From NCBI GenBank assembly GCA_964473485.1, contig CAYYPH010000001.1:65722-129721 (forward strand): a DNA stretch of 64,000 bases. The letters are read 5' to 3'. The position numbers and the translations under genes were made by a program. Source of the stretch: an uncultured Prolixibacteraceae bacterium (lineage in GTDB: Bacteria > Bacteroidota > Bacteroidia > Bacteroidales > FEN-979). Shown here in pieces: positions 1-64,000 of this stretch (positions are counted from its first letter, which is position 1; each line of letters begins with the position of its first letter). The notes below the pieces were generated by a model. That model was given only the letters and a program-made list of their open reading frames with translations. It had not been told where the DNA came from and made no database searches.

Positions 1-1
1 C

Positions 2-475
2 TCCCTGTCGTTATATGGCGCCTTTGGAGCTACCGGCTTCGGGTATGACAAACAACCCAATGAGTTTCTGAAATTTTATCCCATCGGATATGCCGGCCTT
101 CAATTGACCTATCCACTGTTTAACGGGACGGTCACAAAGCGGAAAATCAATCAGAAGAAACTGGAGGTCAGGAACAGCGAACTCCAGCAGCGCTTAATCG
201 CCGAGCAAACCACAATGCAGATTGACAACGCCCGACAGCAACGGCTGGTCGCACAACATTCAGTTGAAACGACCCGCTCACAAATAGCGCTTGGACAGTC
301 TGTTTACGGGCAAACGATTTTGCAGCAGGCCCAAGGCACGGCAGGTCTTCCGGACGTTCTGCTGGCTGACAATGCCTTGCGCGAAGCTCAGCAAAATTAT
401 CTGTTGGCGGTGGTTGAATATCTGAAGGCTGATCTGGAATTAAAAAAACTAACAGGAAACATTTTAAATAAATAA
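2..475 (+). CDS. TolC-family outer membrane efflux protein, C-terminal part (5' end lies outside the window)
   Basis: Frame 2 is open from the window edge (SLSLYGAFGATGFGYDKQ...) into the listed 104..475 ORF. The tail is helical and Q/L-rich (ALREAQQNYLLAVVEYLKADLELKKLTG), typical of OEP proteins. It ends 3 nt before an MFP-RND pair. Confidence 0.7.
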   Translation, partial: SLSLYGAFGATGFGYDKQPNEFLKFYPIGYAGLQLTYPLFNGTVTKRKINQKKLEVRNSELQQRLIAEQTTMQIDNARQQRLVAQHSVETTRSQIALGQSVYGQTILQQAQGTAGLPDVLLADNALREAQQNYLLAVVEYLKADLELKKLTGNILNK

Positions 476-478
476 CCA

Positions 479-1528
479 ATGAAAAAAGCGCTTTATATCA
501 TCATCCCAATCCTGCTGTTCGCCATCGTGGCGATTCGTTTACTGAATAATAAGGAAACAGCCCGGCAAAGAATTTATCAAAACAACAAGGAAGAAGCCGT
601 CAATGTGAAGGCCGACACCCTGCATCCGGAAAATGCTGGCGCTGATTATTCGTTTTCCGGCGCCTTTGAACCGTATAAGGAGACGAAACTCAGCGCTGAA
701 ATCCAGGGGAAGATCAATGCCATTCTGGTAGATGCAGGAAGCCACGTAAGAAAGGGACAACCCATATTACAACTCGATAACTCATTGCTGAAACTGCAAC
801 TTCAGTCAGTCGCAGTTCAAATCGAAGGCCTGGAGGCGGATGTGAAGCGTTATACGATCCTCACAAATGCCGACGCCGTTCAGGGAGTGCTCCTCGAGAA
901 AGCGGAACTTGGTTTGAAATCTGCCAGGGTTCAACGTAACACCTTATTGGAGCAGATCAGCAAAACAACCATAACCGCGCCGTTTGATGGAATAGTAACT
1001 GCAAAACTGACCGAGGCAGGCGCATTTGCAGCCCCGGGCGTACCGTTGCTTCAAATCACAGATATATCCCAACTGAAATTTACTGTATCGGTTCCCGAAG
1101 CGGATTTGAATTTGTTTAACAGCGACCGTTCCTATGAAGTGGTTGCCGATGCTTTTCCCGAGATCGCACTCGCGGGTAAAGCAACTTTGATTGGTAGCAG
1201 GGCCAATGTGGGCGGCAGTTTCCCGGTGCAGTTCACGGTGAAAAATACCCCGGGATTAACAATCAAAGCCGGAATGTTTGGCAGCGTGATTTTATCAGAA
1301 GCGAAAGGCGGTAAAAGCATGATTATCCCGGCTTCTGCCATTGTCGGGTCATCCCTTCATCCGCAGGTTTACCTGATTCAAAATGGCAAAGCCGTCATTA
1401 AAGAGATCACCGTATCAGCGCGAATGAAAAACAAAGCAGTGGTAAGCACCGGATTAACAGAAGGCGATATAATGATCACCGGTGGGTTCATCAACCTTTT
1501 TGATGGCGCCAATGTCAACGTTCAATAA
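479..1528 (+). CDS. efflux RND transporter periplasmic adaptor (MFP/HlyD family)
   Basis: 349 aa with an N-terminal membrane anchor (ALYIIIPILLFAIVAI). It has a lipoyl/hairpin/beta-barrel layout (GQPILQLDN ... ITAPFDGIVTA). It sits between the OEP and RND genes. Confidence 0.85.
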   Translation: MKKALYIIIPILLFAIVAIRLLNNKETARQRIYQNNKEEAVNVKADTLHPENAGADYSFSGAFEPYKETKLSAEIQGKINAILVDAGSHVRKGQPILQLDNSLLKLQLQSVAVQIEGLEADVKRYTILTNADAVQGVLLEKAELGLKSARVQRNTLLEQISKTTITAPFDGIVTAKLTEAGAFAAPGVPLLQITDISQLKFTVSVPEADLNLFNSDRSYEVVADAFPEIALAGKATLIGSRANVGGSFPVQFTVKNTPGLTIKAGMFGSVILSEAKGGKSMIIPASAIVGSSLHPQVYLIQNGKAVIKEITVSARMKNKAVVSTGLTEGDIMITGGFINLFDGANVNVQ

Positions 1529-1539
1529 ACCAGCGAGCC

Positions 1540-4500
1540 ATGAATATCACACAAATATCAATCAACCGTCCTTCGCTGATCATCGTGCTTTTCAGCGTGT
1601 TAACCTTACTGGGGATCATCGGTTATAAAAACCTGAGTTATGAATTGCTTCCCGACTTCAACCAGCCGGTCGTGGTCATTAAGACCGTTTATCCCGGAGC
1701 AGAACCCAATGAAGTAGAAACATCTGTTTCCAGAAAAATAGAGGACGCTTTGTCGAATCTTGAAGGGGTTGATTACCTGGAAACGAAGTCGATGCCCAAT
1801 GCTTCCATCATTATTGCGAACCTGAAATACGGCACAAACCTGAACACTGCCATGCAGGATGCACAGCGCTACATCGATAATATCCGCAAGGATTTACCTG
1901 CCGATATTTTAAGTCCGGTGATGAGCAAGGTTTCGCCAAATGACTTACCCATTATTTCGATCAGCGCTAAAAGCAATCTGCCTGCCACTGAATTTTATCA
2001 GAAGATGAAGGATGAATTCCTGCCACAAATCCAGCAATTGAAAGGGGTGGCCGAAATCACGCTTTTAGGTGGCGAAGAGCGGGAAATTCAGGTTAAGGTC
2101 AATCAGGAGAAATTGAAATTCTACAAAATCTCGCTTTTTCAGGTTGTTGAGGCCATCAATCATTCAGGTTTAGACATACCGGCGGGGAAAGTGCAAACCG
2201 ATAACGAAAATAATTCAGTTCGTTTAACCGGGAAATTCGCAACTACCAGTGATATTATGAACGTGCAGGTAGCCATGCCGGTTCCGGGCAATCCGGTGTA
2301 TGTAAAAGATGTTGCCGCCGTGATCGATGGCATTAAGGAGATGACCTCCGTGAGCCGGTTTAATGGAGCCAACGGAATAGGCCTATTATTGAAGAAGCAA
2401 GGAGACGCCAATGCCGTTGAGGTGTCAAAACTCGTACGGGAAAAAATCAAAGACATTGAAGGGCAAAACGAGCAGTCGGGCGTGAAATTTACGATTGCTG
2501 ACGATTCGACCGACAAGACCATTGCGGCCGTTAATTCTGTGGTATTCGACCTTACCCTGGCAGTCATCCTGGTTTCGCTGGTGATGCTATTGTTTTTAAG
2601 AAGTTACAGAAACTCTCTCATCGTATTAATTGCAATACCAACGTCGCTGGTTACCGCCTTTGCCATGATGTGGTTGCTGGGATTCACCCTGAACCTGATG
2701 ACCCTGCTTGCCATGTCGTTAATCATTGGCATTCTGGTGGATGATGCCACTGTGGTTTTAGAAAACATCCAGCGGCATCTGGACATGGGAAAAGAAAAGC
2801 GCATAGCGGCCATGGATGGTCGTATGGAGATCGGGTTCTCTGCGCTGTCAATCACCCTGGTTGATGTGGTGGTGTTCCTGCCCATCCTGTTCCTGCAGGT
2901 TTTTGTGGCCGATATGCTGAAACAATTTTCGATCGTTGTCATTACCTCCACGTTGACCAGCTTATTGGTAGGATTTACGTTAACGCCCTGGCTGGCTTCC
3001 CGGATAGGAAAGAAGGAAGATCTGCAACCTACAAACTTCCTGAACCGCTTCCTGCTTTGGTTTGAGCGCCAATTGCAGCAATTCATTGAATGGTATGGCA
3101 AACAACTGGAATGGGTCTTCAACCATAAACTCATTTTTACCGGCTTTGTCATTTTTTTGCTGGTATTGACCGGTGTCATGATGAAACAAGGCATTGTTGG
3201 CAAGGAGATGATGTCAACAGGCGATCAAGGTAAATTCAGGATGAACCTGGAATTCGACAAAACGACAACTGTTCAGCAAAACAACATCATTTCGAACAAG
3301 ATCGAGAATTTCATTTTACAGCAGCCTGAAGTGTCAAGCCTCTTCAGCAACATTGCCGGTCCAAGCACCGGAATCGGAAGCCTGGGAGTAGGCTCATTTA
3401 ACCTAACGGAATTCACCATTCAGCTAAAGCCGGAAGAAGACCGGGATATAAGCACCGAGGCCTATATGAAATCGCTTCGCGAAGAACTGAAAAGGTTATT
3501 CCCGGGCGTTAATTTTTCAATGGCCGTGCTGGGATTGCTTCCGAAAGCATCGCCCATAAAAATCACTTTGAGCGGAAAAAATCCGGATCAGGTATTAAAA
3601 ACCGGGGCCGAACTGAAATCGATCATTGAAAAAATTCCCGGTGCCGATAATGTCAATCTCTCGGTTGAAGAAGGAAATCCCGAATACAAGGTGAATCCTG
3701 ATAAGGATAAAATGCAGAGTTTGGGATTAACTACTGCTTATGTGGGATTGAATTTAAGAACAGCTTTTACAGGAAATGATGACGCCACATTAACCGAGCA
3801 TGGCGTTGAATATCCGGTTAGAATCTGGTTAGACGATTTCGACCGGAAAAATTTTGAAGATGTGCAACGTCTTGCCATTGTCAACCCTCAGAACATACCG
3901 GTTGAAGTGTCTCAATTTGCGGCAGTGAAGCAGGATAATTCACCCTCATTGCTCGAAAGGTTAGACCGTCAGCCCTCGGTGACCCTTACTGCCGAATCGT
4001 TTGGACGGCCTTCGGGCACGTTGGCCGACGATGTAATCAGCTATCTTAAAACAAAACCACTACCTGCGGATGTGAAACTAACCTGGGGTGGCGACATTAA
4101 AACCCAAAATGAAAGTTTCGGGGCACTCGGTTCAGTGCTGCTCATTTCGTTTCTGTTGATTTACCTGATTATGGTAGCGCTTTATGACAATTACATATAT
4201 CCGTTTGTGGCTTTGTTTTCGATTCCGGTTGCATCAATAGGGGCGTTTCTGGCCTTAAATCTATCACTGAACGATTTAACCCTGTTTGCGCAACTTGGGT
4301 TAATCATGCTCATGGGGTTAGTAACAAAAAATGCAATTCTCATCGTTGATTTCACCAATCAGCTCAAATCGCAAGGCAAACATTTTAAGGAGGCTTTAAT
4401 CATTGCAGGGAAAGAGCGTATGCGGCCCATACTCATGACGACGCTATCGATGGTGATCGGCATGTTGCCCATCGCCCTGGCAAAAGGGACAGCCAGCGAA

Positions 4501-4635
4501 TGGAAAAACGGACTGGCCTGGGTCATCATCGGCGGACTGCTGTCATCCCTGATCCTGACGGTCTATCTGGTACCCATGGTGTATTACGTGGTAGATACTT
4601 TAAAAGAAAAGCTAGCTAAAAGAACTGCGGAATAA
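1540..4635 (+). CDS. efflux RND transporter permease (AcrB/CzcA family)
   Basis: 1031 aa with a 12-TM layout and two large periplasmic loops. Conserved RND segments are present (SLIIGILVDDATVVLENI, LMGLVTKNAILIVDF). Confidence 0.9.
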   Translation: MNITQISINRPSLIIVLFSVLTLLGIIGYKNLSYELLPDFNQPVVVIKTVYPGAEPNEVETSVSRKIEDALSNLEGVDYLETKSMPNASIIIANLKYGTNLNTAMQDAQRYIDNIRKDLPADILSPVMSKVSPNDLPIISISAKSNLPATEFYQKMKDEFLPQIQQLKGVAEITLLGGEEREIQVKVNQEKLKFYKISLFQVVEAINHSGLDIPAGKVQTDNENNSVRLTGKFATTSDIMNVQVAMPVPGNPVYVKDVAAVIDGIKEMTSVSRFNGANGIGLLLKKQGDANAVEVSKLVREKIKDIEGQNEQSGVKFTIADDSTDKTIAAVNSVVFDLTLAVILVSLVMLLFLRSYRNSLIVLIAIPTSLVTAFAMMWLLGFTLNLMTLLAMSLIIGILVDDATVVLENIQRHLDMGKEKRIAAMDGRMEIGFSALSITLVDVVVFLPILFLQVFVADMLKQFSIVVITSTLTSLLVGFTLTPWLASRIGKKEDLQPTNFLNRFLLWFERQLQQFIEWYGKQLEWVFNHKLIFTGFVIFLLVLTGVMMKQGIVGKEMMSTGDQGKFRMNLEFDKTTTVQQNNIISNKIENFILQQPEVSSLFSNIAGPSTGIGSLGVGSFNLTEFTIQLKPEEDRDISTEAYMKSLREELKRLFPGVNFSMAVLGLLPKASPIKITLSGKNPDQVLKTGAELKSIIEKIPGADNVNLSVEEGNPEYKVNPDKDKMQSLGLTTAYVGLNLRTAFTGNDDATLTEHGVEYPVRIWLDDFDRKNFEDVQRLAIVNPQNIPVEVSQFAAVKQDNSPSLLERLDRQPSVTLTAESFGRPSGTLADDVISYLKTKPLPADVKLTWGGDIKTQNESFGALGSVLLISFLLIYLIMVALYDNYIYPFVALFSIPVASIGAFLALNLSLNDLTLFAQLGLIMLMGLVTKNAILIVDFTNQLKSQGKHFKEALIIAGKERMRPILMTTLSMVIGMLPIALAKGTASEWKNGLAWVIIGGLLSSLILTVYLVPMVYYVVDTLKEKLAKRTAE

Positions 4636-4701
4636 CGGCAATGCCACGATCAGCGGGTTATCCGTGAATAATTACCAGGATGTTCGAATTACTGTAAAAA
4701 A

Positions 4702-6021
4702 ATGAAAACCATGAAAAACAAAGTGAAAAAATGTGAGGGAAAACTTGGCATTTTGCTTCCCGGACTGGGCGCCGTGGCTACCACCATGATCGCCGGTGTT
4801 TTTGCCATAAAAAAAGGCATCGGATTACCCATTGGTTCTTATACGCAGATCGGAAATATCAGATTGGGAAAGAGAACCGATAATCGCAACCCGAAGATTA
4901 AGGATTTTGTTCCACTGGCAAGCCTTGACGACATTATTTTTGGCGGATGGGACATATTCGAAGACAATGCCTATGAGGCCGCCTCCAATGCCGGTGTGAT
5001 CGAGCAGCAACTGCTTGATAAACTGAAACCGGAGCTTTCTGCCATTCGACCTATGAAAGCTGTTTTTGATAAAAAATTCGTTCACAACCTTGATGGGAAA
5101 AACATTAAATCGGCGCTTACAAAAATGGACCTGGCGGATGAGTTAATCCGGGACATGGAGGAGTTCAAGGTTAAGAACGATTGTTCACGGCTGGTTATGG
5201 TTTGGTGCGCATCTACTGAAGTTTATATGGAGGTAGGCAATGTCCATCAATCACTGGAGGCTTTTGAAGACGGATTGCGTAGCAACCATCATCAGATTGC
5301 TCCCAGTATGATTTATGCCTATGCAGCGATCAAATCAGGAATTCCATTTGCCAATGGAGCCCCAAACCTTTCATGCGATTTCCCTGCCATGGTTGAACTG
5401 GCTGAAAAAACCAAAACTCCCATCGGAGGAAAAGATTTTAAAACAGGCCAGACACTGATGAAAACGATCATAGCGCCAGGCCTGAAGGCCAGGAACATCG
5501 GCGTAGATGGATGGTTTTCAACCAATATTCTTGGAAACCGCGATGGAGAAGTGCTCGATGATCCCGAGAGTTTTAAAACAAAAGAGGTTTCAAAGCTTGG
5601 CAGCCTGAGTAATATCTTTGAGCCTGAACTCAATCCCGACCTTTACAGCGATATCTATCACAAGATACGGATCAATTATTATCCACCCCGTGGCGACAAT
5701 AAGGAGAGTTGGGATAACATCGACATTTTCGGATGGCTTGATTATAAAATGCAAATCAAGATCAATTTTCTATGCCGCGATTCCATTCTGGCTGCGCCGA
5801 TTGTGCTTGATCTCGCGCTCCTGATCGATCTTGCAAAGCGCACCGGGATGTCGGGCATCCAGGAATGGTTGTCTTTCTTTTTTAAATCTCCACAGTCCGC
5901 GCCGGGGTTAGTCCCCATGCATGATCTGTTCAGGCAACTGATGAAACTCGAAAACACCCTGCGCCACTTGCAAGGCGAAAACCTTATCACACACCTTGGA
6001 CTCGATTACTATGAAAAGTAG
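4702..6021 (+). CDS. myo-inositol-1-phosphate synthase (inositol-3-phosphate synthase)
   Basis: 439 aa with an N-terminal dinucleotide-binding loop (LGILLPGLGAVATTMIAG). The overall sequence resembles Bacteroides-type MIPS. It is followed by pgpA-like, CDP-alcohol transferase and PAP2-like genes. Confidence 0.85.
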   Translation: MKTMKNKVKKCEGKLGILLPGLGAVATTMIAGVFAIKKGIGLPIGSYTQIGNIRLGKRTDNRNPKIKDFVPLASLDDIIFGGWDIFEDNAYEAASNAGVIEQQLLDKLKPELSAIRPMKAVFDKKFVHNLDGKNIKSALTKMDLADELIRDMEEFKVKNDCSRLVMVWCASTEVYMEVGNVHQSLEAFEDGLRSNHHQIAPSMIYAYAAIKSGIPFANGAPNLSCDFPAMVELAEKTKTPIGGKDFKTGQTLMKTIIAPGLKARNIGVDGWFSTNILGNRDGEVLDDPESFKTKEVSKLGSLSNIFEPELNPDLYSDIYHKIRINYYPPRGDNKESWDNIDIFGWLDYKMQIKINFLCRDSILAAPIVLDLALLIDLAKRTGMSGIQEWLSFFFKSPQSAPGLVPMHDLFRQLMKLENTLRHLQGENLITHLGLDYYEK

Positions 6022-6487
6022 CGCATTGTCAGTATGGAAGCTGATCGTTACAGGATTCGGTTTAGGGTACAGTCCTGTTGCCCCGGGAACCATGGGCGCC
6101 CTTGGCGCCCTGGTTCCCGCAATCCTGATCCTCCGTTACGCTCCGAATCCTGATCTGATACTGGGAAGCCTCGCGCTGGTCTTTACAATCCTGGGGATTA
6201 TTGGTTCAAAAAAACTTCAGCATCAATGGGGTAAAGATCCATCCCGCATCGTGGTTGATGAGATGGTCGGCATGTGGATCAGCCTGCTGTGGCTTGGAGC
6301 AGGATGGGTAACCATGCTGTCGGCATTTATCCTCTTCAGGTTCTTTGATATCGTGAAACCATTGGGAATTCATAAAACAGAACAACTCCCTGGAGGGGTA
6401 GGGGTTATGGCCGACGATATACTGGCAGGGATTTATGCGAACCTGCTGCTGCAAATTGTATTCAGAATAATTCCAGGTTTGATATGA
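6011..6487 (+). CDS. pgpA: phosphatidylglycerophosphatase A family protein (candidate phosphatidylinositol-phosphate phosphatase)
   Basis: The first ATG at 6011 overlaps the MIPS stop. PgpA signatures are present: GFGLGYSPVAPGTMGAL, FRFFDIVKP, GVMADDILAGIYANL. Confidence 0.8.
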   Translation: MKSSALSVWKLIVTGFGLGYSPVAPGTMGALGALVPAILILRYAPNPDLILGSLALVFTILGIIGSKKLQHQWGKDPSRIVVDEMVGMWISLLWLGAGWVTMLSAFILFRFFDIVKPLGIHKTEQLPGGVGVMADDILAGIYANLLLQIVFRIIPGLI

Positions 6488-6903
6488 CGAAGCAAACGCT
6501 GAATAAATTCCTCAGAGCCCAGCTCTCTTCACTAATATCTACGATGGTAGATTTTGGAGTTACGATTTTTCTGAAGGAACTGTCCGGGATGGGATACCTG
6601 TTCAGCACATCGGTTGGTTCAATCCTTGGCGGGATCACAAACTTTGCACTTGGACGGCAATGGGTTTTTAATGCGGCAGGATTGTCGGCGGGATCACAAG
6701 CTATGCGTTATCTGCTGGTTTGGGGTGGCAGCATCATTCTCAATATCGGCGGGGTGTGGTTATTGACCGGAATTGGGAACTTTAACTACCTGCATTCGAA
6801 AATATTAACGACTGTATTGGTGGGGATTTTCTTTAACTACCAGTTGCAAAACACCTTTGTTTTCAAATTAACTCATGAAAACCGGGAAACAACATCCATA
6901 TAA
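6484..6903 (+). CDS. GtrA-family membrane protein
   Basis: ATGA overlap with the pgpA stop. It is a 139-aa, 4-TM protein with GtrA-like FALGRQWVF and FFNYQLQNTFVF segments. Confidence 0.7.
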   Translation: MTKQTLNKFLRAQLSSLISTMVDFGVTIFLKELSGMGYLFSTSVGSILGGITNFALGRQWVFNAAGLSAGSQAMRYLLVWGGSIILNIGGVWLLTGIGNFNYLHSKILTTVLVGIFFNYQLQNTFVFKLTHENRETTSI

Positions 6904-9451
6904 GTGGTTACTCATCTTGCTGCTCTTCCCGTTTTTTGGCGAAGCTCAGAACACCGGCGAGGTCATCGTCAAAGGCATGATAACGAATGCTATAACAAAT
7001 GAACCGTTACCATTTGTAACCGTTGTTTTGATTAATTCCAACGCCGGAACTGTCACTGATCCAGATGGAAAATTCACCCTTACAGGGAAAAAACATTCCA
7101 ATCAGATCAAAATTTCCTGTATCGGATTCGAAACGATTGAAGTGCCTTTTTCTCCCGGGAAGTCACAAACAATTGACATTAAACTAAAACCTCAGACCCA
7201 ATATCTGAAGGAAGTTGAGGTAAAACCAACCAAAATCCGTTACCGGAACAAAGACAATCCTGCCGTTGCCTTGATTGGTCAGGCGATTGCACACAAGGAT
7301 GGAAACCGCAAAGAAAACCTGTCTTCCTACAGTTATGAGAAATATGAAAAAACACAATTCGCCCTCAGCAACCTCACCGAAAAATTCAAAAACCGCAGGT
7401 CTCTCAAAAAGTTCAAATTCATTTTCAACAACGTCGACACAACAAAACTCAGTGGGAAAGAGATTCTGCCGCTATTTCTAAAGGAGACCCTGTCTGATTT
7501 TTACTTTCAGAAATCGCCAAAGGAAAACCGTGAGGTTATCAAGGCAAACAAAATGGTGACTTTCGAAGGATACCTTAATAACAAGGGAATGACGGAGTAT
7601 ATCAAATACATGTATCAGGACATCAATATCTATGAAAATGACATAACCTTTCTGACCAACAATTTTTTAAGCCCGATCGCCTCCAGCGCCCCATCGTTTT
7701 ACCGTTTTTTCATCATGGATACGGTGAAAGTTGACAGTATTCGTTGCTACAAAATGCTATTTGCCCCCAGGAATAAAACCGATATGTTGTTCCAGGGATT
7801 TCTGTTCATCACAGCCGACAGCAATTATGCAGTAAAAAGGATTGAAATGTCAATACCATCGCAGATAAACCTTAACTGGGCCAAAGAGGTTAAAATCATC
7901 CAGAATTTTTCAAAAATTGGAAACGACCGGTGGATGTTAACAAGCGATATGATTGGCATCGATTTCGGACTGACTAAGGATAAATTAGGAATTTATGGAG
8001 AACGGGCGGTATCCTATAAGGAAATCAGGTTAAATCAGCCGATCGCCGACTCCATTCTGCAATTCGATAAAGTGGTTGAACGCGATGGCAGCAACGGGCG
8101 CGACTCAACCTATTGGGCGCTCAACCGGCACGATTCGCTCACGAAGACCGAACGCGACACCTACGCAATGATCGACAGCGTGAAGCGGCTGCCGGTGTTC
8201 AAAAACTTTATGAACATTGCCATGCTTTTTGTTGCAGGATACAGAGATCTTGGATATTTTGAAATAGGTCCTGTCAACACGTTTTACAGTTATAATCCGG
8301 TTGAAGGTTACCGGTTGCGTGTTGGTGGGCGGACTACCGATAAGTTCAGCAAGCGCGTCAATCTGGAAACTTACGTAGCGTATGGATTTACTGACAAAAA
8401 AGTCAAATATTACCTGGGAACAACCTTATCCCTGACAGAGCGGTCGATATTTGACTTCCCCGTAAAGTCTCTCAGGGCGAGCATCCAGGATGAAACAAAA
8501 ATTCCCGGGCAGGAGTTACAGTTCGTGCAGGAGGATAACTTTTTGCTCTCCTTCAAACGCGGGGTGAACAACAAACTTTTTTACAACAAAACGTTCCGTT
8601 TCGAATATCTTAACGAATTTACCAACCATTTCTCATTCAACATTGCCTACCAGTTCTTGCGCCAACGACCAGGCGGGGATCTCTATTTCAACAGCGTTGA
8701 TTACCTTCAGCACACCAATGATCCGGCTTTTATTGATATTTCAGAGGTCTCACTTACCCTGAGGTATGCGCCAGAAGAACATTTCTACCAGGGAAAGCAA
8801 TATCGTATCCCAATTGCGAACAAATACCCGGTTACAAGACTTCAATTGACCTACGGTTCAAAGTATCTGCAAAATGATTACGATTATCTGAATGTAAGAC
8901 TCAGTGTAAGCAAACGCTTTTATCTTTCGGTGCTGGGCTATACTGATGTCATTTTGGAGGGAGGGAAGATATTCGGTAAAGTTCCCTATCCGTTGCTATT
9001 CATTCACCGGGCCAACCAAACCTACTCGTACCAGATTGCCTCTTATAACCTGATGAACTTTTTGGAATTTGTAAGCGATGAATATGTATCACTGAACATA
9101 GATCACTGTTTCAACGGATTTTTCTTTAACAAGATCCCGCTGATCAAAAAGCTGAAGTGGCGTGAATTTGTCACGGCCAAAGTCCTTTTCGGGCGACTGA
9201 CAACATCAAATAATCCCCTTTACAATCCTGATCTCTTCCGATTTCCCGTTGAACCTATTGGTTTGCCGGGAGAAACTGCCGGAATGCCAGTAACTTTTGC
9301 ACTGAATGAAGGCCCCTACGTTGAGGTGAGCGCCGGGATCGGAAACATACTGAAATTATTCAGGGTCGAATTTGTCAACCGGCTCACTTATCTCAATCAT
9401 CCTTTTGTGTCAAATTTCGGCGTCAGGATCAGATTTAAATTTGATTTTTAA
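6875..9451 (+). CDS. secreted CarboxypepD_reg-like domain protein with a large beta-rich C-terminal region (DUF5686-like)
   Basis: Signal peptide (WLLILLLFPFFGEAQ). N-terminal carboxypeptidase-regulatory-like fold motif (VIVKGMITNAITNEPLPFVTVVL..TDPDGKFTL). The C-terminus ends in an aromatic residue (..RIRFKFDF), like outer-membrane proteins. Confidence 0.6.
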   Translation: MKTGKQHPYKWLLILLLFPFFGEAQNTGEVIVKGMITNAITNEPLPFVTVVLINSNAGTVTDPDGKFTLTGKKHSNQIKISCIGFETIEVPFSPGKSQTIDIKLKPQTQYLKEVEVKPTKIRYRNKDNPAVALIGQAIAHKDGNRKENLSSYSYEKYEKTQFALSNLTEKFKNRRSLKKFKFIFNNVDTTKLSGKEILPLFLKETLSDFYFQKSPKENREVIKANKMVTFEGYLNNKGMTEYIKYMYQDINIYENDITFLTNNFLSPIASSAPSFYRFFIMDTVKVDSIRCYKMLFAPRNKTDMLFQGFLFITADSNYAVKRIEMSIPSQINLNWAKEVKIIQNFSKIGNDRWMLTSDMIGIDFGLTKDKLGIYGERAVSYKEIRLNQPIADSILQFDKVVERDGSNGRDSTYWALNRHDSLTKTERDTYAMIDSVKRLPVFKNFMNIAMLFVAGYRDLGYFEIGPVNTFYSYNPVEGYRLRVGGRTTDKFSKRVNLETYVAYGFTDKKVKYYLGTTLSLTERSIFDFPVKSLRASIQDETKIPGQELQFVQEDNFLLSFKRGVNNKLFYNKTFRFEYLNEFTNHFSFNIAYQFLRQRPGGDLYFNSVDYLQHTNDPAFIDISEVSLTLRYAPEEHFYQGKQYRIPIANKYPVTRLQLTYGSKYLQNDYDYLNVRLSVSKRFYLSVLGYTDVILEGGKIFGKVPYPLLFIHRANQTYSYQIASYNLMNFLEFVSDEYVSLNIDHCFNGFFFNKIPLIKKLKWREFVTAKVLFGRLTTSNNPLYNPDLFRFPVEPIGLPGETAGMPVTFALNEGPYVEVSAGIGNILKLFRVEFVNRLTYLNHPFVSNFGVRIRFKFDF

Positions 9452-9462
9452 AACATATAACG

Positions 9463-10236
9463 ATGAAAACAAAAGCACAATTATTGATTTACAGGTTAAT
9501 CCAGCCTCTGGTAAAGCGTTTGATCTTGATGCGGGTTACTCCCAACATGATCACGACCATGGGATTTTTACTCAACATCCTGGCGGCCATCGTCTTGATT
9601 TACGGAGCCGATCATGGTGAAAAAGGGGATCTTACTCCGCTCGGATGGGGTGGGGCGTTGATCCTCTTTGCCGGATTTTTCGACATCCTCGATGGCCGCC
9701 TCGCCCGTGAAGGCAAGATGGAAACCCCGTATGGCGCCCTGTACGATTCGGTGCTCGACCGTTACAGCGAATTGGTGATGTTCTTAGGGATTTGCTATTT
9801 TCTGGTGGCACATCATTATTTTTTAGCGTCCCTGTTTGGCTTTATCGCCCTCATCGGATCCATGATGGTGAGCTACATCAGGGCGCGGTCGGAAGGAATC
9901 GGCGTGGAATGTAAGGGCGGTTTGATGCAGCGGCCGGAACGCATAGTCATCATCGGGGCTTCTGCACTGATTTGCGGAATTGTCTCCTACTGGTCGGGGG
10001 GCAATCAAAAGACCTTTGCGCCCTGGTTCTCCTTTGCCATTATTGAGACGATCTCCATTTTCATCTACCCGTTGGTAGTCGTTGCTGTTCTTTCAAACAT
10101 GACGGCCATTCACCGGCTGATCCACAGCAAACATAAACTTGAAAAACAACCAAAATCCTCTGTCTGCCATGAAAACGAAATTCCTGATACTGCTCATGTG
10201 GCTTGGTCTTGCAGTACCCAGCCTTGCGGGGAATGA
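9463..10236 (+). CDS. CDP-alcohol phosphatidyltransferase (candidate phosphatidylinositol-phosphate synthase)
   Basis: The complete DG(x2)AR(x8)G(x3)D(x3)D motif is present: DGRLAREGKMETPYGALYDSVLD. It is a multi-TM protein. The C-terminal ~30 aa overlap the next gene and look non-conserved. Confidence 0.85.
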   Translation: MKTKAQLLIYRLIQPLVKRLILMRVTPNMITTMGFLLNILAAIVLIYGADHGEKGDLTPLGWGGALILFAGFFDILDGRLAREGKMETPYGALYDSVLDRYSELVMFLGICYFLVAHHYFLASLFGFIALIGSMMVSYIRARSEGIGVECKGGLMQRPERIVIIGASALICGIVSYWSGGNQKTFAPWFSFAIIETISIFIYPLVVVAVLSNMTAIHRLIHSKHKLEKQPKSSVCHENEIPDTAHVAWSCSTQPCGE

Positions 10237-10729
10237 AAGTACCCACAATCCGGCTGAAGGCGCTAATTATCCTGTGCCGCAACTTAACGAAAAGTTGCTG
10301 TTTTATGTGCAGCGAACCCATAACAGGAACACCGTCATTTATGAACTGAACTACCAGGCTGACGGAACTATTGATAAAAAGGAACCGCTGCATCCATTGT
10401 GGATCCGTTACGAGGAAGGTGGAGCCAGAAAAGAGCTCACCTACATACAGAACAGGGTTTACGGGCTGAATGTGAAGCAACTGAATAAAGATACCTGGCT
10501 GATACATTTCAGATCATACAGCAAGCGTGTCATCTACCTGAAGAGGAACGAAAAAAACAATACCTTCAGGGCAATGATCATTATCAATGGGAAAATGGCA
10601 AACCTGACCAATCTCTTTATCTGCTCGGTAACCAACAACTTAGGGATTCCGTCATCAGCCAAATACATTGATATCAGCGGAACTGATCCTGTTACAGGAG
10701 AAGTTATGCTGGAAAGGGTAATTCCATAA
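10169..10729 (+). CDS. secreted hypothetical protein (possibly DUF4833-like)
   Basis: An internal ATG at 10169 gives a clean signal peptide (MKTKFLILLMWLGLAVPSLAG). The mature part is beta-rich. The DUF4833 name is from memory only. Confidence 0.5.
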   Translation: MKTKFLILLMWLGLAVPSLAGNESTHNPAEGANYPVPQLNEKLLFYVQRTHNRNTVIYELNYQADGTIDKKEPLHPLWIRYEEGGARKELTYIQNRVYGLNVKQLNKDTWLIHFRSYSKRVIYLKRNEKNNTFRAMIIINGKMANLTNLFICSVTNNLGIPSSAKYIDISGTDPVTGEVMLERVIP

Positions 10730-10739
10730 TTCGGGTAAG

Positions 10740-11681
10740 ATGAAAAATCAAATTATGCTGCTAACGAGGAACCTGCCTGAAGGTGCCGAAGCACTGACAC
10801 TTGCGTCGGCCAGTTACTTGTTCATCATGTTTTTTTTAACCGGCCTGAGACCCGAACACTGGGCGATCATCCTGATCTTTAACATCCTTTTCTATTCGGG
10901 GAAAGGAACGCGCAAATTTGTCCTTGGCTTTGCCATTTTCATTCTTTTTGCCATGCTTTATGATGTGATGCGGGCCTTCCCTAATTATTTATTCAACACT
11001 GTTGACATCGCCCCATTGTACCATCTTGAGAAGCAACTTTTTGGAATCGACGTACAATATACCAGGTTAACCCCCAATGAATTTTTCGCGATCAATCACA
11101 ATGTACTGACCGATTTAATAAGCGGGTTTTTCTATATCAACTGGATCCCCGTTCCACTTGGATTTGCTGTTTACCTATACATTACTAACCGTAAATTATT
11201 TTTACATTTCTCGCTCAACTTCCTGCTTGTAAACCTGTTAGGGTTTATCATTTACTACATTCATCCTGCAGCCCCACCCTGGTATGTCAGCGAATATGGC
11301 TTTGTCTTAAACCTTCAAACTCCGGGCAGTGCGGCTGGACTCGCCCGGTTTGACCAACTGCTCCATCTGAATGTTTTTGGTTCGATTTATAACAAAAACG
11401 CCAATGTATTTGCTGCAATCCCGTCCCTTCATTGTGCCTACCCCGTGGTTGTGTTGTATTATGGAATAAAGGCCGATTTGAGCCGCGCCAATTGGTTTTT
11501 CAGTCTGTTTATGATTGGTATCTGGTTTTCGGCCATCTATTCAGGACATCACTATACCATTGATGTGATCCTTGGAATATTTTGTGCCATAGCAGTGATC
11601 ATTATTTACGAAATGGTTTTCATGAAGCAAAGGAGATATAACCTTTTTACAACACGGTATCTGCGAATCATAGACCGATGA
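10740..11681 (+). CDS. PAP2-superfamily membrane protein, inositol phosphorylceramide synthase-like
   Basis: Multi-TM protein with PAP2/Aur1-type C2-C3 motifs (IPSLHCAYP ... SGHHYTIDVILG). It is the last gene of the inositol-lipid cluster. Confidence 0.65.
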   Translation: MKNQIMLLTRNLPEGAEALTLASASYLFIMFFLTGLRPEHWAIILIFNILFYSGKGTRKFVLGFAIFILFAMLYDVMRAFPNYLFNTVDIAPLYHLEKQLFGIDVQYTRLTPNEFFAINHNVLTDLISGFFYINWIPVPLGFAVYLYITNRKLFLHFSLNFLLVNLLGFIIYYIHPAAPPWYVSEYGFVLNLQTPGSAAGLARFDQLLHLNVFGSIYNKNANVFAAIPSLHCAYPVVVLYYGIKADLSRANWFFSLFMIGIWFSAIYSGHHYTIDVILGIFCAIAVIIIYEMVFMKQRRYNLFTTRYLRIIDR

Positions 11682-11727
11682 TACCCGTCGAACTTTAACT
11701 TTTTATTGTATAATAAACAGGATAGTG

Positions 11728-12096
11728 ATGTCAACAGAAAAAAAAATTCTTGATGCCAGCAATTATGTGTTTCTGCAATATGGATATCATGGCACAACTG
11801 TTCAAAAAATCGCAAATAGGGCTGGAGTTGGTAAGTCACAGGTACATTACTATTATCGCTCGAAGGATAATCTATATAAATTGGCTGTCAAGTATGCCGT
11901 TGACCAACTATTAAATTTCAATTTTGCCGTCATGGAGGACAATGAAATAGCAGTAAATTCATCCTGGTTCATAGCAACTGAACTTCGCAATAATAAACCA
12001 ATTTTCGTTCAGGCTGCTGAAGAACTTTATCACCGTGAATTGCCGGGCATTTTCAATAAACTGGCGATGATTTCAAGTAGTCTAAAGTCTGGCTAA
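11728..12096 (+). CDS. TetR-family transcriptional regulator (short, possibly truncated)
   Basis: N-terminal TetR HTH (ILDASNYVFLQYGYHGTTVQKIANRAGVGKSQVHYYYRSKDNLY). It is only 122 aa, so most of the usual ligand-binding domain is missing. Confidence 0.7.
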   Translation: MSTEKKILDASNYVFLQYGYHGTTVQKIANRAGVGKSQVHYYYRSKDNLYKLAVKYAVDQLLNFNFAVMEDNEIAVNSSWFIATELRNNKPIFVQAAEELYHRELPGIFNKLAMISSSLKSG

Positions 12097-12261
12097 AAAT
12101 CATTTTCGCTGAAAACAAAACTGAAACTAGAAGGGACACCCGCAGGTATTTCCTGTGGTTGCCTTTCAGTCTGGAACTACAGATGTGGCGGTAAAAGCAG
12201 GCAATCATCCCGATAGGGGGCGTCCTGATTTCAGGTTTAATGTCTTTTTCGCAAAGCGCTT

Positions 12262-12615
12262 CTAGAAAGTCAGCGTTTTGTCGCTGTCCAGCGTCCATTG
12301 CACCAGTTCCTTCATGGTGCTGAGTCCGGCGCCGGCAATGAGCGGCAGATCCTTGATGCCTCTTGCTTCGGCACAGGAACCACAGATTTTAACTTCCCCT
12401 CCTTTTAAAAGCACCGATTTGATCATCCTCTCAATATTATAATAACCCTGGGGTGTGTTTTGGTTGGGCAAGGCTGCCGTTGCAGCATCGGCCATCAAGA
12501 AAATACGGACTTCGGCGGTTTCATCCTCCTTCTGGATGGTCATGGCCATGCGCAGTGCATTGTAGGCTTTCTCGGTGCCGTAAGGTGCGTCGTTGATAAT
12601 GAACAGGATTTTCAT
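12262..12615 (-). CDS. DsrE/DsrF-like family protein (cytoplasmic paralog)
   Basis: 117 aa: MKILFIINDAPYGTEKAYNALRMA..., with CGSC (KICGSCAEARG) and a C-terminal ..DKTLTF. Confidence 0.7.
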   Translation of the reverse strand: MKILFIINDAPYGTEKAYNALRMAMTIQKEDETAEVRIFLMADAATAALPNQNTPQGYYNIERMIKSVLLKGGEVKICGSCAEARGIKDLPLIAGAGLSTMKELVQWTLDSDKTLTF

Positions 12616-12642
12616 TGTTGAATGTTGAAATGTTGTAAAATG

Positions 12643-13062
12643 CTAAAATGTTAAAACCTTATCAGACCACTTAACCATGTCGTACATGTCTTGCATGGTC
12701 GATAATGGGCACATTTCTGAACCCTCCTTTTGTCTGATTGTCAGACATGATCCGCATGCAAACACCTTTCCCCAGTTGTCAATAAATCTCCGTATCTGAT
12801 CTGTCACACTGAACTTCTTTGTATTTAAACGCTCACATTCAACACCTTTTGCCAGCAAAAATACGCGAACCGAATCTCCCTCTTCGAGTGCAAAATTTCC
12901 AAACCTGAAAGCGTTCCAAACCGTTTCAGGGTCATTGGAATAAATGATCATTCCGATTTTCATCCCAGGGGCAAGGATTGCTCCATTACCGGAATCCGGA
13001 TTTGTTTGTCTGATACCTGTGAAAGGAAGGAGAATGATCAGTAGAAAAAAAAACTGTTTCAT
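12643..13062 (-). CDS. DsrE/DsrF-like family protein with signal peptide (exported paralog)
   Basis: The ATG at 13062 gives MKQFFFLLIILLPFTGIRQ. The mature part parallels the neighbouring gene (FACGSCLTIRQ, ends ..DKVLTF). The longer ORF-track start lacks support. Confidence 0.6.
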   Translation of the reverse strand: MKQFFFLLIILLPFTGIRQTNPDSGNGAILAPGMKIGMIIYSNDPETVWNAFRFGNFALEEGDSVRVFLLAKGVECERLNTKKFSVTDQIRRFIDNWGKVFACGSCLTIRQKEGSEMCPLSTMQDMYDMVKWSDKVLTF

Positions 13063-13463
13063 GAATTTGTTTGTTTGAATGTGAGCTAACAAAGATATGC
13101 TAAAAAAAGATGTATTGCATTTTCGCCAGGATGCATAATAAAAAGGTTCGACCAGGGACCGTATTTTCCCGAAGGCAAGTTCTTTAGAGTTCATGACGTC
13201 AGTTTCAGGAATTTTATTAAAAACTAAATGATCCTTCCTGGTGAAGGCCTTGCCAGGTCCATCCCGGTGGGATAGCAAAACAAAGCCATATAAGCTGAGC
13301 TGCAGTTTCCGGCAGGTCGTTTGAGTTTCTGGATCGAAATAATTACAGGAAAAATTCTCGTGAAATTAACCGCTTCGATACAACAACCTTTAGTAAAGAT
13401 CCGGTTTACCCGAAAAAGAAAAGTTGGACCTGTCAAACAAATTGGGTCAACCTCAATGGTCCG

Positions 13464-15227
13464 CTAAGCCGGTTGCTGTTCATAAGGGGAATGACACGAA
13501 GGTATCGGTACACTGAACCTGAAGGTTGTACCTACCCCAGGTTCCGACGCAATCTCAATGTGCCCCTGGTTTCGTTCTACCAGCTCACTACAGAGGATCA
13601 GCCCCAGACCTGTTCCCTTTTCTTTGTTCGTTCCAGAGGTTGAAAAGGCAGTGTCAATCCTGAAAAGGTTGGGAATCGCCTCCGTCTTGATTCCGACACC
13701 GTTGTCCCTTATCCCGATAATCGCCATATCACCTTCATTGTCAGCTGAAATCTCAACCCACCCACCCGGATTGGTGAATTTTATCGCGTTTGTCAGAAGG
13801 TTACGGATAACGGTACGAATGGCATTTTCATCTGCGTATACCTGTCCGTCATAATGATATTGTTCGATGATCCTGATTTGTTTCAGTTCGGCCGATGACC
13901 GCACCAGTGCGGTAACCTCTGCCGCCACCTTCGCTATGTTGAATTCGCTGAAATTCATCTTCATGCCGTCTTGTTGCATGAGCGACCAGTTTAAAAGGTT
14001 GTCGATGAGCTGATAGCTCTTTTTGGCAAGGCCGGAAAATCTCCGGATGATATCCTTCCGCTCTTCTTCTGAATATTCGTTGTAAGACTCTGTAAGAAGG
14101 TTTGAAAATGAAAGCAGGGTGGCCATCGGATTACGCAAATCATGTGAGATGATGGAGAAGAATTTGTCCTTGGCAGCATTCAGTTCAATTAATTTCGAGG
14201 CCTGTTCCGCAAGGGTTTTCTCGCTTTGTTTCAAGAGCTCAAACTTCCGCGCATTCGAGATCGCCATCCCGGTCACACTGCCTATCACCATGCCAAGATC
14301 TTTATAATGACCAATATATTCCGGAAACCTGACATTGATCACGGAGATTTCCCCAAACTGCTTGTCGTGGCTAAGAATAAAACTAAAGGTATTTGCCACA
14401 TTGGTTTTTATGCCTTGCTGTGCAGGATTAAGATAGAAAGATACCGGTGGTTGGTTGTTTTCAAACCGTTGAAAGACAATATTCTCAGGAGCGTAAAGAA
14501 TGTTCAGCAACCGGAACATCCGTTCCAGAATATTCGTTTCGTTGGTCTCCGCCACCATGGCTTTTATTTCGCTGAACGCCACCATGATATCGGCCGATCG
14601 TTTCATATCCCTGGCAGTTTCGATGGAATGTCTTTCACGCTCAAGAATTTTCTGTTGCGAGATGACGTGATGGCGGACAAACATCCTGCAATAATCAATG
14701 CCGATCGGCAAAACTTCATAGGGAAGGCCTGTGTAAACTGAAAAGGCCTGTAGCGCTGGCAGCCAGTTATTGGTAATCCCTGTCTCCAGAAAGATGATCT
14801 TCCGGCACGACTCCGCGAAAAACTTTCGTGCCTGGTCCGCCGAAAATCCCCAGGTTGCCGAAAAATAATCGAAATTCTGCAGCCAGCCCTCCGAAACCAG
14901 GTACCCACCGTTGCGACTCAGATGGTGAAGTAGTGACGGCGGAGCGATTAACTCATGACACTGGCCAAGTTCTATTGGAACAACCCTGGCATCTGAGATC
15001 AGCCGACAGTCATGTGTAATGCAACTGCTTCCGAAAAGCAATCCTTTCATGTAGGTACTTTCTTTCCCACATAGCAATTGCTCAGCCTGCGCATTATTCA
15101 TCAGGGGTCCGGTACAATCGGTTGGCAGCCGCACTACGTCGACAGCCTCGAATCCCTCTTTGCCGACTGCGAAACTGACCTCCGGAAATACGGTATCGCA
15201 AACGAATATACAGATGTGAGAGATCAT
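13464..15227 (-). CDS. soluble sensor histidine kinase with a Cys-rich N-terminal domain (DUF1638-like?) and a GAF-like middle region
   Basis: H-box FFSIISHDLRNPM, N-box NLLTNAIKFT, G-boxes RDNGVGI and GTGLGL. No TM segment. The start ATG overlaps the stop of the upstream methyltransferase gene (ATGA). Confidence 0.85.
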   Translation of the reverse strand: MISHICIFVCDTVFPEVSFAVGKEGFEAVDVVRLPTDCTGPLMNNAQAEQLLCGKESTYMKGLLFGSSCITHDCRLISDARVVPIELGQCHELIAPPSLLHHLSRNGGYLVSEGWLQNFDYFSATWGFSADQARKFFAESCRKIIFLETGITNNWLPALQAFSVYTGLPYEVLPIGIDYCRMFVRHHVISQQKILERERHSIETARDMKRSADIMVAFSEIKAMVAETNETNILERMFRLLNILYAPENIVFQRFENNQPPVSFYLNPAQQGIKTNVANTFSFILSHDKQFGEISVINVRFPEYIGHYKDLGMVIGSVTGMAISNARKFELLKQSEKTLAEQASKLIELNAAKDKFFSIISHDLRNPMATLLSFSNLLTESYNEYSEEERKDIIRRFSGLAKKSYQLIDNLLNWSLMQQDGMKMNFSEFNIAKVAAEVTALVRSSAELKQIRIIEQYHYDGQVYADENAIRTVIRNLLTNAIKFTNPGGWVEISADNEGDMAIIGIRDNGVGIKTEAIPNLFRIDTAFSTSGTNKEKGTGLGLILCSELVERNQGHIEIASEPGVGTTFRFSVPIPSCHSPYEQQPA

Positions 15228-16267
15228 TCTTTAAGGCTGATCGGATAGGTGCCAAATGTATGTACCGCTTCTGAAATTGCAAGCAGGGTATCATCAGGCA
15301 CCTGGTAAGGAATCTCCCCATGGTTGTCTGAAAGAATGAATCCTCCGCCAGGCGCCGCTTTACGGATGATGTCCAGGACGATGTGCCGGGCGTTGGCTTC
15401 GTCCCAGTTACGCATCTCAATTCCGTTAAGGTTCCCCATCACCGTGAGCTTTTTTAAATAGGCGGCCTTCAGCTCTCCGATATCCTCCTGTGCACTTACA
15501 CCCACTACGGCCGTGCCGGTGGTGGCTACATCGTCAACGATCGTCAACGATCTCCCGGAAGCAAAATGAGTGGCTGTCGGACCTTTAATCTGCGAAATGG
15601 TCTTCTTCGCAATCTGCCATCCGGTTTCGAGGTATTTTTTCCGTGGTATAATGGTAGGGGAGGACACCGGGTCGAAATAGCATATAGCGGTGGCGCCTGC
15701 ACCCAGCTGGGCGTTGGCAAAAGCGACTGTGAATGCCTGGTTCACTGCCATTAATCGTGTGAACAGATCAGGTCTGAAATGCATGATCTCAAGATAATGG
15801 TCAAAACCCATCTGCATCACAGGCAGCGAAAAAGGCGACATGACCACGCCGATGATGGGCACATCACCTTTCACTTTCTTATTCAACAGGTCGATCGCCT
15901 CGTACACCCGTTGCATTACAGGGTGCCTTGCTGGATCTGGCGCCTCCAGCGTAAGAATCCTTTCCACATTGTTGATAATGGGTTGTGCCGAATTAGGTGG
16001 GCCGTCGTCGGTAAAAATAACCTCACCTCCGAATGCCTCAATCTCCAGTGGCGCATAAAAGAAAGTATAAAGACAATCGTTACGGTACTTTTTTCGCAGC
16101 CTCAGCTGCCCTTCGGCAACATGTGCGCCCTTTGAAAAATATTCGCGAATGCTCATTCCCAGCTCCCTGGCGCCATGCATGGTCAGGAGCAGGAACTGCG
16201 GTACCCGGTCGGGTTCCTGGTGACTCAGGGTTTTTAAAACCCGCTCCATGGAAGTCATCGTTTTCAT
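15224..16267 (-). CDS. uroporphyrinogen decarboxylase (URO-D)/MtaA-family corrinoid methyltransferase-like protein
   Basis: 347 aa: MERVLKTLSHQEPDRVPQFLL... through a ..GGFILSDNHGEIP C-terminus, typical of the URO-D/MtaA/CmuA family. It has 4-nt overlaps with both neighbours. Confidence 0.8.
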   Translation of the reverse strand: MKTMTSMERVLKTLSHQEPDRVPQFLLLTMHGARELGMSIREYFSKGAHVAEGQLRLRKKYRNDCLYTFFYAPLEIEAFGGEVIFTDDGPPNSAQPIINNVERILTLEAPDPARHPVMQRVYEAIDLLNKKVKGDVPIIGVVMSPFSLPVMQMGFDHYLEIMHFRPDLFTRLMAVNQAFTVAFANAQLGAGATAICYFDPVSSPTIIPRKKYLETGWQIAKKTISQIKGPTATHFASGRSLTIVDDVATTGTAVVGVSAQEDIGELKAAYLKKLTVMGNLNGIEMRNWDEANARHIVLDIIRKAAPGGGFILSDNHGEIPYQVPDDTLLAISEAVHTFGTYPISLKE

Positions 16268-16905
16268 TGGTTTCCTCCCGTTAATTCGTTTATCACCTTC
16301 AAAGCTTCTGCCGGATTTTTTCCCGAAGCATGGGCGCCCACCTCGTTCCAGAGGTTTTCATCGAAACGGAACGGAGCCCCGCCAACCACAATTTTTACTG
16401 GAGTTTCCTTTAGCGCCGTGGTCACCTCCCTGATTCTGAGCGCCGAGGGAAGCATGAGCGTCGACAGCATGAGAATTTCTGTTTTGTTTTCAATAACAAA
16501 TTCAATCAGGTCGGAGGCGTTCAGTCCATTGCCCAGGTCGGTGATTTCGTATCCCCCAGCCCGCAATACCGAGAGAATGATCCGTTTCCCAAGCATGTGG
16601 AAGTCTTCAAAAACACCGATGGCCATTCTCGGTTGAACTGTCCTGAACGCTGATTTTGCAGGGATTAGCTCATCGATGGTCTCTTCACAGATAATGCCGC
16701 TTAGATAGACCTGCGATAGAGAATAGAATCCCTTTTCCCATCCGGTACCGATCCGGTCCAGCGCCCCAACCACAAGGTCGCTTGCCGCATGAAAATGGCT
16801 GCCGTCCCCGGCAGCCTTACGGATTATCGAGGCGGCTTTTTCCCGGTCGAGCGAAAGCAACGCCAATTCCAGGCCTTCAATAAGTGCAGGGGTTATGCTT
16901 TTCAT
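16264..16905 (-). CDS. corrinoid (cobalamin)-binding protein, MtaC/MtbC-like
   Basis: B12-binding_2 helical cap plus a Rossmann domain with DxHxxG (EDFHMLG), SxL (STL) and GG (VGGAP) motifs. Confidence 0.85.
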   Translation of the reverse strand: MKSITPALIEGLELALLSLDREKAASIIRKAAGDGSHFHAASDLVVGALDRIGTGWEKGFYSLSQVYLSGIICEETIDELIPAKSAFRTVQPRMAIGVFEDFHMLGKRIILSVLRAGGYEITDLGNGLNASDLIEFVIENKTEILMLSTLMLPSALRIREVTTALKETPVKIVVGGAPFRFDENLWNEVGAHASGKNPAEALKVINELTGGNQ

Positions 16906-17019
16906 AAATACACCGTTAATGGTTACTCATTCATACGGGCCATCCAACGTTAATACCCTTTTAGCAAAATTTGAGGGATGTAAAAATAAAGAAAAAGGGA
17001 TAAAGAATCAACCGATCAT

Positions 17020-17655
17020 TCAGAGATTTCTGTTTCTGATTAGTATGAGAATGTACCCTGCAATCCCTGCTATCAGCAATCCGATGTCTTCTTTAATTCC
17101 AAAGTTGATAGCTGCAAAGAAACCGATGATCGACCATAGCAGCGGAAATATTAGAAGATGCCACGGAAACCGGTAATTCATCAGAAGCAGAAGCCCGAAT
17201 GTGTATATCGTAGTCGGGCAGGGGAGACCGAAAGTCGGAGATTCAGGATAAATGTGCCCGAGAACATTACCAAGAAGTGGATAGATGAACAACCCATAGA
17301 GAACAAACAACACTCCTGTAAATGAATAAACGTCAGGTCTGAAGATAACATTAATCCTCATATTCCGTAAGCCATACCAGGTAAACAGAAGGGCCTGGAT
17401 AATGTAAATACCGCCGAAGATCCATGCGGCCTTGTTGATGGTTGTAAAGAATAGGAAGTGATACATAGTACCCATCCAGAACCAGAGGAAGGCAAGAATT
17501 CCAGAAATAATCATGACTTTCTTGCCGGTACGCACGAACACTAATACAATTGCTACAATTGCCAGCAAATAAAGAATGATCTGTGAAGGCCAAACAGCCA
17601 GGTTGTAATTTCTGAACACCTCTATGAATTGTTCAGCAGTGAAAGGGGTTTTCAT
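17020..17655 (-). CDS. integral membrane protein (DUF6064-like)
   Basis: 211 aa with 6 predicted TM helices. The N-terminus MKTPFTAEQFIEVFRNYNLAVWP resembles the DUF6064 family as I remember it. Confidence 0.5.
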   Translation of the reverse strand: MKTPFTAEQFIEVFRNYNLAVWPSQIILYLLAIVAIVLVFVRTGKKVMIISGILAFLWFWMGTMYHFLFFTTINKAAWIFGGIYIIQALLFTWYGLRNMRINVIFRPDVYSFTGVLFVLYGLFIYPLLGNVLGHIYPESPTFGLPCPTTIYTFGLLLLMNYRFPWHLLIFPLLWSIIGFFAAINFGIKEDIGLLIAGIAGYILILIRNRNL

Positions 17656-17836
17656 CTTCGGTTCAAATCGTTACCTGTTTAAGATCAGTTGATTGTCTCG
17701 GTTGATTGGTTCTTTCTAAAGGAGGGCATATTTCTTACCTGTGAGAGGTCAATGAGTCAGATACCCTGACCAATTTGCCTCCAATGCCGTAAGCAAAGTA
17801 AGCAGCAACCGAGAACAATGTATTGCTGAGAAACAC

Positions 17837-18553
17837 TCATTTTGCTGCAAGTTTGAAGAAGCTTACCGTAAATGAGACCATCCACGCCATGATCAGAAGA
17901 CCACCGGGCATTGCAAGCATCAGGGCAAATTTACCCGCGCCAGGCAAAAAGGTTACCAGCACAATGTAAACGATCATCAACATATTACCCCCGAATCCCA
18001 GCCATGAAAAAATTTTCCTGAATGAACCTGACCGGGTCATATTCAGGGCCATAATCATTGCACCGATGGTCGGCAGCACAAAACCGATGAAAACACTAAA
18101 ACTGCCATGAGCTCCTTTTGCAAGCATTGTTTCACCTGCAGCTGCCAGCAAGTTTTTATGGGCTTCTGAATCAGTAGCAAAGTACTTTTGACTGAGGTCA
18201 GCCATTGGCAACGCCGTGTTTCCTGCAATAAACAAAGAAGTACCCACAAGGAAAACGATCAACGCGAGCAGACCCATTTTGTTGTTCTCTCCTGCAGCTA
18301 CATAAAGGGCCACATAGACCGGAATCAGCAGGAGCTGATTGATAACGTTGAGCAGATCCAGGTTGTATAGGCCAAGAAGAAAGTTGCCATGCAACTGTTG
18401 AAAACGTTCAACTGCAGTCTGAGGAAGGGAGTGGATATCACCGCCGGTAATAGATCCGGCAACAATGTCCAACATAATTCCGGCCAGGAACAGAATCGTG
18501 AATATGCCACCGATCCTGAAAATACAGGCAGAATGATCATTTAAATCTTTCAA
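17837..18553 (-). CDS. integral membrane protein (DUF4386-like)
   Basis: 238 aa, multi-TM. The family name is tentative. Confidence 0.45.
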   Translation of the reverse strand: MKDLNDHSACIFRIGGIFTILFLAGIMLDIVAGSITGGDIHSLPQTAVERFQQLHGNFLLGLYNLDLLNVINQLLLIPVYVALYVAAGENNKMGLLALIVFLVGTSLFIAGNTALPMADLSQKYFATDSEAHKNLLAAAGETMLAKGAHGSFSVFIGFVLPTIGAMIMALNMTRSGSFRKIFSWLGFGGNMLMIVYIVLVTFLPGAGKFALMLAMPGGLLIMAWMVSFTVSFFKLAAK

Positions 18554-18909
18554 TCCTGTGCAAGATTAAAGTCATTGAAGGCTTTTTCCAAAGCATTGAT
18601 AAAAGCTTTCGGGTCGTCTGGCGTAAAAAGAATCCTTTTCACAATGCCTTCTTTTTTATCAAGAACAATATGTTCCGTAAAATTCGCCCAGTCGAGTTTA
18701 ATTGCCGGACGGAAGTCTTTCAGGTGAAGGTCGCCTTTCAGCAAACCTTTAATCTCTGATTCTGAGACCAACGCCTTTTCAACATTCTCAAAGGGGATCA
18801 TGATATCTCCGGCCAGGGTCGCAAATTCCAGATGGTCTTTAAAAATCCTGTATTCCTGCCAGAGACTTTTAAGAGTACTCTTAGATAGATAAACAATTTC
18901 CTTTTTCAT
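18550..18909 (-). CDS. hypothetical cytoplasmic protein
   Basis: A 119-aa ORF with a 4-nt overlap with the downstream membrane protein gene. No recognisable motif. Confidence 0.5.
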   Translation of the reverse strand: MKKEIVYLSKSTLKSLWQEYRIFKDHLEFATLAGDIMIPFENVEKALVSESEIKGLLKGDLHLKDFRPAIKLDWANFTEHIVLDKKEGIVKRILFTPDDPKAFINALEKAFNDFNLAQD

Positions 18910-19007
18910 AACTTAGTCTGATAGAATCCATATTACAGGCCCAAAGATATGAAGTAACATATTATGTTACGCCGCGAAACATAGATAAATTGATTCCTTC
19001 CCAAACC

Positions 19008-19100
19008 AGGCCACCCATTCCGGAGTAACGTAGGCCAGTGATTCCGGAGCAGAGTAGGTCACTCATTACCTCGCAATGAGGTCCAAGCCTTACATGCTGC
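19008..19100. repeat. four degenerate ~24-nt tandem repeats (AGGCCANNNATTCCGGAG-type)
   Basis: Units at 19008-19031, 19032-19055, 19056-19078 and 19079-19100 all start with AGG(C/T)C. The first two share ATTCCGGAG. Confidence 0.6.
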
Positions 19101-19180
19101 TTCGATTTCATGGCAGCTAATAACCAGCAGCCACAATGGGCTGCAAACCAACCCGTTTATCCGGCACCAGCCCAATGGTC

Positions 19181-19392
19181 AGATACCCTTGCCGGTCCTT
19201 TATGGTAAGTTTCTCCTAATCCCTTTCCTGTCCTTTACGTCCATTTTCTTAGATTCCTTTCCCCGTCACGAACATCCCGGTTCTTTGAATCCCTTGCCGG
19301 TCTTGAAGGCTGTTTTCTCACAATCCCATGCCAGTTTTTAGAGGTCATATTCTCAGAATCCTATAGCCTGCCAACAGCCTTTGTCTCCCATT
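19181..19392. repeat. about six degenerate ~33-36-nt tandem repeats (..TTCTC-N-AATCCC-TT-CC-GTC..)
   Basis: A recurring core: taatccctttcctgtc / tagattcctttccccgtc / gaatcccttgccggtc / caatcccatgccagtt / gaatcctatagcctgc. Confidence 0.55.
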
Positions 19393-19693
19393 GGTCTGCG
19401 TTCCTGCAGCCGGTTCGGGTTTTTCCCGTCGTCTAATACTGCTCCTTAAAACCGGTTCTTCCCCAGATACCAACTTTTTCTTTTCCCCTCACCAGGCTGC
19501 CGAAACAAACAGCCCGCCTTATCCCTGCCCACTGTGGCCGCTTCATCATTAGCTGCCATTTTTACCAGGCTTGAAACGTTCCAAAAATGGAAGACATAGA
19601 TAGTGTGGCAGTAAGAGTGGTCATTATAGGCAAGGTCAGTATGAGTGAGGTACCTCCAACAATTTTAGGCTTGCGTCAATTCCCATCTCCTGA

Positions 19694-20116
19694 TCGCTGC
19701 CTGCCTCTGTCCGTCACTACCATTCGCGGCTTGCACAAGCTTGGGCTGCCGACAGGCTTGGCTTTTCACATCTACTTTCCCTGCAGCCCAACCTTCGCCG
19801 CTCATTACCCTGGACCAGATACTACCGGCAGCATGGCAAATCCATCCTCCACCACCCTTACCCCGCCGCTGAAGAGCGCAGCCGGGTAAGCCCGGAATGT
19901 TTATTCTTCCATCCCACCATCCCACCATTCCACCATCCCACCATTCCACCATTCCACCATCCCACAATTCCACCATTCCACCATTCCACCATCCCACCAT
20001 CCCACAATTCCACCATTCCACCATCCCACCATCCCACCATTCAGCCATTCCACTACGCATACGTCTCCTGCAACCCTATTTCGGCCTCCTCCGTCGGCCT
20101 CACAAAGTTGCAGATG
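19694..20116. repeat. copy A of a large tandem duplication (423 bp) containing an 8-nt microsatellite
   Basis: Aligns by eye with 20152-20486. Shared blocks: tcgctgcctgcc, cattcgcggc, aagcttgggctgcc, ccctgcagcccaaccttcgccgctcatt, ccgccgctgaagagcgcagccgggtaag, gcatacgtctcctgcaaccctatttcggcctcctccgtcggcctcaca. Confidence 0.85.
19909..20053. repeat. 8-nt microsatellite (ACCAT[T/C]CC)n, about 18 units
   Basis: Direct reading: ccatcccaccatcccaccattccaccatcccaccattccacc... The period is not a multiple of 3. Confidence 0.9.
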
Positions 20117-20151
20117 TCTATAACTTGTTATTTCTCGGTCACACAATCCTG

Positions 20152-20486
20152 TCGCTGCCTGCCGATTCCGGAATCTCCCATTCGCGGCACCCAAAGCTTG
20201 GGCTGCCGCTGGTCACATTGGCTTATCAGGTTTTTCCCTGCAGCCCAACCTTCGCCGCTCATTGCCCTCGACCAGAATCCACCGGCAGCATTGTAAATCA
20301 AACCTCCACCACCCTTTCCCCGCCGCTGAAGAGCGCAGCCGGGTAAGTCCGGAATGTTTATTCTTCGATCCCACCACCCCACCATCCCACCATCCCACCA
20401 TTCTGCCATTCTACCATTCCACCCCGCATACGTCTCCTGCAACCCTATTTCGGCCTCCTCCGTCGGCCTCACAACGTTACAGATGC
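20152..20486. repeat. copy B of the large tandem duplication (335 bp)
   Basis: Same blocks as copy A. The 88-bp length difference is explained by the shorter internal microsatellite. Confidence 0.85.
20369..20424. repeat. 8-nt microsatellite (ACCA[T/C]CCC-type), about 7 units
   Basis: tcccaccaccccaccatcccaccatcccaccattctgccattctaccattccac. Confidence 0.85.
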
Positions 20487-21007
20487 CATTTAATATTGGT
20501 TTTCCAAAACCCGGTACGACGAGTCAGGCAACGCATTTTTACCTCGATCTGTAACCCATAACATCAGCTTGTTATTCCAGATCTCGCTCCGGCCCCCGCC
20601 GGGCGCCTCATTAACACCACGTTTTCATCCTTACAGTCTGTGGTGTCAAACCATGCCATCACCTCATCAGCAAACCACGGCGCCCGGCAGGAGCCTCCGC
20701 TCCTCTTCCATAAAAGCTGCTGTCATGAGTTACCCCAATCCTTCCCCAATCAGCCGGCACCGGTAAATGCCATGCCCTGAGATGTACGAGCAGGTCCACA
20801 ATCCCTCATCGCCATTAACCCGCCACTGAAGAGCGTGGCCGCTTAATGTCAGCCATGGTTTCAGGTAACCCAGCCTCCTCCGGCCACCTCACTCGCCCTC
20901 GTCCCTCGGGCTTCATGAAGTGGCCGAAATATATTTCTTAATATACATTTGACCATTTTAAAACTGATCTTAATCCACAGGTTGCCATTTTTTTGTAACT
21001 TAGCATC

Positions 21008-21529
21008 ATGAAGCAGCTACAAGAATCAGGACTTGATTTTGAGATTGATAAACTGACCAACTCAATCGAAAATGTCATAACCGGAGATAATTTTGCAACT
21101 GATATCTCATTGTTGATACCAAAGGATTTAACTACTGTAAGCAAAAGTAAAGGATGGTTATTTAATTGGCGAAATGAATATAAAGAACCTGCCAGAGATA
21201 TATACAAACTGACCATTGTCAATAATCCTGGTATTATTCAGTGTCTTATCAGCCTGGAAGTAAAGTCAGATCATGTATATATGCATTTAGTGGAAAGTGC
21301 TCCTTTCAACAAAGGAAAAACTAAAATGTATTCCGGAGTGCTCGGTAACCTGGTTGCTTTCTCGTGTAAACTTTCTTTTCAACGTGGTCACGCCGGTTAC
21401 GTATCATTCCTTTCAAAAACCCAACTCATTGAACATTACGAGAAAACTTTAGGCGCCACTCATTTCGGAGGCCGGGTAATGATAATTGAGACAAAAGCCG
21501 CATTAAAGCTTATTAACAAGTATTTCTAA
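21008..21529 (+). CDS. GNAT-like (acetyltransferase-fold) hypothetical protein
   Basis: 173 aa. The C-terminal half (VYMHLVESAPFNKGKTKMYSGVLGNLVAFSCKLSFQRGHAGYVSFLSKTQLIEHYEKTLGA) resembles a Bacteroidota GNAT-like family I recall from mobile contexts. The local sequence is AT-rich. Confidence 0.5.
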   Translation: MKQLQESGLDFEIDKLTNSIENVITGDNFATDISLLIPKDLTTVSKSKGWLFNWRNEYKEPARDIYKLTIVNNPGIIQCLISLEVKSDHVYMHLVESAPFNKGKTKMYSGVLGNLVAFSCKLSFQRGHAGYVSFLSKTQLIEHYEKTLGATHFGGRVMIIETKAALKLINKYF

Positions 21530-21541
21530 AGAGAAAAAGAA

Positions 21542-21706
21542 ATGAATAAAGATGAATTGGAGGATGATGTTTTAGGAGGACAAGGCCCCTTAACAATAGA
21601 AGAAGAAAAAGCACTTAGTGAATTTCTTAAGAAACGGAAAATGATAAGGAAGCCTTCTCGACTCACGAACCCAGTTGGAAAGAAACGGTCAAGATCAAAT
21701 GTCTGA
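21542..21706 (+). CDS. small hypothetical protein (54 aa, acidic N-terminus, basic C-terminus)
   Basis: Not in the ORF track (under 60 aa). Translation: MNKDELEDDVLGGQGPLTIEEEKALSEFLKKRKMIRKPSRLTNPVGKKRSRSNV. Its stop overlaps the ATG at 21699. Confidence 0.35.
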   Translation: MNKDELEDDVLGGQGPLTIEEEKALSEFLKKRKMIRKPSRLTNPVGKKRSRSNV

Positions 21707-22010
21707 ATTCGTTATTAATAAAGAACATTCAAATCTGAAATCCTGGACACAGATAAAAGACGATGTCTATGGTAAAAAGGGAACTCCCCGAAGGGATGAA
21801 CTCGATCGTGAGATAGAAGCATTTAAAATAGGATTATTAATCCGCCAGGCCAGAGAATCCCGAAAAATGACCCAGTAAGAACTTGGAAAAGTAATTTCCA
21901 AAAAAAGAAGCTATATAAGGCAATCGGAAAATCCAAATCTTATTCAAAGATACCTTCGTAAAATGATGCATCGCAAGGCCGGGGCCCTCCGGGTGCCGTC
22001 ATTTTTTTGA
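21699..22010 (+). pseudogene. XRE/HigA-type HTH antitoxin-like gene disrupted by an in-frame TAA
   Basis: MSEFVINKE...KGTPRRDELDREIEAFKIGLLIRQARESRKMTQ then TAA (21876-21878). The HTH continues in the same frame (ELGKVISKKRSYIRQSEN..) and then degenerates. Confidence 0.6.
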
Positions 22011-22066
22011 ATTTCTATTTTTCCGGGGTAAAAAAATGACCGGCAGCCTTGCCATGCACATTTTAC
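21958..22066. repeat. long imperfect inverted repeat (potential ~40-bp stem hairpin)
   Basis: The left arm gtaaaatgatgcatcgcaaggc...gccgtcattttttt (21958-22008) pairs with the right arm aaaaaaatgaccggcagccttgccatgcacattttac (22029-22066). The left arm carries an extra GC-rich insert, ccggggccctccggg. Confidence 0.6.
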
Positions 22067-22275
22067 TCCGGTAAACAGCGCCTAAGATTTTGATTTTTTA
22101 GGATACAATTTTCCTCTTAAAGTCCGGGTACCAGATGCCAATTCAGGTAGGGGAGTCCGGCGATGCAATGCAATTCGATGAATAAGCGTCTGTACGTCAT
22201 GTTGTTATGATGTGTTGGGTGGATTTGGCGGTATCTTTGCCGGACACGTAAATCCAACATATAAACCCATGTGCT

Positions 22276-22419
22276 ATGTCAACCATTCGAAAAGTATCTA
22301 AGTACCGACGTGCCGACAATGGTGAGTACACCACGAAAAAGTACGCCAAGCGGAATCCGGAAACAACCGTGAAGGAGACCGACAAGCGCGCTCCCAGGCA
22401 CAAAAGGAAAAAACGTTGA
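22276..22419 (+). CDS. 47-aa highly basic small protein
   Basis: Not in the ORF track. Translation: MSTIRKVSKYRRADNGEYTTKKYAKRNPETTVKETDKRAPRHKRKKR (18 of 47 residues are K/R). A strong terminator hairpin follows directly. Confidence 0.45.
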   Translation: MSTIRKVSKYRRADNGEYTTKKYAKRNPETTVKETDKRAPRHKRKKR

Positions 22420-22433
22420 TCTGCCATCTGAGA

Positions 22434-22465
22434 AACTCCCCGCCATCAAGCGGGGAGTTTTGTTA
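22434..22465 (+). terminator. rho-independent terminator
   Basis: aactccccgc-catcaa-gcggggagtt followed by ttttgtt. Confidence 0.65.
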
Positions 22466-22737
22466 TGGGCTATCCAGGTCCACAATACCCCGGCTCCTTA
22501 GCAAGAATTTATCCCTGGTCCCCACCTTGGCAAAAAAGGACTCCCCCACCGCATATAATCCTGGCGTATTTCAAAGCAACCCAATGAATAACTATCCATA
22601 ACGTACACATAAACAACGTGTTATGAATGGTTTTTATCAAACCGGTGGTACCTTTGTATCAGCCGGACCGTACTGAAGAAATATCAACTCCGTACTAAGT
22701 CCGCTCATCAAATTATAAACCTTTAAAACCTAATGCT

Positions 22738-23397
22738 ATGGCAATTGTTCAAAATCCGATCACAGGCAGAACCCGAAAAGCGTTCGGCACTGCCGTTTTC
22801 TCCAAGCAGTTTGGGCAGAACACCATGCGCACCAAACCTGCAGGAGTCAAGAACCCCAACACGGTGGGACAGGTTACCCAGCGTACCAAGTTCTCGACCA
22901 TCGTGAACCTGATCCGTCAGGTTTTACCCTTCATCAATGCAGCCTATACAGGCTTGCTGAAGAGTATGTCACCCTTCAACAAGATTGTGAGTCTGAATGT
23001 GAAGAACGCCTTTGCTGGCACCCCGCCGGTCCTGGATCATACCAGGCTGGTGCTGTGTGACCTCGAAGGAAGTTCGGTTTCCAACGTCGCGCTTCTCTCC
23101 CTGCCTTCCAGGACCATCGATTTCACCTGGTCGCCAAACACGACCGATCCCGACGAACTGGCCTCCATGCTTACGTTCATCCTGATCAATTGCACCACCA
23201 ACAAGGTGCTGGTGTTTGCGGATATCGAAATGCGTTCCTCCGGATCAGCTGAGATTAATGTCCCGGAAGACTGGGTTGGAGCCCAGACCGCCCTGCACGT
23301 GGTAACCCTCGACTATGCCCAGGCAGTCAGCGGGGTGCCCCGTACCATCATCAAGTTCAAAGCTGGGTGCGATGCAGCCAGTGTGGTTCAGGCCTGA
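22738..23397 (+). CDS. DUF6266-like protein with a basic N-terminal arm and a beta-rich body
   Basis: 219 aa: MAIVQNPITGRTRKAFGTAVFSKQFGQNTMRTKPAGVKNPNTVGQVTQRTKFS.., matching my memory of the Bacteroidota DUF6266 family. The gene is monocistronic and bracketed by hairpin terminators. Confidence 0.55.
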   Translation: MAIVQNPITGRTRKAFGTAVFSKQFGQNTMRTKPAGVKNPNTVGQVTQRTKFSTIVNLIRQVLPFINAAYTGLLKSMSPFNKIVSLNVKNAFAGTPPVLDHTRLVLCDLEGSSVSNVALLSLPSRTIDFTWSPNTTDPDELASMLTFILINCTTNKVLVFADIEMRSSGSAEINVPEDWVGAQTALHVVTLDYAQAVSGVPRTIIKFKAGCDAASVVQA

Positions 23398-23400
23398 GAA

Positions 23401-23434
23401 AGAAAGGCCGGGGTAACATCCGGCCTTTCTTTTC
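23401..23434 (+). terminator. rho-independent terminator
   Basis: agaaaggccgg-ggtaacat-ccggcctttct followed by tttt, starting 4 nt after the stop codon. Confidence 0.7.
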
Positions 23435-23452
23435 ACCCAATCAATACAAACA

Positions 23453-23725
23453 ATGACAGTAAAATCAACCATATTAGGATTACCGGTTCCCCAGGCCATC
23501 AGCCTGTTCACTTTCCTGCTGGCCCTCATCTCCATTTGGGTACATATGGAGATCAGGTTGGCTGAACTGAATGTTGAGCTCACCAATCTGAAACAGGACT
23601 TGATGTTCCATAAATCAGACAATGCAAAAAATTTCGATATGATCCGCACCGACATCAAGTCCGACACCAAGGAAATTCTCAAACGCATCGACGAAATTCA
23701 GATTTACCTCCGAAACAACAAGTGA
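23453..23725 (+). CDS. single-TM protein with a coiled-coil tail (lysis-cassette accessory or holin-like)
   Basis: 90 aa with an N-terminal TM (AISLFTFLLALISIWVHM) and then a heptad-like segment, RLAELNVELTNLKQDLMF. Confidence 0.45.
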   Translation: MTVKSTILGLPVPQAISLFTFLLALISIWVHMEIRLAELNVELTNLKQDLMFHKSDNAKNFDMIRTDIKSDTKEILKRIDEIQIYLRNNK

Positions 23726-23728
23726 ATT

Positions 23729-23920
23729 ATGAAAGAACGAATCTTCAACAACTGGAAAACCTCCGCGCTTGGCATCATCCTGCTGATCGCGGCCCTGGTA
23801 TTGCTTTTCATGAAAATCATCACCCTGGGCGAGTTCTCGGGCTTTTTTCCTACCATCCTCGGTCTCATCTATGTCCGCGACACCATCTTCAGGATCAAAC
23901 CATTTTCTGATAAAGCGTAG
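23729..23920 (+). CDS. two-TM small membrane protein, holin-like
   Basis: 63 aa with TM1 SALGIILLIAALVLLFMKII and TM2 FSGFFPTILGLIYV. It lies immediately upstream of a lysozyme gene. Confidence 0.5.
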   Translation: MKERIFNNWKTSALGIILLIAALVLLFMKIITLGEFSGFFPTILGLIYVRDTIFRIKPFSDKA

Positions 23921-23954
23921 TAACAATTTGTCTTCATCCACAAATCAAACCATA

Positions 23955-24467
23955 ATGGCAAACGTCAATCACCTCGCATTAAAGCTCTTCCCGATGGAAG
24001 GGCTTTTTAATTCCGATCCCCTCGATCACGGAGGCCCTACCAACCGGGGCATCACCCTCTCAACCTGGCGCAGGGTAGGGTGGGATAAAGACGGCGATGC
24101 CGACATCGATGTCGAAGATATCCGGATGCTAACCGCCGATGATGCCCTGCAGGTCCTGAAAAAACATTATTGGGATCGCTGGCGGGCCGATGAGATCAGA
24201 AATCAGAAGGTAGCCGACATTCTGGTCGACTGGCTCTGGTGCAGCGGTCATTGGGAGATTATCATCCCGCAGCGGATCCTTCGAGTGAAACCCGATGGAC
24301 TCGCCGGACCGGTCACCCTTCACGCCCTCAACAATGAGAATCCCTTCCGGCTGTTGATCAGGATCTATAACTCCCGCGTAGCATTTATTCATGACATCAT
24401 CAAAAAAGATCCCACCCAATGTCGCTTCGAGCGCGGATGGTATAACCGGTTAAATGCTTATTTGTAG
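23955..24467 (+). CDS. glycoside hydrolase family 108-type lysozyme (endolysin-like) with a peptidoglycan-binding C-terminal part
   Basis: The ATG at 23955 gives MANVNHLALKLFPMEGLFNSDPLDHGGPTNRGITLSTW. This matches the GH108 EGG-x-DP-x-D-x-GG-x-T-x-GIT catalytic motif. Confidence 0.75.
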   Translation: MANVNHLALKLFPMEGLFNSDPLDHGGPTNRGITLSTWRRVGWDKDGDADIDVEDIRMLTADDALQVLKKHYWDRWRADEIRNQKVADILVDWLWCSGHWEIIIPQRILRVKPDGLAGPVTLHALNNENPFRLLIRIYNSRVAFIHDIIKKDPTQCRFERGWYNRLNAYL

Positions 24468-24471
24468 ACCT

Positions 24472-24909
24472 ATGAAAACCGCCTTCAGATTATTCCTCAT
24501 GCTCCTGGCTGTAGTCCAAATTGGCTGCTCTCCCTCCGCCAGGTTAAACCGGTTACTCAGCCGGCATCCCGAACTGAAGTTCCCCGATACACTTTTCATT
24601 TCAGATACCATAATATTTCCCCATGTTGTGTTGGATACCCTGATCAAGCTTCACCCCGTTCAGGATACGATTGTCATGCAAAACGACCGTCTGGAAGTCA
24701 GAATTGAAAGGATTCACGATACACTCTATCTTAGGGGAAAGTGTAAAGCCGATACAGTGGTACTTCATCGGGTCATACCGGTCGAGAAAATTAAAGTCAT
24801 TAAACCGGATACCCTTGATCTTTTAATCCCCAGGATCCCCTGGCTAATTTCCGGCCTGATCTGCCTGCTTGCCTTTTTACTTGTTTTCGTCCTTAAAGTC
24901 TTCAGATAA
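24472..24909 (+). CDS. lipoprotein with a C-terminal TM anchor (unimolecular-spanin-like architecture)
   Basis: The ATG lies 4 nt after the lysozyme stop. Lipoprotein signal MKTAFRLFLMLLAVVQIGCS. C-terminal TM IPWLISGLICLLAFLLVFVLKVF. 145 aa. Confidence 0.45.
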   Translation: MKTAFRLFLMLLAVVQIGCSPSARLNRLLSRHPELKFPDTLFISDTIIFPHVVLDTLIKLHPVQDTIVMQNDRLEVRIERIHDTLYLRGKCKADTVVLHRVIPVEKIKVIKPDTLDLLIPRIPWLISGLICLLAFLLVFVLKVFR

Positions 24910-25010
24910 ACATACATGTTCAAAAAATTACCGCTGAAACCTTGCAACCGCTTTATTATTTTGTTATATTTGCTTGTGCAAAAAAGTTCTTTGTAAAGTA
25001 ATTGAGTGAA

Positions 25011-25040
25011 GGAAAACCGCTGTTAAGCGGTTTTCCCGTT
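25011..25040. terminator. hairpin terminator between convergent genes
   Basis: ggaaaaccgct-gtta-agcggttttcc followed by a short T-rich run (cgtt). Confidence 0.55.
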
Positions 25041-25078
25041 ACCCATTACCAGCCTGCCTCTAAGGAGGTAGAATAAAT

Positions 25079-28000
25079 TTATCTGTTTACCACGATTTTC
25101 TTCATGAACTTCAGGTCTTCGCTGGTAAACACGATGGTGTAAACCCCCGGGGCGACCGGGCGAAGGTCGATCTGTTTCTCCAGTCTGCCATTGACTTCGA
25201 TATCAGCCTGGTCAAGAATCTTAAGTCCAAGCTGATTGTAAACGCCAATACCGATCTTCGTCTGGCTGGCGGTTGTCAATGATACAGTAAACCTTCCATC
25301 GTTCGGAACGGGAAAGACCTGGCAATCGACACCCGGAAGTTCGGCCGACCCGGTCATGATCACCTGCACCTTTTCTGAAGGCAGGGAGGAACATCCGGAC
25401 TCGGTGACTATGATCCAGTAATAACCACTCTGGGTAGCGAGGTAATAAGGCCAGATTGCCCCTGATATGGGAGCTCCCGTACCGTCGGGCGTAACACTGA
25501 AGTACCACTGGTTACCGCTGAACGCCGAACTTGTCATGACCGGCCCGTTGGCAATGATCGATGGCTTTGGTGGCACGGGGCTCACTGTAACAGGGAAATC
25601 GGGAGAGACGGCTCCGTTTCCGCAGGCGTTGGTGCCTTTCACGGTGATGTTGCCGGAAACCGCACTGGCGCTAAAACTCACCGTGATGGCGTTGGTGTTC
25701 TGCCCGTATGTTATGGTGGCCCCGGCTGGCACACTCCAGGTGTACCCAGTGGCATTGGCGATAGTGGCCGTCGTGAAGACATTGCCGGTGGAGCCGAGAC
25801 AGGCTAACGGATTACCGCTGATTGTCCCCGCTGCCGCCGGCAAGGGATTCACTGTGACGGCAAATCCGGCCGAGGGGGCGCCGTTACCACAGAGATTGTT
25901 CCCGGCTACCGTGATGCTGCCGGAAGCGGCATCTGTTGCGAAATTAACAGTGATGTTGGCGGTACCATCACCGGTCGCAATGGAGGCCCCTGAAGGCAGG
26001 TTCCAGATATACGAGGTGGCATTGGCGATGGGCGTTGTCGAATAGGCAACTCCCTGTGCTCCGGCGCAAACCGTAGCGCTTCCTGTGACTGCTCCAGCAT
26101 TTCCGGGAAGCGGATTGATGGTAACGTTCAGTTGCGTGGGTGTTCCTGCCTGGCAACCGTTGGGTCCGGTGTAATTAACTGTTACAAACTGGCTCCCCGC
26201 CTGGCTCCAGGATACCAGGATCTGATTGGTGCCTCCGCCCGAAAATATGGAACCGCCCGGCGAAACGGTCCAGGTGTAACCCGACAGGTTGGGTTCAGTT
26301 GAGTATGCATTGTAACCGGAATTTACACACAGAGTTGTGGCACCGGTGATGGTGGGAACCGGCGAAGTGTTGACAATGACCGGGTATATGGCTGGCGTTG
26401 CCGCTGCACAGCCGTTGGCGTTGGTATAGGTCACGGAAACACTCTGATTGCCGGCCGTATTCCATTTCACGGTGACATTGGCAGTGCCGGCACCCGCCGG
26501 GATGGATCCACCCGCGGAAACCGACCAGGTGTAGCCGGTCATGCCCGTTTGTGTCGTATAAACATTGGTAGCGCTGCCCTGGCATGCCGTGGCCGGACCT
26601 GCAATCACCGGAACCGGCAGCGGGTTTACGGCAACAGCCAGGTTCGAAGCCGGACCATTGCCGCACGGACCTGTCCCGAAAACGCTGACATTGCCTGCTG
26701 TTGTCCCGAATGTAACGGTAATGGTCGTAGTGCCGGCCCCTGCCGTTATCGTGGCTCCTGCCGGTACCGTCCAGGTATAACCAGTGGCGTTGGTGATGGG
26801 AGCGACGGAGTAAATCTTTCCTGTGCTTTGGGCACACACCGAAGCAGGTCCAGTGACAGGACCGGCCGGACCCACAGGCGGGCATCCCGCCAGGAAGAAT
26901 TGATCGGCCCCGTTAATCGTTCCTCCGGCATTCACCCCGACACACCGGAAGTGATAGGTCGTTCCCGTGGTCAACCCGGTAATACCGGCCTGTACGGCAG
27001 TCGGTGTGGTGCCGTTGACGGTTCCGGGCACGGCAGGTACAACATTCCCGTATGCAGTGGTCAATCCCCATTCAAACGACACAGTAGTTATCACGTTGTT
27101 GGCAGTGACCATTCCGTTCAACTGTGCAGTGGTGGCCGTGATATTGCTGGCAGGGTTGGTGACGACGGTGGGCGGTCCGCCCGTGGTGAAGGTCATGTCG
27201 TTTCCGTTGCCGGCTCCTCCGCTGTTGGTGGCCACAACCCGGTAATGATAAAGAGTTCCCGGCAGCAGTCCCGAAACGGCAGCACTGACAGGGGTTACGG
27301 TGGTTCCCGTAACGGTTGGAGGCACTGCTGCAATCGTTGAACCATAGGAGGTGGTCAGTCCGTATTCAAATATCACCGCACTTGAGGCGCCATTGGCATT
27401 GACGGTTCCGTTCAGGGTGGCTCCGTTAAGGCCAATCCCGGTGGCGGCTGTCGTCACCACGGCGGGCGGAGGGAAGGATGTCGTAAAGGTCATGTCGTTG
27501 CCGTTTGAGGTTCCGTTTGCATTGACCCCTTTGATGCGGTAATGGTACGTGGTGTTGGGAAGAAGCCCGGTAAGCGCCCCGGTGACAGGGGTGACCGTAT
27601 TGCCGGTGACGGTGGCAGGAACGCCTGCGATCGTTGATCCGTAAGCCGTGGTCAGGCCGTATTCGAAGGAAACAGCAGTAGAGGAGGTGTTGGCATTAAC
27701 AGTGCCATTGAGGGTAGCGCTGGTGGATGTGATCGCCGTGGCGGCATTGGTGACGACAACCGGCAGGTTGGCAGCTATGTTGATGCCAAAATTGTAATTA
27801 TAGACGCTGGAACCATTGTAGGGAACGAACGGGCAACCCCCGACTGACCAGACCCTGCGCACCCCTGTCTGGTTCGTATAGGCGCAACCTCCTCCGAGGG
27901 TTCCGGTACCGCCGCATTGCCCGATGTCGACGATCAGGCTCTGGGTGGGATCGTATGGAAACGGAGAATCGAGTACGAAGGTGATCCATGAACTGGCAGG

Positions 28001-28372
28001 GTTTGTAAGAACAACCGATGCCCGGTAATAAACGGTTGTCATAGGACCGGCGTAAAAGGCGCCGGCCGTGAGCGAAGTAATGGTCGACTGTGCCAGTTTA
28101 ATGGTAAGGTCGGTGTACGTTGCCGGTCCGAGCGCTGTGTTCATGAAGACGGCGACACTGATGATATTCCCGGCAGGAGCGGCGGATGGCTGATTGAACT
28201 CACCTGCGAGGTATATCATCTGGACATCTTTTCCCGCTCCGACATTGAATGGGAAATTGTTGGTTCCGTTTCCGGCCCCGGTGAAATTGTAGTACTGTGG
28301 TTGACCTGTTACCAGGCTGGTTAATCCTATCACTGCCAATAGGACCGCGACAACAAAGCGTAAAGTTTTCAT
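25079..28372 (-). CDS. large T9SS-secreted repeat protein (3 Fn3-like plus 6 PKD-like Cys-containing repeats, C-terminal sorting domain)
   Basis: 1097 aa with a signal peptide. Three ~95-aa repeats (ATLNGTVNAN...YGLTT.YG...Y.YR). Six ~85-aa repeats (C...GYTW.VP.GA.I..G.GT..ITV...CGNG). The C-terminus (FPVPNDGRFTVSL...GVYTIVFTSEDLKFMKKIVVNR) is typical of T9SS type A CTDs. Confidence 0.8.
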   Translation of the reverse strand: MKTLRFVVAVLLAVIGLTSLVTGQPQYYNFTGAGNGTNNFPFNVGAGKDVQMIYLAGEFNQPSAAPAGNIISVAVFMNTALGPATYTDLTIKLAQSTITSLTAGAFYAGPMTTVYYRASVVLTNPASSWITFVLDSPFPYDPTQSLIVDIGQCGGTGTLGGGCAYTNQTGVRRVWSVGGCPFVPYNGSSVYNYNFGINIAANLPVVVTNAATAITSTSATLNGTVNANTSSTAVSFEYGLTTAYGSTIAGVPATVTGNTVTPVTGALTGLLPNTTYHYRIKGVNANGTSNGNDMTFTTSFPPPAVVTTAATGIGLNGATLNGTVNANGASSAVIFEYGLTTSYGSTIAAVPPTVTGTTVTPVSAAVSGLLPGTLYHYRVVATNSGGAGNGNDMTFTTGGPPTVVTNPASNITATTAQLNGMVTANNVITTVSFEWGLTTAYGNVVPAVPGTVNGTTPTAVQAGITGLTTGTTYHFRCVGVNAGGTINGADQFFLAGCPPVGPAGPVTGPASVCAQSTGKIYSVAPITNATGYTWTVPAGATITAGAGTTTITVTFGTTAGNVSVFGTGPCGNGPASNLAVAVNPLPVPVIAGPATACQGSATNVYTTQTGMTGYTWSVSAGGSIPAGAGTANVTVKWNTAGNQSVSVTYTNANGCAAATPAIYPVIVNTSPVPTITGATTLCVNSGYNAYSTEPNLSGYTWTVSPGGSIFSGGGTNQILVSWSQAGSQFVTVNYTGPNGCQAGTPTQLNVTINPLPGNAGAVTGSATVCAGAQGVAYSTTPIANATSYIWNLPSGASIATGDGTANITVNFATDAASGSITVAGNNLCGNGAPSAGFAVTVNPLPAAAGTISGNPLACLGSTGNVFTTATIANATGYTWSVPAGATITYGQNTNAITVSFSASAVSGNITVKGTNACGNGAVSPDFPVTVSPVPPKPSIIANGPVMTSSAFSGNQWYFSVTPDGTGAPISGAIWPYYLATQSGYYWIIVTESGCSSLPSEKVQVIMTGSAELPGVDCQVFPVPNDGRFTVSLTTASQTKIGIGVYNQLGLKILDQADIEVNGRLEKQIDLRPVAPGVYTIVFTSEDLKFMKKIVVNR
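25597..27757 (-). repeat. intragenic tandem domain repeats (DNA-level similarity between units)
   Basis: Approximate span of the 3+6 repeat modules, derived from the protein coordinates. Boundaries are accurate to about +/-30 nt. Confidence 0.6.
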
Positions 28373-28790
28373 GGGTTTTGGTTTTTGGTGAATGAGGAAT
28401 TCCGGTGATGAAGCAATGAATTTTTTACCAACATGCTAATATATTGAAAATATCCAAATACCTTGTTGAATTGGATATATTTTTTTTCCGGGATACGTTA
28501 GCGGTGATTCAGGATATCAATTTCAGTGATTCAATACATCAGTTTCAAATCTACTTTAGTAGGATTAATAATCAACATCCCTTTAGAGGCATGATTCATA
28601 AGCATTTCTGTTTGAAGAAAATGCTATGAAACCGATGCCCACATTACTTAAAGAATGAAATTTGTTTCCCCCGATCCGTTTTGGTGCTATTCGTTGACAA
28701 TGCTTGCCCGAACCAACCGCAAACCTTATCTTTACGCCCCGAAGACAGTTGGAGCCTGAAGGGTAACCGCACAAAATTCAGAATAGAATC

Positions 28791-30272
28791 ATGGTTGATC
28801 CGGCACGAATACATAAATACAATTCCATCCACCCGACAGCAGGTCCGGTGGTTTACTGGATGCAGCGAGACCAACGGGTGGACGACAACTGGGCGCTGAT
28901 CTATGCGCAGGAGCAGGCGGTCGCCGTGAACCAGCCTTTGTTGGTTGTTTTTTGCCTTGCGCCGGGCTTCCTCGGTGCCACGATCAGGCAGTATGGCTTT
29001 ATGCTGAAAGGACTCGCTGAAGTCGAAAAACGCATGAGAATGCTGGGCCTCCCGTTTATTCTCCTGAGGGGATACCCGGTGGAAACACTTCCGGTTTTCC
29101 TGCATGTAACCACGGCGGGGATGCTCGTCACCGATTTCAATCCTGTGAAGCCTGTGATGCAATGGAAGGAGCAACTGACACGGGTGGTTAAAGTTGCTTT
29201 TCATGAGGCGGACGCCCACAATATCGTCCCTTGCCGCTATATCTCTGCGAAGCAGGAGTATGCCGCGTTTACTTTGCGGAAAAAGTTTTCACATCACCTT
29301 GACAGGTTCCTGACGGAATTTCCCGGACTTTTACCACAACCAGGTTTTAGGTGGAATACACCCTACACGGACATTGAATGGTATAAGGCCATACTATGGC
29401 CAAAAAACGTTGTTGGTCCTGACAGGAGTATCCCTGTGGCTGAATGGCTCGATGTGGTGCAAGCAGAACAAGGCGTGGAGACCCGGATCGGCGACACCAA
29501 GCGCAATGACTGGCTAGAGATTACCGAATGGCTGAAAGTCGACAGCTCGGTGGCAGAGGTTGATTGGCTGGCGCCGGGAGAAGAAGCAGCGCGGAACGGG
29601 CTTAGAAATTTTGTTGAATGTAGGCTGGATCATTACGCCACCGATCGTAATTTCCCCGACAAACCGGGCCAGTCCGACCTGTCGCCCTGGCTGCATTTCG
29701 GTCATATTTCGGCCCAACGGGTTGCCCTGGAGGTAAGGAATTCAGCTGCGGATGCCGCATCCGTCGGCGCATACCTCGAGGAGCTTATCGTAAGGCGCGA
29801 ACTGGCTGATAATTTCTGTCTCCATACCGAAAACTACGACTCGTTTGTGGCATTTCAGCCTTGGGCCCAGGCCACGTTGAATAAACACAGGAACGATCGC
29901 CGCGACTTTCTTTATACCGTTGAACAGTTTGAGAACGGCGAAACCCACGATGACCTTTGGAATGCGGCCCAGCGCGAAATGATCGTTAAGGGCAAGATGC
30001 ACGGCTTCATGCGCATGTACTGGGCCAAGAAGATCCTGGAGTGGACTGCATCGCCCGAGGAGGCGATGGCGATTGCCATCTACCTGAACGACAAATATGA
30101 ACTCGACGGCAGGGATCCTAACGGATATGCAGGGATTGCATGGGCCATCGGGGGCACGCACGACCGCCCGTGGGGCGAACGTCCGGTGTTCGGCATGATC
30201 CGGTTCATGAACTACCAGGGATGTAAAAGGAAATTCAATGTTGACGCCTATATAAAGGGAAACCTTCGATAG
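28791..30272 (+). CDS. deoxyribodipyrimidine photolyase (class II CPD photolyase-like)
   Basis: 493 aa: GPVVYWMQRDQRVDDNWALIYAQ at the N-terminus, and a FAD-binding C-terminal region (MHGFMRMYWAKKILEW, GYAGIAWAIGG.HDRPW). Confidence 0.85.
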   Translation: MVDPARIHKYNSIHPTAGPVVYWMQRDQRVDDNWALIYAQEQAVAVNQPLLVVFCLAPGFLGATIRQYGFMLKGLAEVEKRMRMLGLPFILLRGYPVETLPVFLHVTTAGMLVTDFNPVKPVMQWKEQLTRVVKVAFHEADAHNIVPCRYISAKQEYAAFTLRKKFSHHLDRFLTEFPGLLPQPGFRWNTPYTDIEWYKAILWPKNVVGPDRSIPVAEWLDVVQAEQGVETRIGDTKRNDWLEITEWLKVDSSVAEVDWLAPGEEAARNGLRNFVECRLDHYATDRNFPDKPGQSDLSPWLHFGHISAQRVALEVRNSAADAASVGAYLEELIVRRELADNFCLHTENYDSFVAFQPWAQATLNKHRNDRRDFLYTVEQFENGETHDDLWNAAQREMIVKGKMHGFMRMYWAKKILEWTASPEEAMAIAIYLNDKYELDGRDPNGYAGIAWAIGGTHDRPWGERPVFGMIRFMNYQGCKRKFNVDAYIKGNLR

Positions 30273-30612
30273 GAACGAATAATTCCGCTTTTATTTGTTG
30301 ATTTCAGCGTTTTACGCTGTATATTTGTTCCTGTGGAAAAACGCACACCCTGACCAATCTTCATCCTCGTATTCCCTCATCGTCCTCTTGAAAATTTTTG
30401 TTTGAAGATTGGAGTCCCCAAACCCGGCTTTCCCACCTGGTCTCACTGCCATGAAGGATATCCTGCATTCCCGGGCTTTTTTATATTTTGATTCCAGCAG
30501 CAACATTGTCCTGAACCATTATTTCCGTGTCGTGTTCCGAGCATGAACAGCGGGCGGAATTGATTAGTATAACCCTCACAGGATTTAAAAGCCAGTAAAA
30601 CCAGAAACAGTT

Positions 30613-31482
30613 ATGAAACAGCTTTCCCTTGTGCTCATCCTCTTGTTTGTGATCACCCTCCTGCATGCACAGGAACAGAAAACGCAGCCCAGACCAAAAA
30701 AATTCCATGCCGGCCTGGCATATGCTTTCACCGGTGCGGATCTTACACTGACCTGCATGACCCATGAATCCAGGATCGGAGACATGGCGCTGGACCCTTT
30801 CACCTTGACTGACGAAGACATTGACGATCTTAATTCGTTCATGACCTGGAATGAAAAGACACAAAGCCTGGGTGTCGTTTTTGGCATGTTCCTCCTGAAC
30901 AAACCGGATCATAAATGGCGGCTGGATGCAAACATTTTCTTCGGTTTATCAGGCATGAAATACCAGGTCAGGGATACCCGCAACGACACCCTTTACCTAA
31001 CCTCAACTTCTTCATTAAAGAAACCAACCGCCGGATTGGAATTCCAGGTCAGTTACGCCCTCGACAAACACTGGAGCCTCGTGCTGGAGCCTTATTTCAT
31101 CTATTCCTGGGGAAAACTGACCTCGATCGATGATAAACTCAATGCGAAGCTGGATAATTTCACAGAATCAAGGCAACATAATTTCCAATATTTCTATTCC
31201 AGAATGAATGTAATGGCCACCTACCATTTCAAAAGCGTTGCCATTTCTGCGGGTCCCGGTGTTTATTTTCTTTATTTCTGCAACAAGTACACTATTACAC
31301 GGACGAATCGGTCAACAGGTTCTGTTACCGAAGATATGACTGAATCGAGGCTGCACTCCAAATTTCCCGTAGACGGTGTCGTCGATGTGACATGGAGATT
31401 CATTGATCCGCTTACTTTCCGCGTCCAGTGCGCTTTCGGATCCGATTTCCTGGTTCAGCCGGGTTTGTATTTCAACTTTTAA
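30613..31482 (+). CDS. hypothetical outer-membrane beta-barrel protein
   Basis: Signal peptide (LVLILLFVITLLHAQ), alternating beta-strand pattern, and a C-terminal ..GLYFNF aromatic terminus. Confidence 0.5.
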   Translation: MKQLSLVLILLFVITLLHAQEQKTQPRPKKFHAGLAYAFTGADLTLTCMTHESRIGDMALDPFTLTDEDIDDLNSFMTWNEKTQSLGVVFGMFLLNKPDHKWRLDANIFFGLSGMKYQVRDTRNDTLYLTSTSSLKKPTAGLEFQVSYALDKHWSLVLEPYFIYSWGKLTSIDDKLNAKLDNFTESRQHNFQYFYSRMNVMATYHFKSVAISAGPGVYFLYFCNKYTITRTNRSTGSVTEDMTESRLHSKFPVDGVVDVTWRFIDPLTFRVQCAFGSDFLVQPGLYFNF

Positions 31483-31507
31483 TTCACTTTAATTAATCCT
31501 GATTGCC

Positions 31508-34390
31508 ATGAAAAAATCAGCCATGATATGCTTTTTTGCCATTCCCCTGCTGATCCATGCCCAGGTCAACATCACGTACGATGCATTCTGGCAGGACAAG
31601 AGTTTCGACTGGATCGCCAACGGGATAGCTTTCAACACCTTCCAGGGGAACATGTACGGGGTGGCTTACCGCAAGTACACGATCAATGCTGTTCTTCCCA
31701 AGCAGGTTGCGGGCTATCCAACGGTATACATGAAGAACGTTAAGACCGGAAATATGGATCCGTACCCTTTCGGGAGTTATAACAGCAGTACGTTTGCTTT
31801 CGGTTACCACGGCGAGTCGACGGCCACTGATGCTCCCCAGATCCTGGGCAATGTCATGTTTTTCCAGTTTAACGGCCGGCTGTGGTATTTCCAGCAGACC
31901 AACCCGAAATTGTACACTGCGACGGGGCCCCGCATTACCGATAATTACGAGTGTTTCCAGCAAATGCCCCTCGATGCGGCTTCCGACGGTTTCAGGTTCT
32001 ACCTTCATTTCACCGATTGGCCCGATGTGGTTAAAAAGGGAGCCTTCCAGGCTGATTCAAACACCCTGATCTTTATAGGCCATAACGAAAACACCCAAAG
32101 TCAGTATTACAATCGCTGGTACCTGTGGGTTTACAGCTTTGATCCTGCAACCTCCCGCTTTTCACGGGGCAACAGCTACCTGCTCGAAGGAGCCATGGGA
32201 ACAAAATTCGGTGGGGTGGTCAAGCACCGGGAGAAATCAGGCGATGCCTGGTATGTCTTCAGCACCAGCAACCCGGATGCCTACATCGGTTACCTGACCC
32301 GCAACCCGAATCCCGGCATTCCTTTTCTCTACCGCAGGGAAACAAACATCCCGGCCCTGCCGAATTACGGAACCACCCTTGTCATGGCCGGAAGCATCGA
32401 GGGGGGCAGGAAAAACACCCAGGTTGGATCCCCCCAGAACAGTTGCCGGTTAGCAGAGTTTGCCATATCCAATGTCAAATCCAGCGACGGGAATTACCAC
32501 CTGTCGTACCGGGACTTTTATGTCAAATCAGGCACCGTTTACCTCGCCACCCAGGGGGATGTCGTCCTGCCCACCGCATCCTATCCCCGCCAGGTGGGCG
32601 GGGATTTCTTTTTGCAGGGAGCATACAGCCTGTATCCCTCTTCCTACATGAGCCAGGCTCAGGCGTACGACGGATTGTACCAGGTTCTTTGGGTCTATTA
32701 TCCCGATAAAAACCAGGTCCTCAACGGAATCGGGTTCACTTCCGACATTTGGAGGCCTGTGAAAGGATCCGTCATTGAAAACGCCGACCTGATGAACGAC
32801 ACGCTGTACCCGGGAATCCGAAACCTGTGGTCGCTGGTAGGCATTGTCGACGGGGCTCCTCCCTGTTCGGTCGACTGGCCTTTATGGGTGAACTCCCACT
32901 CAGCCGAGACAGAACCCACGGAACTGAATTTTACCACCGAACAGGAGTCGGAGACCGAAATATCCAATTCGTATGAAGATAAATACACATTCGGTGAAGA
33001 GATCAACCTGGGACATTCGGGAGAGGCATTCGGAGCCTCCATGAACGAGGAGTTTTCATATTCGAGCTCTTTTAAGAACCTGGTATCATCCGGTACCACC
33101 TATACGACAAGCTACACCAACACCTTCGGTCTCGATGAGGAATTCCAGGAGAATGGTTTCTACATCTGGTCGGTCCCTAACATCAAGCGGTTCGTCTATA
33201 TGAAATATGCCTGGTGGGATAATCAATTTATCTATCCCGACTCCTCGACGCTTCAGTTCCTTTTCCGGGTCTATGGCACATCGGTTATAGCGGAAAAGAG
33301 AAAGTTGTCAGGTTTTCCCTTTTATGTTGAGAACCCGAACGCTCCGGACCTGGCAGACTGGACGGCACATAAACGCACTGCCATTTCTTCAAGTGTGAAC
33401 AGTTTGGGGTTGAACCCGATCCTGAACCTTTCCTGGACGGATGGCTCCCACGGATCGAAAGGAACCTATGCCATTTCGGGGGATTCCGTGTCGACCTATG
33501 AGTCCGGAACTTCGTATGAGGCGAAGATCGGTGTCACGGCCAAAATTCCCGAGATCTTCAAGGCCAATATCAGTGCCGGGAAGGAGGTGACCTATACCAA
33601 CGAAACCAGCGTGAAGACAAAATTCGGCCAGGAGATCGAGGCATCGCTCAGCAACCTGACCGCCAAATCCAAGGGGCTTAACATCGAGGAGCTGAATATC
33701 AGTACCTTCTGGTTCAGGCATGAAGATGGTGTAAAATGGTGGTTTTACGACAGCCTGGGCGACCAGCGTCCATGGTACATTGCATACATTGTCGACAACG
33801 TGGAAAAGGGAACGATCATCCCGTTGGCACCGTTCGACGGGCAGGAATTGAAATCTTCCGAGATGCTCTTTGCCTGGGAGGCGAAAGGATGCGAGCCGGA
33901 ACAGTATACTTTTTATATCACGAACATCGGTCGTGTAACCCCGTCGGCAGTCGTTTACCGGCAATCGACCGGGAAATCAGCAACAATCAGTGTCAGCGAC
34001 TTCCAGCCAGAGCCGGGCAGAACCTATTACTGGACTGTCAGGGGAACCACCGGGGAACATAGCATGTGGTCCCGTCCCCGGGCGTTTACGGTGCCGGCAA
34101 AGGATACCGCGACAACGGCGGGGGCTGGGCTGAAGGCGATCGTCTATCCGAACCCCGGGACCGGCGAAGACATCCATGTGTTACTGACCTCCCCGGTATC
34201 GGGTAGCGTCCTGCTCTCCCTGTATGAGATCTCCGGCAAACTGCTTTACCGCAAGGATGCCGGTTCCGATCCGGGTTTTCCGGCCAGCTTTACGATTCCC
34301 GCAGGCGGACTTCGGTCAGGAATCTATATTGTCGATATTCGTGCGGACAGCGGCTCATTACTGAAAAAACTGGTCATCCAAAGCGAATAA
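31508..34390 (+). CDS. large T9SS-secreted protein of unknown function
   Basis: 960 aa with a signal peptide. The central region is Ser/Thr-rich and beta-rich. An Fn3-like module precedes a T9SS CTD (IVYPNPGTGEDIHVLL...GIYIVDIRADSGSLLKKLVIQSE). Confidence 0.7.
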   Translation: MKKSAMICFFAIPLLIHAQVNITYDAFWQDKSFDWIANGIAFNTFQGNMYGVAYRKYTINAVLPKQVAGYPTVYMKNVKTGNMDPYPFGSYNSSTFAFGYHGESTATDAPQILGNVMFFQFNGRLWYFQQTNPKLYTATGPRITDNYECFQQMPLDAASDGFRFYLHFTDWPDVVKKGAFQADSNTLIFIGHNENTQSQYYNRWYLWVYSFDPATSRFSRGNSYLLEGAMGTKFGGVVKHREKSGDAWYVFSTSNPDAYIGYLTRNPNPGIPFLYRRETNIPALPNYGTTLVMAGSIEGGRKNTQVGSPQNSCRLAEFAISNVKSSDGNYHLSYRDFYVKSGTVYLATQGDVVLPTASYPRQVGGDFFLQGAYSLYPSSYMSQAQAYDGLYQVLWVYYPDKNQVLNGIGFTSDIWRPVKGSVIENADLMNDTLYPGIRNLWSLVGIVDGAPPCSVDWPLWVNSHSAETEPTELNFTTEQESETEISNSYEDKYTFGEEINLGHSGEAFGASMNEEFSYSSSFKNLVSSGTTYTTSYTNTFGLDEEFQENGFYIWSVPNIKRFVYMKYAWWDNQFIYPDSSTLQFLFRVYGTSVIAEKRKLSGFPFYVENPNAPDLADWTAHKRTAISSSVNSLGLNPILNLSWTDGSHGSKGTYAISGDSVSTYESGTSYEAKIGVTAKIPEIFKANISAGKEVTYTNETSVKTKFGQEIEASLSNLTAKSKGLNIEELNISTFWFRHEDGVKWWFYDSLGDQRPWYIAYIVDNVEKGTIIPLAPFDGQELKSSEMLFAWEAKGCEPEQYTFYITNIGRVTPSAVVYRQSTGKSATISVSDFQPEPGRTYYWTVRGTTGEHSMWSRPRAFTVPAKDTATTAGAGLKAIVYPNPGTGEDIHVLLTSPVSGSVLLSLYEISGKLLYRKDAGSDPGFPASFTIPAGGLRSGIYIVDIRADSGSLLKKLVIQSE

Positions 34391-34519
34391 TGCCGAAGCT
34401 CCGGTTAGCAGGCTGAAAAGGGTCGGTCAACCAGCGGCGATCCGCTGAGTTTACCAATAATTGTTACTTTTGTTGCAATCTTATGCATTGTAAAATCATT
34501 TAGATTGATTGAATCGCTT

Positions 34520-35086
34520 ATGCCAGAAAACAATTCCTGCGAATGGCCCTCCAACGATCCGCTGATGATCCGGTACCACGACGAAGAGTGGGGAGTGCCG
34601 CTGCACGACGATCAGAAACTTTTTGAATTCATGGTCCTGGATGCGTTCCAGGCGGGACTGAGCTGGAGGACCGTCCTGCACAAACGGGAGAACTTCCGCA
34701 AGGCCTTCAACCGGTTCGATTTCCGTAAAGTGGCAAAATACGGCGAAAAGGAGATCGAAAGGCTGATGAACGACGCGGGGATCATCCGGAACAAGGCCAA
34801 GATCCTGGCCACGGTCACCAATGCACGGTGTTTCATGGAGGTACAGCAGGAATTCGGAACCTTCGACCGCTACATATGGCAGTTTACCGGGGGTACGACG
34901 ATCGACAACAAACTCAAAAGCCTGAAAGAGATGCCGGTGTCATCTCCCGAATCGGATGCCATGAGCAAAGACCTGAAGAAGCGCGGGTTCAAATTCGTCG
35001 GCACCACCATCTGCTACGCCTTTATGCAGGCCGCCGGGATGGTCAATGACCACCTGGTGGGGTGTGAGAGGCACCATAAAAAATGA
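34520..35086 (+). CDS. tag: DNA-3-methyladenine glycosylase I
   Basis: CEWPSNDPLMIRYHDEEWGVPLHDDQKLFEFMVLDAFQAGLSWRTVL is the Tag family signature. The first ATG is at 34520. Confidence 0.85.
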   Translation: MPENNSCEWPSNDPLMIRYHDEEWGVPLHDDQKLFEFMVLDAFQAGLSWRTVLHKRENFRKAFNRFDFRKVAKYGEKEIERLMNDAGIIRNKAKILATVTNARCFMEVQQEFGTFDRYIWQFTGGTTIDNKLKSLKEMPVSSPESDAMSKDLKKRGFKFVGTTICYAFMQAAGMVNDHLVGCERHHKK

Positions 35087-35219
<133 letters not shown>

Positions 35220-36104
35220 CTAATAAAACAGCGTGAACATCCTGCTGATGTTGAACCCCAGGAAGATGTCGCCGTTCGACCATTTGCCGCGGGTTTCGGT
35301 CAGGAAGGTCTCTTCGTAAAGTCCCCAGGAATTGGTGAGAAAAATCTGGAACACGTGTCCGCCGGTCTCAATATCGACACCCAGGGAGAAGGAACTGTAG
35401 GCATCCGTTGAGACCACCTGTCCGGGAAAGAGGTAGTGGTATTCGGCATTGATTGACACCCGTTGGCTAACCTTCACGCGGCCTCCGGCTCCCAGGGTGA
35501 AAATGTCGTTTTTATCTTCAGCTGTGGCTACCAAATTCTTATGTACCAGCGAAGGGGTGATCTGCAAGGAGACTGCATTGCCGAATTTTCTCGCGATCAG
35601 CAACTGGAATGCGTAACTCATCCGCGAAGAGACCAGGTTGTCGCGGTCGGGTTCTTCCCATTTGGTCGTATAAATGGCAGTGTTGGCGAAAACTCCAAGG
35701 GTCAGCGGCATTTTTCGGGCCCCAGTGCTCTGACGGAGGATCTTCGCCTTCACGAAGCCATCCCAGGTGTTCTTGTCGGTGTTCAGTCCGGCCCCGATGC
35801 CAAGCCAGGGGGTTATGCCATATTCCAGCCCCAGGCGTATCGTAGCCTGTTTAAGCCCGTAAAGGTTTTCATAACCCGTGTTGATGGCGCCGAAGTGATG
35901 GGAGATGAGGAACAGCAGGTTCTTGGCCGGGGGAAGCTCAATCGATTGCCCGATCACGATCCGCGTGGTCTTGAAGGTGGCGGCCGTGTAATCGATAACA
36001 GGCTCCTCCGTTTTTTCCAGCATGTTCATCAGATCTTCCTGGGCATTCAGCGAAACCCCGATTAGCAGGCAAAGTGCGATGGTGATGTTTCTCATGTTAC
36101 GCAT
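35220..36104 (-). CDS. outer-membrane beta-barrel protein (DUF5777-like)
   Basis: Signal peptide (ITIALCLLIGVSLNAQ), LFLISHHFG motif, C-terminal ..NISRMFTLFY. The family name is from memory. Confidence 0.55.
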   Translation of the reverse strand: MRNMRNITIALCLLIGVSLNAQEDLMNMLEKTEEPVIDYTAATFKTTRIVIGQSIELPPAKNLLFLISHHFGAINTGYENLYGLKQATIRLGLEYGITPWLGIGAGLNTDKNTWDGFVKAKILRQSTGARKMPLTLGVFANTAIYTTKWEEPDRDNLVSSRMSYAFQLLIARKFGNAVSLQITPSLVHKNLVATAEDKNDIFTLGAGGRVKVSQRVSINAEYHYLFPGQVVSTDAYSSFSLGVDIETGGHVFQIFLTNSWGLYEETFLTETRGKWSNGDIFLGFNISRMFTLFY

Positions 36105-36244
36105 AACTTGATATGTAAATATTTCAAATCCTATGGCAATTATTTGAATTTAATACCGGTTAAGGTTCCAATCATTGTATTTTGTCTATCCCTGGCCTTT
36201 TCATGGAAAAGGAGGGCTTTATTGCCAGACATCCTTCAGGAACT

Positions 36245-36796
36245 TCAGAAGTTGGCCTTGTCGAGTGTGGTTTCGACCGTTATATCGATGTTCTTCGAGA
36301 TGTTGTTGATCACCGCACCCGGGATGTCGATCTTGTAGTCGGGGAGTAGAATGGTGAACTTCGCTTTGGCTAATACCCTGTCTTTGGTTACCGTGAATGT
36401 TCCTTTGACGCTGACGGTTTTGGTCACTCCACGGATCGTCAGTTTCCCGTCGACCGTAACAGGATATTCTCCGTCCTTATCGGTCTTCACATCCTTGATA
36501 TTCGTGACTTTCCCTAGGAAGGTAGCGTTCGGGAATTTATCAGACTCCACGTAATTCTCGTTGAAGTGCTCCTGCATGAGCGCTTTTTCAAAAGAGAACG
36601 ACTTCATCAGAACCCGGAAGACAAAGTCGCCCGTTGTCGCATCCAGCGCGGCATTGACGCTGCGGTTATGCGCTTCGATTTTTTCGAGCGGCGCATCCGA
36701 AAAAAAACGGATATACCCTGTCTTTGTAATGTATTTCTGCCCGGCGGCCGAAACCGCGAACAATACCGTCGTGAGGGCTATGAGAATGGTCTTCAT
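36245..36796 (-). CDS. YceI-family periplasmic protein
   Basis: 183 aa with a signal peptide. YceI-like GYIRFFSDAPLEKIEAHN...GKLTIRGVTK pattern. Confidence 0.8.
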   Translation of the reverse strand: MKTILIALTTVLFAVSAAGQKYITKTGYIRFFSDAPLEKIEAHNRSVNAALDATTGDFVFRVLMKSFSFEKALMQEHFNENYVESDKFPNATFLGKVTNIKDVKTDKDGEYPVTVDGKLTIRGVTKTVSVKGTFTVTKDRVLAKAKFTILLPDYKIDIPGAVINNISKNIDITVETTLDKANF

Positions 36797-36942
36797 ATTA
36801 TGAATGATTGAATGAATGAATGATTGATTGAGTGAATGAGTGAATGAGTGAATGAGTGAATTTTCACCCTAATGCCTATTGCCTAATGCCTATTGCCTGA
36901 TTTTGAATTTTGACATTTGAATTTTGAAATTTGAATTAATTG
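36797..36942. repeat. composite low-complexity tandem repeats, related to 35087-35219, plus the TTGAATTTTGACATTTGAATTTTGAA motif
   Basis: tgaatgattgaatgaatgaatgattgattgagtgaatgagtgaatgagtgaatgagtgaa..ccctaatgcctattgcctaatgcctattgcct..ttgaattttgacatttgaattttgaa. Confidence 0.9.
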
Positions 36943-37383
36943 TTAATCCCCGCCAACCACCGACCCCTGCTCCAGGACCACATCCGTTTCATTGTATCCC
37001 GTGCAATATCCCTTGACTGTAACCTCCGTGCCGGGCGACAGTCCAAGCGCTTTCTCCCGGCTTCCGGAAAGTATATTGACACGTATCCCTTCATCGCCAA
37101 ACATTCCCTGGCCAAACACGAACACCACAGTAACGATCGAGTCGGTTTGTTCGACAGCGCTTACCGGCCCAGTCAGCCCGAGCATTTTACCGTTGAAGAT
37201 CCGCGCTGCCGCATCCGGGTTGTTTTTAAAACTCCGGTAAACCGCCCCGGCGCTGAGTTGGTAAGCTGCCCGTTCCTTTTCGAAATCGGGATGCTGTTTG
37301 TTATAGACGAAAAAGTACACGTATGCTCCCGCAAGGATGGCTACGATAACCAAACCAAGCCCTATTCTGATCCAGGTTTTCAT
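36943..37383 (-). CDS. membrane-anchored OB-fold protein (tRNA_anti-like family)
   Basis: 146 aa with an N-terminal TM, then ..AGAVYRSFKNNPDAAARIFNGKMLGLTGPVSAVE..VTVKGYCTGYNE.. as in tRNA_anti-like OB-fold lipoproteins. Confidence 0.55.
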   Translation of the reverse strand: MKTWIRIGLGLVIVAILAGAYVYFFVYNKQHPDFEKERAAYQLSAGAVYRSFKNNPDAAARIFNGKMLGLTGPVSAVEQTDSIVTVVFVFGQGMFGDEGIRVNILSGSREKALGLSPGTEVTVKGYCTGYNETDVVLEQGSVVGGD

Positions 37384-37394
37384 CAGTATTTACT

Positions 37395-53410: not shown

Positions 53411-54322
53411 TTATTCCACCACACCCAGGATGGAGGCGAGCAGCGCCTGGCGGACAAAAACCCCGTTCAAGGCCTGGGTGAAGTAATAGGCCTGGGGGTT
53501 GGTGTCGACATCGGTGGTGATCTCGTTGACCCTGGGCAGCGGGTGCATGATCCTGAGATTCGCCTTGCTTCCTTCGAGCATGCTGTTCCGGAGGATGTAG
53601 GCGTTCTTGACCTTCTCATACTCCATCGGGTCGGAAAAACGCTCCTTCTGGATCCGGGTCATGTAGAGGACGTCGGTCTTCGGGATAACCTCCAGCAGGT
53701 CGGTGTACTGGTAATAGTTCAGGTTCCGTTCCTTGATGTGCATTTTCACCGAACTGGGCAGCTTGAGTTCCTGCGGCGATACCAGGTGGAAGGTGGTGTT
53801 GTAGTTGCACAGGGCCATCACCAGCGAATGGACGGTGCGCCCGTATTTCAGGTCGCCAACGAAGGCCACGTGCAGGTTGTTGAGCGAACCCTGGGTTTTC
53901 CGGATCGAATACATGTCGAGCAGGGTCTGGGTGGGGTGCTGGTTGGCGCCGTCGCCCGCGTTGATAACGGGCACTTTGGCCACCTCGCTTGCAAAACGGG
54001 CGCTGCCTTCGCGCGGGTGCCGCATGACGATGATGTCGGCATAGTTGCTTACGGTGAGTATCGTATCGCGGAGCGATTCGCCTTTCTGCGTGCTGGAGCT
54101 GCTCGAGTCGGAGAAGCCGATCACCCGGGCGCCGAGCCGTGTGGCGGCACTTTCAAAGCTGAGCCTTGTGCGGGTGGAGGGTTCGAAAAACAGGGTGGCA
54201 ACCACGAAGTCTTCAAGTATCCGCTGCTTTGGCCTTCTCTCGAACGCTTCGGCCAGGTCCAGGATCCTGATGTGTTCTTCGCGGGTGAAATCATTGATTG
54301 AAACCAGGCTTCGGTTTTTCAT
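53411..54322 (-). CDS. pyrB: aspartate carbamoyltransferase catalytic subunit
   Basis: FFEPSTRTRLSFE, HPTQ and HPLPR motifs. 303 aa. Confidence 0.92.
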   Translation of the reverse strand: MKNRSLVSINDFTREEHIRILDLAEAFERRPKQRILEDFVVATLFFEPSTRTRLSFESAATRLGARVIGFSDSSSSSTQKGESLRDTILTVSNYADIIVMRHPREGSARFASEVAKVPVINAGDGANQHPTQTLLDMYSIRKTQGSLNNLHVAFVGDLKYGRTVHSLVMALCNYNTTFHLVSPQELKLPSSVKMHIKERNLNYYQYTDLLEVIPKTDVLYMTRIQKERFSDPMEYEKVKNAYILRNSMLEGSKANLRIMHPLPRVNEITTDVDTNPQAYYFTQALNGVFVRQALLASILGVVE

Positions 54323-54363
54323 GCTGTGGGGTTTTATGGTAGATTGAACGTCAATGACAAATT

Positions 54364-54394
54364 TAAAAAAAATCCCGGGGGTTCCGGGATTTTT
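54364..54394 (-). terminator. rho-independent terminator (minus strand)
   Basis: On the minus strand: aaaatcccgg-aaccc-ccgggatttt followed by tttt, 4 nt after the stop of 54398..55735. Confidence 0.65.
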
Positions 54395-54397
54395 ATC

Positions 54398-55735
54398 TTA
54401 TTTAATTTTGTGTTTTTTAAGGAAACCGCTGATGATCTCAGACAGGTCAGGCTTTCCGATCTCCTGCAGATCATAGTAGACCCTGGTGTTGGGTTTTTTG
54501 ATCTTGACGATGCGGTTGAGATCGATGGGGGTTGCCACCACCACAGAATCGCATTTTACCTTGTTGATCGTGGCTTCGAGGTCTTTCACCTGTTGGTCAC
54601 CGTAACCCATGGCCGGCAACAGCTGGCCGATGTTCGGATAAATGGCGAAAGTCTCGGCTAATTTCCCGACCACGTAAGGACGCGGATCGATAAGCTCGGC
54701 AGCACCGTATTTCTGGGCGGCCACAACCCCGGCTCCGATCTTCATCTCGCCATGGGTGAGGGTGGGACCGTCTTCGATCACAAGCACCTTTTTACCGCGG
54801 ATCACCGACTCGTCGTCGACCCTGATGGGCGAAGCGCCGTCGACTACGATGGCCTTCGGGTTGATCTTCTGGATGTTGTCGCGAACCGTTTTGATGTGCT
54901 CGGGATAGGCTGAGTCGATCTTGTTCAGCACCACCACATCGGCGATCCTGATGTTGACCTCGCCCGGATAATAGCTCATTTCGGCTCCAGGGCGGTGAGG
55001 ATCGGCTACCGTTACCATCAGGTCGGGTTTGTAGAATGGGAAATCGTTATTACCGCCGTCCCAGAGGATCACGTCGCAACCCTTGGGATCCTTTTCGGCT
55101 GCACGGAGGATGGCCTCGTAGTCTACGCCCGCATAGATCACGTTTCCGCGAACCACGTGCGGTTCGTACTCTTCCATCTCCTCGATGGTGCACTTGTGCT
55201 TTTCAAGGTCCTTCACCGTGGCAAAACGCTGAACCTTCTGTGCCACCAGGTCGCCGTAAGGCATCGGGTGACGTACCGCGACAACCTTCAAACCCTTGGC
55301 CATCAGAATCTCGATAATGCGGCGCGAGGTCTGGCTCTTTCCGCATCCGGTGCGGGTGGCGCCAACGGCGATCACCGGTTTCGAGCTCTTGATCATGGTA
55401 TCCTTGGGGCCCAGTAACATGAAATTGGCCCCGGCGGCGTTGACCAGAGAGCTGAGGTTCATCACGCGCTGATACGGCACATCGCTGTAAGCGAAATTGC
55501 AGATCTCCACATTGTGCTTTTTGATCAGCGCGGGTAATTCAGCTTCGGCATAGATGGGAATGCCCTTGGGATAAAGTTTACCGGCCAGTGCGGCAGGATA
55601 TTTTCGTCCATCTATGTCCGGAATTTGCGCGGCTGTGAAAGCCACCACGTTGAAATTCGCGTTGTCGCGATAATACGTGTTGAAATTGTGAAAATCTCTT
55701 CCGGCAGCACCAATAATGATTACATTCTTTTTCAT
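54398..55735 (-). CDS. P-loop protein of the cyclic 2,3-diphosphoglycerate synthetase-like family
   Basis: 445 aa: MKKNVIIIGAAGRDFHNFN.. and a Walker A-like GATRTGCGKSQ. The family name is tentative. Confidence 0.55.
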   Translation of the reverse strand: MKKNVIIIGAAGRDFHNFNTYYRDNANFNVVAFTAAQIPDIDGRKYPAALAGKLYPKGIPIYAEAELPALIKKHNVEICNFAYSDVPYQRVMNLSSLVNAAGANFMLLGPKDTMIKSSKPVIAVGATRTGCGKSQTSRRIIEILMAKGLKVVAVRHPMPYGDLVAQKVQRFATVKDLEKHKCTIEEMEEYEPHVVRGNVIYAGVDYEAILRAAEKDPKGCDVILWDGGNNDFPFYKPDLMVTVADPHRPGAEMSYYPGEVNIRIADVVVLNKIDSAYPEHIKTVRDNIQKINPKAIVVDGASPIRVDDESVIRGKKVLVIEDGPTLTHGEMKIGAGVVAAQKYGAAELIDPRPYVVGKLAETFAIYPNIGQLLPAMGYGDQQVKDLEATINKVKCDSVVVATPIDLNRIVKIKKPNTRVYYDLQEIGKPDLSEIISGFLKKHKIK

Positions 55736-55849
55736 GCTAACCTTTTTTTGAGTTTTGAATTAATATTGCTTATGTGAAATATTTTCAGCGGAATAGCGTG
55801 CAAACTTAGTCAGTTTTTCGGTACCGGCAAAATGCCCATGAAAAAAATC

Positions 55850-55857
55850 TATTTTTG
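55850..55857 (+). promoter_or_regulatory. Bacteroidota -7 box (TAnnTTTG) upstream of argS
   Basis: tatttttg lies 37 nt upstream of the argS ATG. Confidence 0.4.
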
Positions 55858-55893
55858 CGTCATGATAAAATCCTTAAAATTGATTGACAAACG

Positions 55894-57684
55894 ATGATTA
55901 CGGAGAAGATTATTGAGTTGACGGTCAGGGCTATAGAATATCTGTACGGAGGAACAGCCGATCCATCGCTGATCAAGGTGGAGGTGACAAAGAAGGAAAT
56001 ACCCGGCGATTTTACCATTGTTGTCTTTCCTTTCCTGAAGATCTCGCGGAAATCGCCGGAGATGACTGCCCGCGACCTGGGCGAATATCTCAGGGAGCAC
56101 ATGCCGGCCATTGCTTCCTTCGAAGTGGTCAAAGGCTTCCTGAACCTCTCCATGACCGATTCGTTCTGGCTCGATTTCATTGGCCGAAATTGCAACGATA
56201 ACCTTTTCGGCTTTAAAGCTGCTGCAGCCGGACCACCCGTGGTTGTTGAATTTTCATCGCCGAACACCAACAAACCGCTTCACCTTGGTCATATCCGCAA
56301 CAACCTGCTCGGAAGTTCGGTGTCAGAGATTCTCAGGGCCAACGGCCATCCGGTTGTGAAGGTCAACCTGGTGAACGACCGTGGCATTCATATCTGCAAG
56401 TCGATGCTCGCATACCGGAAGTGGGGCGACGGTGAAACTCCCGGATCGGCAAATATGAAAGGCGACCACCTGGTAGGTAAGTATTATGTGCTGTTTGACC
56501 AGCGGTACCGCGCCCAGGTCAGGGAGATGATCGAAGCGGGCAATGATGAAGAGGCGGCGCAGCGAAATGCGCCCCTGATGGATGAGGCCCGCGAAATGCT
56601 CAGGCTTTGGGAGGCGGGCGATCAGGAAACGGTGGCTTTATGGAACACCATGAACCATTGGACCTACGAAGGTTTCGATGAAACCTACCGCCGGCTGGGA
56701 ATTTCCTTCGACAAAACTTATTTCGAAAGTAAAACCTACCTGCTGGGCAAGGAGATCGTAACTGACGGCGTTGCCCGCGGATTGCTTGATAAACGTGAGG
56801 ACGGAAGCGTCTGGATCGATCTCCGTAACGATGGACTGGATGAGAAGTTGCTGTTGCGGTCCGACGGTACCTCTGTATACATCACACAGGACCTTGGAAC
56901 GGCTCACCTGCGTTATGCCGACTTCACCCCGTCGGAGATGATCTATGTGGTGGGAAACGAACAGAATTACCATTTCGATGTGCTGAAAAAGGTGCTTGCA
57001 AAACTGGGTTATCCATATGCCGGGCATATCCATCACCTGTCGTACGGTATGGTTGAACTTCCCGAAGGCAAGATGAAATCGCGCGAAGGTACGGTGGTGG
57101 ATGCCGACGATCTGCTCGATGAAATGTATTCCACCGCCGAAACCACCACCCGTGAACTTGGTAAGGCGGGTGAATTTTCCGATGCGGAAGCAATCAAACT
57201 GTTTGATATGATCGGCCTTGGAGCACTGAAATACTTCATTCTGAAAGTTGACCCGAAGAAGAACATGCTGTTCGATCCGGCCGAATCGATCGATTTCAAT
57301 GGCAACACGGGGCCCTTCATTCAATACACCCACGCCCGTATCAGGTCGTTGCTTGCCAGGGCCGCTGCACAGGGTTATGCCGGCGACGGGCTGCAGGTAA
57401 CATCGGAGATCACACTACAGGAGCAGGAAAAGGAGGTGATTACACGGTTATACCAGTTCCCGGTTATCCTTGCCGATGCCGGCAGGGAGCTGAGTCCCGC
57501 GGTCATTGCCAACTACGTGTACGACCTTTCCAAGGCATTCAACCAGTTTTACCAGGAAATACCGGTGCTCAAAGAAACGGACACGAATGTCGTGCAAATG
57601 CGGCTTGCCATGGCTGGCCTGGTTTCGGTGGTTTTGCGTAACTGCATGAGTCTGCTGGGTATTGAAGTCCCGGAGCGGATGTAG
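55894..57684 (+). CDS. argS: arginine--tRNA ligase
   Basis: 596 aa. Class I HIGH motif (SSPNTNKPLHLGHIRN), and the C-terminal anticodon-binding domain ends ..GIEVPERM. Confidence 0.92.
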   Translation: MITEKIIELTVRAIEYLYGGTADPSLIKVEVTKKEIPGDFTIVVFPFLKISRKSPEMTARDLGEYLREHMPAIASFEVVKGFLNLSMTDSFWLDFIGRNCNDNLFGFKAAAAGPPVVVEFSSPNTNKPLHLGHIRNNLLGSSVSEILRANGHPVVKVNLVNDRGIHICKSMLAYRKWGDGETPGSANMKGDHLVGKYYVLFDQRYRAQVREMIEAGNDEEAAQRNAPLMDEAREMLRLWEAGDQETVALWNTMNHWTYEGFDETYRRLGISFDKTYFESKTYLLGKEIVTDGVARGLLDKREDGSVWIDLRNDGLDEKLLLRSDGTSVYITQDLGTAHLRYADFTPSEMIYVVGNEQNYHFDVLKKVLAKLGYPYAGHIHHLSYGMVELPEGKMKSREGTVVDADDLLDEMYSTAETTTRELGKAGEFSDAEAIKLFDMIGLGALKYFILKVDPKKNMLFDPAESIDFNGNTGPFIQYTHARIRSLLARAAAQGYAGDGLQVTSEITLQEQEKEVITRLYQFPVILADAGRELSPAVIANYVYDLSKAFNQFYQEIPVLKETDTNVVQMRLAMAGLVSVVLRNCMSLLGIEVPERM

Positions 57685-57712
57685 TTTCCCTTGCTTCACC
57701 TCAGTTCAAGGC

Positions 57713-57754
57713 AAAAAAAAAGAGACGCATGCAACATGCGTCTCTTTTTTTTTA
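57713..57754. terminator. bidirectional rho-independent terminator
   Basis: An A-run, then agagacgcatg-caa-catgcgtctct, then a T-run, between convergent argS and the T9SS cargo gene. Confidence 0.8.
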
Positions 57755-57770
57755 ACCGTATTCTCCAGGG

Positions 57771-59624
57771 TTAGTTCCTGATGAACTTGATGTTCGAGGT
57801 GCCCTTCTGGGTCTCAACCTTCACAAAATAAACTCCCTGTGCGAAGCTGCTTACATCGATACTGCTGCTGTTGCCCTGGTAGATTACCATGCCTCTTGCA
57901 TCAGTGATCACGATGTTTTTAAGGGTGCTGTTAGCGGTTATGTTGAGTTTGCTCTTTGAAGGATTCGGGTAAACCATGATACCGAGTTTCTCATTTTCGT
58001 CAATGCCAACGCCAACCACATCGAGTGTGACGAGTGCATCAAGCACCGGGGTGACCGGGTCATTGCTCAAAAACTTCATGGTTGCGTGGTACTGGCCAAT
58101 GGCAAGTCCAGCAGCGTTGAAGGTGAGGAGGAGGTCATCGGAGCCGGCGGGGGGCACTGTTCCCGACATCGGAGCTACGGTAAGCCACTGCGGGGCAACG
58201 TTTCCGTTTAGGTTGGCACGGATGTTCCAGTTGTAGTCGAGACCCGGTGACAGGTGTGACCAACCTACGCCTGAACTCAGGAAGTCGCCATTAGGATTGG
58301 CAGGGCCTCCATCGGTTCCGGGGATGTAGATTCCTGCATCGGTCTGTGTGAACTGGTATCCCACCCAGATGTCTTCACCGGTGATCTTGACGGGAGCTGT
58401 CAGGGTGATGGTTTCCCATTGGCCGCCCATCGGGGTGAAGGTCTGCTGGTGGAGAACCGGGCCAGGCTCATAGGTGTTGCCCATACCGTAAATCTTGAGG
58501 GTCATGAGGTTCGAAGCCGGGGGGGCATTGAGGTCGTTGACAAACACTTCAACCGAGGTCAGATCCAGACCGGCGTAGGGCAGGGTCATGGCATTCGGGA
58601 AACGGGCGGCAACGGTAATGGTTACCGGAGGAGTGTTCCATCCAACTGCGGTATAGTTGTCGCCATCGTAATGCAACTGGGCGCTGGCATCGGTGATCGG
58701 AGCGGGGGTGATACCGCTGCTCGGAGCGGCCGAAATGTTCGACAGGGTCCTTTTTACACTGTTGACGCTTGCATTAGGCAGCACGGTAGCGCTTTTGTGT
58801 GCATCGAGATCGTATACAATATTTACATTATAGGTGAGATCTGCGGTACCGGTGTTGGAAACCATTGCATCACGGGTTCCGGTAGTGCCGTCGACCAGCC
58901 ATGCAAAGACTGAACTGGGAGTAACATTGATGACAGGGTTGTTGCCGCTTTCAATTTCTGCGATGTATACATCATCGATATAATAACCGGCAACTTCTCC
59001 CGATCCGCTTGCTTCGCCGGCAAAGAAGTCAACGCCGCCAAGTTGAAGGGTTCCGCCGGGAGCCGATGCTTCATTGCTGAAAGGCCAGGTGTGGATCAGG
59101 GTGCCATCGAGATAAAATTTTATTTCGTCGGCATCAAGATCAATTTCATGTTTGCACACGAACCAGGCATCTTTGGGATAGTTTCCGTTAATGGTATTTC
59201 CTCCCTCCAATAATTCAATCGCACCGCCTGTACGGAAATAGATCTCGAAAGCCCATTCAATACCGGGTGACTCAAAGTGCTGGAAATTGTAATAACCGCA
59301 CTTGCCTGTTTCCACGTACATGTACCAGGTTACTTCATATTTTCCCGAGACTTTGTTGCCCAGCTTCAGGATGGCATCCGTTTGTCCGCCTGTTTTATCA
59401 ACGGAACCGGAATTCGGTGCCGAGTGTGCAAAAGCAGTGGAAATCTGGATATCCTCACCACTGCCGGGGTTGTTCGACCAGGTTGTCCACCAGGTGGGAT
59501 TTACAACCGCGAGGAAACTGTTGGCAGCATAGGAGTCAAGGTTGTCCTCGTAAAGGACTGTTTGGGAAAATCCCATTCCGGCCCACAGGAAAAGTGAGAC
59601 GCAAAAAAGTACTAGTTTCTTCAT
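57771..59624 (-). CDS. T9SS-secreted protein with an N-terminal LamG/lectin-like domain
   Basis: 617 aa with a signal peptide. The C-terminus (MVYPNPSKSKLNITANS...GVYFVKVETQKGTSNIKFIRN) is a T9SS CTD. Confidence 0.75.
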   Translation of the reverse strand: MKKLVLFCVSLFLWAGMGFSQTVLYEDNLDSYAANSFLAVVNPTWWTTWSNNPGSGEDIQISTAFAHSAPNSGSVDKTGGQTDAILKLGNKVSGKYEVTWYMYVETGKCGYYNFQHFESPGIEWAFEIYFRTGGAIELLEGGNTINGNYPKDAWFVCKHEIDLDADEIKFYLDGTLIHTWPFSNEASAPGGTLQLGGVDFFAGEASGSGEVAGYYIDDVYIAEIESGNNPVINVTPSSVFAWLVDGTTGTRDAMVSNTGTADLTYNVNIVYDLDAHKSATVLPNASVNSVKRTLSNISAAPSSGITPAPITDASAQLHYDGDNYTAVGWNTPPVTITVAARFPNAMTLPYAGLDLTSVEVFVNDLNAPPASNLMTLKIYGMGNTYEPGPVLHQQTFTPMGGQWETITLTAPVKITGEDIWVGYQFTQTDAGIYIPGTDGGPANPNGDFLSSGVGWSHLSPGLDYNWNIRANLNGNVAPQWLTVAPMSGTVPPAGSDDLLLTFNAAGLAIGQYHATMKFLSNDPVTPVLDALVTLDVVGVGIDENEKLGIMVYPNPSKSKLNITANSTLKNIVITDARGMVIYQGNSSSIDVSSFAQGVYFVKVETQKGTSNIKFIRN

Positions 59625-59687
59625 CGTTTTTTGTTTTTGGTGAATAATGTTGTTTGCACAAAAGTAATCATTTTTGATTAAATTCGG

Positions 59688-59695
59688 TACTTTTG
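59688..59695 (+). promoter_or_regulatory. Bacteroidota -7 box (TAnnTTTG) upstream of ffh
   Basis: tacttttg lies 21 nt upstream of the ATG at 59716. Confidence 0.4.
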
Positions 59696-59715
59696 CAAAA
59701 AAAAATGAAGAATCA

Positions 59716-61047
59716 ATGTTTGAAGGATTAAGCGATAAACTCGACCGTGCATTTAAAGTGCTGAAAGGCCATGGTCACATAACCGAGATCAACGTTGCCG
59801 AAACCCTGAAGGATGTCAGAAAAGCCCTTCTTGACGCCGACGTCAGTTTCAGGATCGCCAAGCAGTTTACGGATGAGGTGAAGGTGAAGGCCCTGGGCCA
59901 GAACGTCCTGACCGCGGTATCACCAGGTCAGCTTATGGTCAAGATCGTCCATGATGAACTGACCATGCTGATGGGCGGCCAGAAATCGGACCTGACACTG
60001 AAGGGAGATTCCGCAGTTATCCTCATCGCCGGGTTGCAGGGATCGGGAAAGACCACTTTCTCTGCAAAACTGGCCAATTACCTCAAGACTAAAAAAGGTA
60101 AACGGCCGTTGCTGGTGGCCTGCGACGTATACCGTCCTGCTGCTATAGAACAGCTCAGGGTGCTGGGTGAACAGATCGGTATAGAGGTTTATTCGGAAGA
60201 GGGGAATAACGAGCCGGTGAAGATCGCCAGACATGCCATCCTTCATGCCCGTGATAAGGGTTGTAACGTGATCATCGTCGATACTGCCGGTCGTCTGGCT
60301 ATTGATGAAGAGATGATGGATGAGATCGCCAACATCAAGAGCGCGGTTTCGCCTCAGGAGACTCTTTTCGTGGTTGATTCGATGACCGGTCAGGATGCTG
60401 TCAACACGGCAAAAGCCTTTAATGATCGTCTTGATTACGAAGGGGTTGTTCTGACAAAACTGGATGGCGACACGCGGGGTGGCGCGGCCCTCAGCATCAA
60501 GTCGGTGGTCAATAAACCGATCAAATTCGTCGGTCTGGGTGAAAAAATGGATGCGATCGATGTCTTCTACCCCGAGCGTATGGCCGACAGGATCCTGGGG
60601 ATGGGTGATATCGTTTCGCTGGTTGAAAAAGCTCAGGAACAGTTTGACGAAGAAGAAGCGCAGAAACTCCAGAAAAAGATCGCCAGGAACCAGTTTGATT
60701 TTAACGATTTCCTGGCCCAGATCAAGCAGATCAAGAAAATGGGCAACGTGAAGGACCTGCTTGGAATGATTCCGGGTATGGGCAAAGCCATCCGTAACCT
60801 GGAGATCGATGACAACTCTTTCAAGGGGATCGAGGCGATCATCCACAGCATGACCCCCGAGGAAAGGCTGAACCCGGCTGTTCTGAACGGCAGCCGCAGA
60901 AAGCGGATTGCTACGGGGTCGGGCACCAGCATCCAGGAGGTAAACCAACTGATCAAGCAGTTCGACGACACCCGCAGGATGATGAAAATGGTGACCACCA
61001 GCAAAGGAAAGAACATGGCCAACATGATGCGGAACATGAAGCGGTGA
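59716..61047 (+). CDS. ffh: signal recognition particle protein
   Basis: MFEGLSDKLDRAFKVLKG.., GTPase motifs GLQGSGKTT, DTAGR and TKLDG, and a Met-rich M domain. Confidence 0.92.
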   Translation: MFEGLSDKLDRAFKVLKGHGHITEINVAETLKDVRKALLDADVSFRIAKQFTDEVKVKALGQNVLTAVSPGQLMVKIVHDELTMLMGGQKSDLTLKGDSAVILIAGLQGSGKTTFSAKLANYLKTKKGKRPLLVACDVYRPAAIEQLRVLGEQIGIEVYSEEGNNEPVKIARHAILHARDKGCNVIIVDTAGRLAIDEEMMDEIANIKSAVSPQETLFVVDSMTGQDAVNTAKAFNDRLDYEGVVLTKLDGDTRGGAALSIKSVVNKPIKFVGLGEKMDAIDVFYPERMADRILGMGDIVSLVEKAQEQFDEEEAQKLQKKIARNQFDFNDFLAQIKQIKKMGNVKDLLGMIPGMGKAIRNLEIDDNSFKGIEAIIHSMTPEERLNPAVLNGSRRKRIATGSGTSIQEVNQLIKQFDDTRRMMKMVTTSKGKNMANMMRNMKR

Positions 61048-61114
61048 TGCCTTTTTTTCATCAGGCTTTTTTACTTTTCGGGTTTACCAATTTTTATACA
61101 TTATTCACCAGGAT

Positions 61115-61996
61115 ATGAAATTACTCGACGGCAAACTCATTGCCGGTGAAATCAAGGCTGAAATTGCCGGAGTTGTGAAAAATGATTTTCTCGACAAAGG
61201 GATCAGGCCGCCACACCTTGCTGCCGTGCTGGTTGGCGACGATGGCGCCAGCATGACCTATGTGGCCGGAAAAGAAAAATCGTGCGGCGAAGTGGGTTTC
61301 ACCTCGTCGGTTTACCGGTACCCGCAGAACATCAGCCAGGCACAACTGTTTGAGGTCATCGATTTCCTTAACGCCGATGTGGAGGTGGATGGTTTTATCG
61401 TCCAGCTGCCGCTGCCCCGTCACTTCGATGAACAGGCAGTGATCGAACGGATAGACCCGTCAAAGGATGTCGATGGTTTCCATCCCGCCAACATCGGCAA
61501 GATGGTACTCGGGCTACCTTGTTTTCTGCCGGCCACTCCGAAAGGAATCATGACCCTGCTTGACCGTTACGATATTGAAACCGCTGGAAAAAACTGCGTG
61601 GTGTTAGGACGGAGCCATATCGTCGGCACGCCGGTCAGCATTCTGCTTTCGCGCAAGGCCCCCCGCGGAAACGCAACAGTTACGCTGTGCCACAGTCACA
61701 CCGGAGATATCAGTTCTATTGCCTCCCGGGCCGACATCCTCATCGCCGCCATCGGGAAGATGGGATTTGTCACCGAAGAGATGGTCAAACCCGGGGCCGT
61801 GGTGATCGATGTCGGTATCCACCGCATCGCCTCCGACACAACCAAATCGGGGTTCAGACTTGCCGGAGATGTCGACTTTGACCGTGTGGCGGGGAAGTGC
61901 TCCTACATTACCCCGGTACCGGGTGGAGTCGGCCTGATGACCGTGGTTTCGCTTCTCCAGAACACACTGGAGGCGGCAAAGAAAAACCTTCTGTGA
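61115..61996 (+). CDS. folD: bifunctional methylenetetrahydrofolate dehydrogenase/methenyltetrahydrofolate cyclohydrolase
   Basis: MKLLDGKLIAGEIK.., VQLPLP, GRSHIVG.P and PVPGGVG.MT motifs. Confidence 0.92.
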   Translation: MKLLDGKLIAGEIKAEIAGVVKNDFLDKGIRPPHLAAVLVGDDGASMTYVAGKEKSCGEVGFTSSVYRYPQNISQAQLFEVIDFLNADVEVDGFIVQLPLPRHFDEQAVIERIDPSKDVDGFHPANIGKMVLGLPCFLPATPKGIMTLLDRYDIETAGKNCVVLGRSHIVGTPVSILLSRKAPRGNATVTLCHSHTGDISSIASRADILIAAIGKMGFVTEEMVKPGAVVIDVGIHRIASDTTKSGFRLAGDVDFDRVAGKCSYITPVPGGVGLMTVVSLLQNTLEAAKKNLL

Positions 61997-62634
61997 CGGG
62001 TCCTGAAAACATCGATGGTCATCTTCTTGCCAGGGGGAAAGTATTGCCTGTCATGGAGGAGTTTTATACCCTCCAGGGCGAAGGTTTTCATACGGGCAAG
62101 GCCGCTTATTTTATCCGGATAGGGGGATGTGATGTGGGATGCCGCTGGTGCGACGTGAAGGAATCCTGGAATGCCTCGCTTTTCCCGCCGGTGGCCGTTG
62201 AGGAGGTGGTTCAGCGTGCCGCCCGGTATCCTGCCGCGGCGGTTGTGATCACCGGCGGTGAGCCTTTGTTGTACAACCTTGATCTGCTTTGTGATCTGTT
62301 GCACGCGGCAGGGATCACCATCTTCGTGGAAACTTCGGGTTCTCAGCCTCCGGCCGGAAATTTTGACTGGATTTGTGTTTCGCCGAAAAAGGATATGCCA
62401 CCGCTGCCTTCCATGTTATCGATGGCCAGCGAACTGAAGATGATCGTACACGATGAAACCGATTTTAGCTGGGCCGAAGAAAACGCGGCGAAAGTGCAGG
62501 CCGGTTGCATACTTTATCTTCAGCCGGAATGGAGCCGTCACCGGATCATGATGCCGGTGATCGTGGATTATATCAAGGCGCACCCGGAATGGAAAATTTC
62601 GTTACAGAGTCACAAATACATGCATATCCCATGA
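61993..62634 (+). CDS. queE: 7-carboxy-7-deazaguanine synthase (radical SAM)
   Basis: LPVMEEFYTLQGEGFHTGKAAYFIRIGGCDVGCRWCD (CX3CX2C). The proposed GTG start at 61993 overlaps the folD stop (GTGA). An alternative ATG at 62053 would remove conserved N-terminal residues. Confidence 0.8.
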   Translation: MTGPENIDGHLLARGKVLPVMEEFYTLQGEGFHTGKAAYFIRIGGCDVGCRWCDVKESWNASLFPPVAVEEVVQRAARYPAAAVVITGGEPLLYNLDLLCDLLHAAGITIFVETSGSQPPAGNFDWICVSPKKDMPPLPSMLSMASELKMIVHDETDFSWAEENAAKVQAGCILYLQPEWSRHRIMMPVIVDYIKAHPEWKISLQSHKYMHIP

Positions 62635-64000
62635 TCTCTTTCAGGATCTTTGCAGGCCTCATCCTGCTACTGGCCATCGCAACGCCGCAGTTCGCCCAGC
62701 AGCCGGGACCTTCAACCACCAGCAAGAAGGCAGAGAAGCTCTTCTTTTCGGCCATTGAGGCTTACCAGGCGCGGAACTACGAAAAAGCCCTCGAGGATCT
62801 GGAAAAGGCGGTGACTGCCGATCCCAGGTTCATCGATGCATTTATTCTGCAGGGAGATATCTACTCCGACCTGCGAGAAACCGGAAAGGCCATACAATCC
62901 TACGAAAATGCTATCCGCACGAACCATCCGTTCAATCCGTCCCTCTACCTGATCCTGGCTAACCTGCAGCTCAGCCAGGGGTTCTACAGGGAGGCAAAGC
63001 TGAATTTTGAACGGGCTGCGGAATCACCCAACCTTACCCCGGCACGCAGGCAGCAAGCGGAGCAGGGGATCAGCGCGTGTTTCTTTGCCATCAGGATGAT
63101 GGCCGACCCCGTGCCCTTTTCGCCTGTCAACCTGGGCGACAGCATCAACAGCCTTTTCGATGAATATATCAATGCCATCAGCTCCGACGGCGAATGGCTT
63201 TACTTTACGCGGAAGAATCCGAAAAATGCGCAGACGGTCGATCAGAGCCGCGCCTTTGAGGAAGATTTCTACCATTCGCACAAGGCCGACTCCGGCTGGC
63301 GCCTGGCCCGGAACTTGGGGCCGCCGATCAACTCGCATGGCAACGAAGGCGCCCTCTCCATTTCGCCCGACGGCAAGTACCTCTTCTTTGCCGCCTGCAA
63401 CCGCGACGACGGCTACGGTAGCTGCGACATCTACTGGTCGCGCAGGGAGGGAACCCGCTGGAGCACGCCTGCAAACCTCGGGGGAACCGTCAATTCAAAC
63501 CAGTGGGATTCGCAGCCCTCTTTTTCCTCCGACGGAAAGACGCTCTATTTTGCCAGCAAAAGAGGGGGAGGGATGGGGAGTTCGGATATCTGGAAAACCA
63601 TGCTGGGAGCCGACGGATCGTGGAGCACACCAGTCAATCTGGGTGACAGTATCAACACCAAAGCCGAAGAGATGGCCCCGTTCATTCACCCCGACGATCA
63701 AACCCTCTATTTCTCCTCGAAAGGACACCAGGGTATGGGCGGGCTCGATCTTTTCTTTGCCCGGAAAGGTGCCGGCGGAAACTGGAGTTCCCCCACGAAT
63801 CTTGGCTTTCCCATCAACACCCACGCCGACGAGATCACACTGGTTGTCGACGCAAGGGGCGAGATCGCCTTTATCTCCAGTGACGTTTTTGGCGGTAAGG
63901 GGAGGCAGGATGTTTACATGTTCCCCTTGTACAAAGAGGCAAGGCCGGTATTGACAACCTATTTCAAAGGGATCGTGTTTGACGAAAAAACCAGCCGGCG
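62631..64000 (+). CDS. TPR plus TolB-like (PD40/WD40-like) beta-propeller repeat protein, 3' end outside the window
   Basis: Not in the ORF track because no stop falls inside the window. The ATG overlaps the queE stop (ATGA). It has a signal peptide (FRIFAGLILLLAIATPQFAQ), TPR helices, and repeated ..SPDGK.LFFA../..SSDGKTLYFAS../..HPDDQTLYFSS.. blades. I translated it by hand to the window end without meeting a stop. Confidence 0.7.
   Translation, partial: MISFRIFAGLILLLAIATPQFAQQPGPSTTSKKAEKLFFSAIEAYQARNYEKALEDLEKAVTADPRFIDAFILQGDIYSDLRETGKAIQSYENAIRTNHPFNPSLYLILANLQLSQGFYREAKLNFERAAESPNLTPARRQQAEQGISACFFAIRMMADPVPFSPVNLGDSINSLFDEYINAISSDGEWLYFTRKNPKNAQTVDQSRAFEEDFYHSHKADSGWRLARNLGPPINSHGNEGALSISPDGKYLFFAACNRDDGYGSCDIYWSRREGTRWSTPANLGGTVNSNQWDSQPSFSSDGKTLYFASKRGGGMGSSDIWKTMLGADGSWSTPVNLGDSINTKAEEMAPFIHPDDQTLYFSSKGHQGMGGLDLFFARKGAGGNWSSPTNLGFPINTHADEITLVVDARGEIAFISSDVFGGKGRQDVYMFPLYKEARPVLTTYFKGIVFDEKTSR

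Follow-up and report, generated by a model that had tools for sequence, protein, structure and literature searches.

A conserved corrinoid protein, URO-D-superfamily protein and DUF1638 sensor kinase triad as a candidate corrinoid-sensing module

Corrinoid systems closest to the locus

In Methanosarcina, the soluble sensor kinases MsmS and RdmS have a functional link to genes for corrinoid methyltransferases; they take their input through a haem-binding GAF domain and regulate those genes without being translated together with them. The kinase described here, encoded in the 64-kb stretch of DNA that we analysed (the window), differs in having a DUF1638 domain as its input, with no GAF, PAS or haem family detected by Pfam. 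Its two partners resemble the methanogen pairs MtaA/MtaC, MtbA/MtbC and MtsA/MtsB, in which a URO-D methyltransferase is combined with a B12-binding_2/B12-binding carrier bearing the DxHxxG motif. Unlike in MtaA-type systems, both cysteine zinc ligands are missing from the URO-D protein (ORF2), a sensor kinase is translated together with the two proteins, and coenzyme M metabolism, MT1 and RamA are absent here. According to the abstract of 10.1101/548461, methyl-corrinoid systems may have "one or two cognate methyltransferases", MtpA/MtpC being an example, and one methyltransferase and one corrinoid protein suffice in MtsA/MtpA-type systems, as they would in the window. [quoted passage not shown] Since UroD-type MT1s and, going by that abstract, single-methyltransferase systems exist, a single methyltransferase with a single corrinoid protein is not anomalous; the preliminary description of the locus, which had stressed the lack of an MT1, was correct for the window, but the superfamily of ORF2 itself holds MT1-type enzymes (PMC10418091). 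The MT1 of the aromatic O-demethylase systems (OdmABCD, VdmB and D. hafniense Dhaf_4610-4612) falls in the UroD superfamily (PMC10418091), at which level ORF2 was compared, and the solved structure most closely related to our corrinoid protein (ORF1) is that of the D. hafniense O-demethylase corrinoid protein (4jgi); those operons, however, supply C1 metabolism and encode a pterin-type MT2 as well as an activating enzyme, and nothing of this kind is seen here. The Type 1 mlp clusters (Kountz & Balskus preprint) are found widely outside methanogens and pair MtaA-like members of the UroD superfamily with a corrinoid protein, like our locus without an H4folate methyltransferase, but they comprise two or three Mlps and a Ram/RACE activase, occur mostly in Firmicutes, and are described with no mention of sensor kinases, Bacteroidota or DUF1638 (PMC10418091).

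Experimental information on DUF1638 was found in the literature only for the split B12-dependent methionine synthase, which genetically requires DUF1638 and a RamA-like protein (PMC5764234; also PMC12478193). The DUF1638 gene adjoins that of the B12-binding subunit of split MetH (PMC5764234; PMC12478193 also links the two), mutation of DUF1638 specifically inactivates a B12 enzyme (PMC5764234), and DUF1638 co-occurs with the RamA-like reductive activase and has a predicted role in reductive recharging of cobalamin (PMC5764234, PMC12478193). In Phaeobacter inhibens and Ruegeria pomeroyi, as in the window, a DUF1638 gene thus stands beside a B12-binding carrier gene; in the split enzyme, however, DUF1638 is a stand-alone protein, the methyltransferase domains bind pterin and homocysteine, and a RamA-like activase is required, whereas the window has a DUF1638-kinase fusion and a URO-D-type methyltransferase, with no RamA gene nearby. 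The missing activase noted earlier is indeed missing from the window, yet DUF1638 itself is tied to B12-enzyme maintenance (PMC5764234, PMC12478193). Finally, the B12-binding_2 plus B12-binding module serves as the sensory element in the B12-based photoreceptors CarH and AerR and in the predicted photoglobin-B12 systems, where its expected outputs include kinases and GGDEF proteins (PMC8717448), but our locus has no W-x9-EH motif, photoglobin or DNA-binding domain, and its carrier stands as a protein of its own, with a methyltransferase-like enzyme and DUF1638 as partners. We found no literature describing a corrinoid protein/URO-D/DUF1638-kinase module.

Three overlapping genes and their products

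The features of the operon are listed in Table 1. On the coding strand each of the two junctions has the sequence ATGA, in agreement with the preliminary description; a 4-nt stop/start overlap between the corrinoid-protein and URO-D genes is available in 44/57 related loci, and the URO-D/DUF1638-gene junction lies within ±26 nt in 45/47. Sigma-70 and terminator scans of the upstream region, which do not model Bacteroidota promoters, gave nothing above chance, and an Rfam search revealed neither a cobalamin riboswitch nor any other family.

Table 1. Features of the triad, by position in the window.
Feature	Position (nt)	Strand	Size or basis
Intergenic region 5' of operon, 114 nt	16906..17019	(-)	presumably holds promoter
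Corrinoid protein gene (ORF1)	16264..16905	(-)	213 aa
Four-helix cap, aa 8-79	16669-16884	(-)	PF02607
Rossmann B12-binding domain, aa 100-202	16300-16608	(-)	PF02310
DxHxxG, D101-F-H103-M-L-G106	16588-16605 (His103 16597-16599)	(-)	sequence
SxL, S148-T-L150	16456-16464	(-)	sequence
GG, G175-G176	16378-16383	(-)	sequence
ATGA stop/start overlap, corrinoid protein/URO-D genes	16264..16267	(-)	coding-strand sequence
URO-D-superfamily, methyltransferase-like gene (ORF2)	15224..16267	(-)	347 aa
T233-H-F-A-S-G238 of ORF2	15554-15571	(-)	zinc-ligand region, H-x-A
ATGA stop/start overlap, URO-D/kinase genes	15224..15227	(-)	coding-strand sequence
Soluble sensor histidine kinase gene (ORF3)	13464..15227	(-)	587 aa
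DUF1638 input domain, aa 1-177	14697..15227	(-)	profile search of homologues, weak Pfam match
Near-invariant Cys of DUF1638	C10 15198-15200; C38 15114-15116; C69 15021-15023; C90 14958-14960	(-)	
Long helix (aa 178-226) and middle alpha/beta domain (aa 227-301)	14325..14696	(-)	AF2 secondary structure
Signalling helix and DHp (aa 302-420), CA ATP-binding domain (aa 421-587)	13467..14324	(-)	HisKA, HATPase_c
Phospho-acceptor His362	14142-14144	(-)	HisKA

ORF1 matches B12-binding_2 and B12-binding above the gathering scores and contains all three corrinoid motifs that had been read by eye, and its family motifs (iG..We.G..LsQvYmsg, D.H.LG, S.LM, VGGAPFrfD) are kept across 53 orthologues. Besides 4jgi, its best solved relatives are the methyltransferase corrinoid proteins 3ezx (MtmC), 1y80 and 7xcn (MttC), and the cobalamin-binding GGDEF proteins 8j2w, 8j2x and 8j2y also occur among its solved relatives. 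With NCBIfam models it scores 66 bits as a methyltransferase corrinoid protein vs 38.5 bits as CarH, the solved structures giving the same order; the CarH W-x9-E-H motif is missing (W56 is followed by Y66-L67 at +10/+11), and the family consensus at this site, LsQvYmsg, matches MtmC. As judged from its sequence, ORF1 has all features needed for His-on corrinoid binding, as in the carrier proteins of methyltransferase systems.

ORF2 belongs to the URO-D/MtaA family, as proposed earlier (Pfam URO-D, full length, E 3e-59), and MtaA (4ay7) is its best solved relative, but in a profile search it is about equally far from MtaA (5e-15) and HemE (1.5e-12). It falls below the NCBIfam cut-offs for MtaA/CmuA (93 vs 235 bits required) and hemE, and misses those of every characterised curated subfamily; hence its methyltransferase activity is only an inference. 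In the HMMER alignment to MtaA, His234 coincides with the zinc-ligand His and Ala236 with a zinc-ligand Cys position, so the cysteine-free THFASG reading of this site was accurate. Since ORF2 has cysteines only at 65 and 196, and none after residue 196, both MtaA Cys zinc ligands are missing, and its small-molecule partner is therefore probably not a thiol that is activated as in MtaA. H234, E261 and a dnHGEIP motif are near-invariant among its homologues. The best 120 of these share 64-72% identity with ORF2 (one near-identical copy, 99%), compared with about 25-35% for the kinase; such strong conservation fits the expectation for an enzyme with fixed chemistry.

ORF3 is a histidine kinase (HisKA, 352-416; HATPase_c, 466-576) with no predicted transmembrane segment, since its 19-residue Kyte-Doolittle hydropathy peaks at 1.44, and the earlier assignment was thus borne out. 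Its AF2 model (pLDDT 87.5) places DUF1638, a coiled coil, a small alpha/beta middle domain, DHp and CA in this order, and the C-terminal half superposes on the kinase cores of HK853, WalK and DivL (Foldseek). H362, N480, D508, G510, G512, G540 and G542 do not vary among 49 kinase orthologues, from which we conclude that the catalytic residues are intact. The isolated N-terminus matches Pfam DUF1638 weakly (E 4.3e-5, 23.9 bits; gathering score 27); its profile, however, retrieved 1134 cluster representatives, and DUF1638 was matched in 68 of the 69 retrieved proteins that were scanned (32/32 and 36/37), the exception being the window's own full-length kinase. By way of its homologues, then, the N-terminus is a genuine DUF1638 domain, as the preliminary description had suggested. 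The domain model is confident (pLDDT 93.2, pTM 0.89) and no solved structure matches DUF1638 at E<=1e-3. Of the cysteines pointed out earlier, C10, C38, C69 and C90 are near-invariant, but C6, C53 and C74 are not. The region at aa 178-301 has no Pfam match; the middle domain within it is GAF/PAS-like by secondary structure and leads into the signalling helix. This middle region is common to 129/152 proteins with N-terminal DUF1638, and E230, G292, P302 and Y308 are conserved in the middle/linker region.

Conservation and surroundings of the triad

Among relatives of the URO-D gene, 50/52 loci have the corrinoid-protein gene immediately upstream and 44/51 have a gene starting with DUF1638 immediately downstream, so that the order corrinoid protein, URO-D, DUF1638 protein is kept, and the triad was present in every context checked by gene lookup (L001, L002, L004-L010). 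With dozens of independent loci showing this arrangement, it is not due to chance. Nor is the module a peculiarity of Bacteroidota, as it spans many metagenomic lineages, including SAR324. In the signalling proteins surveyed DUF1638 is always N-terminal, ahead of varied outputs: beside the conserved URO-D gene these are HisKA (24/37), GGDEF (10/37), receiver (3/37) and Hpt (1/37), and GGDEF, HisKA_2/HWE, EAL, HD-GYP and STAS occur among other DUF1638 family members. The only families that recur among 97 flanking ORFs are signalling ones (PAS kinases, receivers, GGDEF proteins), and the annotated flanks contain no MT1, RamA or pterin methyltransferase.

Within the window, domain scans agree with the reported lack of an MT1, activase and response regulator: Response_reg, MttB/MtaB/MtmB/pterin-binding MT1 and RamA/DUF4445 were absent from the scanned ORFs of at least 90 aa, a set covering all but a few near both ends of the 52.7-64 kb interval, and a receiver domain HMM matched none of the six-frame ORFs of at least 50 aa. 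The window also encodes hgcAB, by which the hosts appear anaerobic, and a class II photolyase (28791-30272), by which the host meets light.

Proposed sensing function and its alternatives

Since DUF1638 precedes varied outputs and only signalling neighbours recur, a sensory rather than a catabolic role, as first proposed for this unit, fits the kept triad better. We consider the chances about even that the triad is a three-protein cytoplasmic sensing module that reports methyl-donor availability or corrinoid state, rather than serving bulk catabolism. In such a module, the carrier would bind its corrinoid His-on, as its sequence indicates, and the URO-D protein, going by its family, would dock on this corrinoid and shuttle methyl groups to or from a small-molecule donor or acceptor. 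The Cys4 alpha/beta DUF1638 domain may then act as a corrinoid-maintenance or corrinoid-recognition factor that recognises the corrinoid protein or swaps electrons with it; such a contact is suggested by synteny and MetH genetics, and the domain architecture points the same way. The state of DUF1638 would therefore depend on whether the corrinoid is present as methyl-Co(III), Co(I) or Co(II), or absent, and in the structural model it could be relayed by the coiled coil and then the middle domain, reach the DHp/CA core and set autophosphorylation of His362. The receiver would be encoded elsewhere in the host genome; other organisms use this input for hybrid kinases, multi-PAS phosphorelays encoded next to it or GGDEF cyclases. 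Against a sensing module counts the absence of a cognate response regulator within 64 kb, as do the 7/51 loci whose gene downstream of URO-D has no detectable DUF1638 start and one locus (L062) whose DUF1638 protein lacks an output domain.

One alternative, which we regard as unlikely, is that the primary sensor is the DUF1638 Cys4 site, holding an Fe-S cluster or another redox-active metal, with the corrinoid and URO-D proteins as redox partner or client, so that the kinase would report cellular redox or oxygen and not a methyl donor. In the models the four near-invariant cysteines, kept in alignments A3, A4, A6 and A7, sit at the C-terminal ends of the consecutive parallel strands beta1-4, typical of a cofactor site, and both the seemingly anaerobic hosts and the predicted part of DUF1638, with the RamA-like activase, in cobalamin recharging (PMC5764234, PMC12478193) agree with this; however, neither Pfam nor structure searches matched the ORF3 N-terminus or DUF1638 to an Fe-S family or fold, and the coupling of a conserved URO-D enzyme and a corrinoid protein to the sensor in ~90% of loci is left unexplained. 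It also seems improbable to us that the triad is a working methyl-transfer system in which DUF1638 is the maintenance or reactivation subunit, and the kinase or GGDEF part, sensing through middle or PAS domains, merely shares its polypeptide. In L062 the corrinoid-protein and URO-D genes are followed by a DUF1638 gene that stands alone, and thus the triad can occur where there is no signalling and may at its core be an enzyme system; similarly, in four loci the downstream protein begins at the middle domain without DUF1638, the URO-D protein is strongly conserved, and single-methyltransferase corrinoid systems are known (abstract of 10.1101/548461). On the other hand, DUF1638 stands N-terminal to at least five output classes, ahead of a coiled coil, which is the hallmark of an input domain, and no substrate transporter, second methyltransferase, activase or C1-pathway gene recurs among the flanking ORFs.

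That DUF1638 or the carrier binds free corrinoid, and the kinase reports corrinoid availability or identity and controls uptake or remodelling, we consider very unlikely: the specific loss of a B12 enzyme in DUF1638 mutants (PMC5764234), the NikR and CbiMQ-type cobalt/nickel transporter genes adjoining L007 and the lack of a B12 riboswitch in the window that would otherwise do this job are in its favour, but the most conserved component, the URO-D enzyme, would have no role, and corrinoid transport or salvage genes do not recur beside the triad. Least probable is a renewable B12 photoreceptor, in which light would photolyse the methyl-corrinoid, DUF1638 would detect Co(II) and the URO-D protein would re-methylate it. 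In favour of this, the carrier shares its module with CarH-type photoreceptors and predicted inputs of kinases and GGDEF proteins (PMC8717448), has cobalamin-binding GGDEF proteins among its solved relatives and comes from a photolyase-encoding host; against it, its NCBIfam scores favour a methyltransferase carrier, it has LsQvYmsg in place of the CarH motif, and many hosts are probably sediment or digester anaerobes.

By sequence comparison, the three genes are a conserved module of many uncultured, apparently anaerobic organisms. The most likely task of this module is to convert the chemical state of a corrinoid held by a protein into a signal for the cell, with corrinoid methylation or redox state, light and corrinoid supply as candidates for what is sensed.

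The triad and its carrier and URO-D proteins

The genes for a corrinoid carrier (ORF1), a URO-D-family protein (ORF2) and a DUF1638-containing histidine kinase (ORF3), together the triad, follow one another on the minus strand, and ATGA stands at both junctions on the coding strand, so that each gene shares its last four bases with the start of the next. We give an even chance to the reading that the triad is a sensing module. All sequence-level details of the preliminary description (three ORFs, ATGA overlaps, motifs, families and a kinase devoid of transmembrane segments) held true, and its remark that no response regulator accompanies the kinase was confirmed within the window. Pfam was run on 10 ORFs directly and on about 45 others, queried singly or joined together, which make up nearly all ORFs of at least 90 aa (greedy non-overlapping selection). 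No cognate response regulator was found near the HisKA kinase in the window, either as a Pfam Response_reg match in the ORFs scanned or with an HMM built from three receivers of related loci, which gave 0 matches in the six-frame ORFs of at least 50 aa and 29 in related loci as a positive control. Likewise, no MttB, MtaB, MtmB, MtbB or pterin-binding methyltransferase and no RamA/DUF4445 reductive activase were detected by Pfam in the window ORFs scanned. Rfam returned no cobalamin riboswitch or other RNA family in the window, and scans for sigma-70 promoters and terminators, with models that do not represent Bacteroidota promoters, did not rise above shuffled expectation.

Positions and strands of the triad and of other features of the window
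Feature	Position	Strand	Evidence or remark
Two DsrE/DsrF-like genes	12262-13278	minus	downstream of the triad
ORF3, histidine kinase, 587 aa	15227-13464	minus	ORF call and Pfam
ORF2, URO-D family, 347 aa	16267-15224	minus	ORF call and Pfam
ORF1, corrinoid carrier, 213 aa	16905-16264	minus	ORF call and Pfam
DUF6064, DUF4386 and bPH-like protein	17020-18909	minus	upstream of the triad
His/Pro-rich ORFs	19587-20346		
Direct repeats	19776-20846		period about 457-500 nt; 190-nt copies 91% identical; 46-nt cores at 19844, 20301 and 20801
Phage-like or cell-wall genes	22738-24909		
DUF6266	22738-23397		among the phage-like or cell-wall genes
GH108 lysozyme with PG_binding_3	23871-24467		among the phage-like or cell-wall genes
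Class II deoxyribodipyrimidine photolyase	28791-30272	plus	TIGR00591, 601.8 bits against 550
Arsenic island around hgcAB	39210-46122	minus	
ACR3/SBF-type exporter	39210-40256	minus	arsenic island
hgcB	40280-40594	minus	120 bits against 99; ends in CC
hgcA	40578-41606	minus	427 bits against a cut-off of 275; GINVWCAAGKG motif
DsbD-like membrane protein	41613-42410	minus	arsenic island
ArsC (LMW phosphatase)-ArsM fusion	42635-43867	minus	arsenite methyltransferase 344 bits against 263
ArsR	43931-44299	minus	arsenic island
Two DGC-domain proteins	44346-45200	minus	arsenic island
DGC-GcvH fusion, unusual	45190-46122	minus	arsenic island

In ORF1 a B12-binding_2 cap (PF02607, 30.7 bits against a gathering score of 23) precedes a Rossmann B12-binding domain (PF02310, 57.5 bits against 32.1), and these are its only two domains, Pfam detecting no DNA-binding or output domain. 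The His-on motif D101-F-H103-M-L-G106 is followed by S148-T-L150 and G175-G176, and these DxHxxG/SxL/GG motifs are kept across 53 orthologues. The closest solved structures are 4jgi (D. hafniense O-demethylase), then MtmC, 1y80 and MttC. The best curated-subfamily match, TIGR02370, reaches 66 bits against a cut-off of 215.3, and no pyl_corrinoid, MtbC, MtaC or MtgC cut-off was reached; by these scores ORF1 is a divergent branch and none of the named carriers. A CarH-like photoreceptor was rejected, since ORF1 scores 38.5 bits with the CarH model (cut-off 400) against the 66 bits of the methyltransferase-carrier model, and since the cap consensus of its family (iG..We.G..LsQvYmsg) is MtmC-like and lacks the CarH W-x9-EH motif, the residues at +10 and +11 from W56 being Y66-L67.

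ORF2 is a full-length URO-D member (PF01208, 201 bits, 3e-59; Pfam) whose best solved match is MtaA (4ay7), and profile searches place it about equally far from MtaA (5e-15) and HemE (1.5e-12). It misses every curated subfamily cut-off, with 93.4 bits against 235.4 for TIGR01463 (MtaA/CmuA), 110.1 against 244 for PRK06252 and 65 against 302.95 for TIGR01464 (HemE); a HemE function was rejected because the last score lies far under its cut-off. An earlier alignment by eye had found the Cys of the H-x-C site missing from this MtaA-like protein, and our alignment to MtaA agrees: His234 corresponds to the zinc His, and Ala236 takes the position of the zinc Cys. Since Ala236 is invariant in 30 orthologues and ORF2 holds no Cys beyond residue 196, an MtaA-type zinc-thiolate site is excluded, and MtaA-type thiol methylation was rejected with it. 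H234, E261 and a dnHGEIP motif are near-invariant in the family, suggesting a conserved active site of another kind, unlike that of MtaA. We found 4117 homologous proteins at E<=1e-5, the best 120 of which are 64-72% identical to ORF2, bar one 99% copy, in contrast to about 25-35% identity for the kinase. The UroD superfamily includes the MT1 O-demethylases OdmB/VdmB (PMC10418091), and the abstract of 10.1101/548461 states that methyl-corrinoid systems employ "one or two cognate methyltransferases"; one-methyltransferase corrinoid systems being published, one URO-D enzyme with one carrier is a known format.

The DUF1638 domain of the kinase

The C-terminal half of ORF3 comprises HisKA (residues 352-416; PF00512, 35.3 bits) and HATPase_c (466-576; PF02518, 91.8 bits) and superposes on HK853, WalK and DivL. 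Its catalytic residues are intact (H362, N480, D508, G510, G512, G540 and G542 are invariant in the kinase orthologues), and the protein lacks a hydrophobic segment, its maximal 19-residue hydropathy being 1.44. The preliminary description had likened the N-terminus to DUF1638; a full-length Pfam scan gave no such match, which appeared when the N-terminal 213 aa were scanned alone (PF07796, E 4.3e-5, 23.9 bits where the gathering score is 27, aa 69-181). The homologues bore this likeness out: an exhaustive profile search with aa 1-200 returned 1134 cluster representatives at E<=1e-3 (157 at E<=1e-30), scanned relatives matched PF07796 in 32 of 32 and 36 of 37 cases (best E 3.8e-17 and 1.9e-14), and the proteins P0003 and that of locus L004 exceeded the gathering score. 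On this homology, the kinase N-terminus is a genuine DUF1638 domain. The apparent rarity of such proteins was a search artefact, as a word-indexed search with kinase aa 1-342 found three relatives and a three-sequence N-terminal profile none, against the 1134 of the exhaustive HMM search. Indexed searches are no safe guide to rarity when sensor domains evolve fast, and the three relatives found in this way may explain why the module went unnoticed.

Sensory input domains are recognised by their N-terminal position, by a coiled coil after them and by the variety of signalling outputs to which they are joined. DUF1638 is N-terminal in all of the best 150 of the 1134 representatives; among these 150 together with the relatives P0002 and P0003, a common "middle" region follows it in 129 of 152 proteins and a HisKA/HATPase core is present in 97, while 32 DUF1638 members without that core carry GGDEF (10), HisKA_2/HWE, EAL, HD-GYP, STAS, PAS or GAF domains. 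Because it is N-terminal, is followed by a coiled coil and serves varied outputs, we take DUF1638 for an input module. AlphaFold2 models of full-length ORF3 (pLDDT 87.5) and of the DUF1638 domain alone (pLDDT 93.2, pTM 0.89) predict an alpha/beta domain (residues 1-177), a long helix (178-226), a small four-stranded alpha/beta domain (227-301) and, after residue 301, a continuous helix leading to DHp and CA. The DUF1638 domain had no significant match among solved structures. A haem-GAF kinase of the MsmS/RdmS type was rejected, given this predicted middle domain and the lack of any GAF or PAS match in aa 196-356 even at E<=10 (Pfam).

Four cysteines of DUF1638 (C10, C38, C69 and C90) occur in at least 90% of sequences and show no variation in a set to which a stand-alone DUF1638 and the start-corrected P0003 belong. 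The deposited start of P0003 (GCA_964512915.1; L001 9971-10000) appears mis-called, and we rejected the idea that this protein lacks the first conserved Cys, as a start 30 nt further upstream yields a protein that begins MNRKLCLYVC... and has this Cys. In the AlphaFold2 model each conserved Cys lies after the C-terminal end of one of the strands beta1 to beta4, a topology from which the four would be expected to cluster in space. Such a Cys4 site could itself be the centre of a redox or O2 sensor, which we regard as unlikely beside the recurrent company of a corrinoid carrier and a URO-D protein.

Conservation of the triad and its genomic surroundings

The order carrier (208-213 aa), URO-D protein (346-353 aa), DUF1638 protein is the same in all contexts looked up: a Porphyromonadaceae MAG (L001), a Logan contig (L002), a Prolixibacteraceae MAG (L004), Bacteroidales MAGs (L005, L008-10), a 4.1-Mb assembly (L006) and a SAR324 MAG (L007), whose kinase is a hybrid with a receiver. 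A metagenome scan with the ORF2 alignment yielded at least 236 confirmed loci, 80 of which were kept, and synteny was counted over de-duplicated loci with an ORF2 relative at E<1e-90 among the matches listed. On this basis the carrier gene lies directly upstream of the URO-D gene in 50 of the 52 loci with enough sequence, and the gene immediately downstream starts with DUF1638 in 44 of 51. Four loci (L013, L017, L019 and L047) have a downstream protein that opens with the middle domain and lacks DUF1638 (in L017 it is middle-PAS-GGDEF); in 2 of the 51 nothing was detected downstream, and in 1 only the kinase core. Coupling is also widespread: 44 of 57 loci allow a 4-nt stop/start overlap between the carrier and URO-D genes, and the spacing of the URO-D and DUF1638 genes stays within +/-26 nt in 45 of 47; both counts are upper estimates, since our choice of start codons leans towards short spacings. 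Of the downstream proteins, 37 were scanned (the window kinase and 36 complete proteins of related loci); they contain DUF1638 (36), HisKA (24), HATPase_c (25), GGDEF (10), a receiver (3) and Hpt (1). A survey of neighbourhoods, as advised in the preliminary description, thus found the triad order to recur and the flanks to hold signalling families: among 97 flanking ORFs only PAS, Response_reg, HATPase_c and GGDEF were seen more than three times, and no MT1, RamA or pterin methyltransferase was present in the annotated flanks of related loci.

Several loci deserve separate mention. In L062 (5282-7855) the carrier and URO-D pair is followed by a stand-alone 208-aa DUF1638 protein that lacks any output domain and is flanked by hisD and aroA. 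In L006 (GCA_942493345.1) a further two PAS kinases come after the triad, and behind them lies another B12-binding_2 plus B12-binding gene (16754-17041), which may represent a second corrinoid-linked sensor in an array. In L007 (3509-6422) the triad, with its DUF1638-HisKA-HATPase-receiver hybrid, is divergent from NikR and a CbiM/CbiQ/ABC cobalt-nickel transporter, an arrangement seen in one locus. A 99%-identical copy of the triad on a 529-kb scaffold (ENA ERZ28614612, L091) has the same DUF4386, DUF6064 and DsrE-like neighbours. Since these are kept in that copy and not in other triad loci, the immediate neighbours are probably unrelated to the module.

By its scores and motifs, the hgcAB pair (40280-41606) is a genuine mercury-methylation pair and a second corrinoid protein system in this genome, and it is embedded in an arsenic island. 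A link with the triad, 24 kb away, such as methyl supply to HgcA, was rejected because the HgcA motif is missing from all other triad loci. Elsewhere, the direct repeats lie inside a stretch of strongly negative GC skew (18-24 kb) and had no Rfam match, and the His/Pro-rich ORFs there are probably artefacts of the repeat. The phage-like or cell-wall genes beside them may be a prophage remnant. No tRNA was found in the window, and several of its proteins carry T9SS sorting domains (Pfam), which together with the closest relatives assign the organism to Bacteroidota.

A putative reader of corrinoid state

Mutants of DUF1638 genes are rescued by methionine, and the phyletic distribution of the family among alphaproteobacteria is almost the same as that of a RamA-like activase, the authors having "no specific proposal" for its function (PMC5764234); in Ruegeria pomeroyi DUF1638 was grouped with RamA, the two being predicted to make the reductive recharging of cobalamin possible (PMC12478193). 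In these systems, DUF1638 is tied by experiment to keeping a corrinoid carrier functional, which would make it a plausible reader of carrier state. The earlier claim of a system with no MT1 and no activase stands for the families sought in the window ORFs scanned; its "no activase" is not strictly true of this operon, given that role of DUF1638, and its premise on MT1 is changed by the known single-methyltransferase format. The same role would also suit an enzymatic operon in which a regulator is by coincidence joined to a maintenance subunit; with outputs so varied and flanks so rich in signalling families, we find this improbable.

For the sensing module, we infer that the URO-D enzyme would set the methylation state of the carrier-bound corrinoid according to a methyl donor or acceptor, and that the DUF1638 domain would recognise the carrier or exchange electrons with it. 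The signal would then run through the coiled coil and the middle domain to the kinase core, and the phosphoryl group would pass to a receiver encoded elsewhere. We advance more tentatively, at somewhat less than an even chance, that this is a new class of signal input, in which the enzyme writes methyl-Co(III) versus Co(I)/Co(II) on the bound corrinoid and DUF1638 reads it into a kinase or diguanylate-cyclase output. A sensor of corrinoid supply would leave the strongly conserved URO-D protein without a task, and we hold it to be very unlikely. About as doubtful is a renewable methyl-corrinoid photoreceptor, favoured marginally by the class II photolyase, which implies that the organism, a presumed anaerobe with hgcAB, meets light.

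By its domain matches each triad protein belongs to a known superfamily, and our literature searches found no description of the triad module. Type 1 mlp clusters (PMC10418091) combine several MtaA-like proteins with a carrier and RamA but lack kinases, unlike the triad, and the predicted photoglobin-B12 signalling bundles (PMC8717448) are a separate system of different composition. DUF1638 is a widespread family with a genetic phenotype, in that B12-dependent methionine synthesis fails without it, and no known mechanism; its place as the N-terminal input of more than 100 distinct kinases and cyclases, beside a corrinoid protein and a URO-D-type enzyme, leads to a testable hypothesis of state recognition. 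If this holds, it would provide the first molecular function for DUF1638, as a reader of corrinoid-protein state, and B12 chemistry would act in a sensor as a chemically written second messenger, not as a catalyst or light antenna. Were the corrinoid state indeed the message, the class of signal input would be new, and sensing of methyl donors or of corrinoid state would be widespread in anaerobic Bacteroidota, SAR324 and other lineages, giving abundant uncultured anaerobes a regulatory pathway for methylated compounds or redox state.

Follow-up and report, generated by a model that had tools for sequence, protein, structure and literature searches.

A DUF6266 gene followed by a phage-type lysis cassette: a tentative member of an undescribed family of virus-like elements in Bacteroidota

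Several described systems share features with the gene block analysed here. The lysis cassettes of phages of Gram-negative bacteria resemble it in encoding first small membrane proteins, then a GH108 muramidase that has a peptidoglycan-binding domain, and last a C-anchored lipoprotein, but the cassette described here follows one gene of uncharacterised role and not morphogenesis genes. The Microviridae combine a capsid protein, F, with a small basic DNA-binding protein, J, and here too a tiny polybasic protein is encoded near a larger protein with a basic arm; however, there is no sequence or fold similarity, the tiny protein is dispensable in two related loci (L002 and L003), and there are no microvirus Rep, pilot or scaffold genes. 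The small Bacteroidota ssDNA phages phiCjT23, FLiP and Cellulophaga phi12:2 and phi18:4 have genomes of 6.5-9 kb (PMC9719478, PMC11946311). Phage satellites, including capsid-forming PICIs (PMC10085698; 10.1101/2025.02.11.637232), are small tRNA-adjoining islands with an integrase and a partial virion gene set. Type 10 secretion is holin- and peptidoglycan-hydrolase-dependent release, for example of Tc toxins and chitinases (PMC10847048, PMC10109510).

In the window, that is, the whole 64-kb stretch of DNA analysed, the block occupies positions 22276-24909, and all six of the ORFs described in it by an earlier, sequence-only reading were confirmed:

22276..22419, plus strand: p47, 47 aa with 18 K/R, pI 10.9
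22738..23397, plus strand: DUF6266 protein, 219 aa (Pfam PF19781, E 2e-27)
23453..23725, plus strand: p90, first cassette gene, one N-terminal hydrophobic segment and then a coiled-coil-like tail
23729..23920, plus strand: p63, holin-like small membrane protein, hydrophobic over residues 9-36 and more weakly in a second segment, C-terminus charged
23955..24467, plus strand: endolysin, GH108 muramidase plus PG_binding_3 (Pfam E 8e-19 and 2.5e-13; phrog_315 endolysin E 2.5e-31)
24454-24909 (ORF; likely start 24472), plus strand: p151, lipoprotein-type signal MKTAFRLFLMLLAVVQIGC with Cys19, C-terminal hydrophobic segment at residues 117-145

That reading had called the block a compact virus-like module that has a full lysis cassette but lacks nearby genes for replication, packaging or integration, and this description is upheld: within 20 kb of the block there are no phage, replication, packaging or integrase genes, and in the 64-kb window scans found no tRNA and no Rfam family. 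Housekeeping genes surround the block (for an efflux pump, an inositol-phosphate synthase, a histidine kinase, T9SS-sorted proteins, a photolyase and transporters), and PADLOC defence models matched neither any module protein nor the J-domain protein, DUF6943 and the 491-aa paralog. p47, DUF6266 and the four-gene phage-type lysis cassette are the right half of a putative element that spans about 19.7-24.9 kb of the window. The arrangement is far beyond chance. Its five-gene order is found again in 38 of 80 metagenome loci as well as in the loci L001-L003. Relative to L001, dN/dS is about 0.1 for DUF6266, p90 and GH108; sequence comparison shows each of the six genes to be genuine, conserved and subject to purifying selection. 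L003 has the same right-hand neighbour gene, at 80% nucleotide identity, and its locus is apparently orthologous to that of the window.

The lysis genes proposed earlier, encoding a TM/coiled-coil protein, a holin-like protein, a GH108 enzyme and a lipoprotein with a C-terminal TM, are all present, the second segment of p63 being the weaker one. The GH108 gene most probably starts with the ATG at 23955 (170 aa, the choice of the gene callers) and not at 23871. The most constant cassette member is p90 (83% identical in L001), which is present in L139-L141 where the other lysis genes are missing, and which some loci with a head module, described below, pair with a different endolysin (phrog_7). 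The position of p63 is kept in 67 of 80 loci, and the protein matches no Pfam or PHROGs family above threshold and no holin family. p151, conserved in 47 of 80 loci (41-62% identity), has no family match; its predicted architecture is like that of the unimolecular spanins, of which phage T1 gp11 is an example. Searches of Pfam, PHROGs and NCBIfam linked none of p90, p63 and p151 to a described holin or spanin family, so their putative roles are read from architecture. DUF6266 lies directly upstream of two non-homologous lysis cassettes, one of the GH108 type (the window, L001-L003 and 38 metagenome loci) and one of the Peptidase_M15_4 type (L005, L010-L015). The recurrent linkage of DUF6266 to lysis genes that had been suggested holds to this extent, but covers only about 13 of 68 genome loci; lysis genes cannot be recognised in the majority of DUF6266 loci, about 40 of the 68, which form groups C and D.

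The DUF6266 protein has 319 close homologues, with MAIVQNPITG invariant, and 2332 clusters at 50% identity match DUF6266 at E<1e-3. DUF6266 is found neither in 2.9 M IMG/VR contigs, 50,697 phage records and 72,556 plasmids nor in the literature searched. By hydropathy the protein has no signal peptide and no membrane or hydrophobic segment. In its AlphaFold (AF2) model (pLDDT 82), residues 1-30 are disordered (pLDDT <50), helices span residues 43-70 and 79-87, and a 7-strand FN3/Ig-like sandwich takes up residues 115-210. A basic N-terminal arm on a beta-rich body had been expected. The arm is indeed basic, acid-free and disordered in the model, and the first 60 residues in the family have a median of 11 K/R vs 2 D/E (n=131), but residues 43-87 are helical and the sandwich is confined to 115-210. 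The further claim that this is the design of a small icosahedral capsid protein is not borne out: the proposed search for a jelly roll or other capsid fold, run on the 219-aa model against PDB and BFVD, returned FN3/Ig-like domains alone, via the C-terminal sandwich, and no capsid fold. A jelly-roll capsid protein is not supported: the model has the FN3-like sandwich instead of an eight-stranded jelly roll, and profile comparisons link DUF6266 neither to capsid proteins of the closest ssDNA phages nor to those of the head module. Apart from the FN3-like fold, no domain of a toxin, enzyme or adhesin was detected. The first 100 residues are extremely conserved, which is unusual for a capsid protein and would better fit docking on a conserved partner.

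L001 and 16 metagenome loci encode homologues of p47, always 47 aa long and 240-350 bp 5' of DUF6266, which share the core YRRADNGEYTT+K+AE+NPSTTVKETDK; relative to L001, p47 has a pN/pS of 0.15/0.48. Searches of Pfam, PHROGs and NCBIfam gave no family match. The idea that p47 is a genome-condensing peptide is not supported; the gene is limited to one subgroup, deleted in L002 and decayed in L003.

To the left of these genes the element is largely non-coding, and further signals lie between and behind the genes:

19694..20930, plus strand: left non-coding arm, three tandem units of about 420-460 bp, direct-repeat families D1-D5
19696-19836 (B1, repeated at 20154-20291), 20514-20580 (B2) and 20674-20924 (B3), plus strand: left-arm blocks
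19909..20053, plus strand: (CCATYCCA)n octamer array, 16.5 copies (Tandem Repeats Finder)
20368-20423: second octamer array, 7 copies
20930..21927, plus strand: low-GC cargo insertion, GC 0.38
21008-21529 (p173), 21542-21706 (p54) and 21675-21878 (p67, possibly truncated): cargo genes
21928..22100, plus strand: extended hairpin H, 170 nt, near-perfect, almost invariant (RNAalifold 54 pairs, -48.6 kcal/mol)
22232..22239, plus strand: p47 promoter motif TATCTTTG, matching the Bacteroidetes -7 motif TAnnTTTG, 37 nt 5' of the p47 start codon
22432..22461, plus strand: terminator-like hairpin 3' of p47, 12-bp stem, -27.4 kcal/mol, z -4.9, then UUUUGUU
22646..22737, plus strand: DUF6266 promoter and 5' leader, TACCTTTG at 22649-22656
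23395..23435, plus strand: strong hairpin between DUF6266 and the lysis genes, -26.5 kcal/mol, z -4.1, terminator or attenuator
25011..25036, no strand assigned: hairpin 3' of p151, common to the convergent gene for a 1097-aa T9SS-sorted protein, -20.5 kcal/mol, z -5.5

The left arm is C-rich on the plus strand (GC skew -0.31 to -0.37), which folds better than its shuffles (z -3.5) while the minus strand does not, and it has no Rfam match. Its blocks are kept upstream of DUF6266 in L001, L002, L087, L102, L105, L106, L109, L110, L117, L118, L123 and L128, and B2/B3 are located just outside TerL in the head-type loci L151, L153, L158 and L167. The octamer arrays are not present in L001, nor is the cargo insertion in L001-L003; the interval between B3 and the hairpin is a cargo hotspot, of 0.3 to 3.9 kb in relatives. 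Pfam, PHROGs and PADLOC gave nothing significant for the cargo genes, p67 having a sub-threshold regulator match (phrog_1373, E 0.093). Hairpin H, which occurs once in the window, is carried by about 45 loci, upstream of p47/DUF6266 in most group A loci and 3' of the lysis cassette in L123, L128 and the head-type loci. TAnnTTTG is the Bacteroidetes -7 promoter consensus of the Bacteroides promoter literature. The p47 motif is kept in the alignment with L001 and L002; the DUF6266 promoter and leader are conserved in the L001-L003 alignment and, by blastn, in L102, L106, L108, L109, L114 and L117. Terminators had been predicted 3' of p47 and around the 219-aa gene, and folding supports them (z -4.9 and -4.1): a consensus terminator scan flagged none of the intergenic hairpins, whereas folding reveals all three. 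As predicted from these motifs and folds, p47 and DUF6266 each have their own Bacteroidetes-type promoter motif and a strong hairpin downstream.

In relatives the block has the non-coding left arm on one side and, on the other, a tyrosine integrase next to a tRNA. The integrase gene is directly 3' of the cassette in L073, L104, L108, L110, L112, L118, L125 and L139-L141, and a tRNA gene adjoins the module in about 29 of the 43 loci scanned; no att-type direct repeats and no circular form of a group A element were found. Among the options first offered for the block, an unrecognised minimal element fits best, relatives carrying the module with a tyrosine integrase adjoining a tRNA. Distant DUF6266 paralogs, 2-4 in tandem, fill replicons of 6-11 kb (L067, L078, L082, L083, L092), in which they are the main non-replication genes and all genes lie on one strand; one paralog is fused to LRR-like repeats. 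Two of these replicons have circular signatures (a 33-nt terminal repeat in L067; L078 wraps), and there is no terminal overlap in L082, L083 and L092. Their rolling-circle Rep (phrog_20614, E 6e-16; Rep_trans/REP_ORF2-G2P) is 23-28% identical to the Reps of Flavobacterium phage phiCjT23 and Cellulophaga ssDNA phages. This Rep_trans protein is confined to the free DUF6266 replicons, being found neither in the window nor in any chromosomal locus, and the replicons have neither a capsid gene nor the left-arm/hairpin framework. In size, related Rep, integrated relatives and host phylum the DUF6266 replicons thus resemble the Bacteroidota ssDNA phages, but the double-jelly-roll capsid, spike and other structural proteins of those phages have no homologue here (hhalign probability <1% against phiCjT23 gp5 and phi12:2 gp4, and at most 5.6% for other ORFs of both phages). 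Moreover, DUF6266 is FN3-like where the phage capsid is a jelly roll, the window copy has no Rep, and the DUF6266 elements have a tyrosine recombinase beside tRNA genes where the phages integrate via XerCD/dif (PMC9719478).

A sister lineage of about 40 metagenome loci has the same lysis cassette, left non-coding blocks and 170-nt hairpin together with a head module that stands in place of p47 and DUF6266, so that the cassette follows TerL, portal and putative capsid genes. B2/B3, hairpin H and the p90-p63-GH108-p151 cassette are common to both lineages. DUF6266 shows no profile relation to any head-module protein. The possibility had been raised that the block is the tail end of a normal prophage. 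Relatives of the cassette do close a TerL-portal-capsid cluster, but this cluster occurs in no DUF6266 locus, so the module is not merely the last part of an ordinary prophage. A remnant of an ordinary tailed prophage is likewise not supported: no locus combines a DUF6266 HMM match with TerL, portal or capsid genes. The annotated neighbourhoods of L069, L073, L076 and L087-L090 hold no terminase, portal, capsid or tail genes, and a C-terminal TerL fragment abuts DUF6266 in L033 and L020 only.

The reading that we tentatively favour is that the window holds an integrated member, without integrase and Rep, of an undescribed family of Bacteroidota virus-like elements, with DUF6266 as a probable particle or nucleic-acid-coating protein. 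A bolder proposal, which we regard as possible but rather improbable, is that DUF6266 is the FN3-based unit of a new minimal virion or nucleoprotein particle (neither jelly-roll nor HK97) of the Rep-encoding replicons, the chromosomal copies being immobilised derivatives that would release particles by programmed lysis and package host or element nucleic acid in a GTA-like manner. Against the favoured reading, the chromosomal copies carry nothing able to replicate or package a genome.

It is unlikely, in our estimate, that the element is instead a satellite or defective derivative of the head-type element, which kept framework, lysis genes and integrase, lost TerL, portal and capsid, and moves in helper capsids, with DUF6266 as an accessory protein (adaptor, receptor-binding, decoration or capsid-redirecting) rather than the capsid. 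This would explain why the framework is common to both types while the payloads are mutually exclusive, and why DUF6266 occupies the slot of the last structural gene of the head type (p406). The two types also co-occur in metagenome projects such as Ga0268276, Ga0247841 and Ga0172369/70, but their lysis cassettes share at most about 72% nucleotide identity, which gives no sign of recent exchange. Within the DUF6266 family a conserved N-terminus is combined with variable C-termini (FN3, LRR-like) and tandem paralogs, as in receptor-binding and decoration proteins, and in BFVD the model matched FN3 domains from tail and tip-attachment proteins; the strongly basic, acid-free arm, however, is untypical of receptor-binding proteins. 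DUF6266 also fills the Rep-encoding replicons, which have neither framework nor capsid gene, and groups B, C and D of the DUF6266 loci use other frameworks. The sister lineage resembles the capsid-forming PICIs, as it has terminase, portal and capsid genes and no evident tail genes. In contrast to known satellites, the DUF6266 element has no known helper phage and no match to satellite marker genes, and integrase and tRNA are found in relatives and not in the window. Phage satellites are not described in Bacteroidota in the literature searched, and we know of none with a lysis cassette of its own.

Quite unlikely is a role in lysis-dependent release resembling type 10 secretion, DUF6266 being a signal-less cargo freed by a subpopulation via holin, muramidase and spanin. 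A signal-less protein is indeed encoded directly beside a holin-like gene, a muramidase or M15 peptidase and a spanin-like gene, and GH108-type muramidases and M15 peptidases, both seen next to DUF6266, are what we take to be the enzyme types of described type 10 loci. The GH108 protein has a sub-threshold hit to the NCBIfam family 'holin-associated N-acetylmuramidase', at 70.9 bits, far under the cut-off of 240. Integrases, tRNA sites, Rep replicons and the capsid-module sister lineage point to a mobile element and not to host secretion, lysis genes are not near most DUF6266 genes, and the cargo would have no toxin, enzyme or adhesin domain. Very unlikely, finally, is an inert remnant, the late end of a degraded phage-like element with DUF6266 as a passenger without present role: the window lacks integrase, Rep, tRNA and packaging genes, p47 is lost or decayed in two relatives and cargo has inserted within the left arm, but five genes are intact with dN/dS of about 0.1, promoter motifs and hairpins are conserved, the block is retained next to the same neighbour gene in L003 despite a flank at about 80% nucleotide identity, and there are dozens of intact copies.

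If the window does hold a member of an undescribed virus-like family, DUF6266 would be an abundant cytoplasmic protein whose acid-free basic arm would bind nucleic acid, while the helical hairpin and the FN3-like domain would either build up a particle or nucleoprotein or decorate one. The lysis genes would be expressed at a lower level, by transcription that reads through the hairpin behind DUF6266, and their products would open inner membrane, cell wall and outer membrane so that the particle or nucleoprotein is released. Having neither integrase nor Rep, the window copy would be an immobilised derivative, which may have been kept by selection and was apparently inherited vertically with that of L003.

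Our results indicate that the block at about 19.7-24.9 kb of the window is a member of a recurring family of mobile elements derived from phages, and that DUF6266 is the signature gene of this family; both conclusions are well supported. The block itself is classed as an integrative element of phage origin that carries a lysis cassette. The six ORFs proposed by the sequence-only reading are all present, downstream of a non-coding arm, an insertion and a long hairpin.

Features of the block
19694-20930: left non-coding arm of three units in tandem, each about 420-460 bp; strong excess of C over G on the + strand
19909-20053 and 20368-20423: (CCATYCCA)n octamer arrays, in two of the three left-arm units
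20930-21927: low-GC insertion (GC 0.38) between the left blocks and the hairpin, with p173, p54 and p67
21928-22100: hairpin H, upstream of p47, 170 nt, almost perfect and almost invariant (54 pairs, -48.6 kcal/mol)
22232-22239: TAnnTTTG motif before p47, kept in relatives
22276-22419, +: p47, with 18 K/R among its 47 residues
22649-22656: TAnnTTTG motif before DUF6266, kept in relatives
22738-23397, +: DUF6266 protein, 219 aa
23453-23725, +: p90, membrane segment at the N-terminus, coiled-coil-like region behind it
23729-23920, +: p63, one strong and one weaker hydrophobic segment, charged tail
23955-24467, +: GH108 lysozyme (23955 is the likely start)
24472-24909, +: p151 (from M7), N-terminal lipoprotein-type signal ending in Cys, C-terminal membrane segment

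The 219-aa protein is a true member of the DUF6266 family (Pfam PF19781, E 2e-27). The lysozyme has GH108 and PG_binding_3 domains (Pfam); in PHROGs it matches the endolysin family phrog_315 (E 2.5e-31). That the lysis cassette is of phage type is well supported. DUF6266, p47 and p63 have no matches in PHROGs, NCBIfam or PADLOC, p151 has none in NCBIfam and PADLOC, and in PHROGs p90 and p151 have weak matches only (E>0.02), to families of unknown function. Neither p47 nor DUF6266 contains a hydrophobic segment. Stable hairpins fold behind p47 (-27.4 kcal/mol), DUF6266 (-26.5 kcal/mol) and p151 (-20.5 kcal/mol), with z from -4.1 to -5.5; a simple consensus terminator scan missed these hairpins and folding revealed them. 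The two TAnnTTTG sites match the motif of the Bacteroidetes -7 promoter element and are putative promoters. The reported lack of nearby phage or replication genes also holds, the 20 kb on each side containing housekeeping genes only, and there is no tRNA gene within the 64-kb window.

DUF6266 has 319 close homologues at E<=1e-3, and among the 120 matches listed nearly all are 218-219 aa long. The family is large: when 1.84 billion cluster representatives were searched with its profile, 2332 clusters (50% identity) matched. It is absent from IMG/VR, the INPHARED phages and the PLSDB plasmids that we searched, and a literature search found no paper naming DUF6266, DUF6943, PF19781 or PF22105. 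We surveyed the neighbourhoods of 68 DUF6266 loci in GTDB species genomes, and clustering of the neighbouring ORFs gave four recurrent arrangements (L numbers denote related loci or contigs from genomes and metagenomes).

Recurrent arrangements around DUF6266
Group A (the window, L001-L003): DUF6266, p90, p63, GH108, p151
Group B (L005, L010-L017): DUF6266, 83-aa membrane protein, 88-aa protein of p90-like architecture, Peptidase_M15_4 endolysin, 190-aa anchored protein
Group C: DUF6943, two zinc-ribbon proteins, 82-aa protein, then DUF6266, with a tRNA gene 130-240 bp after
Group D: J-domain protein, 72-aa membrane protein, 214-aa DUF6266, 480-580-aa paralog, one or two proteins of 150-170 aa

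At the right end of group B a tyrosine integrase and tRNA-Ser often come next. In L073 the whole unit spans about 5.7 kb, 1.5 kb of it gene-free, between a LytTR regulator and ribonucleotide reductase. The group B counterpart of p90, c10, is alike in architecture but not significantly similar (E 0.13). Nine specificities of tRNA gene are represented among the tRNA genes that adjoin the module in about 29 of the 43 loci scanned. A search of 29 loci for att-type direct repeats of the adjoining tRNA found none marking the far end of the element, the few matches being short or right beside the tRNA. Several genomes have multiple DUF6266 copies. The recurrent linkage of DUF6266 to lysis genes, which the sequence-only reading had suggested looking for, extends to two kinds of cassette but to only about 13 of the 68 genome loci. 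The enzymes of the GH108 and M15 cassettes are unrelated, an argument for selection of the linkage. The 150-170-aa proteins of group D have only the C-terminal motif KFKAGxDLAxxVK in common with DUF6266; it looks like a common docking or targeting peptide. Proteins of this size in L041 (12248-13244) and L047 (2902-3823) carry [KR]FKAGxDLAxxV[KQ], and one has the motif twice. Defence genes adjoin some DUF6266 modules. In L076 (1533-10657) they are an Argonaute with a Piwi domain, its 1504-aa partner, Fic and a type I restriction subunit, and in L087 (4956-6553) AbiEi/AbiEii. DUF6266 starts 185-390 bp from the contig end in L009, L025, L045, L047, L048, L053, L057 and L063. Contig breaks 200-400 bp upstream of DUF6266, seen so often, suggest that the non-coding sequence there is a repeat or varies within populations, so that assembly fails.

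A scan of metagenomes with p90 as query gave 80 loci. DUF6266 lies directly 5' of p90-p63-GH108-p151 in 38 of them. The p47 gene was found in 16 loci, 240-350 bp upstream of DUF6266, and its product is always 47 aa long with a conserved core; it is decayed in L003 and deleted in L002. An opposite-strand tyrosine integrase follows p151 in L104, L108, L110, L112, L118 and L125, and L139-L141 have the order hairpin, DUF6266, p90, integrase, tRNA-Asp. The window block is without an integrase. Its right-hand neighbour, a 1097-aa T9SS-sorted gene, is the same in L003 (80% nucleotide identity), and the block therefore seems to be vertically inherited there. A search for circular contigs of the group A element gave none.

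About 45 related loci carry hairpin H, some on the upstream side of p47/DUF6266 and others after the lysis cassette. There is only one copy in the window, which rules out a dispersed MITE. It is a candidate RNA, ssDNA origin, pac/att site or terminator. The conserved blocks of the left arm (B1-B3) recur upstream in group A loci, and B2/B3 also in loci of what we call the head type, where a TerL-portal-capsid module stands in place of p47 and DUF6266. Relative to shuffles, the left arm folds better on the + strand (z -3.5) and not on the - strand. The left arm and hairpin H may act as RNA, single-stranded DNA or protein-binding sites. Rfam has no family for the window's non-coding arm and gave nothing credible for L027 and the Rep-encoding replicons discussed below, the L027 matches being far below gathering scores. 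In relatives the site of the insertion is a hotspot with 0.3-3.9 kb of differing cargo, empty (0.3 kb) in L110 and L117 and holding 1.9-3.9 kb in L102, L105, L106 and L109. We found nothing for p173 and p54 in Pfam, PHROGs, NCBIfam or PADLOC, and p67, with a sub-threshold PHROG match only (E 0.093), may be a truncated regulator. Conserved non-coding blocks are also found 5' of the J-domain gene in L006 (8026-8481), with homologues in L004, L018, L041, L042, L044, L050, L054 and L064. One of the blocks is a hairpin with arms of about 40 bp and compensatory changes at 9 of 23 pairs; another is a stem that presents a CUCCAACCACCACCACC loop, reminiscent of the CA-rich arrays of the window.

In about 40 of the 80 metagenome loci DUF6266 is missing although the lysis cassette is the same, with p90 at 70-78% identity. 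These are the head-type loci (among them L129, L136, L137, L143, L151, L153, L158 and L167, for example L136 1844-11540), in which a compact cluster runs from an opposite-strand TerL (phrog_2, E 1e-35) through 413-aa and 449-aa proteins, a portal (phrog_11226, E 2.5e-13) and proteins of 115, 158 and about 406 aa to p90-p63-GH108-p151. The 413-aa and 449-aa proteins are putatively a protease or scaffold, and the capsid. No tail genes are evident in these clusters. Blocks B2/B3 of the window lie just outside TerL, and hairpin H lies downstream of the cassette. An intermediate layout of blocks, DUF6266, lysis cassette and hairpin is seen in L123 and L128, and no locus has DUF6266 together with TerL, portal or capsid genes. 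In L033 (7208-7417) and L020 (117-305) a C-terminal TerL fragment, 55-60% identical to the head-type TerL, precedes DUF6266 by about 290 bp, in opposite orientation, and this looks like a scar from replacement of the head module. Recent exchange between a helper and a satellite is unsupported, as DNA identity between the DUF6266-type and head-type lysis cassettes reaches about 72% at most. The two types are long-diverged sister lineages that share one framework and did not arise by recent recombination. The head-type cluster could be a capsid-forming satellite or transfer-agent-like element of Bacteroidota.

More distant DUF6266 members are found on small contigs whose genes all share a strand. 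L078 (about 11.1 kb) has an ORF-free stretch of 1.6 kb and carries its start sequence again at its end, with L079 and L080 as circular permutations; L067 (8751 bp) has a 33-nt terminal repeat. L082, L083 and L092 (6-7.4 kb) have no terminal overlap, so a circular signature is claimed for L067 and L078 only. These replicons carry two to four DUF6266 paralogs in tandem, one fused to LRR-like repeats, and several small ORFs besides. Directly 3' of the paralogs is a 164-179-aa protein (three of the four compared are mutually homologous), which in L078 matches Phage_integrase just below the Pfam cut-off (E 6e-6). The Rep, of 349-358 aa, matches phrog_20614 (E 6e-16), Rep_trans and REP_ORF2-G2P, and also phrog_3419, 'rolling circle DNA replication initiation'. 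Among phages it comes closest to those of Flavobacterium phage phiCjT23 and the 6.5-kb Cellulophaga ssDNA phages, at 23-28% identity. PhiCjT23 is temperate and contains lipid, and in its ssDNA genome the gene for a double-jelly-roll capsid protein comes after Rep (PMC9719478). No protein of phiCjT23 or phi12:2 resembles DUF6266, and profile comparison gives no homology to their structural proteins. The Rep and the small protein 3' of the paralogs are absent from the chromosomal loci; beyond DUF6266, one link between free and chromosomal forms is a small membrane protein upstream of it, common to L082 and group D. The DUF5675 protein of L092 has no informative match. The five replicons may be an undescribed virus or plasmid group.

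In 40 DUF6266 sequences that are 56-78% identical overall, MAIVQNPITG (residues 1-10) does not vary, nor does much of the N-terminal 100-residue stretch. Across 131 members the first 60 residues have a median of 11 K/R and 2 D/E, and the remainder is slightly acidic; the basic N-terminal arm noticed in the window is therefore a family feature. The AlphaFold model (pLDDT 82, pTM 0.76) predicts an N-terminus of low confidence (residues 1-30), a long helix (43-70), a short helix (79-87) and a seven-stranded sandwich (115-210). In Foldseek searches of PDB and BFVD the sandwich alone has matches, solely to FN3/Ig-like domains, and jelly-roll, HK97 or other capsid folds are not among them. The alignment profile has no match at E<=10 in PDB sequences, and no head-module protein shows profile similarity to DUF6266, so homology to them is rejected. 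On the predicted fold the expectation of a jelly-roll fails, and the argument from a jelly-roll capsid with a condensing peptide is not upheld. The observation behind it stands and its interpretation is supported in part; of the options offered with it the 'unrecognised minimal element' fits best.

DUF6266 has no signal peptide or membrane segment and is presumably cytoplasmic. Because of this and its basic, acid-free arm, because a promoter motif of its own precedes it and a strong hairpin sets it off from the lysis genes that come directly after, because it replaces a complete head module on a common framework and because it is the main non-replication gene on the small Rep-encoding replicons, we tentatively favour a particle-forming or nucleic-acid-coating role. 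The variable C-terminal domains of the replicon paralogs would suit shell, vertex and receptor-binding roles. Against a particle role, the fold is unlike any known capsid fold, conservation of the N-terminal domain is unusually high, lysis genes are not nearby in most family members and chromosomal copies hold nothing to replicate or package. We see a low but real probability that a categorically new particle type lies behind the finding. DUF6266 might instead be a satellite or accessory protein on helper capsids, which we consider unlikely, and it is less probable still that it is cargo released by lysis, as in type 10 secretion (PMC10847048, PMC10109510). An inert remnant is very improbable given the many intact copies and the purifying selection on the block genes, DUF6266 and the lysis genes being intact even where p47 is lost (L002, L003) and having a dN/dS near 0.1.

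Our survey ties DUF6266 to integrases adjoining tRNA genes, to two kinds of lysis cassette, to the framework of a capsid lineage and to small Rep-encoding replicons, two of them with circular signatures. Should DUF6266 prove to be a particle protein, virus-detection pipelines would be missing a widespread group of Bacteroidota viruses or virus-like elements, and it would represent a capsid or nucleocapsid architecture of a new kind. Should it be an accessory protein, the loci would define a satellite-like system, none of which we found described for Bacteroidota. Whichever reading holds, one DUF6266 gene with a full lysis kit is a simple experimental system.
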